This document shows, piece by piece, positions 1 through 64,000 of a stretch of 64,000 nucleotides of DNA (position 1 is the first letter of the stretch; each line of letters opens with the position of its first letter). The notes below the pieces were generated by a model. That model made no database searches. It saw only the letters and a program-made list of their open reading frames with translations, and had not been told where the DNA came from. Source of the stretch: Anaerohalosphaeraceae bacterium (GTDB lineage: Bacteria > Planctomycetota > Phycisphaerae > Sedimentisphaerales > Anaerohalosphaeraceae). Location: positions 16,438-80,437 of the forward strand of contig JBNRMN010000002.1 of NCBI GenBank assembly GCA_050309605.1. Reading direction: 5' to 3'. A program made the translations under genes and the position numbers.

Positions 1-61
1 TAATCTCGATCAAGGTGAACGCCGCCGTGCGTCTGTTCGGTTTGATTGTCCGTTTGGCCAT
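1..61 (-). CDS. Prepilin/pseudopilin, 5' end only (runs off the left edge; absent from the ORF track)
   Basis: Minus strand from ATG at 61 reads MAKRTIKPNRRTAAFTLIEI: basic leader plus A|FTLIE prepilin-peptidase motif. AAAGG lies upstream. Confidence 0.8.
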   Translation of the reverse strand, partial: MAKRTIKPNRRTAAFTLIEI

Positions 62-410
62 CACAATGCCTTTCTTTACAGTTGTTCTGCCGGTACTGAT
101 GTCGTCAGACGACCGGCTCGGCTTAATCAGCCGCCGAAAATTTTGCCGGCTGAACACTAATTTTTCGTCCGGCGGCGGTGTCCGTTCGTTTGTCTGTTTG
201 GTGCGGCTTGTTTGTGTTGCCGCGATTTTCATCTTGAAAAGGTGTTTTCAGCATTAAAAACACCTTATGCCCCCACAGAAGCCTGATGTATTATAAAACA
301 TACAAAACAATTCGGCCTGTCGGGGCGTCATAAATCAAGAGTCAGTCGATGGAGTTATCGATGTTTGCGGGACACAGGTTATAGGACGCAGCGCCGATGA
401 TGTGCGGTTT

Positions 411-486
411 ATCGGGTGGCACCCTCAAGCATCGGGTGGCGTCCTCAAGCATCGGGTGGCACCCTCAAGCGCAGCTTGCGGGTGCC
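411..486. repeat. 20-bp tandem repeat x3 ending in a hairpin (REP-like)
   Basis: ATCGGGTGGC(AC/GT)CCTCAAGC at 411, 431 and 451. The last copy pairs with the following GCTTGCGGGTGCC. Confidence 0.85.
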
Positions 487-502
487 GGGACAGAGTTTGG
501 CA

Positions 503-1027
503 TCATTCTTGAGGACGCCGGATGTTGGTAAACCAGGCTCTTTGTGTGTCAGGATTATACAGGATCGTTGCGCTTAGTTCGCTAAAAGGTCGAGTAGTGG
601 CTCCGGTTTTGTCATAACGCACTTTGCATACTAGGTCGTACCGCCAGAGTAAATCATATTGTGGGTGATTAGTAATTGTTTGCGGATCGTAGGCAGGTTC
701 CAGAATAAAAGAGAAGTTCTCGTCACCATCCAACTCGGCGGGAGCATTGTTATTTAAATATTGAGGATTAACTGGAGCATTCAGAGTCCCAGACTTGTTG
801 TCCGCCAGAATCAATGCGCGGGCGTGTTCCAGCCCGCCCCAGGCGATGTAGTCGGCCTGGGTGCGCAGGGCGTAGTTGTGGCCGCCGGCCGCGGCCATGT
901 CGGCGCGGTACAGGATGCCCAGCGAGATCACCACCACCGCCATAATCATAAACAGCACCACCAGCAGGGCTGCGCCGCGGCGATTCCTGGTTTTGCGTTT
1001 TGCGTTTTGCGTTTTGCGTTTGATCAT
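503..1027 (-). CDS. PilX/GspK-like minor pilin
   Basis: Basic leader, RRG|AALLVVL hydrophobic helix without E5, and a QA..IA.GGLE motif typical of PilX-like proteins. Confidence 0.75.
   Translation of the reverse strand: MIKRKTQNAKRKTRNRRGAALLVVLFMIMAVVVISLGILYRADMAAAGGHNYALRTQADYIAWGGLEHARALILADNKSGTLNAPVNPQYLNNNAPAELDGDENFSFILEPAYDPQTITNHPQYDLLWRYDLVCKVRYDKTGATTRPFSELSATILYNPDTQRAWFTNIRRPQE
991..1018. repeat. Heptamer tandem repeat (TTTTGCG)x4 inside a prepilin leader
   Basis: Directly visible; encodes the KRKTQNAKRKT stretch on the minus strand. Confidence 0.9.
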
Positions 1028-1069
1028 TATCGCATTTCACATTTGAAATTGGATATTTGAGATTTCAGA

Positions 1070-1657
1070 TTATCTCTCGCCGCGTGGCGTGGCGGTCAGG
1101 GTATAACGTGCATCGTTTATATCGAACGTGATGGTTACGTGGTTATTTTCATACTGGATATGTACATTTTTCTGAACAGATACGGAGTTTTGTGTTGTCG
1201 CGTCTTCAATTTTATAGTCATATTCAGATGTGTTAGGCTCGGGTTTGCTGAAATCCTTTACGTAAAGAATGTTTTGTGAGGCATCTGTATAGATTTTATA
1301 TTTTCCCTCGGCGCAGACGATTTCTACGCCTTTGTTTTCGCCTTCAGGGAGTTCTTCGATACTTTCGGCGCGCATGACCAGATCGGCCAGGCGCGTGTGC
1401 AGTTGTGCCAGATAGGTGGCGGTGCGGGTCATGTTTTCGGTTTCGCGCTTGCCGCAGCTCATGGCGTCGGCCATCGTCGCCGCCGCGGCCAGCACAATCG
1501 CTGCGACCATCAGCGCCAGCAGCAGCTCGGTGAGCGTAAAGCCGCTGGATGGACGATGGACGAGGGACGAGGGACGATTGTCCTGTGGTCTATATTGTGC
1601 CGGTCTATTGTTTTTCATATCCTCTTTTTGGGATTTTTGGTTATTGCTGTGCTGCAT
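1070..1657 (-). CDS. Minor pilin/pseudopilin (PilW/GspJ-like)
   Basis: G|FTLTELLLALMVAAIVL prepilin motif; start could be 1618. Confidence 0.8.
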   Translation of the reverse strand: MQHSNNQKSQKEDMKNNRPAQYRPQDNRPSSLVHRPSSGFTLTELLLALMVAAIVLAAAATMADAMSCGKRETENMTRTATYLAQLHTRLADLVMRAESIEELPEGENKGVEIVCAEGKYKIYTDASQNILYVKDFSKPEPNTSEYDYKIEDATTQNSVSVQKNVHIQYENNHVTITFDINDARYTLTATPRGER

Positions 1658-2083
1658 TTACAGATGACCGTCGCCGATCAATGTTTTGAGTGTGATCATG
1701 GGTCTGTTGTTGTCGGAGACCTTGACTGTTAGAATCACCACATCAATGGTATCGGGCATTTGACCAACCGAATCATAAGTGATAAATAACTTTGCGCTCA
1801 AATTCGAATAAACAGGCTCAGGGTATTGTCCCAAGGGAATTATTGGGTCATACTGTCCGTTAACAGGATAATCGTTTTTGATAGCGTCGTATCCTTCGGC
1901 AATGAGCCTTTCAATGACGTCAGCGGCGAAGCGTGTGGCGATGACGCGGCGTTGGGCGTCTGTTTGGGCGGCGGCGGCGGCGGTGATGGGCAGCAGGATG
2001 CCCGCCGCGGCCATGGCCAGCAGCGCCGAGGCCATCAGGGCCTCGATCAGCGTCATGCCGGATTGTTGTTTGCGTCGTGCCAT
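1658..2083 (-). CDS. Minor pilin/pseudopilin (PilV/GspI-like)
   Basis: MARRKQQSG|MTLIEALMA prepilin motif. Confidence 0.8.
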   Translation of the reverse strand: MARRKQQSGMTLIEALMASALLAMAAAGILLPITAAAAAQTDAQRRVIATRFAADVIERLIAEGYDAIKNDYPVNGQYDPIIPLGQYPEPVYSNLSAKLFITYDSVGQMPDTIDVVILTVKVSDNNRPMITLKTLIGDGHL

Positions 2084-2100
2084 CGTTTCCCCTCTAAGGG

Positions 2101-2234
2101 AAAATTCCAAATCTTAAATTCCAAATCATAAACAAATCTGAAAATTAAAAACCGAAAACATTCAACACGTTTTGAATTTCTGATTTTTAAAATTTGACCT
2201 TGTTTAGGATTTAGTGCTTAGTGCTTGGAATTTT
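2101..2234. repeat. ~134-bp AT-rich imperfect palindrome built of heptamers (MITE-like)
   Basis: The left arm AAAATTCCAAATCTTAAATTCCAAATCATAAACAA matches the reverse complement of the right arm (AAAATTCCAAGCACTAAGCACTAAATCCTAAACAA). Confidence 0.75.
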
Positions 2235-2660
2235 CTACAGGTCTTTGTGGCGGATGCCTTTGGTTGCGCCGCCGTCGTCGGCGATGAATCGGCCGGTTTG
2301 CTGGTCATACAGCCAGTCGCCGCCGGAGACGCTGTTGCCCCCGGTGAAGGGATTGGCGGGGATGCGCTCCAGATAGGGGCCGAACTTCAGAGGGCCGTCG
2401 GCGTCGTCGGTCGTGCCTTTGAGGTTGGTTTTTTGGGTCATCTGTTCGGCGAAGGCCGCCAGACGAGGCCATTGGCCGTCGTGCTGAACGTGGTACAACG
2501 ACAGTTGTGAGCGGACCGTCTGGAGGTTTTCACATAACGTGTTGAGCCGCTCGTCGGTTGCGGCGCGACTGAATTTGGGCAGCGTCATCACCGAGACGAC
2601 GCACAGCACCGCTGCGATGATGATGACTTCAGTCTTTTTGAATGTGTTGTTCGTCCTCAT
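2235..2660 (-). CDS. GspG/pilin-like paralog with a degenerate cleavage motif
   Basis: Shares LQT.RSQ.SLY..QH and GPY...IP.NP with 2809-3324; N-terminus reads TFKKTEV instead of GFTLVE. Confidence 0.75.
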   Translation of the reverse strand: MRTNNTFKKTEVIIIAAVLCVVSVMTLPKFSRAATDERLNTLCENLQTVRSQLSLYHVQHDGQWPRLAAFAEQMTQKTNLKGTTDDADGPLKFGPYLERIPANPFTGGNSVSGGDWLYDQQTGRFIADDGGATKGIRHKDL

Positions 2661-2742
2661 TGCTTTTCCTTGAATACGTGAATTTTAAATGAGCTTCACA
2701 CGAAGCGTTTTTACTTTCGGCCTGAATGGTCAATCGTCAAAG

Positions 2743-2783
2743 AAAAAAGCCGACCGGCCGCGTGAGTGCGGACCGGCCGGCTT
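2743..2783 (-). terminator. Intrinsic terminator after the major pilin gene
   Basis: Minus strand AAGCCGGCCGG..CCGGTCGGCTTTTTT, a GC stem followed by a U-run. Confidence 0.75.
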
Positions 2784-2808
2784 ATTTTGACATTTCAGCT
2801 TTTAATTA

Positions 2809-3324
2809 TCAATCAGTAGTACCACCAGTAGTACCAAGTGCCGCACCGTTTTCAACAAGAGTGTCCTTTGCAGTCTTATTGGTTACGTCGCTGACGGCCA
2901 GATAGATGTTGCCTGTGCCTTCTACATAGACCCAGCCGACACCAGCCCCATCTGCAGCAGCAACGGAGGAGGAGTTGTTCCAGGGATTTCTGGGAATCGA
3001 CTGAACGTAAGGTCCATAAATAATGTTATTTTCAGCATCTTTTGAATCACTTGTGTTTCCAGCGGCATCTGAATATTGTTCGAGCCGATCTTTAAATGTT
3101 GCCTCGTCAAATGTTCCATGACAAGGAGGATTGTCATTGTGCTGGATTTTGTACAGCGAAATCTGCGACCGCAGCGTCTGCAAGCTGCTCATCGAGCTGT
3201 TGAGCTTGGCTTCGGTGCTGGCCTCGCTGAACTGAGGGATGACGATGGCCGCCAGGATACCCAGGATGACCACCACGATCAGAATTTCAACCAGTGTGAA
3301 ACCTTTTTGTGTTCGTGTTCTCAT
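2809..3324 (-). CDS. Major pilin/pseudopilin (GspG/PilA-like)
   Basis: KG|FTLVEILIVVVILGILAAIVIP canonical N-methylation motif, AAAGGA RBS, own terminator. Confidence 0.9.
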   Translation of the reverse strand: MRTRTQKGFTLVEILIVVVILGILAAIVIPQFSEASTEAKLNSSMSSLQTLRSQISLYKIQHNDNPPCHGTFDEATFKDRLEQYSDAAGNTSDSKDAENNIIYGPYVQSIPRNPWNNSSSVAAADGAGVGWVYVEGTGNIYLAVSDVTNKTAKDTLVENGAALGTTGGTTD

Positions 3325-3759
3325 TGTTCTGTTCCTTTCGTTTTGTGTTTCTGTTTTCGGTATCGTTTTTTGTTAGTTCGTAGATTGTCCTCTGACCTCT
3401 GCCTACTGTCCTTTGTCCTCTGACGTCTGGTTTCCAGGCCGATATTCGATTGTCAAAGATCGTTGCGGCGTTTTGATGTGTGCCGCGTTGTGTTTCTACA
3501 AAAAATGTAAGAAACAAAATGGTCGAGGGGTAATGATTCGGGTCATTTTTTTAAGATTTTTTCAAAGATAAAGTCCGCCCGATAACGACGTGGTTTGTTT
3601 GTCTTTACGGCAATGCGGACGCAGCACATGTGTAGGGTCCGGCGGAGACGGCAACAGCGCGGCAGCGCGAGCTGCCCGATAGGGGGGCGAATGTGTGAGG
3701 CGTTTTTAAGGCGTGCTGGTATCCGGGGGTTTTCGCGGTTCGGGTTGTGTTGTGGGTGA

Positions 3760-3873
3760 TTATCCGGGGGCTTGCGCCCCTCGGCTTTTGTTGTGGGCGA
3801 TTATCCGGGGGCTTGCGCCCCTCGGCTTTTGTTGTGGGGGATTATCCGGGGGCTTGCGCCCCTCGGCTTTTGT
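3760..3873. repeat. 41-bp tandem repeat x3 with internal palindrome (REP/BIME-like)
   Basis: TTATCCGGGGGCTTGCGCCCCTCGGCTTTTGTT at 3760, 3801 and 3842; degenerate copy near 3721. Confidence 0.9.
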
Positions 3874-3926
3874 TCGATTTTGACGGGGGTTGTGTATGGT
3901 GTGCGGGGCGGCTATAATGACCCCCT

Positions 3927-5321
3927 ATGGCGAAATTACCAGACAATTCGTTGTTTTCGCGGTCGGAACGGGCGACGCTGGCGGGTTTTGCTCCGCTGGC
4001 GGTGCGGATGCGTCCGGAACGGCTGGATGCGTTTGTCGGCCAGGCGCATTTTGTCGGGCCGGGCAAGCTGCTGCGTCGGATGCTCGAGGCCGGTCAGGTG
4101 ACCAGCCTGATTTTTTACGGCCCGCCCGGCGTGGGCAAGACGACGCTGGCGCGGATTGTGGCCCATTCGATTCAGGCACAGTTTCATTATCTCAGTGCAC
4201 CGGCGGCCTCGGTCAAGGATGTGCGCGAGATTGCCGCGGCGGCCAAAGACCGGCTGATTACGTCCAAACGTCGGACACTGCTTTTCATCGATGAAATCCA
4301 TCGATTTAACAGGGCACAGCAGGATGTGCTGCTGGATGATGTGGAAAACGGGATATTGACGCTGATCGGGGCGACGACGGAAAATCCGTTTTTTTCGGTC
4401 AATTCGCCGCTGATCAGCCGCAGCACGGTGTTCAGTTTTGAGCCGCTTGGCCGAGAGGCGATTTTGGAATTGCTGAATCGCGCTCTGACCGACGCCGAGC
4501 GGGGGCTGGGCAAGATGCAGGTGGCTGCCGAGCCGGAGGCGCTGGATTTTTTGGCGACGATCTGCGACGGCGACGCCCGCAAGGCCCTGACGGCACTGGA
4601 AGTGGCGGTGTTGTCGCAGGCACAGGCCGAAGGGTCCGAAAAAGTACGGCTGACGCTCGATATTGCTAAAGAATCCGTTCAGAAAAAGTCGATTCAATAT
4701 GACGGGACCGGCGATACGCACTACGATCTGGCCAGTGCGCTGCAAAAGTCGATGCGCGGGTCGGATCCGGACGCGACGGTGTATTGGCTGGCGCGGATGA
4801 TCGTCGGGGGTGAGGATCTGCGGTTTATCGCCCGCCGGATAATGGTGTGTGCGGCCGAGGATGTGGGTAACGCCGATCCGATGGCGACGATATTGGCGGC
4901 GTCGGCGATGCAGATTGCCGAGTTTATCGGTTTTCCGGAGGCCCAGCTTCCGCTGGCGCAGGCGGCGATTTATATTGCCTGTGCGCCGAAATCCAACGCC
5001 TGTGCCAATGCGATTTGGCAGGCGTGTTCGGATGTGCAGTCGGGGCGGACGATTCCGGTGCCGCCGCACCTGCGGGATGCGCATTACGCCGGGGCCAAAC
5101 AGCTCGGCCACGGCGCCGGTTATCAGTATCCGCACAAAAGCCCGGTCGGCTATGTTGAACAGGACTATCTCGGTCAGAAACTCGATAAGCCGTACTATCA
5201 GCCGAAAGCAATCGGACGTGAAAAAATCATTGCCGATTATTTACAAAAACTGAAAAATCATGTACAACAGATGGGCGAAAACCGCTCTGAACCCGTAGAA
5301 AAGAGACCTGATGACAGATAA
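3927..5321 (+). CDS. rarA: Replication-associated recombination protein A (AAA+ ATPase)
   Basis: PLA.RMRP, GPPGVGKT Walker A, FIDEIHRFN, KSMRGSDPDA, EDVGNADP, VPPHLRDAHY. Confidence 0.95.
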   Translation: MAKLPDNSLFSRSERATLAGFAPLAVRMRPERLDAFVGQAHFVGPGKLLRRMLEAGQVTSLIFYGPPGVGKTTLARIVAHSIQAQFHYLSAPAASVKDVREIAAAAKDRLITSKRRTLLFIDEIHRFNRAQQDVLLDDVENGILTLIGATTENPFFSVNSPLISRSTVFSFEPLGREAILELLNRALTDAERGLGKMQVAAEPEALDFLATICDGDARKALTALEVAVLSQAQAEGSEKVRLTLDIAKESVQKKSIQYDGTGDTHYDLASALQKSMRGSDPDATVYWLARMIVGGEDLRFIARRIMVCAAEDVGNADPMATILAASAMQIAEFIGFPEAQLPLAQAAIYIACAPKSNACANAIWQACSDVQSGRTIPVPPHLRDAHYAGAKQLGHGAGYQYPHKSPVGYVEQDYLGQKLDKPYYQPKAIGREKIIADYLQKLKNHVQQMGENRSEPVEKRPDDR

Positions 5322-5886
5322 AGCTCAAATGCGTCGAGAATTGAAGAGCCGACTGGCTCAGATTCGTCCGGAAGACCGCATCGAAAAAAGCCGCAGGATA
5401 TGCGGCTATATTCTTGATTCCGAGCCGTATCGGTCCGCGTCGGTGGTGATGTTGTTTTTGTCGCTGCCGCATGAAGTGGATACGACGCCGCTGATATTGG
5501 CGGCCTGGCAGCAGGGTAAGACCGTGGCGGTGCCGAAGATGTCTTGGGAGCAGCGTCATATGATACCGGTCGAGATTACCTCGCTGGAAACGGGACTTCA
5601 GGAAGATCGGATGGGGCTTCGCAATCCGGTTTCCGGAGCGCCTGTGCCTTATGAGGATATTGATCTGGTGGTAACGCCGGGTCTGGGATTTGATCGGCAT
5701 GGCAATCGGCTTGGCCGCGGCGGGGCGTACTATGACCGTTTTTTCTCGATGCACCCTGTGACAGCGGCCAAATGGGGCGTCGGTTTTTCCGAGCAGCTTT
5801 GTCCTGAGATTCCGCATGACCAGAACGATGTGCCGGTGGATGCGGTGGTTACCGAGCAGGGGGTTATTCATTGCAGCCTGTCGTGA
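5311..5886 (+). CDS. 5-formyltetrahydrofolate cyclo-ligase
   Basis: DLVVTPGLGFD..GNRLGRGGAYYDRF signature. Confidence 0.93.
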   Translation: MTDKAQMRRELKSRLAQIRPEDRIEKSRRICGYILDSEPYRSASVVMLFLSLPHEVDTTPLILAAWQQGKTVAVPKMSWEQRHMIPVEITSLETGLQEDRMGLRNPVSGAPVPYEDIDLVVTPGLGFDRHGNRLGRGGAYYDRFFSMHPVTAAKWGVGFSEQLCPEIPHDQNDVPVDAVVTEQGVIHCSLS

Positions 5887-6029
5887 GCCATCGGCGCGTG
5901 GAAAGATTTCATCACAATCGATGCCAAACTTTTGAAAATCTAATGGATTCAATGCCTTACGGATTTTGTATTTTGAATCGCGTGCATAAAAAACAAGATG
6001 TATTTCTATTGTAGTATGGAGGTGTCGTT

Positions 6030-7190
6030 TTGGCACAAGTTTTCAGACCTTATACCGCAAGCCGTCAGCGCCGCGGGCGTCATGTAAAAATGCTGATGCT
6101 GACGCTGATCGTAGTGATTGTGGGGGTGGTGATTTTGATTAAAAGTCAGACCGTCGAGGCGCCGGCGACGGGTGACTCCTCATCGCCGCCGCGGGTTGAG
6201 CTTGACGAGGTGCTGCCGCCGTCGCGCAGTGCCGGTCCATCTGCTCAAGCCCCGTCGCCGACGGCTGCACCGCCGGTCAATGAGCCGCCTGTTTCGGAGC
6301 CGGAGCCGGAGTCGGAGCCGGCGGCTGTGTCGGCATCGGAGCCGGAAGCTGCGGCTGTTGCGTCCGCACAGACCTCGGCGGAACAGACGGCTGGCCAGAC
6401 CTCGCCTGAACGCCAGTCGGGGGATAAAACCAGCCTTGAGGCCCAGCGTCTGATCGAAGAGGCGCTGACGCTGCGCGACCGGGGGCGGGTCATCGCGGCA
6501 CGGGATAAGCTCAATCAAGCACTGACGATGCAGTTAAGCCCTCAGATTCGTACCGGCGTCAAGGTGCAGTTGGCCAGTCTGGCGGATAAGTGGCTGTTCA
6601 GTCGTGATGTGCTCGAAGGCGACAAGCTGACGGGGTATTATCTGGTCAAGCCGGGCGAATTGCTGGCCAAGATCGGTCGTGAACACAAAGTGCCCTATGA
6701 GATTCTGATGCGCATCAACGGGATTGAGCGGCCGGAACTGCTTCAGGCCGGACGGCGGATCAAAGTCATTCATGGGCCGTTTCATGCGGTTGTTAATCGC
6801 ACAACATACACCATGGACTTGTATCTTCAGGATGTGTATGTCAAGAGTTATCAAGTCGGCCTGGGCAGACCCGAGCATACGACGCCGACCGGGCGCTGGG
6901 TCGTTGCGCCGGGCGGCAAGATGATCAAGCCCACCTGGACGGATCCGGATACCGGCAAAACGTATAAAGGCAGCGATCCGGACTATCCGCTGGGATCGCG
7001 CTGGATCGCTTTGGACGGCATTGAGGGCAACGCCAGAGGACGCACGGGGTTTGCCCTGCACGGCACGCATGAGCCGGAGACCATCGGCACGCAGTCCAGC
7101 CGCGGCTGTATTCGCCTGCATAACGGCGATGTGATTGAAGTGTATGAGGTGTTGGAGCCGGGGCATTCGAATGTGCAGGTGACCGATTGA
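6030..7190 (+). CDS. Membrane-anchored LysM / L,D-transpeptidase (YkuD family)
   Basis: N-terminal TM, Pro/Glu linker, LysM (YLVKPGELLAKIG..INGI), HGT...IG..SSRGCIRL catalytic motif. Confidence 0.92.
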   Translation: MAQVFRPYTASRQRRGRHVKMLMLTLIVVIVGVVILIKSQTVEAPATGDSSSPPRVELDEVLPPSRSAGPSAQAPSPTAAPPVNEPPVSEPEPESEPAAVSASEPEAAAVASAQTSAEQTAGQTSPERQSGDKTSLEAQRLIEEALTLRDRGRVIAARDKLNQALTMQLSPQIRTGVKVQLASLADKWLFSRDVLEGDKLTGYYLVKPGELLAKIGREHKVPYEILMRINGIERPELLQAGRRIKVIHGPFHAVVNRTTYTMDLYLQDVYVKSYQVGLGRPEHTTPTGRWVVAPGGKMIKPTWTDPDTGKTYKGSDPDYPLGSRWIALDGIEGNARGRTGFALHGTHEPETIGTQSSRGCIRLHNGDVIEVYEVLEPGHSNVQVTD

Positions 7191-7218
7191 GGTCAGAAGT
7201 CAGAGGTCAGAGGTCAGA
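7191..7218. repeat. Heptamer tandem repeat (GGTCAGA)x4
   Basis: Directly visible right after the stop codon, with one mismatch. Confidence 0.85.
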
Positions 7219-7253
7219 GGGATTTTTTTGGTGTTATTTGAGGATGTACGGCG

Positions 7254-8141
7254 GTGTCGAGAGGGCGATTTTTCACACGACGCTCGGCGTCTGATTCCGT
7301 GCGGGTCGGTGCGCTGAGCCTGTCCGTTGCGGTTCATCTGGCGGCGTTGACCGTGCTGGGATCGGTGCATTTCCGACGTGATGCCGAGATGCCGGCTGAA
7401 GCGGTTTCGGCGGATATTTCCGTTCACGTGGTTGAACGGATTCTTGAATCGCCGCCGGCGCCCAAACCCAAGCCGAGGATTGAGCCGACACCTGCCCCGA
7501 CCGTGGCGCGCCCCTTGCCCAAGCCCGCTGAGCCTGCGCCGCCGTCGCCTAAGCAGGAACCGGCACAACCGGTCGTTTCGAAACCGGACAGCCGTCCGGC
7601 GGATACGGTGTTTTTTTCCGGTACGACCGTCGCGGCCAAGCGAGTGTGCTATGTGGTGGACGGTTCGGGCAGTATGTTTGGGCTGATGTATCTGGTGCGC
7701 GAGCAGTTGCGTGAGTCGATTCTGAAATTGTCGGCCGAGCAGTCGTTTAATGTGGTGTTTTTTATGGAAAACGGGCAGCTTTTGCAGGCGTTCGAGGGGA
7801 CGCTTGAGAAGGCAAGCCCGTCGGCCAAGGCCGAGGCGCTGAATTTGCTCGGACGTATCCGGCCGGGAGGACAGACGATTGCCGAAGACGCGCTCGGGGC
7901 GGCTATGACGATGCGCGACAAAAGCGGACGCCGGGCGGAAGTGCTCTATTTTGTAACTGATGGGTTTGACCTGATGGACGGTGACGGTCAGGCGTTTATC
8001 CGACGGATTGACGCCCTTCGACAGTCGGTATCGCCGGGGACGGTCGTCCACACCATCGGCATCTATCCGGAAGCACGGGACAGCGGCATTCTGTCGCGAT
8101 TGGCGCAGGTGTGCGGCGGGCGGTATATCGAGGTGAATTGA
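7254..8141 (+). CDS. Membrane-anchored vWA-domain protein with Pro-rich (TonB-like) linker
   Basis: SxxxH TM helix, Pro-rich stretch, MIDAS YVVDGSGSM, FVTDG, VHTIG. Confidence 0.85.
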   Translation: MSRGRFFTRRSASDSVRVGALSLSVAVHLAALTVLGSVHFRRDAEMPAEAVSADISVHVVERILESPPAPKPKPRIEPTPAPTVARPLPKPAEPAPPSPKQEPAQPVVSKPDSRPADTVFFSGTTVAAKRVCYVVDGSGSMFGLMYLVREQLRESILKLSAEQSFNVVFFMENGQLLQAFEGTLEKASPSAKAEALNLLGRIRPGGQTIAEDALGAAMTMRDKSGRRAEVLYFVTDGFDLMDGDGQAFIRRIDALRQSVSPGTVVHTIGIYPEARDSGILSRLAQVCGGRYIEVN

Positions 8142-8369
8142 GTGCCCACCGGCATCGTGTTTTGCGCCAGGGGATGTGGCTGTTGTATTCATTGGCATGG
8201 GTTATCGCGATACTGGTTTGCGCGACGCCGGTTAAATGGGAGAAAAAGCAAATTTTTTAAGAAATTATGTTTTTTTCCTGTAACGGAGGTATAATAGAAA
8301 CGTCCTCTTAAACAGGATGAACAGGACTTTTTACAGGACATTCTATATCCATCAATTAAGGAGACGGTT

Positions 8370-11258
8370 ATGATATTTCCGAGAACCGGCATTATTGCAT
8401 CCTTTTTTCTGATTTTTTCGATGGGTGCATTGGGGGATGTGCAATGGCTGCGTTATCGAACCAGTGAGGATGTGGGCCAGGAGGTGGGCGCCTCGGTGAA
8501 CCGGTATTATCGCAGTTTTGAGTCGCAGCGTCCGGAGCACGTGCGGTGTCCGGAATTCAAATCCGACAGTCCCTTGTTTATTAAATGGAACACCCCGATG
8601 GACGGGCAGGGTTTTCGGTGGATCGCGTTGGATCGTTCGACGCCGTATGGACAATATGATCTGTTGTATATCGATTCAAACGGCGACGGGCATCTGGATG
8701 ACGAGAAGCCGTATCAGGGGCGGCGAAGCGATCAGTATCGTATGGCCTTTCATCCGTTTCCTGTCTATCTGACCGGCGAGGACGGGCCGATTACCTATCA
8801 TCTGGCGTGCCAATTCTACAGCTATGATGAGCGCAGTCGATATTTGATGATGTCTTCGGGCGGTTATTATGAAGGGACGGTGTTGATCGGCGGCGAACCG
8901 GTTGGGTGTGTTCTGGTGGATACCAACGGCAACGGGACGTTTGACGATACGGCTGAGGACTTTAACGCCGACCGGATTTTGCTGGGTGAAGGACAAAATC
9001 GGCGGGAGTATTTTGTGGGTCGCTATCTGGATTATGAAGGGACGTTGTATCGGCTTCAGATTGCACGCGACGGGGCGTTTGTGTCTCTTGCGGCTGCGCC
9101 CGACGTATCGTTTGGGGTCGTGCAGGTTCCCGAAGGTTTGACGAAATTCTCGGCCGGGGGTGTTAATGGAATGTATCACATGTCGCCGGAAAACGGGCAC
9201 GTGCGCCTGCCGGAAGGGACGTATCGGGTGTATCAATGGGAGTTGGTTCGTCAGGACAAGGGGCAGGACTGGACCTTGCGGGGAAGCAATTTTCCGCGTC
9301 AGCAGAGTTTTACGGTCAGCGCCGATACGCCGGCGAGGGTGGCTGTCGGCGAGCCGGTATTTTCGCGGCTGTCGGTTTCCGAACGACAGGGAATCTATTC
9401 GATCAATCAGGAACTTCGGGGCAAGATGAACGAGCAGGTCAGTGTGCTGCGAAACGGTCGGCAGCCGCCGGCGCCGAAGGTGCATATTCGCAGCCAAACG
9501 GGCGCGTATGACCGGACGTTTTCGCTGGAGTATGGGTGAGGCGGTACCTGTTCGCTCTCGTGGCGAGAGCCGAGGAATATTGAGCGTCCGTATGTTATAA
9601 CGCCGCTGGTCGAGGGGCCGTTTGATATACGGCAGATGCGCTATGTTTTTAAGCCGCTGCATCGTTCGGTACCGGTCGTCGGGCCGTGGATTGCCGAGGT
9701 TGCCGCCGATGAGGCGCTGCGCGTGGTGGTTGACGGTACGGGGCTGGTTGACCGTAACGGCGACCGTTTGCCGGAGCATTTGACGCAAACCGAGACGCAG
9801 TGGATTGTATCGCAAGAGGAGGTGGGAGAAGGGCTTGTCTTTGATTTCGGCCAAGCGGTCGAGTTGGAAACGCTTCAAATCTGGAATTACAATGAGCCGG
9901 GCTATACATCGCGCGGCGTCGCGCAGGCGGATGTATCGGTCTGGACGTCTGAAGGCGACTGGAAGACGGTTTTGCGCGGCGCGTCGCTGCAAGAAGCCGA
10001 AGGGACAGACCAGTATGATGAGCCGACCCTGCTGAGGCTTGTCCCGACGCGGGCCGAGAAGGTGCGGCTGAGCAATCTTAAGCCGTTTGCCGATGAGGGG
10101 TTTGTCGGTTTGTCGGCGATCCGGTTTTATGAGAAGGCCACGTTGGCGGCCTGCAATCCGCAGCCGCCGGGAGGGGCATCGCTGCCGTTCAGTTCTCAGG
10201 CGACGTTGTTCTGGACGCCGGGTAAAGAGGCGGCTGCGTATGATGTGTACGCCGGAATCGACGGTCAAGAGCCGGCGTTTTTGGGTCGCATTGCGGAATC
10301 TCAGGTCAAACTGGTCGGGCTGGTCGGCGAACGAACATATCGGTGGCGCATTGATGCGGTACAAACGAATGGTACCGTTACGCAAGGGCCGCTGTGGTCG
10401 TTTTCGGTTGAGCCGGGCCGCTGTGTGGCGCATTGGCCGTTTGATGAACACGAAGGCCAAACGGCTGCCGATTCGCTCGGTCAGGCGGCCGGTGTGTTGA
10501 GAGGTGAACCGGCGTGGCTGATTGACGGCGGACGGATTGACGGGGCCATCGAGCTGGACGGTCAGCGTGATTTTGTCGAAACGCCGGCGCTGCATTTGAA
10601 CACTGATACGCTGACGATGACTGTCTGGCTGCGGGCTGATCCGCCGCCGAATCAACTGACCGGCGTGATGTTCTGCCGCACGCCTTCGACGGTGGCGGGA
10701 ATTCACTTGAGCGGTACGAATCTGCGGTATCACTGGAATGATCTTCCGGAAAGTTATAATTGGGACAGCGGACTGAGTCTTCCGACGGATGGCAGGTGGG
10801 TGTTTGCCGCCCTGACGGTTACGCCGGAGTCGGCCAGGCTGTACCTGCATCATGACGGTGAGCTGAAGACAGCGGAAAATCGTCTCGTTCATTCCGTTCA
10901 GCCCTTTGACGGGCCGTTGACATTGGGATGTGACGGCGGGATCAATGACCGCAATTTCAAAGGTCGTATGGATGATGCGCGGGTGTATAATTATGCGCTG
11001 ACTGCTGAACAGATTCTTGCACTGGCCGAGGGACGTGAGCCGGCGGATTACGCTTCAGATGCGGCGCCGTCGCTGGCGCTGGCCGGTGCGGAATTGATCC
11101 AGCGCGACGCGGATTTGAAGGCGATCGCCGAGGCTCGGCAGCGCGAGCGACAAGCGGCTCCGCCGGCCGAGGTGCGCCGACGCAATATCCTGCCGGTGCT
11201 GGTGATTGTGGCGTTGATTGCCGCCGCGGCGGTGGTCTTGGGCAGGAAGTCCGCATAA
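8370..11258 (+). CDS. Putative exported selenoprotein (962 aa, Sec390; UxxxC motif, discoidin-like and LamG domains, C-terminal TM)
   Basis: ORFs 8370-9539 and 9636-11258 are in the same frame, separated only by TGA at 9537-9539. Read-through gives EYG-U-GGTCSLSWREP, and a SECIS-like hairpin follows. Signal peptide; FKGRMDDARVYNYALT LamG motif. Confidence 0.8.
9554..9570 (+). promoter_or_regulatory. Candidate bacterial SECIS hairpin
   Basis: GCTCTCG-TGG-CGAGAGC, perfect 7-bp stem; loop at +22..+24 after the TGA. Confidence 0.8.
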
Positions 11259-11382
11259 ACCGCAGAATAAGCAGTGAAACGTCAGATTTCACAAACTAAA
11301 CAGAGAACGTTCTATTATGCGGCACGATCCTTCCGGCCGTATTGAAGGGGGATCGTGCCCGTGCTGCAAGGGAGGTTTCAGG

Positions 11383-13821
11383 ATGCGTCAAGTCATAAGC
11401 AGAAACGGGTGGACGTGGGTTATGGTTGTGTCGGCGGTACTCGGTGCGGCTGAGGCGAAAACGCTCAAAGGCACGGTCACCGGTCCTGACGGCGCACCGG
11501 TGGACGGCGCGGCGGTGAGTGTCTATGCGGCCCAGCTTAAGATTGAATCGCTTGCTTTTGAGGTTCAGCCGGTCGGTCAGACGACGACGTGTTCGTCGGG
11601 ACTGTTTTCGGTGGAGACGGATGTTCAGATGCTGTCCAGCGAGGGAGGCTGGCTGTTTTTTGCGGAAAAGCCGGGCCTGTCAATCGGTTTTTCTTTGCTG
11701 CAAGACTTCTCGGAGGACAGCACGTCGCTTCAACTGACCGCGCCGCAGACATTGGCCGGACGGATTGAGGATATTCACGGTAATGCGGTTGCCGGGGCCG
11801 GGGTGCGTCTGCTGGTTTTATCGGTTCCGGGTGAGCGTGAGTGCTATACGCTGGGGCTTGAGCCGATCCCGTTTTTTGCTGCGGAAACGGATGCGCAGGG
11901 GCGATTTGAATTCGCGAATCTGCCGGAAAACTGTACGGCTGAACTCTTGGCCAAAAAGGCGGGACTGGCGACCTTTCATACGCTGACGTCCAACATCAAT
12001 CCGCAAACGGGGCTGAGTTTTTCGGTCGGGCAGGAAGATATTGTCCTGACCTTATCCGAGGCGTGTCGAATCAGCGGTATAGTGACCGACCAGGACAATC
12101 AGCCGGTGGGTCATGTGCAGATTGTGGCGATTGAAGCGGACCATCCGCAGATCGGGATTTTTACCCGGAATCTAACACGCGCCGAGGCCGACGGGACATT
12201 CAGCTTCGGCGGCCTGTCGGCCGGGTCATATCGACTCAGTGTGATTGATGCGGACTGGATGTCCGAGCCGGTTACCGTGGAGGTCAAGACGGAGGTGGGT
12301 GTGCCGCTGAAGGTCGTCAAGGGCAGCCTGCTGACAGTGACGGTGGTGGACGGCGTTTCCAATCAGCCGGTTGGATCGGCTCAAGTCAATGTGAGTCCGC
12401 AGGATGAACGCAGCAGTTTCTCGTTCGGCAGGGGCACGACCGATCCGGAGGGCAAAGTGCAAAGTCGCGTTTTGCCGGGGACGTATAATGTGTACGTCAG
12501 TGCGCCCGGATATCGCAGCAGCCGCAGTGTCGCGGCGGTCGTGGAAGACGGCAAGACCAATGAGATCACGATTATGCTGGGCGCAACGGCCCGCATTGCC
12601 GGAACGGTTACCGATTCCGACGGGCGGCCCGTTGCAGGGGCACAAGTCTTTGTGCTCCCCTTTTCGGGTAATGTGCGGGACGCCATACAGACAACCGACG
12701 AAAAGGGGCACTTTACCCTTGGGTGGGATCCGGAGCAGATCAGTTGGGTACAGGGTGAATTCTATCTTGCCGCGATTGACAAAAGCAGCAACCGTGCGGT
12801 GATTGAGCCGATTGACGCGGACACCACGGACATCCAGCTTACCCTTCAGCCCGGTCTGACGATCACCGGCAAAGTGACCGGCCCGGACGGCGAATCTCTG
12901 GCCGGGGCGGGGGTGAATGTGCAGTTTCGCGGCTCAAACTGGTCTTCGACGCTTCAGGGATACACCGCCCAAACCGACCGGGACGGGATGTATCGTATTG
13001 CCGCCATACCGCCGCAGCAGCGGTATTACTTATTCATCAGTGGGCCGACCGGTTATGGCACCGGGTCGGTTAATCTGGAGTTACCGACGGACGGCGATGT
13101 GGTTACCGCATCCGATACGGTGCTGAAATTGGCCAATCTGTCGGTATCCGGCAAGGTGGTTGATGAGGACGGCAATCCGCTGGAGGGGGTGAATCTGCAT
13201 TGTTACGGCTCCGGCCAGCCCAGCGCCCAGGCGCGAACCGGCACGGATGGGACATTTGTGTTTGATGCGGTCTGCCAAGGCGATCTGTCCATTCAGGCCA
13301 ATTATCAAAAAGACGGCGAGTATATGTATTCCAATGTCCGAACCGAAGGCGGAGCGCAGGAGGTCACGATCGTCCTGGGCCCGCAAAGCTCCGGCGGCGG
13401 CTATGTGCCGCGACGGCCGGCCCCGCTGGTCGGCAAGCTGCTGCCGGATTTGTCGGGGTACGGCATTGAGCTTGAGAGGCAGGCCGGGCCGGTGCTGGTA
13501 TGCGTCTGGGACTGGCGGCAGCGGCCGAGCCGTTATATGGTGCGGCAACTGGCCGCGCGGGCCGGTGCGCTGGCCGAGCGGTCGGTACAGGTCGTGCTGC
13601 TCAATGGCGAATCGACGGAACGTGAGCCGCTCGATGCGTGGCTGGCTGATTTTGACATTCCGTTCGTCTGCGGCGTTATCGCCATCGACCCCGATAATTC
13701 TCGATTTAATCTCGGCGTCCAGGCGATGCCGTGGCTGATTTTAACCGATGGTCAGCGCAAGGTCATTGCTGAAGGGTTTGCGCTGTCCGAATTGACTGAT
13801 AAGCTGGGCGGACTGCAATAA
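11383..13821 (+). CDS. Exported protein with carboxypeptidase-regulatory-like repeats and a C-terminal thioredoxin-like fold
   Basis: Signal peptide; repeated G.V.D.DG.P..GA.V ... TD..G.F units; C-terminal LPDL..PVLVCVW..QRPS..AMPWLILTD. Confidence 0.8.
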   Translation: MRQVISRNGWTWVMVVSAVLGAAEAKTLKGTVTGPDGAPVDGAAVSVYAAQLKIESLAFEVQPVGQTTTCSSGLFSVETDVQMLSSEGGWLFFAEKPGLSIGFSLLQDFSEDSTSLQLTAPQTLAGRIEDIHGNAVAGAGVRLLVLSVPGERECYTLGLEPIPFFAAETDAQGRFEFANLPENCTAELLAKKAGLATFHTLTSNINPQTGLSFSVGQEDIVLTLSEACRISGIVTDQDNQPVGHVQIVAIEADHPQIGIFTRNLTRAEADGTFSFGGLSAGSYRLSVIDADWMSEPVTVEVKTEVGVPLKVVKGSLLTVTVVDGVSNQPVGSAQVNVSPQDERSSFSFGRGTTDPEGKVQSRVLPGTYNVYVSAPGYRSSRSVAAVVEDGKTNEITIMLGATARIAGTVTDSDGRPVAGAQVFVLPFSGNVRDAIQTTDEKGHFTLGWDPEQISWVQGEFYLAAIDKSSNRAVIEPIDADTTDIQLTLQPGLTITGKVTGPDGESLAGAGVNVQFRGSNWSSTLQGYTAQTDRDGMYRIAAIPPQQRYYLFISGPTGYGTGSVNLELPTDGDVVTASDTVLKLANLSVSGKVVDEDGNPLEGVNLHCYGSGQPSAQARTGTDGTFVFDAVCQGDLSIQANYQKDGEYMYSNVRTEGGAQEVTIVLGPQSSGGGYVPRRPAPLVGKLLPDLSGYGIELERQAGPVLVCVWDWRQRPSRYMVRQLAARAGALAERSVQVVLLNGESTEREPLDAWLADFDIPFVCGVIAIDPDNSRFNLGVQAMPWLILTDGQRKVIAEGFALSELTDKLGGLQ

Positions 13822-13883
13822 GACGACAGCACAGCAGGGGTGTTTTATTCGGCTGTTGATGTGATTATGTTCAGGGAGTTGAG

Positions 13884-15038
13884 ATGAGACAATGGGTTGT
13901 TTTATGGGTCGCTTTCGCGGCGGCCGGGGCGATGGCGCTGACGGTTTCGGAGCAGACGCTTGATCTGTTTGGTACGTCCGAGCCGGAGGATCCGAATGCC
14001 GTGGTTCTCGCTGATCCGCCCTACACCGTCAAGGTGTCGCGCACGGGCAAAGTGCTGAATGTGGCGATTGAGACCGCGTCGCGTGAGCAGGCGGAATTGC
14101 TGTTCGGCGCGCATTATGAACAGTCGCCGAGACTGTCGATTTATAAGGGCGATTTGCTGCTGGCATCGGGGCAGTTCGCCTTTGGGTGAGGCGGCGTCTG
14201 TGCGTACTCGTGGCGAGTACCGATGTATGCTTATGGCACATTCAGAATCGAGACGGAAGTGCCGACCGGCGAAGGCGAACCGATCCGCGTCGAGCCGACG
14301 ACATATTATTTCAATCCGCTGTATCATGCGTCGGGGTTTGTCTATTTCGTTCCGGTTGCGGCGGCGTTTTTGTTCCTGAAAGAAAACCGGCGACCGAAGG
14401 CGTTTTTGATTCTGGCGCCAATGCTGCTGGTGATGGGGATGTGGAGAGGGTTTTCCGGAGTGATGCATTTTCCTGAAGAGGCGGTCAGCATGTTAAATTC
14501 AGTGGTTATGGCCTTGCTGGCGGGCCTTTCCGTTGTCTGGCTTCTGGGTGAGCGGATCGGCCATCGCCATCGGTTGGCAACGACTTTTCTGGCGGGCGGT
14601 ATTATGCTGGGGTGCTGTGCCCTGATGCTGGTAGAAATCTTTTCCTCGGACTATGTGTTTCAAATCGCATTTTTCGGTGTGATCAGTGCGGCGGTTATCC
14701 TGTCGGGCTTACTTGTCGGCGGTTTCCTGAGCCGGAAGCGATTTGGCCCGGTGCGTTTTTTGCTATGGTTCGGTGTGGGCATTTTATCGGCGACTTTTGT
14801 GCTGTTTTTTGTTTATTATGCGATTTTGACATTTTCCTATTTCAGTGCAGATTTGTTCTGGATGTTGTTGGGCGTGATGCTGACTTATGCCGCAATCTAT
14901 TGGGTAGGCGTCTTGCCGTTTCTGGTGCTGTTTTTCGTCAATGACTTTTGGCGGCAGCGGTTTACGGCGGTCATGGGATTGGGCACTGTAGCCGTATCCG
15001 AGACGGAAGCTCACGAGGCGTTTACGTCTGACTTCTGA
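13884..15038 (+). CDS. Putative membrane selenoprotein (384 aa, Sec102; exported UxxxC domain plus multi-TM domain)
   Basis: ORFs 13884-14189 and 14223-15038 are in frame, separated only by TGA at 14187-14189. Read-through gives FAFG-U-GGVCAYSWRVP, and a SECIS-like hairpin follows. Confidence 0.8.
14204..14220 (+). promoter_or_regulatory. Candidate bacterial SECIS hairpin
   Basis: GTACTCG-TGG-CGAGTAC, perfect 7-bp stem; loop at +22..+24 after the TGA. Confidence 0.8.
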
Positions 15039-15886
15039 TCGCCCAGTTCCGTCGGTTCGTCCAGCAGGGTGGCCGGCTTCAGTGCGCCGGGGCCGCATTT
15101 TGTGCATTCCAGACAGCGGATGCAGTGGTCGGCGTTGGGGGTCTTATCGGGCTGGACGCCGTAGCGGCACAGGGTTCGACAGCGGCCGCATTGGGTGCAT
15201 TGGTGTTCTTCCAGGTTCAGTGTAAACAGAGAAAACCGATTGAAAAAGCCGAAAATCGCACCCAGCGGGCACAGAATTCGACACCACGGGCGGATGGTAA
15301 AAAAGATGGCGGCGACAAAGACGACGATGATGGTGATTTTGAGGGTGTTGGGCCAGGGGATTACGTCGCCGGCGACGGCGGCGGAAACCACATCGGGCAG
15401 GGCCTTTTCCAGCCCGCCGGCCGGGCAGATACGGCAGATAAACAGCGGGTGGCCTTCGCCGAAAAAGTAGGGGACGGCCAGGACTGTCCCGATCAGTACG
15501 ACATAGCGAAAATGCCCCATCCAGCGGGGGATTTTGAAACGCGGCGCGGGGACCTTGGCCGCGACATCCTGAAGCAGGCCGAACGGACACATCCAGCCGC
15601 ACACCAGCGAGCCGAGCATCACGCCGAACGCGATCAGCAGTCCCACGGCAAAATACGGAAACAGGTGCAGCGCACTGAATTGGGCAATGACGCCGATGGG
15701 GCAGCCGAACAAGGCCAGCGGACAGGCATAGCAATGGAACACCGGTCCGCACACGGTGTGCATCCGCAACCCGAACGGATCGAGCCAGACCAGCAAAAAA
15801 CCCGTCTGTACCCACAGCCGATGCGGCAGGAGTTTTTTGAAAAACCGCGACAGCGGCGATGACGATGAATTGACCGTGGACACCAC
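15011..15886 (-). CDS. Membrane 4Fe-4S binding protein (NapH/YccM-like polyferredoxin)
   Basis: CGWMCPFG and WCRILCPLG CxxxCP motifs; CTQCGRCRTLC and CIRCLECTKC ferredoxin motifs; TM helices; AAGGAGG RBS (start may be the second GTG, 15883). Confidence 0.9.
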   Translation of the reverse strand: MVSTVNSSSSPLSRFFKKLLPHRLWVQTGFLLVWLDPFGLRMHTVCGPVFHCYACPLALFGCPIGVIAQFSALHLFPYFAVGLLIAFGVMLGSLVCGWMCPFGLLQDVAAKVPAPRFKIPRWMGHFRYVVLIGTVLAVPYFFGEGHPLFICRICPAGGLEKALPDVVSAAVAGDVIPWPNTLKITIIVVFVAAIFFTIRPWCRILCPLGAIFGFFNRFSLFTLNLEEHQCTQCGRCRTLCRYGVQPDKTPNADHCIRCLECTKCGPGALKPATLLDEPTELGDQKSDVNAS

Positions 15887-15890
15887 AGCC
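15872..15890 (-). promoter_or_regulatory. Candidate bacterial SECIS hairpin overlapping the start of the next gene
   Basis: GGCTGTGG-TGT-CCACGGTC, 8-bp stem with two G-U pairs; loop at +22..+24 after the TGA. Confidence 0.65.
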
Positions 15891-15894
15891 TCCT

Positions 15895-16140
15895 TTAACT
15901 GCCTCAGGTCGGGCAGGCTTCGGGGGGCTTGCCCGTGTAGGTTAACTGCAATCGACCGTCGTCGGTACGCTCCAGCCCGCCGATGCTGACTTCCTTCATC
16001 AGCCGCGTTTCGGGCGTGGCCAACCCTTTGTCGTTGTGTTCCGAAAAGACCGGCTGCGTGTGAAACTTCAGCCCGAAGGCCATCAGGCCGGCGCCGATAA
16101 ACAGCAGCACAAATACGATTTTGATCTTGAAGGACTCCAT
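15895..16140 (-). CDS. Small membrane-anchored protein with a putative C-terminal CxxU motif (81 aa with read-through)
   Basis: N-terminal TM; ends TGC CCG ACC TGA GGC AGT TAA = C-P-T-U-G-S-stop. Confidence 0.7.
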
Positions 16141-16233
16141 AATATTTACGCTATCATAGCACACCGGAATGTATTTGTAAACAGCGTTTGGCGTACAAAA
16201 TGATTGGCGGCCAGTCAGGATCGGCAGCCAAAT

Positions 16234-16266
16234 AAAAACGCCCGCGGACTTTGTCAGCGGGCGTTT
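16234..16266 (-). terminator. Intrinsic terminator after xerC
   Basis: Minus strand AAACGCCCGC..GCGGGCGTTTTT. Confidence 0.75.
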
Positions 16267-16286
16267 GAGGCTGTATCTAAAAAGAC

Positions 16287-17297
16287 TTATGTTGTCGGTT
16301 TGATTTCCAGCGGATGGGCGTTTTGATATTGTTCCTGCATTCGACTGGTGGTGATATGCGTATAAATCTGGGTTGTCGATAACGATTGGTGTCCCAGCAG
16401 TTCCTGAACGCTTCGCAGGTCGGCACCGTTGTTGAGCATATGGGTCGCGAAGCTGTGCCGCAGCGTGTGCGGGCTGATGTTCGGGTCCAGACCCGCCTCG
16501 ATGAGGTATTTGTCCATTTTTCGGCGGACGCTGCGGGCACTCATCCGTTTGCCGTGCTTGTTGGCAAACAGCACTTTACTGTCAAAGCCCGGATCATTGG
16601 CCAGACGGCGGCTGCGAAACTCCAGATAATGTTGAATGCTCTGCAGCGCTGTCAGACCAATCGGGCAAATCCGTTCTTTTTTGCCTTTGCCGCGGACGTG
16701 AATCACTTCGCCGAGGAAATCCACATCTTCCATATTCAGGGCCACCAGTTCGCTGACCCGCATCCCCGTGCTGTAGAGTACTTCCATCATCGCTCGGTCG
16801 CGGGCACCCAGCCATGTGGTGGCCGGCGGTGTGTTCAGCAGCCGCTGAACCTGCTCGTATTCAAGAAACTTGGGCAGTTTTTTATCTTGTTTGGGTGTTT
16901 TGATATTGGTGGCCGGATTGCTGGACACATAATTGCGCTTGACGAGAAATTTGTAAAAGCTGCGCACCGTGGCCAGTTTGCGTGCGGTGGTGGATTTGGA
17001 ATAGGCGTGGGAGTTCAATTCCGCCAGAAAACGGCGTATCGTATTGACGTCCGCAGCCTGCAGCAGGGTATCGATCTGGGTTTGTGCCTGGGTCTGTGTT
17101 TGTGTCGCGACCGAACCGTTCTCGGCGGCCCAGGGATTTTGTCCGTTGTCGTCGGGGCCGTGCGCGTCGGCGTGGGCGGCCAGAAAGGCGCTGTACTGCT
17201 CCAGGTCAGCCTCATAACACTTGGCGGTATGCTCGGAAAAATGTTTTTCAAATTTCAGATAATTGACAAAATCCTGGATAATCGCCGAGTTGTCCAT
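16287..17297 (-). CDS. xerC: Tyrosine recombinase XerC
   Basis: RD.A..E.LYSTGMRVSEL, GKGKKER, SPHTLRHSFATH.L..GADLR.VQELLGH.SLSTTQIYTH. Confidence 0.88.
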   Translation of the reverse strand: MDNSAIIQDFVNYLKFEKHFSEHTAKCYEADLEQYSAFLAAHADAHGPDDNGQNPWAAENGSVATQTQTQAQTQIDTLLQAADVNTIRRFLAELNSHAYSKSTTARKLATVRSFYKFLVKRNYVSSNPATNIKTPKQDKKLPKFLEYEQVQRLLNTPPATTWLGARDRAMMEVLYSTGMRVSELVALNMEDVDFLGEVIHVRGKGKKERICPIGLTALQSIQHYLEFRSRRLANDPGFDSKVLFANKHGKRMSARSVRRKMDKYLIEAGLDPNISPHTLRHSFATHMLNNGADLRSVQELLGHQSLSTTQIYTHITTSRMQEQYQNAHPLEIKPTT

Positions 17298-17355
17298 AAG
17301 TCTGTTTCCTTGTTTTAAGTTGTTTGCATTGTGCTGTCGGCTGTGCCCTGCCCTC

Positions 17356-17610
17356 TCATTCGACGTCGCGCCGGCAGCTTTGCATCGGATCGGTCAAATC
17401 TTTATACAGAATTTCATCCGCCTGATGGATGAGCGATTGGGTCAGCTTAAAGCTGACCACCGCGGCGTCAAACCAGTCAAAGTCCGTACGCGCATCATTG
17501 GCCGCGGCCACCAGCGCATCCAAAAGAAGGCCTTCCTGGCCCGGCTCATAGCGAAAAATATACTTTTCTGAACCTTTATTCAAAACGAATTGCCGCTTTA
17601 CGATTTCCAT
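17356..17610 (-). CDS. Hypothetical protein
   Basis: Protein-like ORF (KYIFRY..G.E..LLD.L...A....DFDWFDAA) co-oriented upstream of xerC. Confidence 0.7.
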   Translation of the reverse strand: MEIVKRQFVLNKGSEKYIFRYEPGQEGLLLDALVAAANDARTDFDWFDAAVVSFKLTQSLIHQADEILYKDLTDPMQSCRRDVE

Positions 17611-17880
17611 AAGGCATCCTGAAACAGAATCCACATCTTTTTTTATCGGGCTGAATGCGATTTTCTGAAGTCTTTTTCCCCGAAAAAAACAAATCAAAGA
17701 CAGATTCAGACAAAACAGCCATTTTTATTATCGACCGATAACGAAGCTTTCTTCAGAAGAAATCGGTATGCAAATAGGCGGTTGGGGCAATTCTTTATGA
17801 CGTCCTATAATAATTCTTGCCGTCCAACAGCAAAAACCTGAGGAACCGAGGGGGGGGATATATCGGGATGGGGGAAAAAA

Positions 17881-18825
17881 TCAGGGAATCTTAAAAAATT
17901 CCGTGCCTGACCGTATATCGGACACAATTTGGCCTGTTTTCAAAAGGGCGTCCAGCAGCGGACGCACTTGATCGGGGCTGAGGGACAGCCCGATGCCGAT
18001 ATCCTTCAATGAACAGGGATGACGACGGAGCATGGCAAGAACCGCTTCGGTGTTGCCGGTGAGGTCTGCCGAAGCGGCAGGGCCTTGATGACGACTGAAA
18101 TCAGCAATGATTTCGGCTTGCGGATGCAGTTTTGGGGCGATCTGCTCCAATTCCTGAGGCGAAACCGGCAGCGCCTCGGCGTGGGTGGTCGGACGCGCAG
18201 CGGTGTTGAGCTGGACTTTGTCGGGGCGGATTTTTGCGATGAGTCGGGCGATGTTTCGGATACGGTCCTCGTCGGTGTTGATTCCCCGACAGAAAAAAAC
18301 CTCCAGCCAGATTTGGCCGGCGTATTCGTCGCGAAACCGGCATAAACCATTGATAAAAAGCTCGAAATTCAGGTCGGGATGCGGGTTGTTCAGGCGGCGA
18401 AAGGTCGCTTCATCGCCGGCATCGAGCGAGGGCAGTACGACATCCGCCTTGGCGCAGTCCCGCCGAACCTCCGGCTGATACAGCAGTGTGCCGTTGGTGA
18501 TGACGGCGGCGGGTATGTCGGTCAGCTTTTTGATGCCGTCGATGATGACGCCCAGTTCACTGTGCAGGGTCGGCTCGCCGGAACCGCTGAGGGTGATGTA
18601 GTCGGCGGACAGTCCCTCGTCTAACCGTTGGCGCAATTCAGTCAGCACCGCATCGGTCGGCACATAGACTTTGCGCTCCAGCGTCAGCGGGGCGTCTTTG
18701 CCCAGTTGGCAATAGAGGCAGTTTTGGGTGCAGGTCTTCATCGGGACGATGTCCAGCCCCAGGCTTTGGCCCAGACGACGCGAACGAACAGGCCCGAACA
18801 GATAGTGATAGGTTGACTTGGCCAT
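17881..18825 (-). CDS. Radical SAM protein
   Basis: FGPV.SRRLG.SLG, CTQNCLYC (CxxxCxxC), SGSGEPTL; TAATG overlap with the kdsA stop. Confidence 0.92.
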   Translation of the reverse strand: MAKSTYHYLFGPVRSRRLGQSLGLDIVPMKTCTQNCLYCQLGKDAPLTLERKVYVPTDAVLTELRQRLDEGLSADYITLSGSGEPTLHSELGVIIDGIKKLTDIPAAVITNGTLLYQPEVRRDCAKADVVLPSLDAGDEATFRRLNNPHPDLNFELFINGLCRFRDEYAGQIWLEVFFCRGINTDEDRIRNIARLIAKIRPDKVQLNTAARPTTHAEALPVSPQELEQIAPKLHPQAEIIADFSRHQGPAASADLTGNTEAVLAMLRRHPCSLKDIGIGLSLSPDQVRPLLDALLKTGQIVSDIRSGTEFFKIP

Positions 18826-19655
18826 TATGATTTTGGATTGCGAATGAGTTGATGGATACGGCCGCACATCGAGACCAGTGATTCCACTTCGTCCAGCGGG
18901 AGCATACAGGCCGCATCGCAGAGGGCATTGGCCGGGTCGGGGTGGATTTCCATAAACAAGGCGTTGGCGCCTGCCGCCGTTGCAGCGCGGGCCAATATCG
19001 GGGCCATATCGGGCGTGCCGGCACTGGCCGTGCCCAAACCGCCCGGCCGCTGGGTGCTGTGTGTGGCGTCAAAGACGACCGGACAGCCGATTTGCTGCAT
19101 CAGCGGGATGGCAGTCATATCGTTGACATTGCGGTTGTAGCCGAAAAACGTGCCCCGTTCGGTCAAGAGAATCTTGTGGTTTCCGGTGGAACGTACCTTT
19201 TGGACGCAGTTTTTCATCTCTTCGGGGCTGACGAACTGACCTTTTTTGATATTGACGGGCTTTTGTGTCCGGCCGCAGGCGACCAGCAAGTCAGTTTGAC
19301 GACATAAAAACGCCGGAATCTGAAGACAATCGACCACCGAGCCGGCGGCCTCGGCCTGGGCCGGTTCGTGGACATCGGTCAGGACGGGCAGGCCCGTTTT
19401 TGAGTGCACGTCATTCAGTATGGCAAGGCCTTTTTCCAGGCCAGGCCCGCGAAAACTGTCAATACTTGAACGATTGGCCTTGTCGAAACTGGCCTTGAAG
19501 ATCACGCCGACACCGGTGCGCTCCCGAATGCCGAGTAGCGTCTCGGCGATCCGCAGGCACACATCGCGGCTTTCTATCACGCACGGTCCGGCAATGATAA
19601 ACAGCGGCTCATTGAGACCGACCTTGATTTGTCCAATGTGAAAGGATGAATTCAT
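18825..19655 (-). CDS. kdsA: KDO 8-phosphate synthase
   Basis: AGPCVIES, KASFDKANRSS, QIPAFLCRQTDL, ERG..FGY, FDATHS.Q.PG. Confidence 0.97.
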   Translation of the reverse strand: MNSSFHIGQIKVGLNEPLFIIAGPCVIESRDVCLRIAETLLGIRERTGVGVIFKASFDKANRSSIDSFRGPGLEKGLAILNDVHSKTGLPVLTDVHEPAQAEAAGSVVDCLQIPAFLCRQTDLLVACGRTQKPVNIKKGQFVSPEEMKNCVQKVRSTGNHKILLTERGTFFGYNRNVNDMTAIPLMQQIGCPVVFDATHSTQRPGGLGTASAGTPDMAPILARAATAAGANALFMEIHPDPANALCDAACMLPLDEVESLVSMCGRIHQLIRNPKS

Positions 19656-19687
19656 TATTCTGTCCGCATTTTGTCCGCTGGTGGGGT

Positions 19688-20563
19688 TTACTCCGGCCAG
19701 ATGCCGGTAAAGACTTCTGCGGCCGGGCCGGTCATATAAACGCAGTTATCTTCCTGCCGCCAGTTGAGCTGAAGGTTGCCGCCTGGCAGGTGGGCGGTGA
19801 CGATGCGGTCGCACTGGCCGATCAGGACGCCCGCTACAGCACACGCGCACGCGCCGGTTCCGCAGGCCAGGGTGACGCCGCTGCCGCGTTCCCAGGTCTT
19901 CATCGTCAATTCGTCCGGCCCCTCGGCCTTGACAAAATGCACATTGACGCGCTGGGGAAACAGCTCGTGCCGTTCAATAATCGGTCCCAGATGCGGCAGG
20001 TCGATGGCGTCCAGGTCTTCGCAGAAAAAGACCGCGTGCGGATTGCCCATTGACACGCAGGTCATCGACAAATCCTGCCCCTCGATGTGCAGCGGCAGAT
20101 TAACCACGGTCGGTGTCTCGGCGGCCACGGGAATCTGTGTCGATTCGAGGATGGGCTGTCCCATGTTGACACAAACCCGACTGACCAGGCCGTCTTGCCC
20201 CAGATCCAGTCCGACCGTCAGGATCCCCCGTCCGGTCTCAATCCGCAGGGAGGTGGGAAATGTTGTTTGTCCCGGCAGTGAGAACTCCGTATCGGTGCGG
20301 GCCAGATTGTGATCATAGACATATTTGGCCACGCAGCGGATGCCGTTGCCGCACATCGGCGACTCGGAGCCGTCGGCGTTGAACATCCGCATCCGCGCGT
20401 CGGCGATTTCGGACGGTTCAATCAGAATCAGTCCATCCGAGCCGACGCCGAAATGCCGGTTGCTGATCCGCACCGCCAGATCGGCGGGGTTGTCAATGTG
20501 TTCGCTGAAGCAATCGACATACACATAATCATTGCCCAGTCCGTGCATTTTGGTAAATTGCAT
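19688..20563 (-). CDS. dapF: Diaminopimelate epimerase
   Basis: FTKMHGLGND, NADGSE..MCGNG.RC, SMGNPHAV, ERG.G.TLACGTGACA. Confidence 0.97.
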   Translation of the reverse strand: MQFTKMHGLGNDYVYVDCFSEHIDNPADLAVRISNRHFGVGSDGLILIEPSEIADARMRMFNADGSESPMCGNGIRCVAKYVYDHNLARTDTEFSLPGQTTFPTSLRIETGRGILTVGLDLGQDGLVSRVCVNMGQPILESTQIPVAAETPTVVNLPLHIEGQDLSMTCVSMGNPHAVFFCEDLDAIDLPHLGPIIERHELFPQRVNVHFVKAEGPDELTMKTWERGSGVTLACGTGACACAVAGVLIGQCDRIVTAHLPGGNLQLNWRQEDNCVYMTGPAAEVFTGIWPE

Positions 20564-20722
20564 ATTGAAACCTCACTCTTGGATTTAGAAAATAAGTCAA
20601 GCCATTATATGCTCAATCTTTTGAAAATCAATAGTCAACCCCTCATTCGGGGCAAGTCTGACCCGAAAACAAAGGCATTTTTATCCTTGATAATCACGGA
20701 TTTTGACGGTATAGATTGCACT

Positions 20723-22285
20723 ATGACTTACTTGACTGTACCCATAGCCGGCAGCGACGCCGAGTCATTTGCCGAGCGGTTTAAGCAGGCCAAGGCCCAG
20801 GGGGCTGAGGCGATTGAGGTGCGTTTGGACGGCCTGGCGGATTTGACGCCGGAGGCGGCCGGGCGGTTAATCACCCAGGCCCGCAAGACCAAATTGCCGG
20901 TGATTGCGACCTGTCGTGAAAAGGACGAGGGCGGGGCACGCAATTTCCCGATTGCCGAAAAGACGGCGATTCTGGCCGAATGTATCCAAGCCGGGGCCGA
21001 GTTTATAGACTGCGAGCTGAAAGTTTTTGCAAAAAAAGATGCTTTTGGGCCACTTAAAGAGGTTCTTAAGGCTCATCCCGATTGCCGATTGATTTTGTCG
21101 GCCCATCGAATGAAGGGGCGATTTGAGGATATTAATATCCTTTATGAAACAATGCTGAGTCTGTGGCCGATGGCCATCTGCAAGCTGGTCTATCCGGCTC
21201 GGCACATCAATGATTGTTTTGAGGGGCTGGATTTGCTGCATCGGGCCGGCAAGGATATGATTGTTTTTTGTATGGGCCAGGCCGGTTTGATGACCCGCGT
21301 GCTTGCCAAAAAGCTGGGGGCGTTTTTGACGTTTGCCTCGCTGGATGAGAACAGCGCGACGGCGGCAGGGCAGATTCCCGTCGAGCAGATGAAGCAGTTG
21401 TTCTGCTGGGATCGACTGGATAACGAGACCGAAGTGTTTGGCCTGATCGGCAATCCGGTGTCCCATTCGCTCAGTCCGGCGCTGTTCAATGCGGCCTTTG
21501 AGGCCGAAGCCATCAATGCGGTCTATCTGCCGTTTCGGGTTGAAGGGGACCAGGAGCAATTTTCCGCGTTTGTTGATGCGATGGTGGAACGGCCCTGGCT
21601 GAGTGTCGGTGGGTTTAGCGTGACGATTCCCCACAAAACACACGCGCTGGATTACGTCAATCGCAAAGGCGAGTTTGTTGATACGCTGGCGGCCTCTATC
21701 GGGGCGGCCAATACGCTGAAAGTGGGCTTTAACGGCATTGTGTGCGGCTACAATACCGACTATGCCGGTGCGATGGACGCGTTGACGGCGACGATTGGGA
21801 TAGAACCGCATGCCCTGCATCAAATGGATGTGGCCGTTGTGGGCGCCGGCGGTGTGGCCCGTGCGGTTGTGGCGGGTCTGGTGGATGTCGGTGCGTATGT
21901 GACGGTGTATAATCGCACCGCCAAAAAGGCCGAGTCGCTGGCCGAGGAGTTTCGCTGCAAGGCAGCCGGTTTGGATGCACTGGAACGGGCCAATCCGGCG
22001 GTGATTATCAATTGCACCAGTTTGGGGATGTATCCGGATGTCGAACAGTGTGCCGTGGAAAAAGGGGTGCTGCGGCCGGATATGACGGTTTTTGATACGG
22101 TGTATAATCCGCTTCGTACGCGGCTGCTTGAGGCTGCTGAAGAAGTCGGCGCCAAGACCATCAGCGGCGCTGAGATGTTCATCCGGCAGGCGATAGCCCA
22201 GTACCGCGTCTTTATTGGGGCGGATCCGGACGAAAAGATCATCCGATCGGTCGTGATTGAAGCCTTGAAATCCAAAACGGCGTAA
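20723..22285 (+). CDS. aroE: Bifunctional type I 3-dehydroquinate dehydratase / shikimate dehydrogenase
   Basis: N-terminal E.RLD, IAT.R..EGG, ILSAH (AroD); C-terminal GNPVSHSLSP, SVTIPHK, NTD, GAGG.ARA, D.VYNP..T (AroE). Confidence 0.93.
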   Translation: MTYLTVPIAGSDAESFAERFKQAKAQGAEAIEVRLDGLADLTPEAAGRLITQARKTKLPVIATCREKDEGGARNFPIAEKTAILAECIQAGAEFIDCELKVFAKKDAFGPLKEVLKAHPDCRLILSAHRMKGRFEDINILYETMLSLWPMAICKLVYPARHINDCFEGLDLLHRAGKDMIVFCMGQAGLMTRVLAKKLGAFLTFASLDENSATAAGQIPVEQMKQLFCWDRLDNETEVFGLIGNPVSHSLSPALFNAAFEAEAINAVYLPFRVEGDQEQFSAFVDAMVERPWLSVGGFSVTIPHKTHALDYVNRKGEFVDTLAASIGAANTLKVGFNGIVCGYNTDYAGAMDALTATIGIEPHALHQMDVAVVGAGGVARAVVAGLVDVGAYVTVYNRTAKKAESLAEEFRCKAAGLDALERANPAVIINCTSLGMYPDVEQCAVEKGVLRPDMTVFDTVYNPLRTRLLEAAEEVGAKTISGAEMFIRQAIAQYRVFIGADPDEKIIRSVVIEALKSKTA

Positions 22286-22828
22286 AAAGATGTCTTGATC
22301 TGCCTCGAATGCACTACTGTAACATCTCACCCAAAATGGTTATTGGCGGAAATTGGGGGATTCGGCGGGATATTTGGGAAAATGGCGGGATGGCGGCCTC
22401 TTAAAGGGGGATTATTAAGCTATTATTCGGGATTATTAAGGCCTTTGGGGCGGCTGAGCAAAGTGCGCAAAAACGCGAATTTCGGGCATTTTCGGGGGTG
22501 TATCGGAGTATAGGGGTCGTGAATTGAAAAATCGGGCAAAATCTTTAAAAACCGCGTTTTTGACTTCAAAACGGTAATTGTCGCGTTTAAGAAGCAGAAT
22601 TTAGGGATATAAACAGGGTCTTTCGGTTGTGTCCGCGCGGACGCACTCTCGGACAACTTTTTATATCCAAAATTACCTTAATATATCAAGATAGGTGAAA
22701 TAGACAGCCATTTTTTGGGGAAAATTAACAAGAAAATATTGTCGGGAATTGATTCAGGGAAATTCTCAAAATTTTTTTTGAAAAAAAATAAGATTTTTTT
22801 GTACCAGAATATTTCTTGCTATTTCTTG

Positions 22829-23374
22829 CTAATTTTTATTATTGCATTGTGGTTCCTGGGTAAGCCGGAGCATTTCAAGAATCGCGTTTAATCGAAATTT
22901 AATCTCTGTGAAATTGTGCAGCATCATCAACAAGTCAGAAAGTCTGTTTTTTTGGCTGTTTATTACCTGAAGCGCGGCTTGGTCTTGTTCAGACAGCTTT
23001 TCGCCCTGACTTAGCCGTGCTTCGGCGTCCAGAATAATCGTCCAGGCCTCTTGGTATTTCTCGGCTATGGGTTTTCGGATTGTTTCAATATCAGTGTTTA
23101 CAAGCGTTTCTGCGGCTTTTTGAAACTGATCGTCGCCGGTGATAAGCCAATGAAGATCAATTTCTAATGCCTCTGAAATTTTCAAAAGCACATACGGGTC
23201 GGGTAGATTTTCGCCATTTTCATAGCGAGATATTTGGCTGGAGCTTGTAAAACCCGCCATTTTAGCAAGTGCCACCATACTTAACTGTTTAGCTTTTCTG
23301 GACTTATGGAGTCTTTCGCAAAACCCATTCAGAAATTTTGAGAAATCTTCTTTTTTTCGCTTGCTTTGTTGCAT
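22829..23374 (-). CDS. XRE-family HTH repressor
   Basis: RL...RKAKQLS...LA..AG....QISRYENG...P...L..I..AL.I..HWL..G; divergent from the transposase operon; AT-rich. Confidence 0.9.
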   Translation of the reverse strand: MQQSKRKKEDFSKFLNGFCERLHKSRKAKQLSMVALAKMAGFTSSSQISRYENGENLPDPYVLLKISEALEIDLHWLITGDDQFQKAAETLVNTDIETIRKPIAEKYQEAWTIILDAEARLSQGEKLSEQDQAALQVINSQKNRLSDLLMMLHNFTEIKFRLNAILEMLRLTQEPQCNNKN

Positions 23375-23434
23375 TTCTCTCAGTACATTAGACGATACAA
23401 TGCGTAACGCTCATTGTTTTTTAAGGTTTTAGTT

Positions 23435-23632
23435 ATGGCAAAAAACGTAAATCTTCGTGATCGGGACGTAATGGCCTTAATCAATGCCAGGGCAGAGGCC
23501 GAAGGGCGGACGGCCCAAAATGCCGCCAGTCAGACGATTCGCGAGGCGCTTATGCCGATTTACGGCCCGAAACGTCGTTCATTCAAACAGCGAATCATTG
23601 AAAAGTCAAACGGAAATGGCTCAATGGATTGA
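23435..23632 (+). CDS. Small DNA-binding protein (Arc/RHH-like)
   Basis: NVNLR...ALI.ARA.AEGRT.......IREAL pattern; occupies the Ner/Cro position. Confidence 0.6.
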   Translation: MAKNVNLRDRDVMALINARAEAEGRTAQNAASQTIREALMPIYGPKRRSFKQRIIEKSNGNGSMD

Positions 23633-25542
23633 CATTTCGACAGCCGCTGCGCGGCTGGGGGTTACGGAGCGGGCTGTCCGTAAGCGTTGTCTGGTCGGTG
23701 ATTTGCCCGGCGCTGAGAAGCGTAATGGGATCTGGCGGATACCTGTAACCGCCGACGCGCGGCTGGCAGGGCGTCCTGCCGTCGACGTGCGGGTTGATGC
23801 TGATGACCTGGCAAGAATTCCAAAACCAAAGTTAGACGAGGCGATTCGGCGGGCAGGCGTTGTCGCGGCTTTTGAGAGGTTCTCGCGTGAACACGTCCGG
23901 GCCGGCGGGCTGCGAACTGAGGCCTTCGAAATATTCGCGTATCAAAATAATCTGGCTGTCGGCACGCTGCGGCGATGGGTTTCACGGCACAAGCAACACG
24001 GGGTTTTGGGCCTGGTGGATTGTCGCGGCGGGTCGCGAAATAGCGAGACTATCAGTCCGGAGGCCTGGGAGTTTTTCAAGAGTCTCTATCTCGATCCGCG
24101 CCAGCCGTCAATCCGGCAGTGCCTGCGGATGACCGTTCACCATAATAAGAGGGAGAAGTTGGGCTGGACAATACCATCGTACGGCGCGCTTTGCCGATAC
24201 ATAGACAAGTATTTGCCCTTGCCGGTTCGGGTGCTGCATCGTGAGGGGCAGGCCGCCTATGAGGCCAAGTGCGCGCCTTATATTCAAGTCGATCTTTCGG
24301 AAGTCGAGCCGGGCAGCGTCTGGGTCGGCGATCACCACCAGTTTAATGTGTTGATTCAACACATGGGCAAATGGGTGCGGCCCTGGCTGACGGCCTGGAT
24401 GGATGCGCGCAGCCGCGCGCTGGTGGGCTGGCAGGTCTGTTTGCAGCCGAACCAGACGACGATCCTGACGTCGTTTCGGGATGCGGCGAAAAAATATGGC
24501 CCACCGGATGGGGTTAAGATCGATAATGGCCGCGACTACGATGCACGATTGTTTACCGGCACGACCAAAAAACGCCGGAAGGCCCTGAGTAAGGGTTATC
24601 TTGACGAAGATACGGTGTCCGGCCTCTACGGTCTTTTGGGTGTCGAAGTTTCTTTTGCCATTCCTTACCATCCTCAAAGCAAGTCCATCGAACGGTTCTT
24701 TGATACCGTCGATCAACAGTTTTGCAAGTTTGTTCCGACGTATTGCGGCAAAGACACCAAGCGGAAGCCGGAAGCGCTTAATGATTATCTCAAGTCGTCG
24801 TCGGCGGTTGAGGCGGCTTATACGCTTGAGACCTTCTCGAAGGCCTTTGCCGATTACGCGGCTGTTTATAATACCCGGCCGCACTCATCGCTGGCCGGCC
24901 AGACGCCGCTGGAAGTGCTCGAATCGCGCGAGTCGAAGCGCGTCGTTTTGGATGATGTGCTGGATCTGTTGTGCCGTGTCTGGATAGACGCAAAAGTCAC
25001 CAAGAACGGTGTACGCATAAATGGACTTTATTTTGGGCAATACGACCCCCCACATCATGGCGCTGCAAGGCAAAGCTGTGCGTGTTAGCTACGATCCGAA
25101 CGACGCGGGGGTCATTTTCATTTACAACGAAGATTGGAAGTTTGTTGCGCGGGCCGAGAGCAATCGGCTGGTCGCCTACGGGCAGCCCGGGGTCAGCGAC
25201 GGCTCTGTCCGTGCGGCCATGCGGCAAAAGGCCCGCGCGGCAAAACAGCTTCGTCAGCAGCGGGACGCGGCGCGTACTCGCGCGATGGACGTGGCGGCCC
25301 TGGCGATCGAGGCCCAGGCCGCCGAGACCCGGCCGGCGCCGGCGGCCAAGCCGCCGAGGATTCGGGCGGTCAAAACCGTTTTGGACGGTCAGCTCGACGC
25401 GCATAAAGTGGCTGCTGGGCCGTCGCCGTCGCGAGAGTCGTTCTGTCTGGAGTGGGACATCGAACCCAAAGGGCTAAAACCGCCGCCTGTTATTGATCTG
25501 GGGCTGGACGACGATTTCTGGGAGGATGCCGATGTTGGGTGA
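23616..25542 (+). pseudogene. MuA-like DDE transposase split by a frameshift in a C6 run (25046-25051)
   Basis: N-terminal HTH; WVGDH, D..SR..VGW, IDNGRDY, K.IERFF core. The C-terminal G..V.VSYDPND...I.I domain continues in another frame. Confidence 0.85.
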
Positions 25543-26653
25543 TCTCCGCGACAATCTCGAACAGGATTCACGACTGGTGCTGGTTCACGTGCCGGATGTC
25601 GGCGACGCTGCCGCGCTGGCGGCGTTCTGTGCGGAGGTCAAACGGTTTTTGGCTGAACAGGGTGTCTCGCAGACTCGGCTGGCCAAGTCTATCGAATTGT
25701 CGCAGACGGCGGTCGGTCAGTTTCTTAACGGAAAGTACGCCGGCGATAATCAGGCGCTGGCGGAGAAGATCGGCTGCTATGTCAATGCGGTTTGGCGGCG
25801 TCAGCGGCGCTCGGCAGGCGCGCCGGAGTTTGCGGAAATTGGCGTCGCGGAGCGGATTTTTGGGTTGATCCGACGGGTCGATTCGTTCAGCGATGTCGAA
25901 GGGCGGATCGGCGTGATTATCGGCGACGCCGGCAGCGGCAAGTCCGCGTGTCTGCGGGCGTATGCCCGGGCGGACGCGGCGGCGGTCTATATCAGCCATG
26001 ATTCGGCCCAGAAGATTACCGGCCTGCTGGATGCGATTACCCGCGCCAGTGGTGGAGACGTGGCCGTTAACGCCTCTTTGTCGCTGGCACGGGCGCGGCT
26101 GGCCGAGGTCATGAAGCATAAACGTCGGCTTATTTTGATCGACGAGGCCAGTTCCTTACGGGCGAAAGACCTGGATAAATTGCGGTCGCTGCTTTGTGTG
26201 AAGTGCGGCTGTCCGTTGATCCTGGCCGGCAACAATGATCTTTTGCGGACGATCCAGGAGAATGCGGACAAGACCGGCTATGCCTCTTTGGATCAATTTA
26301 ACAGCCGTTTGATCGGCGTTTTGAATTTGGATGAATTGGCCGCCGGCGGCGACGGCGGGCCGTTGTACAGTGCCGAGGACATTCGCCGACTCTACGAATA
26401 CGGCGGCATTCGGCTGACGCCGGACGCGGTGGATGCCCTGGGGCGCATTTGCCGGACGCCGCATTCGGGCAAGCTGCGAACGTGTCGAGACATCGTTCGT
26501 GCACTGCACAGCGCAACGCAGGTCATCGAGACCGGCCAGATCAACGCGGCGCTGGTCTGGGCGGCGATTGAGCAGTTGGGCCTGTCGGCGGCGGACTGGC
26601 TGCCGACTGCGTGCGGTCAGCCGGTAGTCAAAAGGGTATCAAAAATTGGGTAA
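25532..26653 (+). CDS. MuB-like transposition AAA+ ATPase with N-terminal HTH
   Basis: SQ..LA..I..SQTA..QFL.GKY.GD, GDAGSGKS Walker A, LILIDEA Walker B, SR; GGAGG RBS. Confidence 0.9.
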   Translation: MLGDLRDNLEQDSRLVLVHVPDVGDAAALAAFCAEVKRFLAEQGVSQTRLAKSIELSQTAVGQFLNGKYAGDNQALAEKIGCYVNAVWRRQRRSAGAPEFAEIGVAERIFGLIRRVDSFSDVEGRIGVIIGDAGSGKSACLRAYARADAAAVYISHDSAQKITGLLDAITRASGGDVAVNASLSLARARLAEVMKHKRRLILIDEASSLRAKDLDKLRSLLCVKCGCPLILAGNNDLLRTIQENADKTGYASLDQFNSRLIGVLNLDELAAGGDGGPLYSAEDIRRLYEYGGIRLTPDAVDALGRICRTPHSGKLRTCRDIVRALHSATQVIETGQINAALVWAAIEQLGLSAADWLPTACGQPVVKRVSKIG

Positions 26654-26679
26654 TTTTAGTTTTTTTGGGAAGAATAGAT

Positions 26680-27567
26680 ATGGCCGACAAAGACATTAAC
26701 ATTCATATTCGCGCCAAGGGCGCTGAGGACGCCAAGCGGCAGATCAGCGGCGTGGCCCAGACAACCGGCCAGGTCGGCGACAAGGCCCAGGAGACCGGCA
26801 GCAAGAGCGAGCAGGGGTTCGGCAAGGTCAAGGGCGCCTTGACCGCGTTGATGGGGCCGCTGGGCTTTGCCGGGCTGTTTGCCTTGCTCGGTGCCGGGGC
26901 GCGGAAGGTGGCGGCGTTTTTTGACGATCTGGCGCGGCGGGCGGCGATGAAAGAGTATATGCAAAACCCTGTGATTTTGGCGTCGCATACGCATCGGCTG
27001 GCGGACGGGCGGTCGCCGGTGGTCGGCAAAGTCATTGACTATACTTTTACGGGGCGCGACCTTGTGATCACGGTCGAATTTGCTCAGACGGAGCTGGGTG
27101 AGGAGTACTGGAGACTCTACAAGGACAAATTTCAACGGGCGTTCAGTATCGGCTTTATCGGGCGGTCGGCGCCGGTCGCCGAGGTGATGGACGGGCGGCG
27201 GGTGCGTGTTTGGAAAGATATTGAATTGCTGGAGATTTCCTGTGTGGCCGTGCCGGCGAATCCGGCGGCCCTCAGCAAACAGCGGCTCTCCTGGGGCCAG
27301 CGAAAAAAAAACGAACGGGAGCAAAAGCTTTTGGAAAACCCGGTACGGCTGGAGCGATTGTTTGCTCGTTATGAAAAGCTTCGCAATGAGCAGATACGGA
27401 CGGCGGGGCTGGGGTATTGCGAGGACGTCAGCGAAGAGGTGCTCAGGAAACATTTTTCAGATGCTGAAATCTCGATGATTCACGATGTTTGCCGCTATGA
27501 TCCGGCGTGGGGGTTCGGCGATCCTGAAGAGCTGAGCTTTGAGGAGGATTATGCGAAGTACATTTGA
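26680..27567 (+). CDS. HK97-family prohead protease with a tape-measure-like N-terminal extension
   Basis: Y..NPVIL..H, VGKV, AFSIGF, ELLEISCVAVPANP.AL; the first ~88 aa are Ala/Gly/Lys-rich (MADKDINIHIRAKG..). Confidence 0.85.
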   Translation: MADKDINIHIRAKGAEDAKRQISGVAQTTGQVGDKAQETGSKSEQGFGKVKGALTALMGPLGFAGLFALLGAGARKVAAFFDDLARRAAMKEYMQNPVILASHTHRLADGRSPVVGKVIDYTFTGRDLVITVEFAQTELGEEYWRLYKDKFQRAFSIGFIGRSAPVAEVMDGRRVRVWKDIELLEISCVAVPANPAALSKQRLSWGQRKKNEREQKLLENPVRLERLFARYEKLRNEQIRTAGLGYCEDVSEEVLRKHFSDAEISMIHDVCRYDPAWGFGDPEELSFEEDYAKYI

Positions 27568-27764
27568 GTTTTCTGTTGGTGCGGACGGCATCACGGGGCG
27601 GCGCCCCTGGGTTTGTCGCGTGGCTGCGGTGCTGCTGCGATGCCGTTTAACGCGATGCGCCTATTTTCTCCAGTCGGCGGCGGAGTGCCGGGCCGCCGCC
27701 GATTTTTGACCCGGCACGATTGCTCGGTAAAGCGTTTTTAATTTCGATTTAAGGATATATTATT

Positions 27765-29114
27765 ATGGATTTTGAATTTGCTACGCGAGATAAGGTCGCC
27801 GATGGGTTTAAGGCCGTCGGCGAGCGGTTCGACGCGAACGAGGCGATGATCAATGAGTTCAAGACGTGCATCGAACAGATTCAGGTTAAGCTCCGCCAGC
27901 TCCTGCAAACGAGGGGCTGGGGGGATAGTTTCACGTCGAATTCATTTTGGGGCAATGAGGACTATGCCCGCGAGTTTGGTCAGATCGTACTGAGCGTCTC
28001 GCGCGGTCAGACGAAGGACTTGGGCGAGCGGACGGACGCCCTGGGCGGCGTCCTTGTGCCGGACAATCTGTCCAGACGTCTGATTGATCTGCTGGGCAGC
28101 TTCGGCAAGTTTCGAAAAAACGCCCTGGTGTTTCCGCTGGGGCCGGGGACAACGCTTGTCCCGAAACTGGAAAGCGACTTGACGGTCGTTTGTCCGGGCG
28201 AGGGCAAAGAGATCAAGGCCTCGGACATGCTGTTCTCGGCGATCAAAATGCTGCCCAAAACGTGGGGCGTGCTGGCGGCTGTGTCCAACGAATTGGATGA
28301 TGATGCCCTGGTCGCGATCGGTGAAATCGCAGGAATGTCAATCGTGCGAAGTATGGCCCGCAAAGAGGACGAGGTCGGCTTTCTCGGCGACGGCACAGAG
28401 GAATACTTCGGGCACTGCGGCATCCTCGGTGAATTCAAAAGGATCAATGAGGACTATACTCAAGTTCCCGGGCTGGTTGCCAAAAACGTGGACAATTGGG
28501 GCCAGTTGACGCTGGACGATTTCAATGATGTGATTACGCTGCTGGACAGCCAGTTTGACGACGCGGCCAAGTGGTATTGCACGAAGGCCTTCTATCGGCA
28601 GGTGATGTACACGCTGGCCGCGTCTCAGGGCGATGTCGGGCTGTTTGAGCTGCTGAGCGGCAAACGCAGTCTGTCGTTCATGGGCTATCCTGTGGAGCTG
28701 GTGCATGCCATGCCCAAGGCTGTTTCCGAGAAGCAGGTGCCCTGCTTGTTGGGTGATTTGAAGAGCGGGGCCTATCTGGGCCAGCGCAAAGACCTGTCTA
28801 TTGCCCAGAGCCGCGAGGTGCTGTTTACGCGGTACATGACGGCGATCCTGGGCATTGAGCGGATCGATGTTCAGATCTTTGGCTGCGGGGACAAAAACAA
28901 CCCCGGCCCGATTGCCGCCGACAAGGACGGCAAGTTTTATTTCATCGGCATTGACCTGATCAAGGCGCACAAGCGGTATTATCGGATCAAACAGCCGCAT
29001 GTGGGCGATGGGACAATGACGGACAGTCTGCTGACGGTTATCGCCCTGGGCGTGCCGAATCGGACGCCTTTGAACGCCGCCGACGCCGGTTGCGAGGAAC
29101 GGGTGTTGGCATGA
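27765..29114 (+). CDS. HK97-fold phage major capsid protein with an atypical C-terminal extension
   Basis: N-terminal coiled coil, GG.LVP, EG..I..S...F..I, SNEL.DD, FLGDG, GYPV, LGD, ER.D. Confidence 0.88.
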   Translation: MDFEFATRDKVADGFKAVGERFDANEAMINEFKTCIEQIQVKLRQLLQTRGWGDSFTSNSFWGNEDYAREFGQIVLSVSRGQTKDLGERTDALGGVLVPDNLSRRLIDLLGSFGKFRKNALVFPLGPGTTLVPKLESDLTVVCPGEGKEIKASDMLFSAIKMLPKTWGVLAAVSNELDDDALVAIGEIAGMSIVRSMARKEDEVGFLGDGTEEYFGHCGILGEFKRINEDYTQVPGLVAKNVDNWGQLTLDDFNDVITLLDSQFDDAAKWYCTKAFYRQVMYTLAASQGDVGLFELLSGKRSLSFMGYPVELVHAMPKAVSEKQVPCLLGDLKSGAYLGQRKDLSIAQSREVLFTRYMTAILGIERIDVQIFGCGDKNNPGPIAADKDGKFYFIGIDLIKAHKRYYRIKQPHVGDGTMTDSLLTVIALGVPNRTPLNAADAGCEERVLA

Positions 29115-29290
29115 GGCAGGCGATTGAGGATTTTTGCAAGGACACAGGACGCACGCCCAACGGCAACATTGATATCCAAAAAGAGCTGGCTATTAAAGAA
29201 ATCACGCTAATTTTGAGGAATTCCGACCCTTGCTTTGTTTTAGCGCTGCTCCACCGGCTTCAGCGGCGTCAAGAACTCTGGACGGGCTGA
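29111..29290 (+). CDS. Small hypothetical protein
   Basis: ATGA overlap with the capsid stop; no recognisable motif. Confidence 0.4.
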   Translation: MRQAIEDFCKDTGRTPNGNIDIQKELAIKEITLILRNSDPCFVLALLHRLQRRQELWTG

Positions 29291-29571
29291 GCGGGATGTG
29301 TTTGTTTCCCGCAGCGCTCTGGCACGGTTCTTCCGCGCCCTGTTTTTGCTTAAAATATACCCAATTAAGCGTCGTTTTGTGTCCATTTAAGGGGCGTTTA
29401 ATCGGGGTTTGAAGGCCGACGCCTGCTTGTCGGATGTTAAAATAGGCAATTTGGCGCCGGAGATTTTATGCGCTATCGGCGGCGCATATTGAGTGAAACA
29501 AAAACTCATTTTGCGCGCGATTCTACATACATCTACATTCAGAAAAAATGTGCTTTTCTCTGTTTTTTTGC

Positions 29572-29600
29572 TTGACAGATAGGAATTGATACTATTTAGT
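29572..29600 (+). promoter_or_regulatory. Sigma70-type promoter with an overlapping imperfect Fur/PerR-like box
   Basis: TTGACA at 29572; ATAGGAATTGATACTAT partial palindrome between -35 and -10, upstream of the Fur-family gene. Confidence 0.5.
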
Positions 29601-29626
29601 GTGGATAATTAAACAGGAAGAGGCCC

Positions 29627-30079
29627 ATGGAAACCAATGAACACAAAACGACCTGGAATCAGAAGCTCAATGCGTTCTATGACCGCTGCCGTCAGGCGGG
29701 GCTGAAGATGACGCCGCAGCGTCTGGCCGTTTACAAGGCCTTGATCCAGACGAATTTGCATCCGACCGCCGACGATGTGTATCAAACGGTGCGTCGGGAG
29801 CTTCCCACGATCTCGCTGGATACGGTCAACCGGACGCTGCTGACACTGGCTGAAATCGGTGCGGCCTTCATCGTCGAGGGGACCGGACAGCCGCGCCGTT
29901 ATGACGGCGGGATGGAAGAACACCAGCATTTTCGCTGTCTGAAATGCGGAAAAATCATTGATTTTCATTATGAGCCGTATGACCAAATTGAAACGCCGTC
30001 ACACCTTGGCGATTTCAAGGTCATCCGAAAAACGGTCTATCTTGAGGGCTATTGCGCAGCGTGTGATCAGGACAACTGA
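29627..30079 (+). CDS. perR: Fur-family regulator, PerR-like
   Basis: GLK.TPQR, HPTAD..Y, IS..TV.RTL, H.HF.C..CG, C..C; heads peroxide-defence genes. Confidence 0.8.
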   Translation: METNEHKTTWNQKLNAFYDRCRQAGLKMTPQRLAVYKALIQTNLHPTADDVYQTVRRELPTISLDTVNRTLLTLAEIGAAFIVEGTGQPRRYDGGMEEHQHFRCLKCGKIIDFHYEPYDQIETPSHLGDFKVIRKTVYLEGYCAACDQDN

Positions 30080-30126
30080 TCGTTCAAAGTATATAACGTT
30101 CACATTGATAAGAAAGAGAGGTTTGT

Positions 30127-30699
30127 ATGTCAGTTAAAGGAACACAGACGGAGAAGAATTTGTTGACCGCATTTTCGGGAGAATCCCAGGCGCGCAATCG
30201 TTATACCTATTTTGCCGGCCAGGCCAAAAAGGAAGGGTATGAGCAGATTGCGGCCATTTTCTCTGAAACAGCCGACCAGGAAAAGGAGCACGCCAAACGG
30301 CTGTTCAAGTTTCTTGAAGGCGGCGAGGTTGAAATCGTCGGCAGTTTCCCGGCCGGCGTGATCGGCACCACCGAGCAGAACCTGCAGGAGGCGGCTCACG
30401 GCGAAAACTATGAAACAACCGAGATGTATCCCGGTTTTGCCAAAGTGGCCGAGGAAGAAGGTTTTACGGAAATCGCCGCGGTCTTTCGCAAGATCGCCGT
30501 GGCCGAGGCTCGCCACCGCGACCGTTATCTTGCGCTGCGCAAGAATATTCAGACCGGCCAGGTCTTTAAGCGTGAAAAACCGCAGCGCTGGATTTGCCGC
30601 AACTGCGGTTATGTGCACGAAGGAACAGAAGCGCCGAAGTCATGCCCGGCCTGTGCCCATCCTCAGGCTCATTTTGAGCTGGAAGCGGCCAATTATTGA
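30127..30699 (+). CDS. rbr: Rubrerythrin
   Basis: [25 protein letters not shown]...CPACAHP. Confidence 0.96.
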
Positions 30700-30790
30700 T
30701 TGGCGGCCGGCTTTTTGAGCGGCTTACACCGCGTATTGTGCCGGCGGCATGGTAAAAGGCCTTAAAGTGTAGAAAGGATGTTGCTTATTA

Positions 30791-30836
30791 ATGTCCGGGC
30801 GCTCGGCTTCGGAGGGGAGATACGACGCCCGGACAT
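30791..30836. other. Intergenic 11-bp perfect inverted repeat (terminator or stabilising hairpin)
   Basis: ATGTCCGGGCG ... CGCCCGGACAT between rbr and tpx. Confidence 0.6.
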
Positions 30837-30988
30837 CTTAATTTTGATGGGAATTCCTGATTTGTATGGGAAACAACAGGTATCGAAAATTAACGGAAAT
30901 TGTTAAAATCACACTGGCTTTTGCGCCTTTTTTGATTATCTTTATAATCATCAGTTTAGCGATAGCCGGTTGCGAAAGGAGTCAGACT

Positions 30989-31504
30989 ATGCAGGAACGA
31001 AAAGGTATCATTACGATGAAGGGAAATCCTCTGACCCTCACAGGTCAAGAGGTCAAAGTCGGTCAAAAGGCCCCGGACTTTACCGTGGTCGGAAATGATC
31101 TTTCACCCGTTACTCTGTCGTCTTTTTCGGGTAAGGTGATTGTGGTTTCGTCGGTGCCGTCGCTGGATACGGGGGTCTGTGATGTAATGACGCGGCGTTT
31201 TAACGACGAGGCCGGCAAGCTGGGCGACGAGGTCGTTGTGCTGACCATAAGTATGGATTTGCCGTTCGCTCAGAATCGCTGGTGCGGCGCGACGGGGGTG
31301 ACCCATGTGACGACGCTGTCGGATTACCAGACGGCGGATTTTGGGCAAAAATACGGCCTGCTGATCAAAGAGCTGCGTCTGCTGGCGCGGGCGGTTTTGG
31401 TGATTGACAAAGCCGGTGTGGTGCGGTATGTTCAGGTGGTGCCGGAAATTGCGACGGAGCCGGATTATGACGCCGTGCTCAAGGCCGTCAACGACGTGTT
31501 GTAA
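30989..31504 (+). CDS. tpx: Thiol peroxidase
   Basis: VPSLDTGVC, ISMDLPFAQ.RWC, LLARAV, EPDY. An AAAGGAG RBS supports this start over 30866. Confidence 0.95.
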   Translation: MQERKGIITMKGNPLTLTGQEVKVGQKAPDFTVVGNDLSPVTLSSFSGKVIVVSSVPSLDTGVCDVMTRRFNDEAGKLGDEVVVLTISMDLPFAQNRWCGATGVTHVTTLSDYQTADFGQKYGLLIKELRLLARAVLVIDKAGVVRYVQVVPEIATEPDYDAVLKAVNDVL

Positions 31505-31623
31505 GGCAGAAGACAGAATTCAGAATTCAGAAAACAGAGGACAGAAGGCAGTAGGCAGAAGTCGGAATCTTGCCCTCTGGGTTTCTCTGTGGTGATTTGG
31601 TTTAGAGTTACAAAGGTGCATCG

Positions 31624-32805
31624 ATGAGAGCATTGACAGAACGCATCTGTGAAGTGGGCGTACAGGACTGGGATCGCCGGCTCTTTGATGAGCTGATTCC
31701 GCTTCCGGACGGGACCAGTTACAACGCTTACCTGATCAAAGGCAGTGAAAAGACGGCGCTGCTGGATACGGTTGATCCGTCCAAGACCGAATTGCTGGTG
31801 GACCATCTGGTGCGGGCGGGAGCGGACTCGATTGATTATATCATCAGCCATCACGCCGAGCAGGATCACTCCGGCAGTATCCCGGATATGCTGCTGATGT
31901 ATCCGGATGCCAAGGTCGTGACCAATCCCAAATGCAAGGCGATGCTGATTGACCATTTGCAGCTTGAGGATGATCGGTTTATCGAGGTTCAGGATGGCCA
32001 GGAGCTGTCGCTGGGCGATAAGACACTTCAGTTTATCTATACGCCGTGGGTGCATTGGCCTGAGACCATGTGCACGTGGGTCAAAGAAGACCGCATCTTG
32101 TTCAGTTGTGATTTTTTTGGTTCGCATCAGGCGTGCAGCAATCTCTATGTTGACAATGAAGCCCTTGTGCTGGAAGCGGCCAAGCGGTATTACGGTGAGA
32201 TCATGATGCCGTTTCGCACGTCGATTCGCGGCAATCTGAAAAAGCTTGACGGACTGGATATTGCAATGATCGCTCCCAGTCATGGCCCGGTGTATAATCG
32301 TCCGTCATTGATTCTGGATGCCTATCGGGACTGGATTGCCGAAGACAAGGTCAAAAACCATGTCATTGTGGCGTATGTCTCAATGCACGACAGCACACAG
32401 CGGATGGCCGAGTATTTCGTCGATGCCCTGATGGAACGCGGCGTCGGAGTCAAGCAGTATAATCTGACCGTTGCGGATATCGGCGAACTGGTCATTGATC
32501 TGGTGGATGCGGCGACGGTGGTGATTGGTTCGCCGACGGTGCTGGTCGGGGCGCATCCGTCGGCGCTGTATTGTGCGGCACTGGTCAATGTCCTGCGCCC
32601 CAAGACCAAACATCTGGGGATTATCGGGTCGTTTGGCTGGGGCAGCAAGATGGTCGATCAGATTACCGGTATGCTGACGAATGTCAAGGCCGAGATTTTT
32701 GAGCCGGTGCTTTCCAAAGGGATGGCCGGTGAACAGGCCTATTCAGAACTGGATGTGCTGGCGGATAAAATCGCACAAAAACACAACGCCCTCGGGCTGA
32801 TGTGA
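31624..32805 (+). CDS. fprA: Flavodiiron protein (FprA/Roo)
   Basis: [29 protein letters not shown], flavodoxin domain. Confidence 0.93.
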
Positions 32806-32857
32806 TGGGTTGAGGGATATTGAGAAAACGTTAACTTTTTTGCAAAGGAATGTAACA

Positions 32858-33232
32858 ATGGCAGCAAAACACGAAATTTATAAATGTTTGGCGTGCGGCA
32901 ATATCGTGGAAGTGGTGCATGGCGGCGACGGCGAATTGGTCTGTTGCAATCAGCCGATGAAAAAAATGACAGAGAACACCGTCGATGCGGCCAAAGAAAA
33001 GCACGTGCCGGTCATCGAAAAAATAGATGGCGGCTATAAGGTCAAAATCGGCAGTGTGCCGCATCCGATGACCGAGGAACATTATATCGAATGGATTGAA
33101 CTGACGGCCGATGGCAAGTCGTATAAGCAGTATCTGTCGCCGGGACAGGAACCGGAAGCGGTCTTCTGTGTGCAGGCCGAGAAGGTCGGTGCACGCGAGT
33201 ACTGCAATCTGCACGGCCTCTGGAAGGCGTAA
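32858..33232 (+). CDS. dfx: Desulfoferrodoxin (superoxide reductase)
   Basis: [33 protein letters not shown]. Confidence 0.96.
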
Positions 33233-33271
33233 GTCATGTCCGCACGGTGTTTAGAATAGGGAAACCACACG

Positions 33272-33781
33272 ATGATACCTACTCGGATTGAACAGGCGTT
33301 TAATCAGCAGATCAACGCCGAGACCTATTCGGCGTATCTGTACTGGTCGATGTCCGCGGCGCTGGAGGCGATGAATCTGCCGGGGTTTGCCAACTGGATG
33401 CGAATTCAGGCTCAGGAAGAGATGACCCATGCCGAGAAGTTCTTTCGGTATCTTGTTGAGCGCGGCGGCCAAGTCAAGCTGACGGCCATTGACGGGCCGC
33501 CGACCGAATGGAAGGATCTTGACGCGATTTTCAGCAATGTCCTTGAGCATGAACAGCATGTGACCGGTTTGATTAACCAGTTGATGGACCTGGCGATGGC
33601 GGAAAAAGATCATGCCTCGGTGATGTTTTTGCAGTGGTTTGTCAGCGAACAGGTCGAAGAAGAAGCGACCGCACAAGAGATCCTCGGCAAGCTGAAGATC
33701 GCCGGCACCGCCTCGGCGGCGCTGTATATGCTTGATAAAGAAATGGCGCAGCGTGTGTTTGTGCCGCCTGCAAGTGAATAA
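33272..33781 (+). CDS. ftn: Non-heme ferritin
   Basis: QIN.E.YS.YLY, EE..HA, HE, FLQWFV.EQVEEE. Confidence 0.95.
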   Translation: MIPTRIEQAFNQQINAETYSAYLYWSMSAALEAMNLPGFANWMRIQAQEEMTHAEKFFRYLVERGGQVKLTAIDGPPTEWKDLDAIFSNVLEHEQHVTGLINQLMDLAMAEKDHASVMFLQWFVSEQVEEEATAQEILGKLKIAGTASAALYMLDKEMAQRVFVPPASE

Positions 33782-33804
33782 CAAGACCCCTTAGGAGACA
33801 GCGT

Positions 33805-34296
33805 ATGACTATCACTTTCAATGCTGATGAGATTTTCGAAATTGCCGAACAGATCGAGCGCAATGCTGCGCAGTTTTATTACGAAGCGGCTGACAAGGCG
33901 CCAGATCCGGATTCCAAAAAATTGCTCAACGACCTCAGCGCGATGGAAAAAGGTCACGAACAAACCTTTGCTCAGATGCGCACGGAGCTGAGCGCGGCGG
34001 AAAAAGAGCCGACTACCTTTGATCCGGATAATGAGGTGGCGTTGTATCTTCGCACGATGGCGGATTTCCACGGCACTGAAGGCAAAATCAGTGCGACAGA
34101 AAAGCTCAGCGGCCTGGAAAGTATGGAGGATATTCTCAAAATCGCACTGCAGGCTGAGAAGAATTCCATTGCGTTTTATGTGGGCATCAAAGATGTGGTT
34201 CCGAGCAAGTCGGGCAAGGACAAAATCCATGCCATTATCATTGAAGAAATGACCCACGTCTCGACGCTGGGCGCCAAACTGCAATCGCTTAAATAA
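33805..34296 (+). CDS. Ferritin-like / rubrerythrin-family diiron protein
   Basis: A..IE.....FY, E..H, A...EK.SI.FY, EE..H. Confidence 0.88.
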   Translation: MTITFNADEIFEIAEQIERNAAQFYYEAADKAPDPDSKKLLNDLSAMEKGHEQTFAQMRTELSAAEKEPTTFDPDNEVALYLRTMADFHGTEGKISATEKLSGLESMEDILKIALQAEKNSIAFYVGIKDVVPSKSGKDKIHAIIIEEMTHVSTLGAKLQSLK

Positions 34297-34386
34297 TGGA
34301 GTCGGCAAAGGCAACGGCCTGATTGCAGCATTAAGGGGGGCTTTCTGCGATCCGGTCTTTAGGGCGTCTTTTTTGTATTTCGGTTC

Positions 34387-35460
34387 GTGATGGCACAAAC
34401 GCAGTCAAAATCCAATCTGCTGCGTAAGCAGCCTGCTATGCGAAAGGTGTTGCTGGCCTTGATTCCCTGTGGGGCCGGGAGCATCTACTATTTCGGCTGG
34501 CGTTCACTGGCGATGATCGCGTTTTGCTGGGTGTGGGGTTTTTTTCTGGAGTGGCTCTTTTGCCGCAAGCGCGGCGAGCCGGTCAGCGAGGCCGTATTCG
34601 TTACCGCGACGCTTTTTGCACTGGTGATGCCGCCGGGGGTGGGCTGGCATGTGCTGGCGGTGGGAATGGGGTTTGCGATTATTTTTTCCAAAGAGGTGTT
34701 CGGCGGTTTCGGCCGCAATGTGTTTAATCCGGCTTTGGCGGGGCGGTGTTTTGTGTATATTTGCTTTCCGGTGGCTCTGACGGGGGTTTGGCAAGAACCC
34801 GCGTCAGGCCCGTCGGGGGCACTGGGTCGCTGGACGACGGCCGTGCGTCCGGACGGGACCGCGGCGGTGACGGGTGCGTCCACCATGGCCCATCTGAAGG
34901 CCGGTCATCTGGTGCGTTCGTCCGATTCTGATGCACTTGACCACATTCCCTTTGAGGTCGGCGACCAGGAACGCATCAAAATCAGCAACACGGCTCTGTT
35001 TAAGGCGCAGTTTTTCGGCCGGATGAGCGGAACGATGGGCGTGACCAGCGTGCTGCTGATTCTGATCGGCGGGGTGTATCTGTTCTGGACCAAGACGGCC
35101 AGCCGCACGACTATTTTGTCGGTGGTGATTACCTATGCGGTTTTGAATCAGGTCTTGTTCTGGCTGGGGGTCAAGCCGGTGCCGGGCGCCTGGCCGGCGG
35201 TGTTGGGCGGCGGGTTTCTGCTGGGTGCGTTTTTTATGGCGACCGATCCGGTCAGTTCTCCCAAAACCGAATGGGGCCGGATTTTCTTTGGCATGATCAT
35301 CGGGACGGGAACCACCGTCATACGCAATTTTTCAATCTTCAATGGCGGGTTGATGTTCAGTATTCTGCTGGGCAATATGTTTGCGCCGATCATTGATTAC
35401 GGCGTCAAGGCCTGGCAGGAACGCAAAAAAACCAAAGGGACTGTACCGGAGGCGGCATGA
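34387..35460 (+). CDS. RnfD/NqrB-family membrane subunit
   Basis: KEVFGGFG.NVFNPA..GR, VTGAST flavinylation-like site, FMATDPVSSP. Confidence 0.92.
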   Translation: MMAQTQSKSNLLRKQPAMRKVLLALIPCGAGSIYYFGWRSLAMIAFCWVWGFFLEWLFCRKRGEPVSEAVFVTATLFALVMPPGVGWHVLAVGMGFAIIFSKEVFGGFGRNVFNPALAGRCFVYICFPVALTGVWQEPASGPSGALGRWTTAVRPDGTAAVTGASTMAHLKAGHLVRSSDSDALDHIPFEVGDQERIKISNTALFKAQFFGRMSGTMGVTSVLLILIGGVYLFWTKTASRTTILSVVITYAVLNQVLFWLGVKPVPGAWPAVLGGGFLLGAFFMATDPVSSPKTEWGRIFFGMIIGTGTTVIRNFSIFNGGLMFSILLGNMFAPIIDYGVKAWQERKKTKGTVPEAA

Positions 35461-36074
35461 TGAAGGACAAACCCTGGTTTCCGGTGGCGTATATGTTTGT
35501 TGTTACGGCGTGCTTCAGTACGGTGCTGATCGGGTTTTCGCGTCTGACGCGCGAGCGTGTAGAGGCCAACCAGGAGATTGCCTTTGAACGGGCGGTGCTG
35601 GAGTCTTTTCCTGAGATTGAGGTGCCGCCGACGCCGCAGATCCACGAGCGGTTTGTGCAGTTGTTTGAACAATCCGAGCAGGCCGGTGGGGCGTATGTCT
35701 ATCGCAAAGACGGCCGGGTTGTCGGCTACGCCGTGCCGGTGGCCGGACAGGGATTCTGGGCGCCGATACGCGGCATTGTGGGGGTCTCGCAGGATTTGGA
35801 TACGATTGTCGGCATTTCCTTTTATGAACAAACTGAAACACCCGGCCTGGGGGCGCGGATTACCGAACCGGAGTTCCGCCGGCAGTTTGAGGGCTTGCGC
35901 ATCGGCGAGGCATCAGCGCCGATCGGCATTCGCCCGACGTCGGTGACGCCTGCGGATAATGAGGTGCACGCCATTACCGGCGCTACACAAACGAGTGTGC
36001 GGCTGGAGAGGCTGATCAACGAGGATCTTTCGGCGTGGCTGGAGATGATGCAGCAGCAGGAGGAGGTGCAATGA
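35457..36074 (+). CDS. RnfG/NqrC-family FMN-binding subunit
   Basis: G.GFW..I, ETPGLGA.I, AITGAT.TS. Confidence 0.92.
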   Translation: MMKDKPWFPVAYMFVVTACFSTVLIGFSRLTRERVEANQEIAFERAVLESFPEIEVPPTPQIHERFVQLFEQSEQAGGAYVYRKDGRVVGYAVPVAGQGFWAPIRGIVGVSQDLDTIVGISFYEQTETPGLGARITEPEFRRQFEGLRIGEASAPIGIRPTSVTPADNEVHAITGATQTSVRLERLINEDLSAWLEMMQQQEEVQ

Positions 36075-36697
36075 ACGGCTCAACTTCGACCGCTCCGCGC
36101 GATATTATGGTGGATGCCCTATGGCGCAACAATCCCATTTTTCGCCAGATACTGGGGATTTGCAGCACGCTGGCGGTGACCAATGTGGTCTTGAATACGG
36201 TGGTTATGTGTGTGTCGCTGACGGCGGTGACGGCGCTGAGCTGTCTGACGGTATCGCTGCTGCGGCACTGGACGCCGCGGAATATCCGGATGATGGTGCA
36301 GACGCTGATCATTGCGTTTTATGTGATTATCGTCGATTTAATTCTCAAGGCGTACTGGCCGGAGATGAGTCGCAATCTCGGCCCGTTCGTCGGCCTGATT
36401 ATTACCAACTGTATCATTATGGGGCGCTGTGAGGCCTTTGCCGGGACGAATCCGCCGAAGGCGGCTTTTCTGGACGGGCTGTTCAGCGGCCTGGGGTATT
36501 CGTTTGTGCTGCTGGCGATTGCCGTCCCGCGCGAGCTGTTCGGGATGGGCACGATTCTGGGCGTTTCGATGCCGTATTTTTCGTCGCCGTATTGGGATAA
36601 ATGGATCATTATGGTGATGCCGCCGGGGGCGTTTTTTATGCTGGCGTCGATTTTGTGGGTCTTTCGCTCCATCGGCGACAGGGAGGTGAAGAAATGA
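36071..36697 (+). CDS. RnfE/NqrD-family subunit
   Basis: NP...QILGICSTLAVT, GLIITNCIIMGR.EAFA, PPGAF. Confidence 0.92.
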   Translation: MNGSTSTAPRDIMVDALWRNNPIFRQILGICSTLAVTNVVLNTVVMCVSLTAVTALSCLTVSLLRHWTPRNIRMMVQTLIIAFYVIIVDLILKAYWPEMSRNLGPFVGLIITNCIIMGRCEAFAGTNPPKAAFLDGLFSGLGYSFVLLAIAVPRELFGMGTILGVSMPYFSSPYWDKWIIMVMPPGAFFMLASILWVFRSIGDREVKK

Positions 36698-37293
36698 ACG
36701 GGATGGGACAGGAACTGTGGATGGCGGTGGTGACGTGTTTTGCGGCTGTTTTTACGCAGAACATTTTGCTGACGACGTTTTTGGGGATGTGTCCGTTTAC
36801 GAGTGTTTCCCGCGAGGTTAAGACCGCTGCGGGGCTGGGCGGGGCGGTGGTCTTTGTGATGACCTTTACGTCGCTGCTGAACTGGCTGGCGTATTATTAC
36901 GTGCTGGTGCCGCTGGAACTGGAGTTTTTCCGTTTTATTCTGTTTATTATTATCATCGCGGCATTTGTGCAGTTTGTAGAAATGGTCATTGACCGCTATT
37001 CGCCGAAACTGTATCAGACGCTGGGGATTTTTCTGCCGCTGATAACGGTGAACTGTGCGATTCTGGGTGTGTCTTTGTTTATGGTGATTCGTGAGCATTC
37101 CTTTATCGTGACGATCGGCTATGGCTTTGGCAGCGGAGTGGGATGGCTGCTGGCGATTTTGGCGATGGCCGGCATTCGGCAGCGGCTCAATGAGTCGCGT
37201 GTGCCGGCAGGATTGCGCGGGCCGGGGATTACGCTGATTATTGCCGGTCTGATGGCACTGGCGTTTGTCGGGTTTACGGGCGTTTTGAGTTAA
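36694..37293 (+). CDS. RnfA/NqrE-family subunit
   Basis: FLGMCP, LGIFLPLITVNCAILG, AGIR.RL. Confidence 0.92.
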   Translation: MNGMGQELWMAVVTCFAAVFTQNILLTTFLGMCPFTSVSREVKTAAGLGGAVVFVMTFTSLLNWLAYYYVLVPLELEFFRFILFIIIIAAFVQFVEMVIDRYSPKLYQTLGIFLPLITVNCAILGVSLFMVIREHSFIVTIGYGFGSGVGWLLAILAMAGIRQRLNESRVPAGLRGPGITLIIAGLMALAFVGFTGVLS

Positions 37294-37306
37294 AAGGATT
37301 CCGACG

Positions 37307-38407
37307 TTGATAAGCTTCCTGGTTACGGTCTTTTTTGTCAGTCTCATCGCCGCCGGTTTGGCGCTGGCACTCGTGGTGGCCGAGCGGTATATCGCCGACT
37401 ATGGCGAGTGCAAAATCACGCTCAACGATAAACGCGAAATCACCGTTGAGGGCGGCAAGCCGCTGCTGTCGGTACTGCGGGAAGAGAAGATTTTTATTCC
37501 CAGTGCCTGCGGCGGGCGCGGCACATGCGGTGTGTGCAAGGTCAAGGTGCTTGACGGCGCCGGTCCGATTCTGCCGACTGAAACGCCGTTTATGACCAAA
37601 GACGAAATCGCCGGCCGTGTTCGTTTGTCCTGTCAGGTCAAGGTGCGGCAGAATTTGTCGATTGAAATACCCGATGAACTGTTCAATGTTCGGGAATATA
37701 CAACCCGATGCACCGGCATCGAAGAGTTGACCTATGATATGAGCCGGTTTCGTTTTGAATTGGCCGAGCCGAAGACCATTGAGTATGTTCCGGGGCAATA
37801 TGTGCAACTGCTCTGTCCGCGGTACAAGGGCAGCAGCGAAGAGGTCTATCGGGCCTATTCCATTGCCTCCGATCCGAACGAAAAGGGCATCATTGATCTG
37901 ATTATCCGGCGCGTGCCGAACGGGATTTGCACGACGTGGTGTTTTGAGTATCTAAAAGAAGGCGATACGGTCAAACTCAACGGCCCCTATGGCGAATTTC
38001 GTTTGAGTGAATCGGATGCGCCGATGGTATTCGTTGCCGGCGGCAGCGGTATGGCGCCGTTTGTCTCGATTCTGCATCAGATGAAACATAACCATGATCA
38101 GCGAGAAGCGGTGTATTTTTTCGGCGGTAATACCGTGCGTGATTTGTGTTTGACCGAGCAGATGAAGGCGTTTGAAAAGGCACTGCCGGATTTTACGTTT
38201 ATACCGGTGGTTGCCCGTCCGGAGGAAGACGGCGGCTGGGACGGTGAAACGGGACTGGTGACCGACGCGGTCAAGCGGAAATACAAGGACTTAAGCGGTT
38301 ATGAGGGGTATTTGTGCGGCAGCCCCGGAATGATTGATGCGGCGATCAAGGTGTTTACGTCGCTGGGAATGCCGGACGAGAAGATTTATTATGATAAATT
38401 TGCATAA
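37307..38407 (+). CDS. NqrF-like 2Fe-2S/FAD/NADH oxidoreductase
   Basis: N-terminal TM, SACGGRGTCGVC, RLSCQ, RAYS, GPYG, GGSGMAP, YLCG.P, YDKF. Confidence 0.92.
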   Translation: MISFLVTVFFVSLIAAGLALALVVAERYIADYGECKITLNDKREITVEGGKPLLSVLREEKIFIPSACGGRGTCGVCKVKVLDGAGPILPTETPFMTKDEIAGRVRLSCQVKVRQNLSIEIPDELFNVREYTTRCTGIEELTYDMSRFRFELAEPKTIEYVPGQYVQLLCPRYKGSSEEVYRAYSIASDPNEKGIIDLIIRRVPNGICTTWCFEYLKEGDTVKLNGPYGEFRLSESDAPMVFVAGGSGMAPFVSILHQMKHNHDQREAVYFFGGNTVRDLCLTEQMKAFEKALPDFTFIPVVARPEEDGGWDGETGLVTDAVKRKYKDLSGYEGYLCGSPGMIDAAIKVFTSLGMPDEKIYYDKFA

Positions 38408-38422
38408 GACGTTGAGGCCGTT

Positions 38423-38893
38423 ATGAAGATGTCGCCGCAGGACAACAAGCTGGATGAAATGCTCCGGTCGTCAACTCTGGTGGCCGGTGGTTTTATGGGC
38501 AGCGACCGCCGGAGTGTGTTTGAGGTCATCGAGTCGGATGCCGCAACGCTGGACAAAGCCGGTCTGAATGCGGCCATGGTTGCCCGGCGGATGCGCGAGC
38601 TGACCGCCGCAGCACAAGCGGGGCTGGGCACGTGGGTCGATGTTGATAAGGGACGGATTCGCGTGATGAGCGAGGACTACAAGGGGGTTTTGGTGTGCCC
38701 CTGGGGACATGCCGGTCAGTATCCAAAACGGATTACGATTGTCGAATGTCCTGAAACGGGACAAACGCTGACCTGGTCGGATCTGAATATTCATCTGATT
38801 GAAGCCCATGGTTTTTTTGAAGGCCAAGGCTCGGCGTTTCGTGTGGAACCGGACCAGGCGGCGGCGATTCTTTTTGAGAAAGACAGGGATTGA
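38423..38893 (+). CDS. Hypothetical protein
   Basis: Co-oriented ORF with GF.G.D.R, CPW.H and HLI..HGFFEG..S.FR.EP motifs (possible metal site). Confidence 0.75.
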   Translation: MKMSPQDNKLDEMLRSSTLVAGGFMGSDRRSVFEVIESDAATLDKAGLNAAMVARRMRELTAAAQAGLGTWVDVDKGRIRVMSEDYKGVLVCPWGHAGQYPKRITIVECPETGQTLTWSDLNIHLIEAHGFFEGQGSAFRVEPDQAAAILFEKDRD

Positions 38894-38976
38894 AGTCTTG
38901 ACGAGACCGCATTTGCTGCGATAATGAATGCAGTGGAAAATGAATGTTATTTGAATTGCAGTGAAAGGGAGATGTT

Positions 38977-39141
38977 ATGAAGAAATACCGGTGTACGTTG
39001 TGCAGTTATATTTATGATCCGGCCCAAGGCGATCCCGATAACGGCGTCGAGCCGGGTACGGCGTTTGAAGATTTGCCGGACGGCTGGGTCTGTCCGGATT
39101 GCGGTGCCGGCAAGGAGGATTTTGAACCGGTCGATGACTAA
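38977..39141 (+). CDS. rub: Rubredoxin (54 aa; below the ORF-track cutoff)
   Basis: [44 protein letters not shown]. Confidence 0.97.
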
Positions 39142-39154
39142 CGGAGTAGAATCG

Positions 39155-39189
39155 GCCCCGGAGCTTGGGATGAGTTCCGGGGCTTTTTT
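39155..39189 (+). terminator. Intrinsic terminator after rubredoxin
   Basis: GCCCCGGAGCT..AGTTCCGGGGC followed by T6. Confidence 0.85.
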
Positions 39190-39226
39190 GTAGAATGTTT
39201 GTAGAATCGGTTCGGCGGCTTGGTCA

Positions 39227-40807
39227 ATGCCGGGGGAGATTATGAAACGAATCGAGGCGGTGCTGAAACAACAGGAAATGCTCTGTGCTGAAACGACGGC
39301 CGGGCCGTGCGGTTTTGTGGTGTTCGGGGCATCGGGGGATTTGGCTCATCGCAAACTGTTTCCGGGCCTGTACGAATTGTTTCGCCGCGATTTGATGAGT
39401 CGGCGGTTCTACTGCATCGGCTGCGGGCGGTCGGCGTATACCGATGAGGCGTTTCGAGATCGCATACGGGATTCGTTTAGAGAAACAGTGGATGGGTTTG
39501 ATGAGACAACAGCCGATACCTTCCTGAAGCACTTTTCTTACATTGCCGGAGACTATGCCGACAGCGGATTGTATCAGCGTCTATGCGATAAGATACACGA
39601 GCTGGACAACGGTTGCGGGGTAGAGGATGGGGTGCGGATATTTTATCTGTCCGTTCCGCCGTTTCTGTACGGCGATATTGTTGAAAAACTGGGGGCCTTG
39701 AAGCAAACCTGTCCGGCGGCGGGACAATGGCCTCAAGACAAGGTTCGGCTGGTGGTTGAAAAACCGTTCGGGCGGGATCTTGAATCGGCCCAAGCGCTGG
39801 AGGATGTCCTGCGCCGGCATTTTGATGAGTCGCAGATCTACCGGATCGACCACTATCTGGGCAAAGAAACGATTCAGAATCTGCTGATCTTTCGTTTTGC
39901 CAACAGTCTGTTTGAGCCGTTGTGGAACCGCAATTATATTGACCATATCCAGATTACTATTGCTGAGACGCTGGGGGTGGAACATCGAGCCGGCTATTAT
40001 GACCACAGCGGTGCGCTGCGGGATATGTTTCAAAACCATCTCCTTCAGATGTTAGCGCTGGTGGGGATGGAGCCGCCGATCTCATTTGAGGCCGATCATA
40101 TGCGGGATGAAATCAATAAATTGCTGCGGGCGCTGCGGCCGTATCAGTCGATGCAAACACCGCAGTTCTTTGTGCGCGGCCAATACGGTCCCGGGCGGAT
40201 AGACGGGCAGGAGGTCAATGGGTATCTTGAAGAAAAAGGCGTGGCGAAAGATTCAACGACTGAGACATTTGTTGCGGCCCGATTGTTGGTGGACAACTGG
40301 CGATGGAAGGGGGTTCCGTTCTATTTGCGCACCGGCAAGCGGCTCAAGCGGAAACTGACCGAGATCGCCATTTTCTTTAAGCATGTTCCCCATTCAATGT
40401 TCCGTGCGTCCGGTCTTGAGGATTTGCCGCCGAACATATTGCGGTTTCAGATTCAGCCGGATGAAGGAATCTATCTGAGTCTGCAGGCCAAGCGCCCCGG
40501 CTCAAAGCTCTGTATGAGTACGCTCGATATGGCCGTCGATTATCAGCAGGTTTTCGGCGTCAAGATGCCGGACGCCTATCAGCGGCTGCTGCTGGACTGT
40601 ATGGTGGGCGACCAGACCCTGTTTACACGACATGACAGCATCCTGACCTCGTGGGAGTTTCTCAGGCCTGCGATGGCGTATTGGCAGTCCACCCACGATA
40701 AACCCGTCATCTATGCCGCCGGCAGCAGCAATTTTGAGCAAGCCCGAAAACTCATCCAGGCCCGCAAACTTGTCGAAACCGAAGGGCGTGAATGGCAGGA
40801 ACTCTAA
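39227..40807 (+). CDS. zwf: Glucose-6-phosphate 1-dehydrogenase
   Basis: FGASGDLA.RKL.P, EKPFG.D, RIDHYLGKE, RDM.QNH, RW.GVPFYLRTGK. Confidence 0.97.
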   Translation: MPGEIMKRIEAVLKQQEMLCAETTAGPCGFVVFGASGDLAHRKLFPGLYELFRRDLMSRRFYCIGCGRSAYTDEAFRDRIRDSFRETVDGFDETTADTFLKHFSYIAGDYADSGLYQRLCDKIHELDNGCGVEDGVRIFYLSVPPFLYGDIVEKLGALKQTCPAAGQWPQDKVRLVVEKPFGRDLESAQALEDVLRRHFDESQIYRIDHYLGKETIQNLLIFRFANSLFEPLWNRNYIDHIQITIAETLGVEHRAGYYDHSGALRDMFQNHLLQMLALVGMEPPISFEADHMRDEINKLLRALRPYQSMQTPQFFVRGQYGPGRIDGQEVNGYLEEKGVAKDSTTETFVAARLLVDNWRWKGVPFYLRTGKRLKRKLTEIAIFFKHVPHSMFRASGLEDLPPNILRFQIQPDEGIYLSLQAKRPGSKLCMSTLDMAVDYQQVFGVKMPDAYQRLLLDCMVGDQTLFTRHDSILTSWEFLRPAMAYWQSTHDKPVIYAAGSSNFEQARKLIQARKLVETEGREWQEL

Positions 40808-40911
40808 CTGTCTTTTCTATATATACTTAAGACTAATATTGGACGGTTGTGTTCGTTTGTGTTCTCTATTTAAGGAAATTGACCGAATAAATGCAACAAA
40901 AACGCTTTTTG

Positions 40912-40963
40912 TTGTGAAAAAAATATCAAAAAGTATTGACTTTGGTTTTCTATTGTTTATAAT
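40912..40963 (+). promoter_or_regulatory. Rex-box-like site plus sigma70 promoter upstream of rex
   Basis: TTGTGAA-N4-ATATCAA (11/14 to TTGTGAA-N4-TTCACAA); TTGACT-16 bp-TATAAT at 40936-40963. Confidence 0.65.
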
Positions 40964-41033
40964 AACGTAAATTAAAAGCCTGTTGCGGCGTTTTTTCAGG
41001 CTTTCGCTCAAATAAATGATCCGAGGTGCTGTT

Positions 41034-41687
41034 ATGGTTATGAATCGAAAATGTATTTTACGGCTTTCCAGATATAAAAACGCCCTTAAGCGGTTAAAAG
41101 CACTGGGGTTTGTGAAGGTTTTTTCGGGTAACCTTGCCGATGCGGCCGGTGTTACGTCGTCTCAGGTACGGAAGGATTTTTCGCTGTTCGGTATCACCGG
41201 AAACCGACGTGGCGGCTATAAAGTGGATGAGCTGATCAATCGAATTCGAGAGATATTAGGGAAAAACGAGATACAAAAAGTGGTCATTGTCGGCGTCGGC
41301 AATATCGGCAATGCACTGCTGCGGTACAAGGGTTTTGAGACCGGCGGGATTCGGGTGGTGGCCGGGTTTGACATCGATCCATCCAAGTATCAGCGTCATG
41401 CTGAAGTGCCGATTTTGCCGTTGGAGGAATTCTCGTCGTTTGTGCAGGAAAATGAAATTAAGGTCGGTATTCTGGCCGTGCCCGATGTGGCGGCTCATCA
41501 TGTGTCTGAAATTATGATCGCTGCGGGCATCAAGGGCATCTTGAATTTTGCTCCGATTCAGCTTCGCGGCGCTGATGATGTGATTATCAGCAATATCAAC
41601 CTTGAGGTCGAATTGGAAAATCTGATCTACTTTGTCAATGCTGCCGATAAAACCGCCTTGTCGGCCTCGGCTGACAAGGTGAAGTGA
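41034..41687 (+). CDS. rex: Redox-sensing repressor Rex
   Basis: RLS.Y, QVRKDFS.FG..G.R..GY, VG.GN.G.AL, ILNFAP. Confidence 0.96.
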   Translation: MVMNRKCILRLSRYKNALKRLKALGFVKVFSGNLADAAGVTSSQVRKDFSLFGITGNRRGGYKVDELINRIREILGKNEIQKVVIVGVGNIGNALLRYKGFETGGIRVVAGFDIDPSKYQRHAEVPILPLEEFSSFVQENEIKVGILAVPDVAAHHVSEIMIAAGIKGILNFAPIQLRGADDVIISNINLEVELENLIYFVNAADKTALSASADKVK

Positions 41688-41775
41688 TTTTTGCAAAAAC
41701 CATAAATCAATCGTACACCGTTTTGTGTTGGCAACTATGACATCCGACCGGTTGCAGGGGATTGTCAGTGCGATT

Positions 41776-43620
41776 ATGAAAAACCGAACCCTTAAAAATC
41801 AGATTCTTGCATCGTTTGCGATTGTCATCGCAGTCCTGAGTGTCTGTACATTTGGGTTGGGGCTTTATGTCATTAAAACGGATGTTTTTGAGCGGATTCA
41901 AACGGAAGTCGAACGGTCTTTGGGCGGGGCGCGCACGGTCTATGAAGAGGAAATTCGGCGTATCGGGGTTAGTCTTGAAATAGCCGATCTGAGCCAGTCG
42001 CCGGCGGTTTTGCGGGACAAGATGCGACTGCATTATTTTTACCGTTTGCCGTATGCCCAGGCGCTTGAGCACCCGAGCGAACTGGTGGTCTCTGCCGCAC
42101 AAAGCGGCCAGGCTGTCGGCGGTACGCGCCTCATCGGGCCGGATGAACTGGTTCAAATGAACCGCGGAATTCGAGAGCGTGCGCACATTGACATCAAACC
42201 GACGGCCAAAGCCAGGCCGACCCGCAAGACGTCGCTGGATTCGGCCATGGCTAAAGAATACGCCCTTGCTTTAACGGATTCAGCCGGCCGCGTGACGGAG
42301 GTTGTCTTTGGCGGTCGTATTGTCAACCAGGATTATGAATTTGTTGACCATATTCGTCAGCTTGTTTTCGGCAACGAAGACTATCGCGGTATTCCGGTCG
42401 GCACGGTGACCATTTTTCTTGATGATGTACGGATTTCCACGAATGTTCTGGATGAAAGCGGGCAACGTGCCATCGGGACGCGCGTTTCTGAAGCGGTTTA
42501 TAATGAGGTGATTCTGCAGGGCCGGCCGTGGCTGGACAGGGCCTTGGTGGTCGGGCACTGGTATAAGTCGGCTTATGAGCCGATTGTCAATATCCATGAT
42601 GAGATTATCGGTATTTTGTATGTGGGCATTTTGGAAGAGCCGTTCCACAATCGGGCCGCCAACTTGCTGCTGGCCTTTCTGGCGATGATTTTGCTGGCCT
42701 CGGTGCTGTCGTTTGTGTTGGCCTACATTTTGTCCGGGTCGGTTTCGCGGCCGCTGACGGTGCTGCTTGAGGGCACGCAAAAATTGTCTCGCGGCGAATT
42801 GGGACATCTGGTAATGCCTCCGCATTCGAGTATTGAAGAGATGCACCAGTTGGCGCATTCGTTCAATGAGATGTCGGTGCGTCTGGAAGAACGCGAGGTT
42901 CGGTTGCAGGAAAATCATCAAAAACTTGAAGAATTGAACAAGAGCTATCTTGATCTGCTGGGTTTTGTGGCGCATGAACTGAAGGGGCTGCTGTCCTCTG
43001 CGGTACTGAATGCGTATGCCCTGCGCGACGGTTTTCTGGGGATGATTAATTTCAAGCAGAAAAAGGCCGTCGATTCGATCTGCCGGAATCTGGATTATCT
43101 GGCAGCGACCGTAACGAAGTTTTTGAATCTCAGCCGAATTGAACGCGGCAATCTGGAAGTCAACAAAACCCGATTTTCTCTCTGGAAGGATGTATTCGGT
43201 CATTCGGTGCAGACGTTCTCCAAGCTGATTAACGACAAACAGATCCAGGTTGCTAATCAGATGGATCCGGATTTGACGGTGTCCGCCGATCAGGATCTGA
43301 TGCTGATTGTGGCGAACAATCTGGTCAGCAACGCCGCCAAATACGGCAGCGAAGGCGGACAGATTATCCTCAGCGCTCGTGAAGAAGGTGATCGAGTTAC
43401 GGTCGAGGTCTATAACGACGGTCGGCCGATTTCCGAGCAGCAGTGTGCGTCGCTGTTTAAGAAATTTTCGCGACTGGATACGCCCGAAAAAAAGAAAGTC
43501 AAAGGCACCGGCCTGGGGCTGTATATTACCAGACAGATCATTGAAAGCCACGGCGGCCGGATTGATGTACAGGCAAAAGACAACGGTAATTCATTTATAT
43601 TTCAAATTCCTAAGGAGTAA
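41776..43620 (+). CDS. Cache/HAMP sensor histidine kinase
   Basis: 2 TM; T.FL.DVRISTNV....G.RAIGT Cache domain; AHELK; NL..NA.KY; GTGLGL. Confidence 0.92.
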   Translation: MKNRTLKNQILASFAIVIAVLSVCTFGLGLYVIKTDVFERIQTEVERSLGGARTVYEEEIRRIGVSLEIADLSQSPAVLRDKMRLHYFYRLPYAQALEHPSELVVSAAQSGQAVGGTRLIGPDELVQMNRGIRERAHIDIKPTAKARPTRKTSLDSAMAKEYALALTDSAGRVTEVVFGGRIVNQDYEFVDHIRQLVFGNEDYRGIPVGTVTIFLDDVRISTNVLDESGQRAIGTRVSEAVYNEVILQGRPWLDRALVVGHWYKSAYEPIVNIHDEIIGILYVGILEEPFHNRAANLLLAFLAMILLASVLSFVLAYILSGSVSRPLTVLLEGTQKLSRGELGHLVMPPHSSIEEMHQLAHSFNEMSVRLEEREVRLQENHQKLEELNKSYLDLLGFVAHELKGLLSSAVLNAYALRDGFLGMINFKQKKAVDSICRNLDYLAATVTKFLNLSRIERGNLEVNKTRFSLWKDVFGHSVQTFSKLINDKQIQVANQMDPDLTVSADQDLMLIVANNLVSNAAKYGSEGGQIILSAREEGDRVTVEVYNDGRPISEQQCASLFKKFSRLDTPEKKKVKGTGLGLYITRQIIESHGGRIDVQAKDNGNSFIFQIPKE

Positions 43621-43625
43621 CACAC

Positions 43626-43979
43626 GTGCTAACGCCATTACAAGCTATCAAAAAAAAGCGTGCTGAAGCGGTCAACCGCATTATCAGCAAAGGGTATCTG
43701 TCCACCAAACGGGTGTATGTGGGTATGGCGACCTGTGAAATCGCCGCCGGCTCCAAAGAGGTGATGGATGTATTTCGTCAGGCGATTGCCAACGGGCTGA
43801 CGGATGTCTATCTGAGCCAGAAAGGCTGTGCGGGCCGCTGCAATCTGGAACCGACGGTTGAGGTGGTTGAAGAAGGCAAAATCCCCGTCAAATACGGGCG
43901 GGTCACGCCGCAGCGGGCGCGCGATATTGTTGAACGGCATCTGAAAAAAGGCGAGATTATTGCCGAATGGGTGATCTGA
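43626..43979 (+). CDS. Thioredoxin-like ferredoxin subunit of the hydrogenase (HndB/HydD-like)
   Basis: VGMATC.IAAG, GC.G.C..EP.VEV, Y..VT. Confidence 0.88.
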   Translation: MLTPLQAIKKKRAEAVNRIISKGYLSTKRVYVGMATCEIAAGSKEVMDVFRQAIANGLTDVYLSQKGCAGRCNLEPTVEVVEEGKIPVKYGRVTPQRARDIVERHLKKGEIIAEWVI

Positions 43980-43996
43980 CGGAAAGGACAACGGAC

Positions 43997-45790
43997 GTGA
44001 AAGAAACGAGATACAAACTTACGCTGTGCGACGGTACAGCCTGTATTCACAATCATTCCAAAGCGATTCAGCAGGCGCTCGAGACGGAGCTGGACAAGCA
44101 CGGACGCAAGGACAGCGTCAGCATTCATTTGAGCGGCTGTCTGGGGATGTGCACAAAAGGGCCGATTCTCATCGTCAACCCCGGCTATATAATGTACGGT
44201 CGGGTACAGGTTGAAGACGTGCCCGAAATTGTTGAGTCGCATCTGATTCATAATAAGGCCGTTACCCGGCTGATTATTACCGAAGATCATCTGTATAATC
44301 GGTTCTTCCGAATCTTTGGTGATGTGGACTTCTTCGGCAAGCAGATGCGTATAGCGCTGCGTAACTGCGGCATCATTGATCCGGAGAATATCGACAATTA
44401 TCTGTCTCTTCGCGGCTACGAGGCTCTGGCCAAGGCGCTGGAGACAATGACGCCCGGTCAGGTGATTGAGGAAGTCAAAAAGAGCGGGCTGCGCGGTCGC
44501 GGCGGGGCGGGATTTCCGACCGGGTTGAAGTGGGAGTTTACCGCCAACCAGGATTCCGATGAGAAATACATCATCTGCAACGCCGACGAGGGCGATCCCG
44601 GCGCCTTTATGGATCGCAGCGCCATCGAAGGCGATCCGCATACAGTGATTGAAGGGATGATGATCGGTGGTTACGCTATCGGCGCTCGCAAAGGCATTAT
44701 TTATATTCGTGCCGAGTATCCGCTGGCGATCAAACGGCTTGAAAAAGCCATCGCTTCGGCACGTGAGCACGGCTTGCTCGGCGAAAACATACTCGGCTCC
44801 GATTTTGCGTTTGATATTGAGATTCGTCTCGGCGCCGGTGCGTTTGTCTGCGGCGAAGAAACCGCTTTGATTCATTCGATTGAAGGGCATCGCGGTATGC
44901 CGCGTCCCCGTCCGCCGTATCCGTCAGTCAAGGGGCTGTTCGGCAAGCCCACGCTGATCAACAATGTGGAAACGTGGGCCAATATCCCTGTGATTCTTCT
45001 GGACGGCGCCGATTGGTTCAATAGCGTCGGCACTGAAACCAGCAAGGGCACCAAGGTCTTTGCGGTTGCCGGTCGGGTGCAGAATACCGGTCTGGTCGAA
45101 GTGCCCATGGGTACGACGCTGCGTGAGATCATTTATGACATCTGCGGCGGCATTCCCAACGGCAGACGTTTTAAGGCGGTTCAAACCGGCGGCCCGAGCG
45201 GTGGATGTCTGCCGGAACACTATCTCGATACGGAGATTGATTACGAATCGCTGGCCAAGGCCGGCTCGATTATGGGTTCCGGCGGGATGATCGTGATTGA
45301 CGAGGATTCCTGTATGGTGTCGCTGGCGCGGTTCTTCCTTGAATTCACCCAGGATGAATCGTGCGGCAAATGTACCCCGTGCCGCGAGGGCACCAAGCGG
45401 ATGTACGAGATTTTGACGCGGATTACGGAGGGTCAAGGCCAACCCGGCGATATTGAAAAGCTCCAGCGTCTGGGTGAAATGATTAAGCATTCGTCGCTGT
45501 GCGGCCTGGGGCAGTCGGCGCCGAATCCGGTACTCAGCACCATTGAGAATTTCCGCGAGGAATATGAAGAACATATTCAGGACAAGAAGTGCCGTGCCGG
45601 TCAGTGTACCGCACTGCTCAGTTATACCATTAACGACAAGTGTGTCGGCTGCGGGGCGTGCAAGCGCGTCTGTCCGGTCAATGCCATCGAAGGCGTTCGC
45701 AAAGAAAAGCACCGTATTCTTCAGGATGTGTGCATTCGCTGCGGCCAATGTTATGAAGTCTGTAAATTTGATGCGATTACCAAAGCGTGA
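43997..45790 (+). CDS. NuoF-like NAD(H)/FMN subunit (HydB/HndC)
   Basis: GLRGRGGAGFPTG.KW, NADEGDPGAFMDR, CGEETAL, ESCGKCTPCREG, C-terminal 2x4Fe-4S. Confidence 0.95.
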   Translation: MKETRYKLTLCDGTACIHNHSKAIQQALETELDKHGRKDSVSIHLSGCLGMCTKGPILIVNPGYIMYGRVQVEDVPEIVESHLIHNKAVTRLIITEDHLYNRFFRIFGDVDFFGKQMRIALRNCGIIDPENIDNYLSLRGYEALAKALETMTPGQVIEEVKKSGLRGRGGAGFPTGLKWEFTANQDSDEKYIICNADEGDPGAFMDRSAIEGDPHTVIEGMMIGGYAIGARKGIIYIRAEYPLAIKRLEKAIASAREHGLLGENILGSDFAFDIEIRLGAGAFVCGEETALIHSIEGHRGMPRPRPPYPSVKGLFGKPTLINNVETWANIPVILLDGADWFNSVGTETSKGTKVFAVAGRVQNTGLVEVPMGTTLREIIYDICGGIPNGRRFKAVQTGGPSGGCLPEHYLDTEIDYESLAKAGSIMGSGGMIVIDEDSCMVSLARFFLEFTQDESCGKCTPCREGTKRMYEILTRITEGQGQPGDIEKLQRLGEMIKHSSLCGLGQSAPNPVLSTIENFREEYEEHIQDKKCRAGQCTALLSYTINDKCVGCGACKRVCPVNAIEGVRKEKHRILQDVCIRCGQCYEVCKFDAITKA

Positions 45791-45798
45791 GGATACCT

Positions 45799-47586
45799 AT
45801 GAATCAAATGATAACGATTACCATTAACGGCAAGGATTACCAGGTCGAGCCGAACCAGACGATTATGCAGGCGGCCGACAAGTTGGGGTTTAAGATCCCC
45901 CGTCTGTGTTACCATCCCAAACTGTCGATTGAAGGGGCCTGTCGCGTCTGTATCGTCGAAGTTGAGGGTCAGCGCAATTTCGTTGCGTCCTGTGCCTTTC
46001 CGGTCAGCGACGGGATGAAGATCAAAACCAATACCCACGCGCTGCGTCGTGCCCGTCGGGATATTGTTGAGTTGATCGTTGACAATCATCCCCTGGATTG
46101 CCATACCTGCGAGCGCGACGGCAATTGTGAATTGCAGCGGCTGGCGGCGTCGATGGGTATTCGTGCGCGTCATTTTGCAGGTGAACGCAAGCGGTATGAA
46201 GAAGACTTGTCCAGTGAGGCCGTGATTCGCAATCCTGAAAAGTGCATTTTGTGCGGCCGCTGCGTCCGGATGTGTTCGGAAATTCAGCAGGTGCACAATC
46301 TGACTCAGGCGCATCGCGGTTTCCAGACGGTGGTGATGCCGGCGTACGATCTGCCGATGGCCGAGAGCGTCTGTACCGCCTGCGGTCAGTGTATCAATGT
46401 CTGCCCGACCGCGGCCTTTGTCGAAAAGAACTATACGCAGGAATTGTTCGAACAGCTTAACGACCCTGAAAGGGTTACGATTGTTCAGTTTGCTCCGTCC
46501 GTACGGGCGGCTATCGGCGAGGCGTTTGGTCTGCCCGTCGGTCAGAATATGGAAGGGCAATTGATCGCTGCGCTGCGCAAGCTGGGGTTTGATTATGTGT
46601 TTGACACCCAGTTTGGCGCCGACTTGACCATTATGGAAGAGGCCAACGAGTTCCTTGAACGGCTGCAGAATAAAGGCACGCTGCCGATGATTACGTCCTG
46701 CTCGAGTGCCTGGATGAAATGCCTTGAGCAGTTTTATCCCGATCTGATCGACAATGTGTCAACGTGTAAATCGCCGATGTCGATGCAGGGGGCGATGATC
46801 AAGACCTATTTTGCCGACAAGAGGGGTATCGATCCAACGAAGATATGCAGCGCTGCGGCGATGTGCTGTACAGCCAAGAAGTATGAGGCCGATCGTCCGG
46901 AGCTGATGTTTGACGGGATGCGCGGTGTGGATGTTGTTGTGACAACCCGCGAAATCGCCTGGATGATCAAATCGGCGGGTATCGACTTTGTCAATATTCA
47001 GCCTGAAAAAGCCGACCATCCATTGGGGCTGTCCAGCGGCGCCGGGGCCATATTCGGCGCCACCGGCGGCGTGATGGAAGCGGCCATCCGTACCGCCTAT
47101 GAGCTTTACACCGGCCAGACGCTGGTGGATATCGAGGTCGAAGGCGTGCGCGGGCTGAAGGGGATTAAGGAAGGGAGCCTGACGATGGACGGACAGGAAA
47201 TCCGTGTGGCCGTGGCGCACGGTCTGGGCAATGCCTGCAAACTGCTGGAGGTGGTTCGGCAGGACCCGCAGCGTTACCACTTTATTGAGATTATGGGCTG
47301 TCCGGGTGGCTGTGTTGGCGGCGGCGGTCAGCCGTATGCCGCGATCAATACGATTCCGCTGGATGACAAGGCGCTGGAAAAACGCGCTCAGGCCCTTTAT
47401 GATTTGGATCGGGGCAAGACCATTCGCCGCAGTCACGACAATCCGGATGTGCAGAAGCTGTATAAAGAATTCCTTCAGCATCCGCTCAGTTCCGTGTCGC
47501 ATAAATATCTGCATACACACTATAAGGCCAAGCTGCCGAAGGGTATTATTCCGAAAGAGGCAAAGAAAATCGAGGTGACCCAATGA
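45799..47586 (+). CDS. hydA: [FeFe]-hydrogenase catalytic subunit (group A3-type architecture)
   Basis: N-terminal 2Fe-2S, His-ligated 4Fe-4S and 2x4Fe-4S; ADLTIMEE, GGVMEAA.RT, EIMGCPGGCVGGGGQP, LHT.Y. Confidence 0.93.
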   Translation: MNQMITITINGKDYQVEPNQTIMQAADKLGFKIPRLCYHPKLSIEGACRVCIVEVEGQRNFVASCAFPVSDGMKIKTNTHALRRARRDIVELIVDNHPLDCHTCERDGNCELQRLAASMGIRARHFAGERKRYEEDLSSEAVIRNPEKCILCGRCVRMCSEIQQVHNLTQAHRGFQTVVMPAYDLPMAESVCTACGQCINVCPTAAFVEKNYTQELFEQLNDPERVTIVQFAPSVRAAIGEAFGLPVGQNMEGQLIAALRKLGFDYVFDTQFGADLTIMEEANEFLERLQNKGTLPMITSCSSAWMKCLEQFYPDLIDNVSTCKSPMSMQGAMIKTYFADKRGIDPTKICSAAAMCCTAKKYEADRPELMFDGMRGVDVVVTTREIAWMIKSAGIDFVNIQPEKADHPLGLSSGAGAIFGATGGVMEAAIRTAYELYTGQTLVDIEVEGVRGLKGIKEGSLTMDGQEIRVAVAHGLGNACKLLEVVRQDPQRYHFIEIMGCPGGCVGGGGQPYAAINTIPLDDKALEKRAQALYDLDRGKTIRRSHDNPDVQKLYKEFLQHPLSSVSHKYLHTHYKAKLPKGIIPKEAKKIEVTQ

Positions 47587-48089
47587 CCGAGTTAGCACAG
47601 GATAAAATGACAACGCTCCGCGAATTTATGGCGGAGGTCAGCAAAAAAGACTACGCTGAATCTTATTTGATCGCCGTTCTTCACAAAGCCCAGGAACTGT
47701 TCGGCTATGTTCCGCGTCAGGTGATGGACGACGCGTCTGAGGCGCTTCAGATTCCAACCGCGCATATCTGGGGGGTGGCGACGTTTTATCATTATTTCAA
47801 TCTGGAGCCGATTGGCCGGCATACGATCAGTGTGTGTATGGGCACCGCCTGTTACGTCAAAGGCGCCAAGCAGGTTCTGGATGTACTCAAAAAGGAGCTG
47901 GGCGTCGAGGTCGGCAAGACGACCGAGGATAAGCTGTTTACGCTGCAGGAGGCGCGCTGTCTGGGGGCGTGCGGGATTGCCCCTGTCATTATGATTGATG
48001 ATAAAATCTATGGCGAATTGGATGCAAAGAAGACCGTAGAGATCATCAACCAGTACCGCAAGGCCGCTGCTGAATCACGAAAAGTTTGA
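47583..48089 (+). CDS. NuoE-like 2Fe-2S subunit (HydC/HndA)
   Basis: GVATFY..F, VCMGTAC.VKGA, CLGACG.APV. Confidence 0.94.
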   Translation: MTELAQDKMTTLREFMAEVSKKDYAESYLIAVLHKAQELFGYVPRQVMDDASEALQIPTAHIWGVATFYHYFNLEPIGRHTISVCMGTACYVKGAKQVLDVLKKELGVEVGKTTEDKLFTLQEARCLGACGIAPVIMIDDKIYGELDAKKTVEIINQYRKAAAESRKV

Positions 48090-48093
48090 TTTA

Positions 48094-48111
48094 TTGTGAA
48101 TTTTATCCTAA
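48094..48111 (+). promoter_or_regulatory. Rex-box-like site
   Basis: TTGTGAA-TTTT-ATCCTAA (11/14 to consensus), upstream of the receiver gene. Confidence 0.45.
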
Positions 48112-48206
48112 ATTATCGAGACAATCGTGCGCAACTATGGTATAACACCTTTGAAAATTTCGTACTGTAGAAAGATTAACTTTCAAGTCTATAGGAGAAT
48201 GTAAAA

Positions 48207-48590
48207 ATGGCCAAGAAAGTGCTTGTCATTGACGACGACAGTGATTTTGTGGAATCGATAGTGAATTTGCTCGAAGCGCGAGGGTATGCCGTGGCCTCGG
48301 CCTCCAACGGCAAGGACGGCGTTCAGACGGCCAAGACCGAAAACCCCGATGTGATTCTTCTGGATGTGATGATGACGACCAAGGATGAAGGGTTCAATGT
48401 CGCCCGCGAGCTGCACGGAATCGAGGCGTTGAAAAATACGCCGGTGATTATGGTCACGGGCGTTCGCAAAGAAATGAACCTGCCGTTCGGATTTGAGCCG
48501 GATGAGACGTGGCTGCCGGTCAAGCAGATTCTTGAAAAGCCGGTCAAGCCGGAAGTGCTGCTCAACGCTGTTGCCGACGCGGTGAAATAG
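48207..48590 (+). CDS. Single-domain response regulator
   Basis: VIDDD, LLDVMM, MVTG, EKPV. Confidence 0.93.
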   Translation: MAKKVLVIDDDSDFVESIVNLLEARGYAVASASNGKDGVQTAKTENPDVILLDVMMTTKDEGFNVARELHGIEALKNTPVIMVTGVRKEMNLPFGFEPDETWLPVKQILEKPVKPEVLLNAVADAVK

Positions 48591-48631
48591 CCGCTTGTTC
48601 TATTCGGCGCATGCGTCGAACTGAAAAAGAT

Positions 48632-48666
48632 AAAGGATGGGATGGCATCACCCCATCCTTTTTTTT
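48632..48666. terminator. Terminator between convergent genes (probably bidirectional)
   Basis: AAAGGATGGG..CCCATCCTTT plus T-run; A-rich on the left. Confidence 0.8.
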
Positions 48667-48672
48667 ATGGGG

Positions 48673-49983
<1,311 letters not shown>

Positions 49984-50092
49984 AACAGCCTCCATAATTA
50001 AATCGACAGTGTTTCAGTTTATTCGGTATTATAGTGAAAATATTGTTCAGAGAGTGCAATATTTACCACTGGTCAATATTCCAACTGTACCG

Positions 50093-51571
50093 TTACAGAC
50101 GACTCTTAACTATATCGAGCCATCGTTGGTAACTCTCCTGGCAGGCAGCCGTGTGTTTTGAATCCGGCAATACGGTTTCCATTTGTTTCAGTGTGGAAAA
50201 GGCGTCCTTCGGAGATTTGTACACTCCGGCGCCGATGCCTGCGCCGCGGCAGGCGCCTTGTGAGCCGTCGGTATTGTACAGCTCGACAGTTGCGCCGGTC
50301 AGTGTAGCGAAGGTTTGAGCAAACAGGGGGCTGAGGAACATATTGGCTTTTCCGGCGCGGACGGTATGGATGTCGATGCCCATTGATTTCATAATCTCCA
50401 GTCCGTAGTTGAGGGCAAACACGATGCCTTCCTGACCGGCGCGGAGGAGGTGGCCCCTGTGATGAGTGTTCAGGTCAAGATTGCAGACCGCTGCACCGAT
50501 GTTGCGGTTTTCGAGCGTGCGTTCGGCGCCGTTGCCGTAGGGCAGCACGACCAGGCCGTTGGCGCCGACGGGGACTTTGGCGGCTTGGGCATTCATCTCG
50601 GGGTAATCGCCGATATTTAGGTTATGCTTGAGCCAGCTATTGAGCCGTCCGGTCCCGTTAACGCACAACAGAACACCGGTGCGAGGAGTTTGGCGGGTGT
50701 TATTGACGTGAAGAAAGCTGTTGACGCGGGATTTCGGATCAAAGGTCGGCGCGTCGCTGATGCCATAAACCACGCCGCTGGTGCCGGCGGTTGCGGCCAC
50801 CTCGCCGGGGTTGAGAACATTCAGGGACAGGGCGTTGTTGGGCTGATCGCCGGCCCGATAGGCCACCGGTGTCCCTTTGGCCAACCCCAATTCGTCAGCA
50901 GCAGTCTGAGTCAATTGACCCTGCACACCAAACGTTGGTACGATCTCCGGCAGCAGGTCGGGGCTGAATCCGTAATGCTCCATCAGAAAATCGGCGGGGC
51001 GGGTCTGCTTGAAATCCCACAAAATCATCTCCGACAGCCCCGATTCGGTTGTGGCGGCCTGGCCGGTCAGCTTCATCGCCACCCAGTCGCCGGGCAGCAT
51101 AATCTTGTCAATGCGCTTGAAGTTGTCCGGTTCGTTTTCTTTGACCCATCGCAGTTTGCTGGCTGTGAAATTGCCCGGATAGTTAAGCAAATGCTCCAGA
51201 CACCGCTTCGGGCCGAGGGCCTCGGTGGCTGTTTGCCCGATTTGGACGGCCCGGCTGTCGCACCAGATAATCGACGGACGGATGACCTGCCCGTCCTTGT
51301 CAACGCACACCAGCCCGTGCATCTGATAGGTGATGCCGATGGCCTTGATGTCGGCCGGGTTGATCTTCGAATCGCTCAGCAGGTGGCCGGTCGCGGCCTT
51401 GAGATTGTCCCACCACAGCGACGGGGCCTGCTGCGCCCAGCCGGGGTGCGGCGAATCGATCGGCATTTCTACGGCCGGACATGTGGCCGAGGCGGCAACC
51501 GAGCCGCTTGCCGCTTCCAGAAGGGTGGCTTTGATGGATGAGGTGCCGCAGTCGTAACCCAACAGATACAT
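50093..51571 (-). CDS. xylB: Xylulokinase (FGGY family)
   Basis: LG.D.GTSS.K, YQMHG, IIWCD.R, GDQ, GTSG; upstream of xylA. Confidence 0.93.
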   Translation of the reverse strand: MYLLGYDCGTSSIKATLLEAASGSVAASATCPAVEMPIDSPHPGWAQQAPSLWWDNLKAATGHLLSDSKINPADIKAIGITYQMHGLVCVDKDGQVIRPSIIWCDSRAVQIGQTATEALGPKRCLEHLLNYPGNFTASKLRWVKENEPDNFKRIDKIMLPGDWVAMKLTGQAATTESGLSEMILWDFKQTRPADFLMEHYGFSPDLLPEIVPTFGVQGQLTQTAADELGLAKGTPVAYRAGDQPNNALSLNVLNPGEVAATAGTSGVVYGISDAPTFDPKSRVNSFLHVNNTRQTPRTGVLLCVNGTGRLNSWLKHNLNIGDYPEMNAQAAKVPVGANGLVVLPYGNGAERTLENRNIGAAVCNLDLNTHHRGHLLRAGQEGIVFALNYGLEIMKSMGIDIHTVRAGKANMFLSPLFAQTFATLTGATVELYNTDGSQGACRGAGIGAGVYKSPKDAFSTLKQMETVLPDSKHTAACQESYQRWLDIVKSRL

Positions 51572-51924
51572 ATTGTCGCCTCCAAAAAAGTTGCCTGTGG
51601 TAAAAATTAAACAAATTTTGATAAGTATCGCCGGTGAATCGATCTTTTGCAAGCATTTTCTGATATTCGCAAGCTCCTTCATTTGATGTGTTTATTGGCA
51701 AACGGCTGCGATTCAGCAGGTCTCTGATCATTGGTATGAAGGTCAGATCAAAGCGACAATAATGCTGACCAAAATAATTTATTTTATTTTAACTGTACAA
51801 TATCTTGCTTTAGATTTTAAGTGCGACGAGGATTTTTAAAAATTTCATATTTTGCCCATAGGAAAACAATGTTTTATTGATTTTCAATTGGATCTCGAGT
51901 AGTATGAAATGGGAGACGTGGTTT

Positions 51925-53349
51925 ATGAATATGGATATAATAACTGGGTCACCATACAGTTCATCTTATGAGGTGCCGTTGAACACATCGGCCGCGGCGA
52001 GCAGTTCCCTTGCGCCGCCTGCATTTTTATCGCAGCGTGTATTGTTGGGCAATATTCGCTGGTTTTGTCGGTTGCGCTGGGGCGTGGCGGGTATTTTCGC
52101 CCTTTTCGGGCTGGCCGCACTCCATACGAGCATTCGTGACTTCTGGGGATTGCAGGAAATCGGTCGATGGCCGTTTGTGATGTCCGCTGTGTTAGCGATG
52201 GCCAATGTGTTTTATCTGGTCTGGGCTCGAATCGGTCAAACACGGCCCATGGCGCAGCTTAATCTGTTGTCGCAGATATTTGTGGATCTCATTATTCTGA
52301 CGTTTGTGGTATATTTTATCGGAAGTACGGAAACACACATTCCGTTCGTGTATTTGTTCCACATTGTGTTGTCGAGCATTTTTTTTACCAGTGGGATGAG
52401 CTTTTTGATTTTAGCTTTTTCTTGTCTTCTTTTTGGATTGTGTCTTGTTTTGGAACGCTACGGGGGGTTTTCAACGGGCGGCATTTTTATCTCCATGCCC
52501 TATGGCGGCTCCTCGGAACTGCCGCTGCGGTGGGTCGTGCTGCACTATGGTTCGGTTCTTGGAATTTGGGCCGGCGTGTGGTATCTGGCGGGGCATTTGG
52601 CCGATACCGTGCGACAACAAGACATTCAGCTGGCTCAAACCAATCGGCGTCTCGAAGCGGCCCTGGATGAGCGAATGCGCCATATGTTGTGGACCACCCA
52701 TGCGTTAAAGTCGCCGTTCGCGGCGATTGCAGCGAACACCCAGCTCTTGCTCAAGGGTCTGTGCGGGACACTGCCGCAGCAAGCCGTTGCGGTGGTGGAA
52801 CGTATCAGTCAGCGCTGCACCCGTCTGAGCAAAGAAATTCAGGAGATGCTGCAACTGGCCAATCTCGAATCAAGCAGCCAGCAACCGGCCACACCGACGG
52901 TGTTGAATGCGGACGATCTGCTGCGTACGGTGATCCAGCAGATTTCGCCGACCGCCGAGAAGCGTTCCATTCGTCTTGTCTCGGACCTGGAGCCAGTCCG
53001 TGTGCGCGGGGTCAACGATCACCTGATGATGTTATTTGAGAATCTGATCAGCAACGCCGTCAATTACTCGCATCCGGGCGGGTGCGTGACCGTATCGGCC
53101 CATCGAGTCAAGGAGTGTGTAAAGGTCAGCATTATTGATGAGGGAATCGGCATTGAGGCAGAGAAGCTGCCGCGTATTTTCGAGCAGTATTATCGAACCA
53201 AGGCCGCGGCGGCCCACAATAAGGAATCATCGGGTCTGGGATTGGCCATTGTCCTGCAGATCGTCAGATTGTACGGCATTCGTGTCTGTGTTCACAGCGC
53301 GCCGCACGCGGGGACGCGCTTTGATTTGTATTTTGAAACCGCAGCTTAA
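51925..53349 (+). CDS. Multi-TM sensor histidine kinase
   Basis: WF..LRW, about 6 TM, HALKSP H-box, NL.SNA..Y, DEGIGI, SGLGL. Confidence 0.92.
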   Translation: MNMDIITGSPYSSSYEVPLNTSAAASSSLAPPAFLSQRVLLGNIRWFCRLRWGVAGIFALFGLAALHTSIRDFWGLQEIGRWPFVMSAVLAMANVFYLVWARIGQTRPMAQLNLLSQIFVDLIILTFVVYFIGSTETHIPFVYLFHIVLSSIFFTSGMSFLILAFSCLLFGLCLVLERYGGFSTGGIFISMPYGGSSELPLRWVVLHYGSVLGIWAGVWYLAGHLADTVRQQDIQLAQTNRRLEAALDERMRHMLWTTHALKSPFAAIAANTQLLLKGLCGTLPQQAVAVVERISQRCTRLSKEIQEMLQLANLESSSQQPATPTVLNADDLLRTVIQQISPTAEKRSIRLVSDLEPVRVRGVNDHLMMLFENLISNAVNYSHPGGCVTVSAHRVKECVKVSIIDEGIGIEAEKLPRIFEQYYRTKAAAAHNKESSGLGLAIVLQIVRLYGIRVCVHSAPHAGTRFDLYFETAA

Positions 53350-53366
53350 CGATTTTTTTTAGGAGA

Positions 53367-53777
53367 ATGAAAATGGCTTTCATTATGGTCGTCGATGATG
53401 ACGAGGATTTCGCGGCGGCGGTCGCCCATGTCCTCAAACAGGATGGACACGAAGTTCAGATTGAGACAGATACGGAACTTGCGCTGCCCGCAATCAGGAA
53501 GCGCGTACCCGACCTGATGGTGCTGGATGTGATGTTTCCGGAAGATCACAGCGCAGGCTTTGAATTCGCGCGCCGGCTGCATCATGACGCTGAGTTGCGA
53601 TCCATGCCGATTCTGATGCTTACCGCCGTCAACAGCCGCTATCCCTTTGGATTCAGCGTCAACAACGAAGATATTAACGAGGAATGGCTGCCTGTATCGG
53701 ATTTTGTCGAGAAGCCGGTCGATTTTGAGATATTGAAAACCAAAGTTGACACCCTGCTTCAAAAAGCTCATAGTTGA
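53367..53777 (+). CDS. Single-domain response regulator
   Basis: VVDDD, VLDVM, MLTA, EKPV. Confidence 0.93.
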   Translation: MKMAFIMVVDDDEDFAAAVAHVLKQDGHEVQIETDTELALPAIRKRVPDLMVLDVMFPEDHSAGFEFARRLHHDAELRSMPILMLTAVNSRYPFGFSVNNEDINEEWLPVSDFVEKPVDFEILKTKVDTLLQKAHS

Positions 53778-54142
53778 GATACACCGCCGCGCGATCGGCC
53801 ATCAAGCCGGGCAAGCCCGGACTCTTTGCCGCGAACGGCAATAACGGCCATCGGTTCAGTCTGCCGGGCACCCCTTAAAGGCCTTCAGGCGGTGCAGGGG
53901 GGATATTGGTTTCAAGAAACTTGCCATCTCAATCCAACCGATGGCCAGCTTGACAGGTCAATAATGAAAGCGTAAAGAGCAAACTTGAGGATTCGTCCTT
54001 TCGGGCGAGTCATTTCATGACCTGGTTTAGAACACTGTAATGTTTTTACAGACGATCGTTATGTCAAAACAGATCCGGTTTTCGGTCAGTTTGAGTTCAT
54101 ATGAGGTTGCCGAATGGCGTTAATGAAGCAGCGAGGTGATTC

Positions 54143-55570
54143 ATGCCCATCGTTCAGAAAAGCCAGGGAATCGCGGCGTACCGTCACAGTGCCGCCGGTC
54201 AGTTGGATATCGCCGGCGGATTGGATGTGTGTTATACTACGACTCCCTCGGCGCCGGTTGAATCAGCGCCGGAAACGCCGTGTTTGAATCTGTCGCTCAG
54301 GCAGAACAGACAGCGCTTGTCCCGCCTGTATGTCAGCGAGCAGCAGGCAGTCCGTCCGGGGATGCTTTTGGCCGAGGGCGAGCAAACTCAACTGTATTGT
54401 CCCTGTTCGGGCGTTGTGCAGGTGGTGAATCCCGACAAGCGCAAACGTCCCGGCAACATTGAGATTATTCTGACTGAAGAGTCGTTCGAAACGCCGCCCG
54501 TCTCGCTTGAACACAACGCTCCCCTGGCCGCGAAACGTCAATGGGTGCGTCAGATGGGTGTGTGGGATTCGATCCGGCAGGGGATGCTTATGGCGCCGCC
54601 TGCCCTGAACGATCAGCCCAATGAGATTATCGTTCGCTGTGTATTTGCCGAGCCGGGGCAGATTCCGGGATCGATGGTCATTCGACGGCATCTGCAGGAA
54701 TTTATTCGGGGCTTGAAATATCTTTACGAGATCGGCGGCAGTTATGCGCCGATTGTGATGACGGTGCCGGTGCAGTCCGGCTCGCTGGGACGCCAGATCC
54801 GTGAACAGCTCCGCGGACAGGCTTTTGTGCATATCTCGGTTGTACCGATTCGATATCCGGTGGACAATCCTTTGCTGTTGGCGACATTGCTGGGCCGGGA
54901 ACGCGGGTTAGGCCCCGACCATTTTTGGGTGGTCGATCCGCAGACGGTTATTGCGCTGACCAGTGCCATAGAAAAAAAACAGTTTTGGTCGCATCGCTAT
55001 GTTGCCATTGCAGGCCCGGCGGTACGCCGGCCGGTGATCCTCAATGCGAGAGTGGGCGCTCCTGTCGGTGCACTGGCAAGGCCGTATTTGCGTGATGATG
55101 TTGCGGGGAATCCGGCGTATATTCGCGGCGGACTGTACAGCGGCAAACGTGCCGTGCCCGAGGAAGGTCTGCGGTATGGCGACTATGTCATATGGGTCAT
55201 TCCGGAAACGGAAGGGCCGGAGCTGCTCGGTTGGATGCATCCGGGCCATGAGCGGCCGTCATGGACACGGACGGTACTGTCCGGCCTGCTGGGAAAAAAG
55301 AAGTACCAGGCCCGGACGCTGCTGCGCGGCGCCAAACGCCCCTGTATCGGCTGCGGCTTTTGCCGTCAGGTGTGTCCGGCGGGATTGTATCCGCATCAAC
55401 TGCACCGACTGGTAACCCACGATTGCATGGAAGAGGCCGAGCAGCTCGGCCTGCTCAACTGTGTGGAGTGTTATTGCTGTTCTTACGGATGTGTCAGCAA
55501 GCTTGAACTGGCACAGGATATCATTCATGCCCGACGGGCATTACTGCATCAAGAGGCAAAGGGTCTATGA
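54143..55570 (+). CDS. RnfC/NqrA-like subunit retaining 2x4Fe-4S
   Basis: P.SG.V barrel, EP, YP, CIGCGFCRQVCP and CVECYCCSYGC. Confidence 0.85.
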   Translation: MPIVQKSQGIAAYRHSAAGQLDIAGGLDVCYTTTPSAPVESAPETPCLNLSLRQNRQRLSRLYVSEQQAVRPGMLLAEGEQTQLYCPCSGVVQVVNPDKRKRPGNIEIILTEESFETPPVSLEHNAPLAAKRQWVRQMGVWDSIRQGMLMAPPALNDQPNEIIVRCVFAEPGQIPGSMVIRRHLQEFIRGLKYLYEIGGSYAPIVMTVPVQSGSLGRQIREQLRGQAFVHISVVPIRYPVDNPLLLATLLGRERGLGPDHFWVVDPQTVIALTSAIEKKQFWSHRYVAIAGPAVRRPVILNARVGAPVGALARPYLRDDVAGNPAYIRGGLYSGKRAVPEEGLRYGDYVIWVIPETEGPELLGWMHPGHERPSWTRTVLSGLLGKKKYQARTLLRGAKRPCIGCGFCRQVCPAGLYPHQLHRLVTHDCMEEAEQLGLLNCVECYCCSYGCVSKLELAQDIIHARRALLHQEAKGL

Positions 55571-56724
55571 GGCCAATGAAATTGCATGAGTGGTTTGAAC
55601 GTGCCGGCAAGTGGTTTGAGGGTGATCAGGCTCCGCTGCGTGTTTTGCATCCGGTCTATGAGGCGGTCGGCGCATTTTTCTTTGTTCCGCCTGTTCGCAC
55701 GCTCCACGGGCCGCTGGTTCGCGACGCCGTTGATATTAAACGGTATATGATCGCGGTTGTGTTGGCGCTGCTGCCGGCGTATCTGTTCGGGTTGGCGGCG
55801 TTTGGGCCGCGGCTGATTGTGATGACGGTCGTCAGTTACGCGGTCGGCGGACTGGTGGAATCGCTGTTTGCGATCTTTCGCAAAGAAGAGATCAACGAAG
55901 GGTTTCTGGTGACGGGCTTATTGTTTCCGATGATTGTGCCGCCTCAGACGCCGCTGTGGATAGTGGCCGTCGGAATCGCCTTCGGTGTCTTTTTCGGCAA
56001 AGAAGTCTTCGGGGGAACCGGGCATAATATTTTTAATCCGGCGCTGGTCGGTCGCTGTTTTGTCGCGCTGTCCTGGCCGGCCCATCTGGCGCGGAGTTAT
56101 ATCAAACCCTTGGGCTGGATCGATGCATTCACCTCCCGCGGCCTGAGGGCGCTGGTCGATTCGCCGGTTCAGGCGGTTACGGCGGCCACCCCGCTGAATG
56201 ACCTCGATACCGCCGTGCGTGAGGGGCAGGCCCTGTCTTTTTTTTCACCGCAAACGGCCCAACTGTATTTGGGCTGGACTGCCGGCAGTGTGTGTGAGAC
56301 GGCGGCCTGGCTGATTCTTCCGGCCGGCCTCTGGCTGTGCTGGACCCGCGTGAGCAATTGGCGTACTCCGGCGGCAGTCATTGGTTCCTATGTTGCGGTC
56401 GGCGGTGTCTTGTCTTTCTTGCGTCCGGAGCAATTTGTCTCGCCGGCCCTGGGCCTGGCCGCCGGCGGGCTGCTGTTTGCGGCCTTTTATATGGCTACCG
56501 ATCCGGTCACCTCGCCGGTTTCCAACCGGGGCAAAGTCATTTATGGATGCGGCATCGGCGCCTTGGTGGTGATCTTTCGCGGGCTGGGAGCAATCCCCGA
56601 AGGTGTCACCTATGCCGTGCTGCTGATGAATATGACGGCGCCGCTGCTGGATCGCTATATGATTTTGTACAGCGTACCGGCAGCGCTTCCGAGAAAGGAG
56701 ATTCTCCGTGAAGCAAACACTTAA
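55567..56724 (+). CDS. NqrB/RnfD-family subunit
   Basis: VRDA.D.KR.M, EGFLVT, KEVFGGTG.NIFNPAL.GR, TAATP, MATDPVT. Confidence 0.92.
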   Translation: MRPMKLHEWFERAGKWFEGDQAPLRVLHPVYEAVGAFFFVPPVRTLHGPLVRDAVDIKRYMIAVVLALLPAYLFGLAAFGPRLIVMTVVSYAVGGLVESLFAIFRKEEINEGFLVTGLLFPMIVPPQTPLWIVAVGIAFGVFFGKEVFGGTGHNIFNPALVGRCFVALSWPAHLARSYIKPLGWIDAFTSRGLRALVDSPVQAVTAATPLNDLDTAVREGQALSFFSPQTAQLYLGWTAGSVCETAAWLILPAGLWLCWTRVSNWRTPAAVIGSYVAVGGVLSFLRPEQFVSPALGLAAGGLLFAAFYMATDPVTSPVSNRGKVIYGCGIGALVVIFRGLGAIPEGVTYAVLLMNMTAPLLDRYMILYSVPAALPRKEILREANT

Positions 56725-57322
56725 AACCTGGTTGTTCCTGTTGACGATGTCATTGATCGTCAGCGCCAGCCTGACGGCCATCAGTGCCGGTCTTCGCGAA
56801 CGGATTGAGCGCAATCTGCGGATGGTGCAGGTGCGCAGCGTTCTGGAGGTGCTGGATGTGCAGGGTCGTGCCGGCCTTGGCGATGCGGAATTGCTGAATT
56901 TGTTTGATCGGAAAGTCGTCGCCTCAGACCAGCCGCCGGGGCTGTATTTTTACTACGAGGACGACCGATTGAACGCCGTCGCTTTTGAGGCTGTCGGACG
57001 CGGCTTATGGGATCAGATTAAAGCCTTGATCGCGGTTGAGCCGGACGGCAAGACCATTCGCGGCGTTCGGTTTTATGAACAAAATGAAACGCCCGGCCTG
57101 GGGGCGGAAATCGGCAGCCCGATGTTTGAAAAGCAGTTTGTCGGGAAATCACTTTATGACAACAGTCAAATTTTGGCGATTGTCAGTCCCTCCGCCGCCA
57201 CCCTGTCACACACCCAGGTCCACGGCATTACAGGGGCCACATTGACCTGTGACAGCGTTAATTTAATCTTAAAACAATCGATTCTCAATTTTCAAAAGCA
57301 ATGGGAGGATTCTAAGCGGTGA
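56708..57322 (+). CDS. NqrC/RnfG-family subunit
   Basis: G.GLW, FY...ETPGLGAEI, GITGATLT. Confidence 0.92.
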   Translation: MKQTLKTWLFLLTMSLIVSASLTAISAGLRERIERNLRMVQVRSVLEVLDVQGRAGLGDAELLNLFDRKVVASDQPPGLYFYYEDDRLNAVAFEAVGRGLWDQIKALIAVEPDGKTIRGVRFYEQNETPGLGAEIGSPMFEKQFVGKSLYDNSQILAIVSPSAATLSHTQVHGITGATLTCDSVNLILKQSILNFQKQWEDSKR

Positions 57323-58041
57323 ATAAGAGCGATGAGCAAACATGCGGCGGCTCGTGCACTTCGTGCAGCCTGATGCGGGAGGACTGGAAAAAGGGGCGTA
57401 CGGCGTTTCGAACGGGTCTGTTTCGCGACAATCCCGTTTTTTGTCAGGTGCTGGGGATTTGCTCGGCGCTGGCGGTTACAGGCAAGGCGGCCAATGCACT
57501 GGTGATGACTATGGCGGTTGTCTTTGTGGCGATGATGAGTAATGCCATTGTGGCCGCGATGCGCAATGCCATCCCCCGGCGCATCCGGCTGATGGTGGAA
57601 GTGATGATTATCGCGTTTTTTGTCATTGTATTTGATCAATTGCTCAAGGCCTATTGGTTTGAGATGAGCCGCGAACTGGGGCCGTATGTCGGGCTGATCA
57701 TCACCAACTGCATTATCATGGGCCGTGCGGAAGCGTTTGCCCTGCAAAATCGCATTCTGCCGTCTATGCTGGACGGACTGGGCAACGGGCTGGGATACGG
57801 AGCGGTGTTGGTCGCGGTCGCCTTTGTGCGCGAGCTGACCGGCTATGGGACAGTGCTGGCCGGTACGCCGCTGGCGATTATCCTCAGCTCTCAAACGCCT
57901 TCTGCCGAGACGCCGTATCTGCTGCGTATTCCCTTTGATATCGCTCCGGCTCAGATGATGATTATGGCGCCGGGGGCGTTTTTTACCATCGGTGTTTTGA
58001 TCTTTATTTTCGGTGCACTGAAAAAACAGGAGTCACACTAA
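57319..58041 (+). CDS. NqrD/RnfE-family subunit
   Basis: QVLGICSALAVT, GLIITNCIIMGRAEAFA. Confidence 0.92.
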   Translation: MNKSDEQTCGGSCTSCSLMREDWKKGRTAFRTGLFRDNPVFCQVLGICSALAVTGKAANALVMTMAVVFVAMMSNAIVAAMRNAIPRRIRLMVEVMIIAFFVIVFDQLLKAYWFEMSRELGPYVGLIITNCIIMGRAEAFALQNRILPSMLDGLGNGLGYGAVLVAVAFVRELTGYGTVLAGTPLAIILSSQTPSAETPYLLRIPFDIAPAQMMIMAPGAFFTIGVLIFIFGALKKQESH

Positions 58042-58646
58042 TGGAATCTCCGGCATTCTGGGTCATTTTACTGGCGGCTGTTTTTACCAATAATATCCTG
58101 CTGAGCAACTTTTTGGGAATGTGTTCGTTTCTGGCCGTCAGCAAGCGAATTGAAACGGCCGTCGGTCTGGGGCTGGCCGTCGTCTTTGTGGTTACCTGTA
58201 CCTCGGCTTTGAACTGGGTCATCTATTACAAGTTGCTCAACCCCGACACCAGTTGGCTGGGCGTGGATCTGCGATTTCTCCAATTTATACTTTTCATTGC
58301 GGTTATTGCCGCCTTTGTGCAGCTTGTCGAGATGGTCATCGAGAAAATCAGCCAGACGCTGTATATGTCGCTGGGGATCTTTTTGCCGCTGATTACGGTC
58401 AACTGCGCGATATTGGGGGCGTGCCTGCTGATGATTATTCGCGATTATGACTTCGTGCGTTCAATTGCCTTCGGGCTGGGCAGCGGGCTGGGCTTTATGT
58501 TGGCGATTGTGATCATCGCCGGCATTCGTGAACGGCTGCGGTTCAGTAATGTGCCGCCGGCCTTGGGACAAACCGGCATCGTGATGATCGTGACGGGTAT
58601 TATGGCCATGGCCTTTATCGGATTTGCCGGGATGATTTCACTGTAA
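58041..58646 (+). CDS. NqrE/RnfA-family subunit
   Basis: FLGMCSFLAVS, LGIFLPLITVNCAILG. Confidence 0.92.
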   Translation: MESPAFWVILLAAVFTNNILLSNFLGMCSFLAVSKRIETAVGLGLAVVFVVTCTSALNWVIYYKLLNPDTSWLGVDLRFLQFILFIAVIAAFVQLVEMVIEKISQTLYMSLGIFLPLITVNCAILGACLLMIIRDYDFVRSIAFGLGSGLGFMLAIVIIAGIRERLRFSNVPPALGQTGIVMIVTGIMAMAFIGFAGMISL

Positions 58647-58681
58647 GCAATGACTTGACACGGTTCAGGAGAGAAGCAAAC

Positions 58682-59797
58682 GTGATGCTTTATATCAGTT
58701 CAATTGCCGTATTTTGCGGTTCGCTGCTGACGTTGAGTGTCGTGCTGGAAATCGCGGCCCGGTTTTTTGTCAATCCCGGCCCGTTTACGATTGACATCAA
58801 CGGCGGAGAACGCACGCTCTCGGCCGAGGGCGGCAGTCATCTTCTCAATGCGCTTACGGACAACAAAATCTTTATCCCGTCGGCCTGCGGCGGCCAGGCT
58901 ACCTGCGGCCATTGCAAGGTGCGGCTGCCGGAATCGACGCCCGCCGATGTGCTGCCGACGGAAAAGGCGTTTTTGAATCGGCAGGAACTGCACAACGGCA
59001 CCCGTCTGGCCTGTCAAGTCAAAGTACGCGGCCCGCTGGCGGTTCGCATTCCGCAACACCTGCTGTCGGTCAAACAATACGCCGCCACAGTCGTCTCGGT
59101 GGTCGAATTGACCCATGACATTAAAGAATTGCGGTTTCAATTGACAGATCCGCCGACGATGGATTACAGCTACGGCCATTACATCCAGGTCAGCATTCCG
59201 GATCCGGACGAGGGGACTATCAGTCGGGCGTATTCGATCTCTTCACCCATCGACCAGAAGGATGTCGTTGAGCTGAATGTGCGGCTGCATCCGCAGCGCG
59301 GCACTATTCCCGCCGGCAAAGGCTCCACCTATCTGCATAATTTGAAGGTTGGCGATGAAGTGACCCTGACCGGCCCGTACGGCGAATTTGAACTGGATAC
59401 CAGCCCGCAGACCGAGCTGATTTGTGTCGGCGGCGGGGCGGGGATGGCGCCGATGAAAAATCTGATCCTGTCCATTCTTGAGCATATTCCCGATAAGCCG
59501 GTCTGGCTGTTTTTCGGCTGCCGCACCATCGACGACGTGTTTTACCGGGAGATGTTTGAGGAGCTTTCCAAAAAACACCCGCATTTCAAGGTGATTTACG
59601 CCTTGTCGGAAAATGCCGATGAGCAATGGGACGGAGAAACCGGATTCATTCACCTCAGTGTAGATCAATACCTGCCCGATGATTTGCACCCGCATCAAGC
59701 GTTTTTGTGCGGCCCGCCGCCGATGATTGATGCGGTGACCGAGGTCTTGCTGGATAAAAACATGCGGCCGGAACGTATCTTCTATGACAAATTCTGA
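58682..59797 (+). CDS. NqrF-like oxidoreductase
   Basis: SACGG.ATCG.C, RLACQ, RAYS, GPYGEF, GGGAGMAPM, LCGPP.M, YDKF. Confidence 0.92.
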   Translation: MMLYISSIAVFCGSLLTLSVVLEIAARFFVNPGPFTIDINGGERTLSAEGGSHLLNALTDNKIFIPSACGGQATCGHCKVRLPESTPADVLPTEKAFLNRQELHNGTRLACQVKVRGPLAVRIPQHLLSVKQYAATVVSVVELTHDIKELRFQLTDPPTMDYSYGHYIQVSIPDPDEGTISRAYSISSPIDQKDVVELNVRLHPQRGTIPAGKGSTYLHNLKVGDEVTLTGPYGEFELDTSPQTELICVGGGAGMAPMKNLILSILEHIPDKPVWLFFGCRTIDDVFYREMFEELSKKHPHFKVIYALSENADEQWDGETGFIHLSVDQYLPDDLHPHQAFLCGPPPMIDAVTEVLLDKNMRPERIFYDKF

Positions 59798-59826
59798 TGG
59801 ACTTTCTTAACGCCGCGGTATGTTTA

Positions 59827-61266
59827 TCAGGGCTGCGGGCCGTAGCGGTGCTGCGGGTTGCGGGTCAACAGGCTCATCACAAGTAAAGCCGCCGGCAGGG
59901 TCAGCATCCACAACAGGGCGTCCTGATAGCTGCCCAGCCGGGTCTTACCGAAGCTGAACAGTACCGGCCCCATCGCGCTGCTGAGAACCATTGCCGACAT
60001 GGCGGCACTGCTGATGGCGCCGAGGTGTTTTCGACCGAAGAAACGCGGCAGCGACGCATCGGCCAGTACGCCCCACATTCCGCCGCTGATGCCGAGCATC
60101 AGGATGGTTGTTGTAAAGCCGACCGGTGTATCAAAAAAAATCAGCCCATAGATCCCGCCGGCAATCGTTGTTGAAAGCGCCATTAAGACCCAGCTCAGCG
60201 GAACACGGGTTCTGTCCATGAGGTAAGCGGTCAGAAACCGTACCGGCAGGGTAATGAACACAAAATACAGAAACAACCGTGTCGCTTCGTCGGCGGTTTT
60301 GCCCGCGTCCTGACCAAAGTCGGTGATATGAAACGCCACCGCGGTAACGATCATTCCGTGCAGCGACAACAACAGTGCCGTCGTCCAAAACGACAGTGTT
60401 TTGAGCGCTTCTCGGCGGGTAAAGTCCCGATAAATCGGATGCAGATCAGGGTGTTTTTGCTGGGCTTGCTCAGTCCGAGGGGTGCCGTCCATGGTCAGGC
60501 CGCACTCTTCCGGATTGTCGCGAAAAAACAACAGGCCGAGCGTGGCCATGCCGCCGCCGACGATCCCGGCCATGAGCCAGCAGGCCTGCCGCCAGCCGAG
60601 AGCGGCGATCAGCCCGGTCAACAGCCACGGTGCGGCATTGAAGGCAAACGTTGCAGGGACGCCGGAAATCGCAGTCGCCATCCCCCGATGGCGGTTAAAC
60701 CAACGCCCCATCGCCACACGGCCGACCGTGGTCATATTGCCTTGTCCGAAGAAGCGGATGAGCAAAAATGCAAACGCCGCCGCCGCGCCCGCTGTCAGGC
60801 CGGACGGAAAAAACCGAGTCAGCAAGTCGGCCAGCGGTTCGATGCCGGGCCGTGCCGTCAGGTCGGACGGGATACGGCGGCTCAGCCACTCAGCCAGCCG
60901 ATCGACGTGCGACAGAACCAACAGGCTGCTTGCCAGCCCCAGCGAGGCGAACAGGCTCATCAGCCGCACTCCGATCACGTCCAGCAGCCGTCCGGCAAAC
61001 GGCAGAATGAACCCGCTGCTCAGCGTGCCGATCATATAGGCCAGGCTCAGTTCGTCGCGGGTCAAACCGAGCGCGTCGATGATGTGGTCGGTAAAGACGC
61101 CGACGCCGGCGGTCTGGCCGGGAATCGAGCAGACAATCGAGACCGTCGAGACAGCCACGATCATCCAGCCGTAAAAAAATGGCCATTTGGCTGGCGCAAA
61201 CGGGACATTGGCCCATTTGGAAGCCCATGGACGGTTGTCCTGTCCTGTCTGTTTGTTTGTTGTCAT
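59827..61266 (-). CDS. MFS transporter
   Basis: FYGW, G.LLD..G.R, RWF...RG.A, FFGR.HLG.I; about 12 TM. Confidence 0.92.
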   Translation of the reverse strand: MTTNKQTGQDNRPWASKWANVPFAPAKWPFFYGWMIVAVSTVSIVCSIPGQTAGVGVFTDHIIDALGLTRDELSLAYMIGTLSSGFILPFAGRLLDVIGVRLMSLFASLGLASSLLVLSHVDRLAEWLSRRIPSDLTARPGIEPLADLLTRFFPSGLTAGAAAAFAFLLIRFFGQGNMTTVGRVAMGRWFNRHRGMATAISGVPATFAFNAAPWLLTGLIAALGWRQACWLMAGIVGGGMATLGLLFFRDNPEECGLTMDGTPRTEQAQQKHPDLHPIYRDFTRREALKTLSFWTTALLLSLHGMIVTAVAFHITDFGQDAGKTADEATRLFLYFVFITLPVRFLTAYLMDRTRVPLSWVLMALSTTIAGGIYGLIFFDTPVGFTTTILMLGISGGMWGVLADASLPRFFGRKHLGAISSAAMSAMVLSSAMGPVLFSFGKTRLGSYQDALLWMLTLPAALLVMSLLTRNPQHRYGPQP

Positions 61267-61373
61267 AACGGCTTTCCCGTACACACAAAAGCCGCTATTG
61301 TAGGCATCAGCCGACAGATTACAAGCCCAAAGAAAAAATGGCCAAAGGATCGAATGTCCGCGATGCGGCGGTG

Positions 61374-63125
61374 TTAGTCGTTCGTTTCGACCGTCAGATA
61401 AGTGCTCAACTGAGGCGGGTAGAGATAGCCCATCGAGACCATCGCGACATACATCCGGTAGATGTCATCCTGCATCAGGGTGATGCGGCGGTCCGCGGCC
61501 GGGACGGTGGTGGTATAGATGCGCAGTTCGCCCGGTACCACTGTAATCAGTTCCTCGCGCCAGTCGCCGAGGATGTCGGCCACCGCCAGAATTGTGCCTT
61601 CATACGTGTCGATAACCGGGCCGTGATAGCGCTGGATGCGGCCGCGGTCGGCATAGGGTTTGACCTCGCCGGCTTCCCAATACAGCGGGACGGGATTGAG
61701 CCGCCCAAGGTTTTCCTGCCGCAGCAGGCGTCCGTCAGCGCTGAATGTCCAGTGAGCCGAACGGTCTTTTTCGCCGATGTAAAATTCCATTCCGGGGTTA
61801 TTCGGGTCAACATTGCCGAACATCCCGCTGCTGTGCACGTGCGTGGTGGGAAAATCACAGCCCCAGATCATTTTGCCGGTGGCGGCTTCGACCAGACAGA
61901 TGGCGTGCTGGTCGCGTCGCGGCTCGATGCCGTAAATGATTTCCAGTCCCGGTCGTTCCGGCAGAATATCGGCGACATAGGCCGCGTCCGGATGGCCCAG
62001 GCCGGTGTTCCAAAGCAGTGTGCCGTCGCCGCGGAGCACGGCTGCACCGAGGATGATTTCATCGCGTCCGTTGCCGGTTACATCGGCGGCCAGCATGCCG
62101 TGCATGCCCTGTCCGCGCACCGGCGGATCTTCTTCATCGCCGCTCCAGCTCCAGAGTTTGACGAGTTTGTCCTCTTCGAGGTTGTACGCATCGACGCGCA
62201 TCAGGGTGTATGTGCCCCGCAAGACCAGCAGGCTGGGGCGTTTGCCGTCCAGATACGCGGCGCCGATCAGGTGACGCGAGGCGCGGTTGTTTCGCGTGTC
62301 GCCCCAGTCTTCAATGGTGCCGCGCGCGACCCAATCGACCCAATCCAGTTCTTTTCCGGTCATCCCGTCAAGGATGGAGCAGTACTCCGGGCCGGTGGTC
62401 ACCCGTCCGGCCAGCGGATGGTCGTCGGGGTTGCGGTAATCGACGTCGGCGGGGGCGGTTTTGAGGGCGACCTCGGCCCGTCCGTTACCGTTAAAATCAA
62501 AGGCGACCATCGGCGACCACCAGACACCCTGTTCGATGTTCCAGCCGAGGTCTTTGCGCCATAAAAGTGTGCCGTCGTTCAGATAGGCCTCGACCTTCCA
62601 GGTGGTCTCGCTCTTGCGCCAGACGCCGGGGTCGCTGACCTGATGGGGCTGTTTGATGACGAAATCGTATTTGCCGTCGCCGTTCAGATCGGCAATCGCC
62701 ACCCGGTTGCACACATAATCATCCCCTTTGAAGGGAATGGCGATATAGTTGCGCATCGGCGGATGGACTGGCAAAGAAACCGCAGCCGACTCGTCTGACA
62801 CCTGCCGGGCGGAAACAACGCTCAGCCGCCATCGGTTGGGTTGATCCAGCGGGGCGTCGGCATCGACAAAGTCGGTGGTCTGCCTGAGAGGGGTATCGTT
62901 GAGTCGGATTTCCTCACCGTTGCTGGTTTGCCGATACAGGTTGAACCCGACGTCCGGCGGATCGCTTCGGAGCAGCCGCCAGCCCAGATAGACGCCGCCT
63001 TCCTGTCGGGGGACGGCGACAAAGCCCCGATCCGGTTTTTCAGCGGGGCGGCGCTGGGCGTATGTTGTTTCAGCGACGATCAAAGTGATGACGACGCCCC
63101 ATCCGATTACAAGGGTGTTTCTCAT
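61374..63125 (-). CDS. Rhamnogalacturonan lyase-like (PL11, YesW/YesX-type) secreted protein
   Basis: V.LGWRLL..DP....FNLYR, DLNGDG.YD, RG.YT, QG.H....ADV..NG.DEI, GHPDA, ADILGDWREE, LRIYTT. Confidence 0.85.
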   Translation of the reverse strand: MRNTLVIGWGVVITLIVAETTYAQRRPAEKPDRGFVAVPRQEGGVYLGWRLLRSDPPDVGFNLYRQTSNGEEIRLNDTPLRQTTDFVDADAPLDQPNRWRLSVVSARQVSDESAAVSLPVHPPMRNYIAIPFKGDDYVCNRVAIADLNGDGKYDFVIKQPHQVSDPGVWRKSETTWKVEAYLNDGTLLWRKDLGWNIEQGVWWSPMVAFDFNGNGRAEVALKTAPADVDYRNPDDHPLAGRVTTGPEYCSILDGMTGKELDWVDWVARGTIEDWGDTRNNRASRHLIGAAYLDGKRPSLLVLRGTYTLMRVDAYNLEEDKLVKLWSWSGDEEDPPVRGQGMHGMLAADVTGNGRDEIILGAAVLRGDGTLLWNTGLGHPDAAYVADILPERPGLEIIYGIEPRRDQHAICLVEAATGKMIWGCDFPTTHVHSSGMFGNVDPNNPGMEFYIGEKDRSAHWTFSADGRLLRQENLGRLNPVPLYWEAGEVKPYADRGRIQRYHGPVIDTYEGTILAVADILGDWREELITVVPGELRIYTTTVPAADRRITLMQDDIYRMYVAMVSMGYLYPPQLSTYLTVETND

Positions 63126-63178
63126 AAGACCGTCCTTATAGAGCGGATAAGCGAGAGGCTCCGACCGAATGCGTCGGC

Positions 63179-63865
63179 TCAAAGTCCCAGCTCGGCCAGT
63201 AATTCATCCGCATGATCGACATATTTCATCATCCACAGAATGTATCGCAAATCCACATGAATCGCGCGAGTCATATCAGGCATAAACAGCAAATCGCTGG
63301 CAACGGCCTCGGAATTGCCGTCAAAGACCAGTCCGACCCATTGGCCTTTGCGATTGAGCGTGGCCGAGCCGGAGTTACCGCCGGTAATGTCCAGATCCGA
63401 CAGGAAGTTAACCGGTATGTCATTGAGGTTTGCTGAGAAAAAATCCATCTCCGGATACACCAAAGCCGCGGCGTTGCGCAGTTCTTCCGGGGTGTTGAAC
63501 GGCTCGTCGCCGGTGTGTTTTTCGATGACCTGACTTAGCGTGGTAAACGGATCATAGCTCGGCGATTGAGGCGTCGGCTGATACCCTTTGACGGTGCCGA
63601 AGGTTACGCGCAACGTTCCGTTGGCATCGGAAGCGAGCGGTTGATTGTAAAAGGTCTGACAGGCCTCCACATACATAGGTCGCAGCAGCGCCATTTGGCC
63701 TTCGTAGCGTTTGCGTCGCTGTTCCTGCTGTCGGGTAAACGGACGCAGCCGCAGCGCCAGTTGAATGAACGAATCGCCGCTTTGGCGTAAATCTTCAAGC
63801 GAGGCCTTTTCGAACAGTTCGATACGCCGTTCGGCTTCGTCCAGTTCCAGCGCATCGGAAAACAA
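63179..63865 (-). pseudogene. C-terminal fragment of an S46 dipeptidyl peptidase
   Basis: DANGTLR.TFG.V.GY, DITGGNSGS, GL.FDGN, R.I.VD.RY. An in-frame TAA in AT-rich DNA just upstream leaves no N-terminal half. Confidence 0.75.
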
Positions 63866-64000
63866 AGACAGAACGTAAGATTTTAGCCGTTTGAAGCAAA
63901 AATTTTAAAAATTCTTTGAAAAATTCATATTTTAGACTTGCGCCATCCTGTATTTTGAGTATTGTTTCGTGTAATGAAACAACGCACGGAACAATCTGTC

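Follow-up and report, generated by a model that had tools for sequence, protein, structure and literature searches.

A putative C-terminal selenoprotein family encoded ahead of a NapH-like polyferredoxin gene, with a candidate SECIS hairpin enclosing the partner's start codon

On the reverse strand of a 64,000-nucleotide stretch of an Anaerohalosphaeraceae contig (the whole stretch of DNA that was analysed, hereafter the window), an open reading frame for a small membrane protein runs into a TGA two codons ahead of a second in-frame stop, and is followed by a hairpin in which the start of the next gene is buried. This arrangement raises the question of whether the TGA is read as selenocysteine (Sec), with the hairpin as its SECIS element, and whether the same hairpin also controls translation of the neighbouring gene. 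The frame opens at ATG 16140 and contains 78 codons, the last of which encode E-A-C-P-T, before the TGA at 15906-15904; the codons GGC and AGT (G-S, 15903-15898) separate this TGA from a TAA at 15897-15895. With the TGA read as Sec (residue 79), the gene spans 15895..16140 (minus strand) and encodes 81 residues. The ending C-P-T-TGA-G-S-TAA of a small transmembrane protein, to which a first-pass annotation of the window had drawn attention, is therefore present as described. Since 401 bases were identical in contigs from three other studies, and one variant contig retained the TGA, the codon is not an assembly error. The only sigma-70-like match within 14900-16400, a TG-extended TTTACA-17 nt-TATGAT (16153..16181, minus strand; a consensus match only, at 10 of 12 positions), precedes ATG 16140 by 13 nt, so that the leader would be very short. 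The predicted protein consists of an N-terminal transmembrane helix, a small beta/alpha domain and a flexible tail that ends in ...TYTGKPPEACPT-U-GS. An AlphaFold2 model based on a 141-sequence alignment (pLDDT 75.5) contained a transmembrane helix at residues 2-25 and a small beta/alpha unit, with tail residues 67-81, which bear the C-P-T-U motif, at low pLDDT; comparison of this model with PDB folds yielded no match at E ≤ 0.001.

We determined the first stop codon in the relatives of this gene for which DNA was at hand; the stop codon of a divergent 'LCPT' branch lies outside this tally. The first-pass annotation had named as the check on its reading whether homologues carry TGA, or TAA and TAG, after C-P-T, and the first stop was TGA in 39 of 39 related loci and never TAA or TAG. 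These loci comprised 25 from scans of public contigs, seven genomes from a 401-genome sample of the phylum and seven divergent loci found via the partner gene. The contig scans had returned 26 loci, one of which (L010) was left out as a 19-residue false match, and in all 25 others TGA was reached before any other stop downstream of the conserved motif. The phylum-sample genomes carry more distant members with the same layout and TGA first; the divergent small ORFs end in C-F-T-U-RE/RD, C-S-T-U-GSK/STP or S-F-[TA]-U-S[VT]. Counted over distinct sequences, including that of the window, the result was 32/32, a tally that is preselected on TGA, the unselected read-outs being the contig-scan, phylum-sample and partner-gene loci. 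Moreover, Cys is replaced by Ser in one subfamily (S-F-T-U), which indicates that the invariant residue is Sec and not Cys. Two further matches from the phylum-sample scan (G267 and G107) lacked the small-family motif, and a scan of viral contigs for the divergent 'LCPT' branch gave no match. The distance between the TGA and the second in-frame stop was two codons in 29 of the 32 distinct sequences and three in the other 3/32, an extension too short for a substitution-rate test. This second stop was TAA in 22 sequences, TGA in six and TAG in four, and so varied in the manner of ordinary stops.

All 19 close database homologues ended in ...AC[PS]T. A profile search against 1.84 billion representatives returned 358 matches, 137 of them at E ≤ 1e-10. 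Among the best 149 of the 358, 144 ended exactly at C-x-[TS] (profile position 82 of 85), so that the truncation falls at the same residue in almost every cluster examined; the five exceptions were two proteins ending in ...ARPT, one in ...ARAA, one in ...PDLP and one unrelated 706-aa protein. None of these 149 covered profile positions 83-85, and no Cys-containing homologue was found among them. The earlier proposal that the protein is the Sec analogue of a family with a C-terminal CxxC consequently found no support; the name given to that family, CD1871A-type, was absent from the literature searched. The window protein matched no NCBIfam family at E ≤ 1, including the UXX-star families NF041114 and NF041211, and 141 members searched against Pfam and NCBIfam gave 0 consistent matches. 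Table 1 of PMC13188914, a 2026 review of prokaryotic selenoproteins, gives a Pfam, NCBIfam, TIGR, cd or PTHR identifier for every family, and no entry there corresponds to the small family. We likewise found no earlier description of the family in the literature searched, the coverage of which is incomplete. We therefore regard the small gene as very probably representing a new selenoprotein family of the 'U-x-x-stop' kind, apparently an obligate one. The family is large, seems to occur in the Sec form alone, and is truncated by gene callers at ...C-x-T.

That none of the best 149 of 358 matches is a Cys homologue, the criterion on which most selenoprotein screens insist, counts against this reading. 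The small family, which comprises 358 clusters in public data when clustered at 50% identity, would be invisible to screens for Cys/Sec pairs. The authors of deep-Sep (PMC12013277) state that their method may miss selenoproteins without Cys homologues. Families with a C-terminal Sec have been named earlier, namely UXX-star (NF041114, NF041211), KCU-star (NF033934) and SaoC (NF040734), according to PMC13188914 (Table 1) and bioRxiv 10.1101/2022.07.06.499078. The window family resembles UXX-star and the other C-terminal-Sec families in having Sec as the last residue or no more than three residues from the C-terminus, and it is this proximity that leads gene callers to truncate the protein and places the SECIS beyond the true stop. 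In contrast to the UXX-star families, to which the 141 members show no sequence relationship, the window family is characterized by a C-x-T-U motif (S-F-T-U in one branch), a membrane anchor, an obligate NapH-like neighbour and, among the best 149 of 358 matches, a lack of Cys forms.

The capacity to decode UGA as Sec is present in the source genome, where selB (324 bits), selA (551 bits), selD (375 bits) and tRNA-Sec were all found, with selA adjoining selB and tRNA-Sec adjoining selD. Across the phylum sample, selA occurred in 289 of the 401 genomes and in 8/8 carriers of the small gene. Within the same class (23 genomes), only G000, G238 and G206 possess selA, and the small gene is confined to those same three. 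The four closest Sec-negative relatives have no NapH-like orthologue, only polyferredoxin paralogues at 29-34% identity. At E ≤ 1e-25, the NapH-like family was detected in 48/401 genomes, and selA was found in 46 of these 48 compared with the background of 289/401 (hypergeometric 1.2e-5, a value that overstates the independence of the observations, since the genomes compared are related). The association extends to gene position: selA lies 2.1-2.8 kb from the NapH-like gene on one contig in seven genomes from six families (G289, G163, G102, G055, G208, G014 and G097), and 8.9 kb from it in G206. In six-frame translations, the gene directly upstream of the NapH-like homologue was selB in G055 and G376 and selD in G082, G057 and G107; none of these five has a small ORF upstream of that homologue, a point against the preferred reading as a whole. 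The two of these neighbours that were scanned were confirmed by NCBIfam (TIGR00475 over a C-terminal stretch in G055, E 1.7e-9; TIGR00476 in G082, E 3.6e-94). That the partner is so tightly linked to selA, selB and selD suggests a step in the handling of selenium that has gone unrecognised. Among four classical selenoprotein families that we checked in the source genome, FdhA and Rdx gave no match, and AhpC-TSA and CMD were matched without an internal TGA. A complete Sec machinery thus stands beside four classical families without an in-frame TGA, and the small family may be one reason why this machinery has been retained.

The partner, a NapH/MauN-like membrane polyferredoxin of 291 aa (15011..15886, minus strand), is conserved: a polyferredoxin gene lay directly downstream of the small gene in 32/32 loci tested. 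It scored 49.4 bits with PF12801 (Fer4_5; cut-off, 22 bits) and 66.4 bits with TIGR02163 (NapH/MauN), below the family cut-off of 213. It contains four CxxCP/CxxxCP motifs and two ferredoxin-type 4-Cys motifs, among which the conserved ones are two CxxxCP where helices end, a further two of CxxCP type located in loops, and both ferredoxin 4-Cys motifs. It shares the Fer4_5 CxxxCP at helix ends and a C-terminal 2x[4Fe-4S] ferredoxin domain with the NapH/MauN/NosR polyferredoxins; it differs from the TIGR02163 family in its low score and in the extra conserved CxxCP in two loops, and from the NapH/MauN/NosR types in its genomic association, which is with selA, selB and selD. Among the neighbouring ORFs that were read, none was noticed to be a nap, mau or nos gene.

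The Shine-Dalgarno (SD) sequence of the NapH-like gene, AAAGGAGG (15889..15896, minus strand, by direct reading), leads into the hairpin (15872..15890, minus strand), the proposed SECIS, which has 8 bp and a loop of UGU. Its 5΄ arm GGCUGUGG occupies 15890-15883, the loop 15882-15880 and the 3΄ arm CCACGGUC 15879-15872. Counted after the A of the TGA, the loop falls at +22..+24, and the stem starts 14 nt past the UGA codon. The hairpin opens with the last two G of the SD sequence, and the two GTG codons (15886-15884 and 15883-15881) both lie within the 5΄ arm or at the edge of the loop, so that the overlap with the 3΄ end of the ribosome-binding site (RBS) and with both GTG codons of the polyferredoxin gene was found as the first-pass annotation had described it. 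AAGGAG-type sequences occur at the equivalent place in most relatives.

Taken singly, the window sequence does not single out this structure. The fold of 66 nt had a z-score of -0.10, not beyond chance, and the minimum free energy (MFE) structure lacked the hairpin, although the best structure containing it was nearly as stable (-16.1 vs -16.2 kcal/mol; hairpin alone, -9.7 kcal/mol). Genome-wide, such hairpins follow TGA at a rate of 21 per 10^4, compared with 16-25 for control trinucleotides, and hence without enrichment, and a search of Rfam returned sub-threshold noise only. The significance of the hairpin accordingly comes from its conservation in relatives and not from single-sequence folding. 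We aligned 24 distinct sequences over the 8 pairs (192 cells) and found 94.8% of the cells paired, with double changes in five of the eight pairs. Compensatory cells numbered 19, vs 5.4 in shuffles, and the score was reached in 0/500 shuffles; when the pairing partner was moved by 1-3 columns, paired cells fell to 21-40%. Several of the unpaired cells derive from a single sequence (L042) that is one column off in the alignment. Seventeen cells are G-U or U-G pairs; with such pairs this frequent, the constraint acts at the level of the sense RNA, not of a DNA palindrome. In 24/24 sequences the loop starts at +22..+24 and contains a G; stabilities range from -4.2 to -11.5 kcal/mol, and the hairpin is part of the MFE structure in 20/24. 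In the divergent members, hairpin loops lie at about +25 to +35, so that over the related loci a hairpin with a G-containing loop is found 22-35 nt after the TGA. Two genomes, G163 and G102, keep the hairpin at the SECIS distance although the start codon of the partner is over 100 nt further on. In three others, G289, G361 and G244, the SECIS position is taken by a different, GC-rich hairpin whose loop falls at about +24 to +28, and directly behind it the start codon is enclosed in a second 7-bp hairpin. On this comparison, the invariant feature is the hairpin at a fixed distance from the UGA, and enclosure of the start codon also seems to be under selection.

PMC1088965 describes a bacterial SECIS as a hairpin that immediately follows the UGA on its 3΄ side and whose small apical loop contains a G. 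The predicted window hairpin has these properties, like the SECIS of the E. coli fdhF type, and differs from that of fdhF in its perfect stem of 7-8 bp without a bulged U, in its N-G-N triloop and in its location in intergenic and next-gene sequence, outside the coding region of the selenoprotein itself. The stem of a bacterial SECIS begins just outside the mRNA channel of the ribosome, and we suppose the same geometry for the window hairpin; a loop of 3 nt is at the small end of the range for SECIS elements. For SaoC, bioRxiv 10.1101/2022.07.06.499078 proposes that a hairpin after the stop, with a 7-bp stem and a GGU loop, is the SECIS of a C-terminal Sec, and places it ahead of the RBS of the next gene; the window hairpin, unlike that of SaoC, encloses the neighbour's start codon. 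The earlier suggestion of a C-terminal CxxU with a SECIS-like hairpin is strongly supported by the conserved TGA together with the covariation. Comparison of the related loci establishes the UGA, the short read-through frame, the covarying hairpin, the Sec machinery and the gene linkage at the level of sequence, and we consider it highly probable that the TGA is decoded as Sec with the 8-bp hairpin as the SECIS.

In the mechanism that we infer, which extends to SelB binding, chemistry, topology and a translational gate, SelB carrying Sec-tRNA(Sec) would bind the hairpin while the UGA sits in the ribosomal A site. Sec would be inserted, followed by G and S, and translation would terminate at the UAA, with the SECIS lying beyond the true stop. 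A ribosome that has passed Sec and moved three codons on to the UAA would melt the 5΄ arm, and re-initiation could then take place 8 nt downstream, the GTG codons being 8-11 nt beyond the UAA; a ribosome terminating at the UGA would leave the hairpin closed. Because the 5΄ arm would be unwound by the ribosome at the UAA, read-through should allow the partner to be initiated. A role of the hairpin as a gate on partner translation is a plausible proposal to which we would give even chances, and the prediction that the polyferredoxin is made mainly upon successful Sec insertion seems to us about equally likely to hold or to fail. The hairpin offers a simple, testable case in which one RNA element could serve both recoding and the control of initiation. 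A related arrangement is known from the E. coli selAB leader, where, according to PMC13449736 (citing Thanbichler and Bock 2002), SelB on a SECIS-like hairpin located 3 nt from the SD controls initiation; that element is not used for Sec insertion, and binding of SelB represses. A SECIS-like hairpin at or over an SD sequence and start codon is likewise predicted here, with 2 nt of the SD shared and both GTG codons inside, and as in the selAB operator it lies within a few nucleotides of the SD, although an effect on initiation is at this locus a prediction only. Unlike the selAB operator, the window element would serve insertion, and read-through is predicted to activate; since the selAB precedent predicts repression, any effect at the window hairpin could be of either sign.

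The same observations could be explained by Sec insertion with the hairpin serving as the SECIS and nothing more. Its overlap with the start codon would then be a by-product of a compact operon, in which a Sec at the C-terminus leaves the SECIS no place but the next gene, and there would be no regulatory coupling. We regard this explanation as possible, if rather improbable. It agrees with the hairpin-UGA distance, which is held in 24/24 sequences, and with G163 and G102, in which the hairpin contains no start codon; these two genomes at the same time speak against the gate, given the distance of the partner start in them. The published C-terminal Sec cases also have their SECIS ahead of the RBS of the next gene. 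However, G289, G361 and G244 enclose the start in a second hairpin despite having a separate hairpin at the SECIS distance, which suggests selection for sequestration of the start itself, and the first residues of the partner, M-V-A-M-V, look as if they were dictated by the palindrome. The evidence from these three genomes cuts both ways, as their start-codon hairpin is out of reach of a ribosome at the second stop, contrary to what the gate would require.

A second alternative is that the TGA is an ordinary stop, that the protein ends in ...C-P-T, and that the hairpin acts only as a coupling or attenuation element for the NapH-like gene. Start-codon hairpins are a common control device in general, TGA is the commonest stop trinucleotide in the GC-rich source genome, and there is no Cys form, among the best 149 of 358 matches, that aligns with the TGA. 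Nevertheless, we consider this explanation very improbable, because the TGA is kept in all 32 distinct sequences down to about 36% identity, in several AT-rich lineages that use TAA as the second stop, and with the second in-frame stop only two to three codons on; indels were seen 3΄ of the second stop and never between it and the TGA. The confinement of the gene pair to selA-positive genomes, and its linkage to selA, selB and selD, argue in the same direction. A purely DNA-level role of the inverted repeat, as the operator of a dimeric regulator or as another palindrome such as a CCATGG-type site, with no RNA structure, is hardly credible: many copies are indeed perfect CCATGG-containing palindromes, and symmetric half-site changes would mimic covariation, but the seventeen G-U/U-G cells disrupt the symmetry of the DNA and retain pairing solely in the sense RNA, the element occupies the stop-to-start interval inside an operon and keeps a constant distance to the UGA, and divergent lineages carry unrelated GC-rich hairpins at an equal distance.

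With Sec insertion as the preferred reading, the motif and the neighbouring genes suggest what the tail might do. Most likely, it would be a redox-active or selenium/metal-carrying selenenylsulfide arm served by the polyferredoxin, and the Cys-Sec arm would exchange electrons, selenium or metal with this partner. C-terminal redox arms are familiar from eukaryotes, in thioredoxin reductase (G-C-U-G) and SelO (C-x-x-U-x-x), the SECIS being located in the 3΄ UTR; the small protein is unrelated to these and resembles them in having a Cys/Sec pair on a flexible tail at the extreme C-terminus. The window further encodes, 1.2 kb further from the gene pair, an 834-aa secreted-type protein whose C-terminal domain (13207..13821, plus strand) has a thioredoxin fold of the ResA/CcmG class. 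A fold search (Foldseek) assigned this domain to the ResA/CcmG/TlpA type (4nmu_A, E 3.9e-7, prob 1.00); a sequence search of the PDB with the same domain gave no match. Its CxxC is replaced by an invariant Q-R-P-S, and homologous domains convergent to the NapH-like gene were found at seven loci in six distinct distant lineages. Judged by sequence reading alone, the tail and the thioredoxin-fold domain would both face the periplasm, given that the small protein begins with a short basic stretch and the 834-aa protein with a signal-like one.

These elements can be combined into the joint reading that the Sec pathway itself includes a membrane module dedicated to selenium and made up of the small protein and the polyferredoxin, with the SECIS doubling as a translational gate; as a whole we think this unlikely. 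If it were true, the Fe-S partner would be made only when Sec-tRNA is available, which would amount to a feed-forward selenium sensor consisting of one hairpin. Within this joint reading, one possibility is that selenium is reduced outside the cytoplasm, or handed over to SelD, on the Cys-Sec arm, and the arm might perhaps dock on the Cys-less thioredoxin-fold domain encoded nearby.

A second candidate family, with the motif G-U-G-G-x-C, was found in split forms only and in no Cys form, which leaves it, like the four classical families, of no use for calibrating the SECIS of this genome. Genome-wide, 46 hairpins are of the type with at least 7 bp, a G-C closing pair and a UG[GU] triloop, and four of them lie exactly 22 nt after a TGA; these are the four candidate Sec sites, in a post hoc count that is illustrative only. 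The equal loop offset that the first-pass annotation had noted for two other sites in the window was also recovered: the TGA codons at 9537 and 14187 (plus strand) are each followed by a hairpin whose stem has 7 bp and whose loop, UGG, is at +22.

In-frame TGA codons were found at three sites in G000, the genome containing the window: two on the plus strand of the window (9537–9539 and 14187–14189), and one on a minus strand elsewhere (G000:C34:83344). These copies share the motif [YF]G-U-G-[GS]-x-C-x-x-S-W-R-x-P, each TGA is flanked on both its 5΄ and 3΄ sides by long open frames, and the hairpin, (G)(U/C)ACUCG-UGG-CGAGU(A/G)C, places its loop at +22 (nucleotides counted after the A of TGA). 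The three sites are candidate members of a second selenoprotein family. All 10 database homologues of the gene at 14187 consist of the C-terminal piece alone, indicating that the split always falls at one common position; none of the 10 is a Cys form. The third copy is followed approximately 400 nt downstream by selA. Elsewhere in the genome (G000:C64:22338–23949), the open frame that contains selD spans 575 codons and has a further match, to a CMD (AhpD-like) domain (23520–23735); tRNA-Sec comes next (23853–23949).

In five other genomes, selB or selD lies directly upstream of a homologue of the NapH-like membrane polyferredoxin gene (loci L068/L070 of genomes G055 and G376; L071, L072 and L074 of G107, G057 and G082), and no small Sec gene was found upstream of the homologue in any of these five loci. 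This arrangement suggests that the polyferredoxin family has a link of its own to selenium metabolism. A short minus-strand ORF near the NapH-like gene of L071 ends in ...KKTLGE-TGA-P-TGA (TGA, one codon, stop), which may be a chance occurrence.

Three divergent loci, L041 (G289), L063 (G361) and L065 (G244), carry two adjoining hairpins in place of the single one after the TGA of the small gene: one is GC-rich and stands at SECIS distance, and the other is a 7-bp structure of the GGCCAUG-CGGGA-CAUGGCC type that contains the ATG of the partner. In the window segment 16140–16181 (minus strand), the sole promoter-like site for the small gene would leave a leader of approximately 6 nt before the ATG at 16140, in which no Shine-Dalgarno sequence was found; the mRNA from which the small gene is translated may be almost leaderless.

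At residue 32 of the NapH-like gene (alignment column W34), one close relative has TAG instead of the conserved Trp codon TGG, identically in both records (L008 and L011, positions 1847–1849), representing either a nonsense variant or an error. Finally, window positions 13207–13821 (plus strand) encode a ResA/CcmG-type thioredoxin fold, the C-terminal domain of an 834-aa CarboxypepD_reg-repeat protein, with an invariant Q-R-P-S in place of CxxC. Homologues of this domain are convergent to the NapH-like gene in seven loci (L014, L020, L024, L027, L030, L031 and L032), which represent six distinct distant lineages, L030 and L031 being twins.
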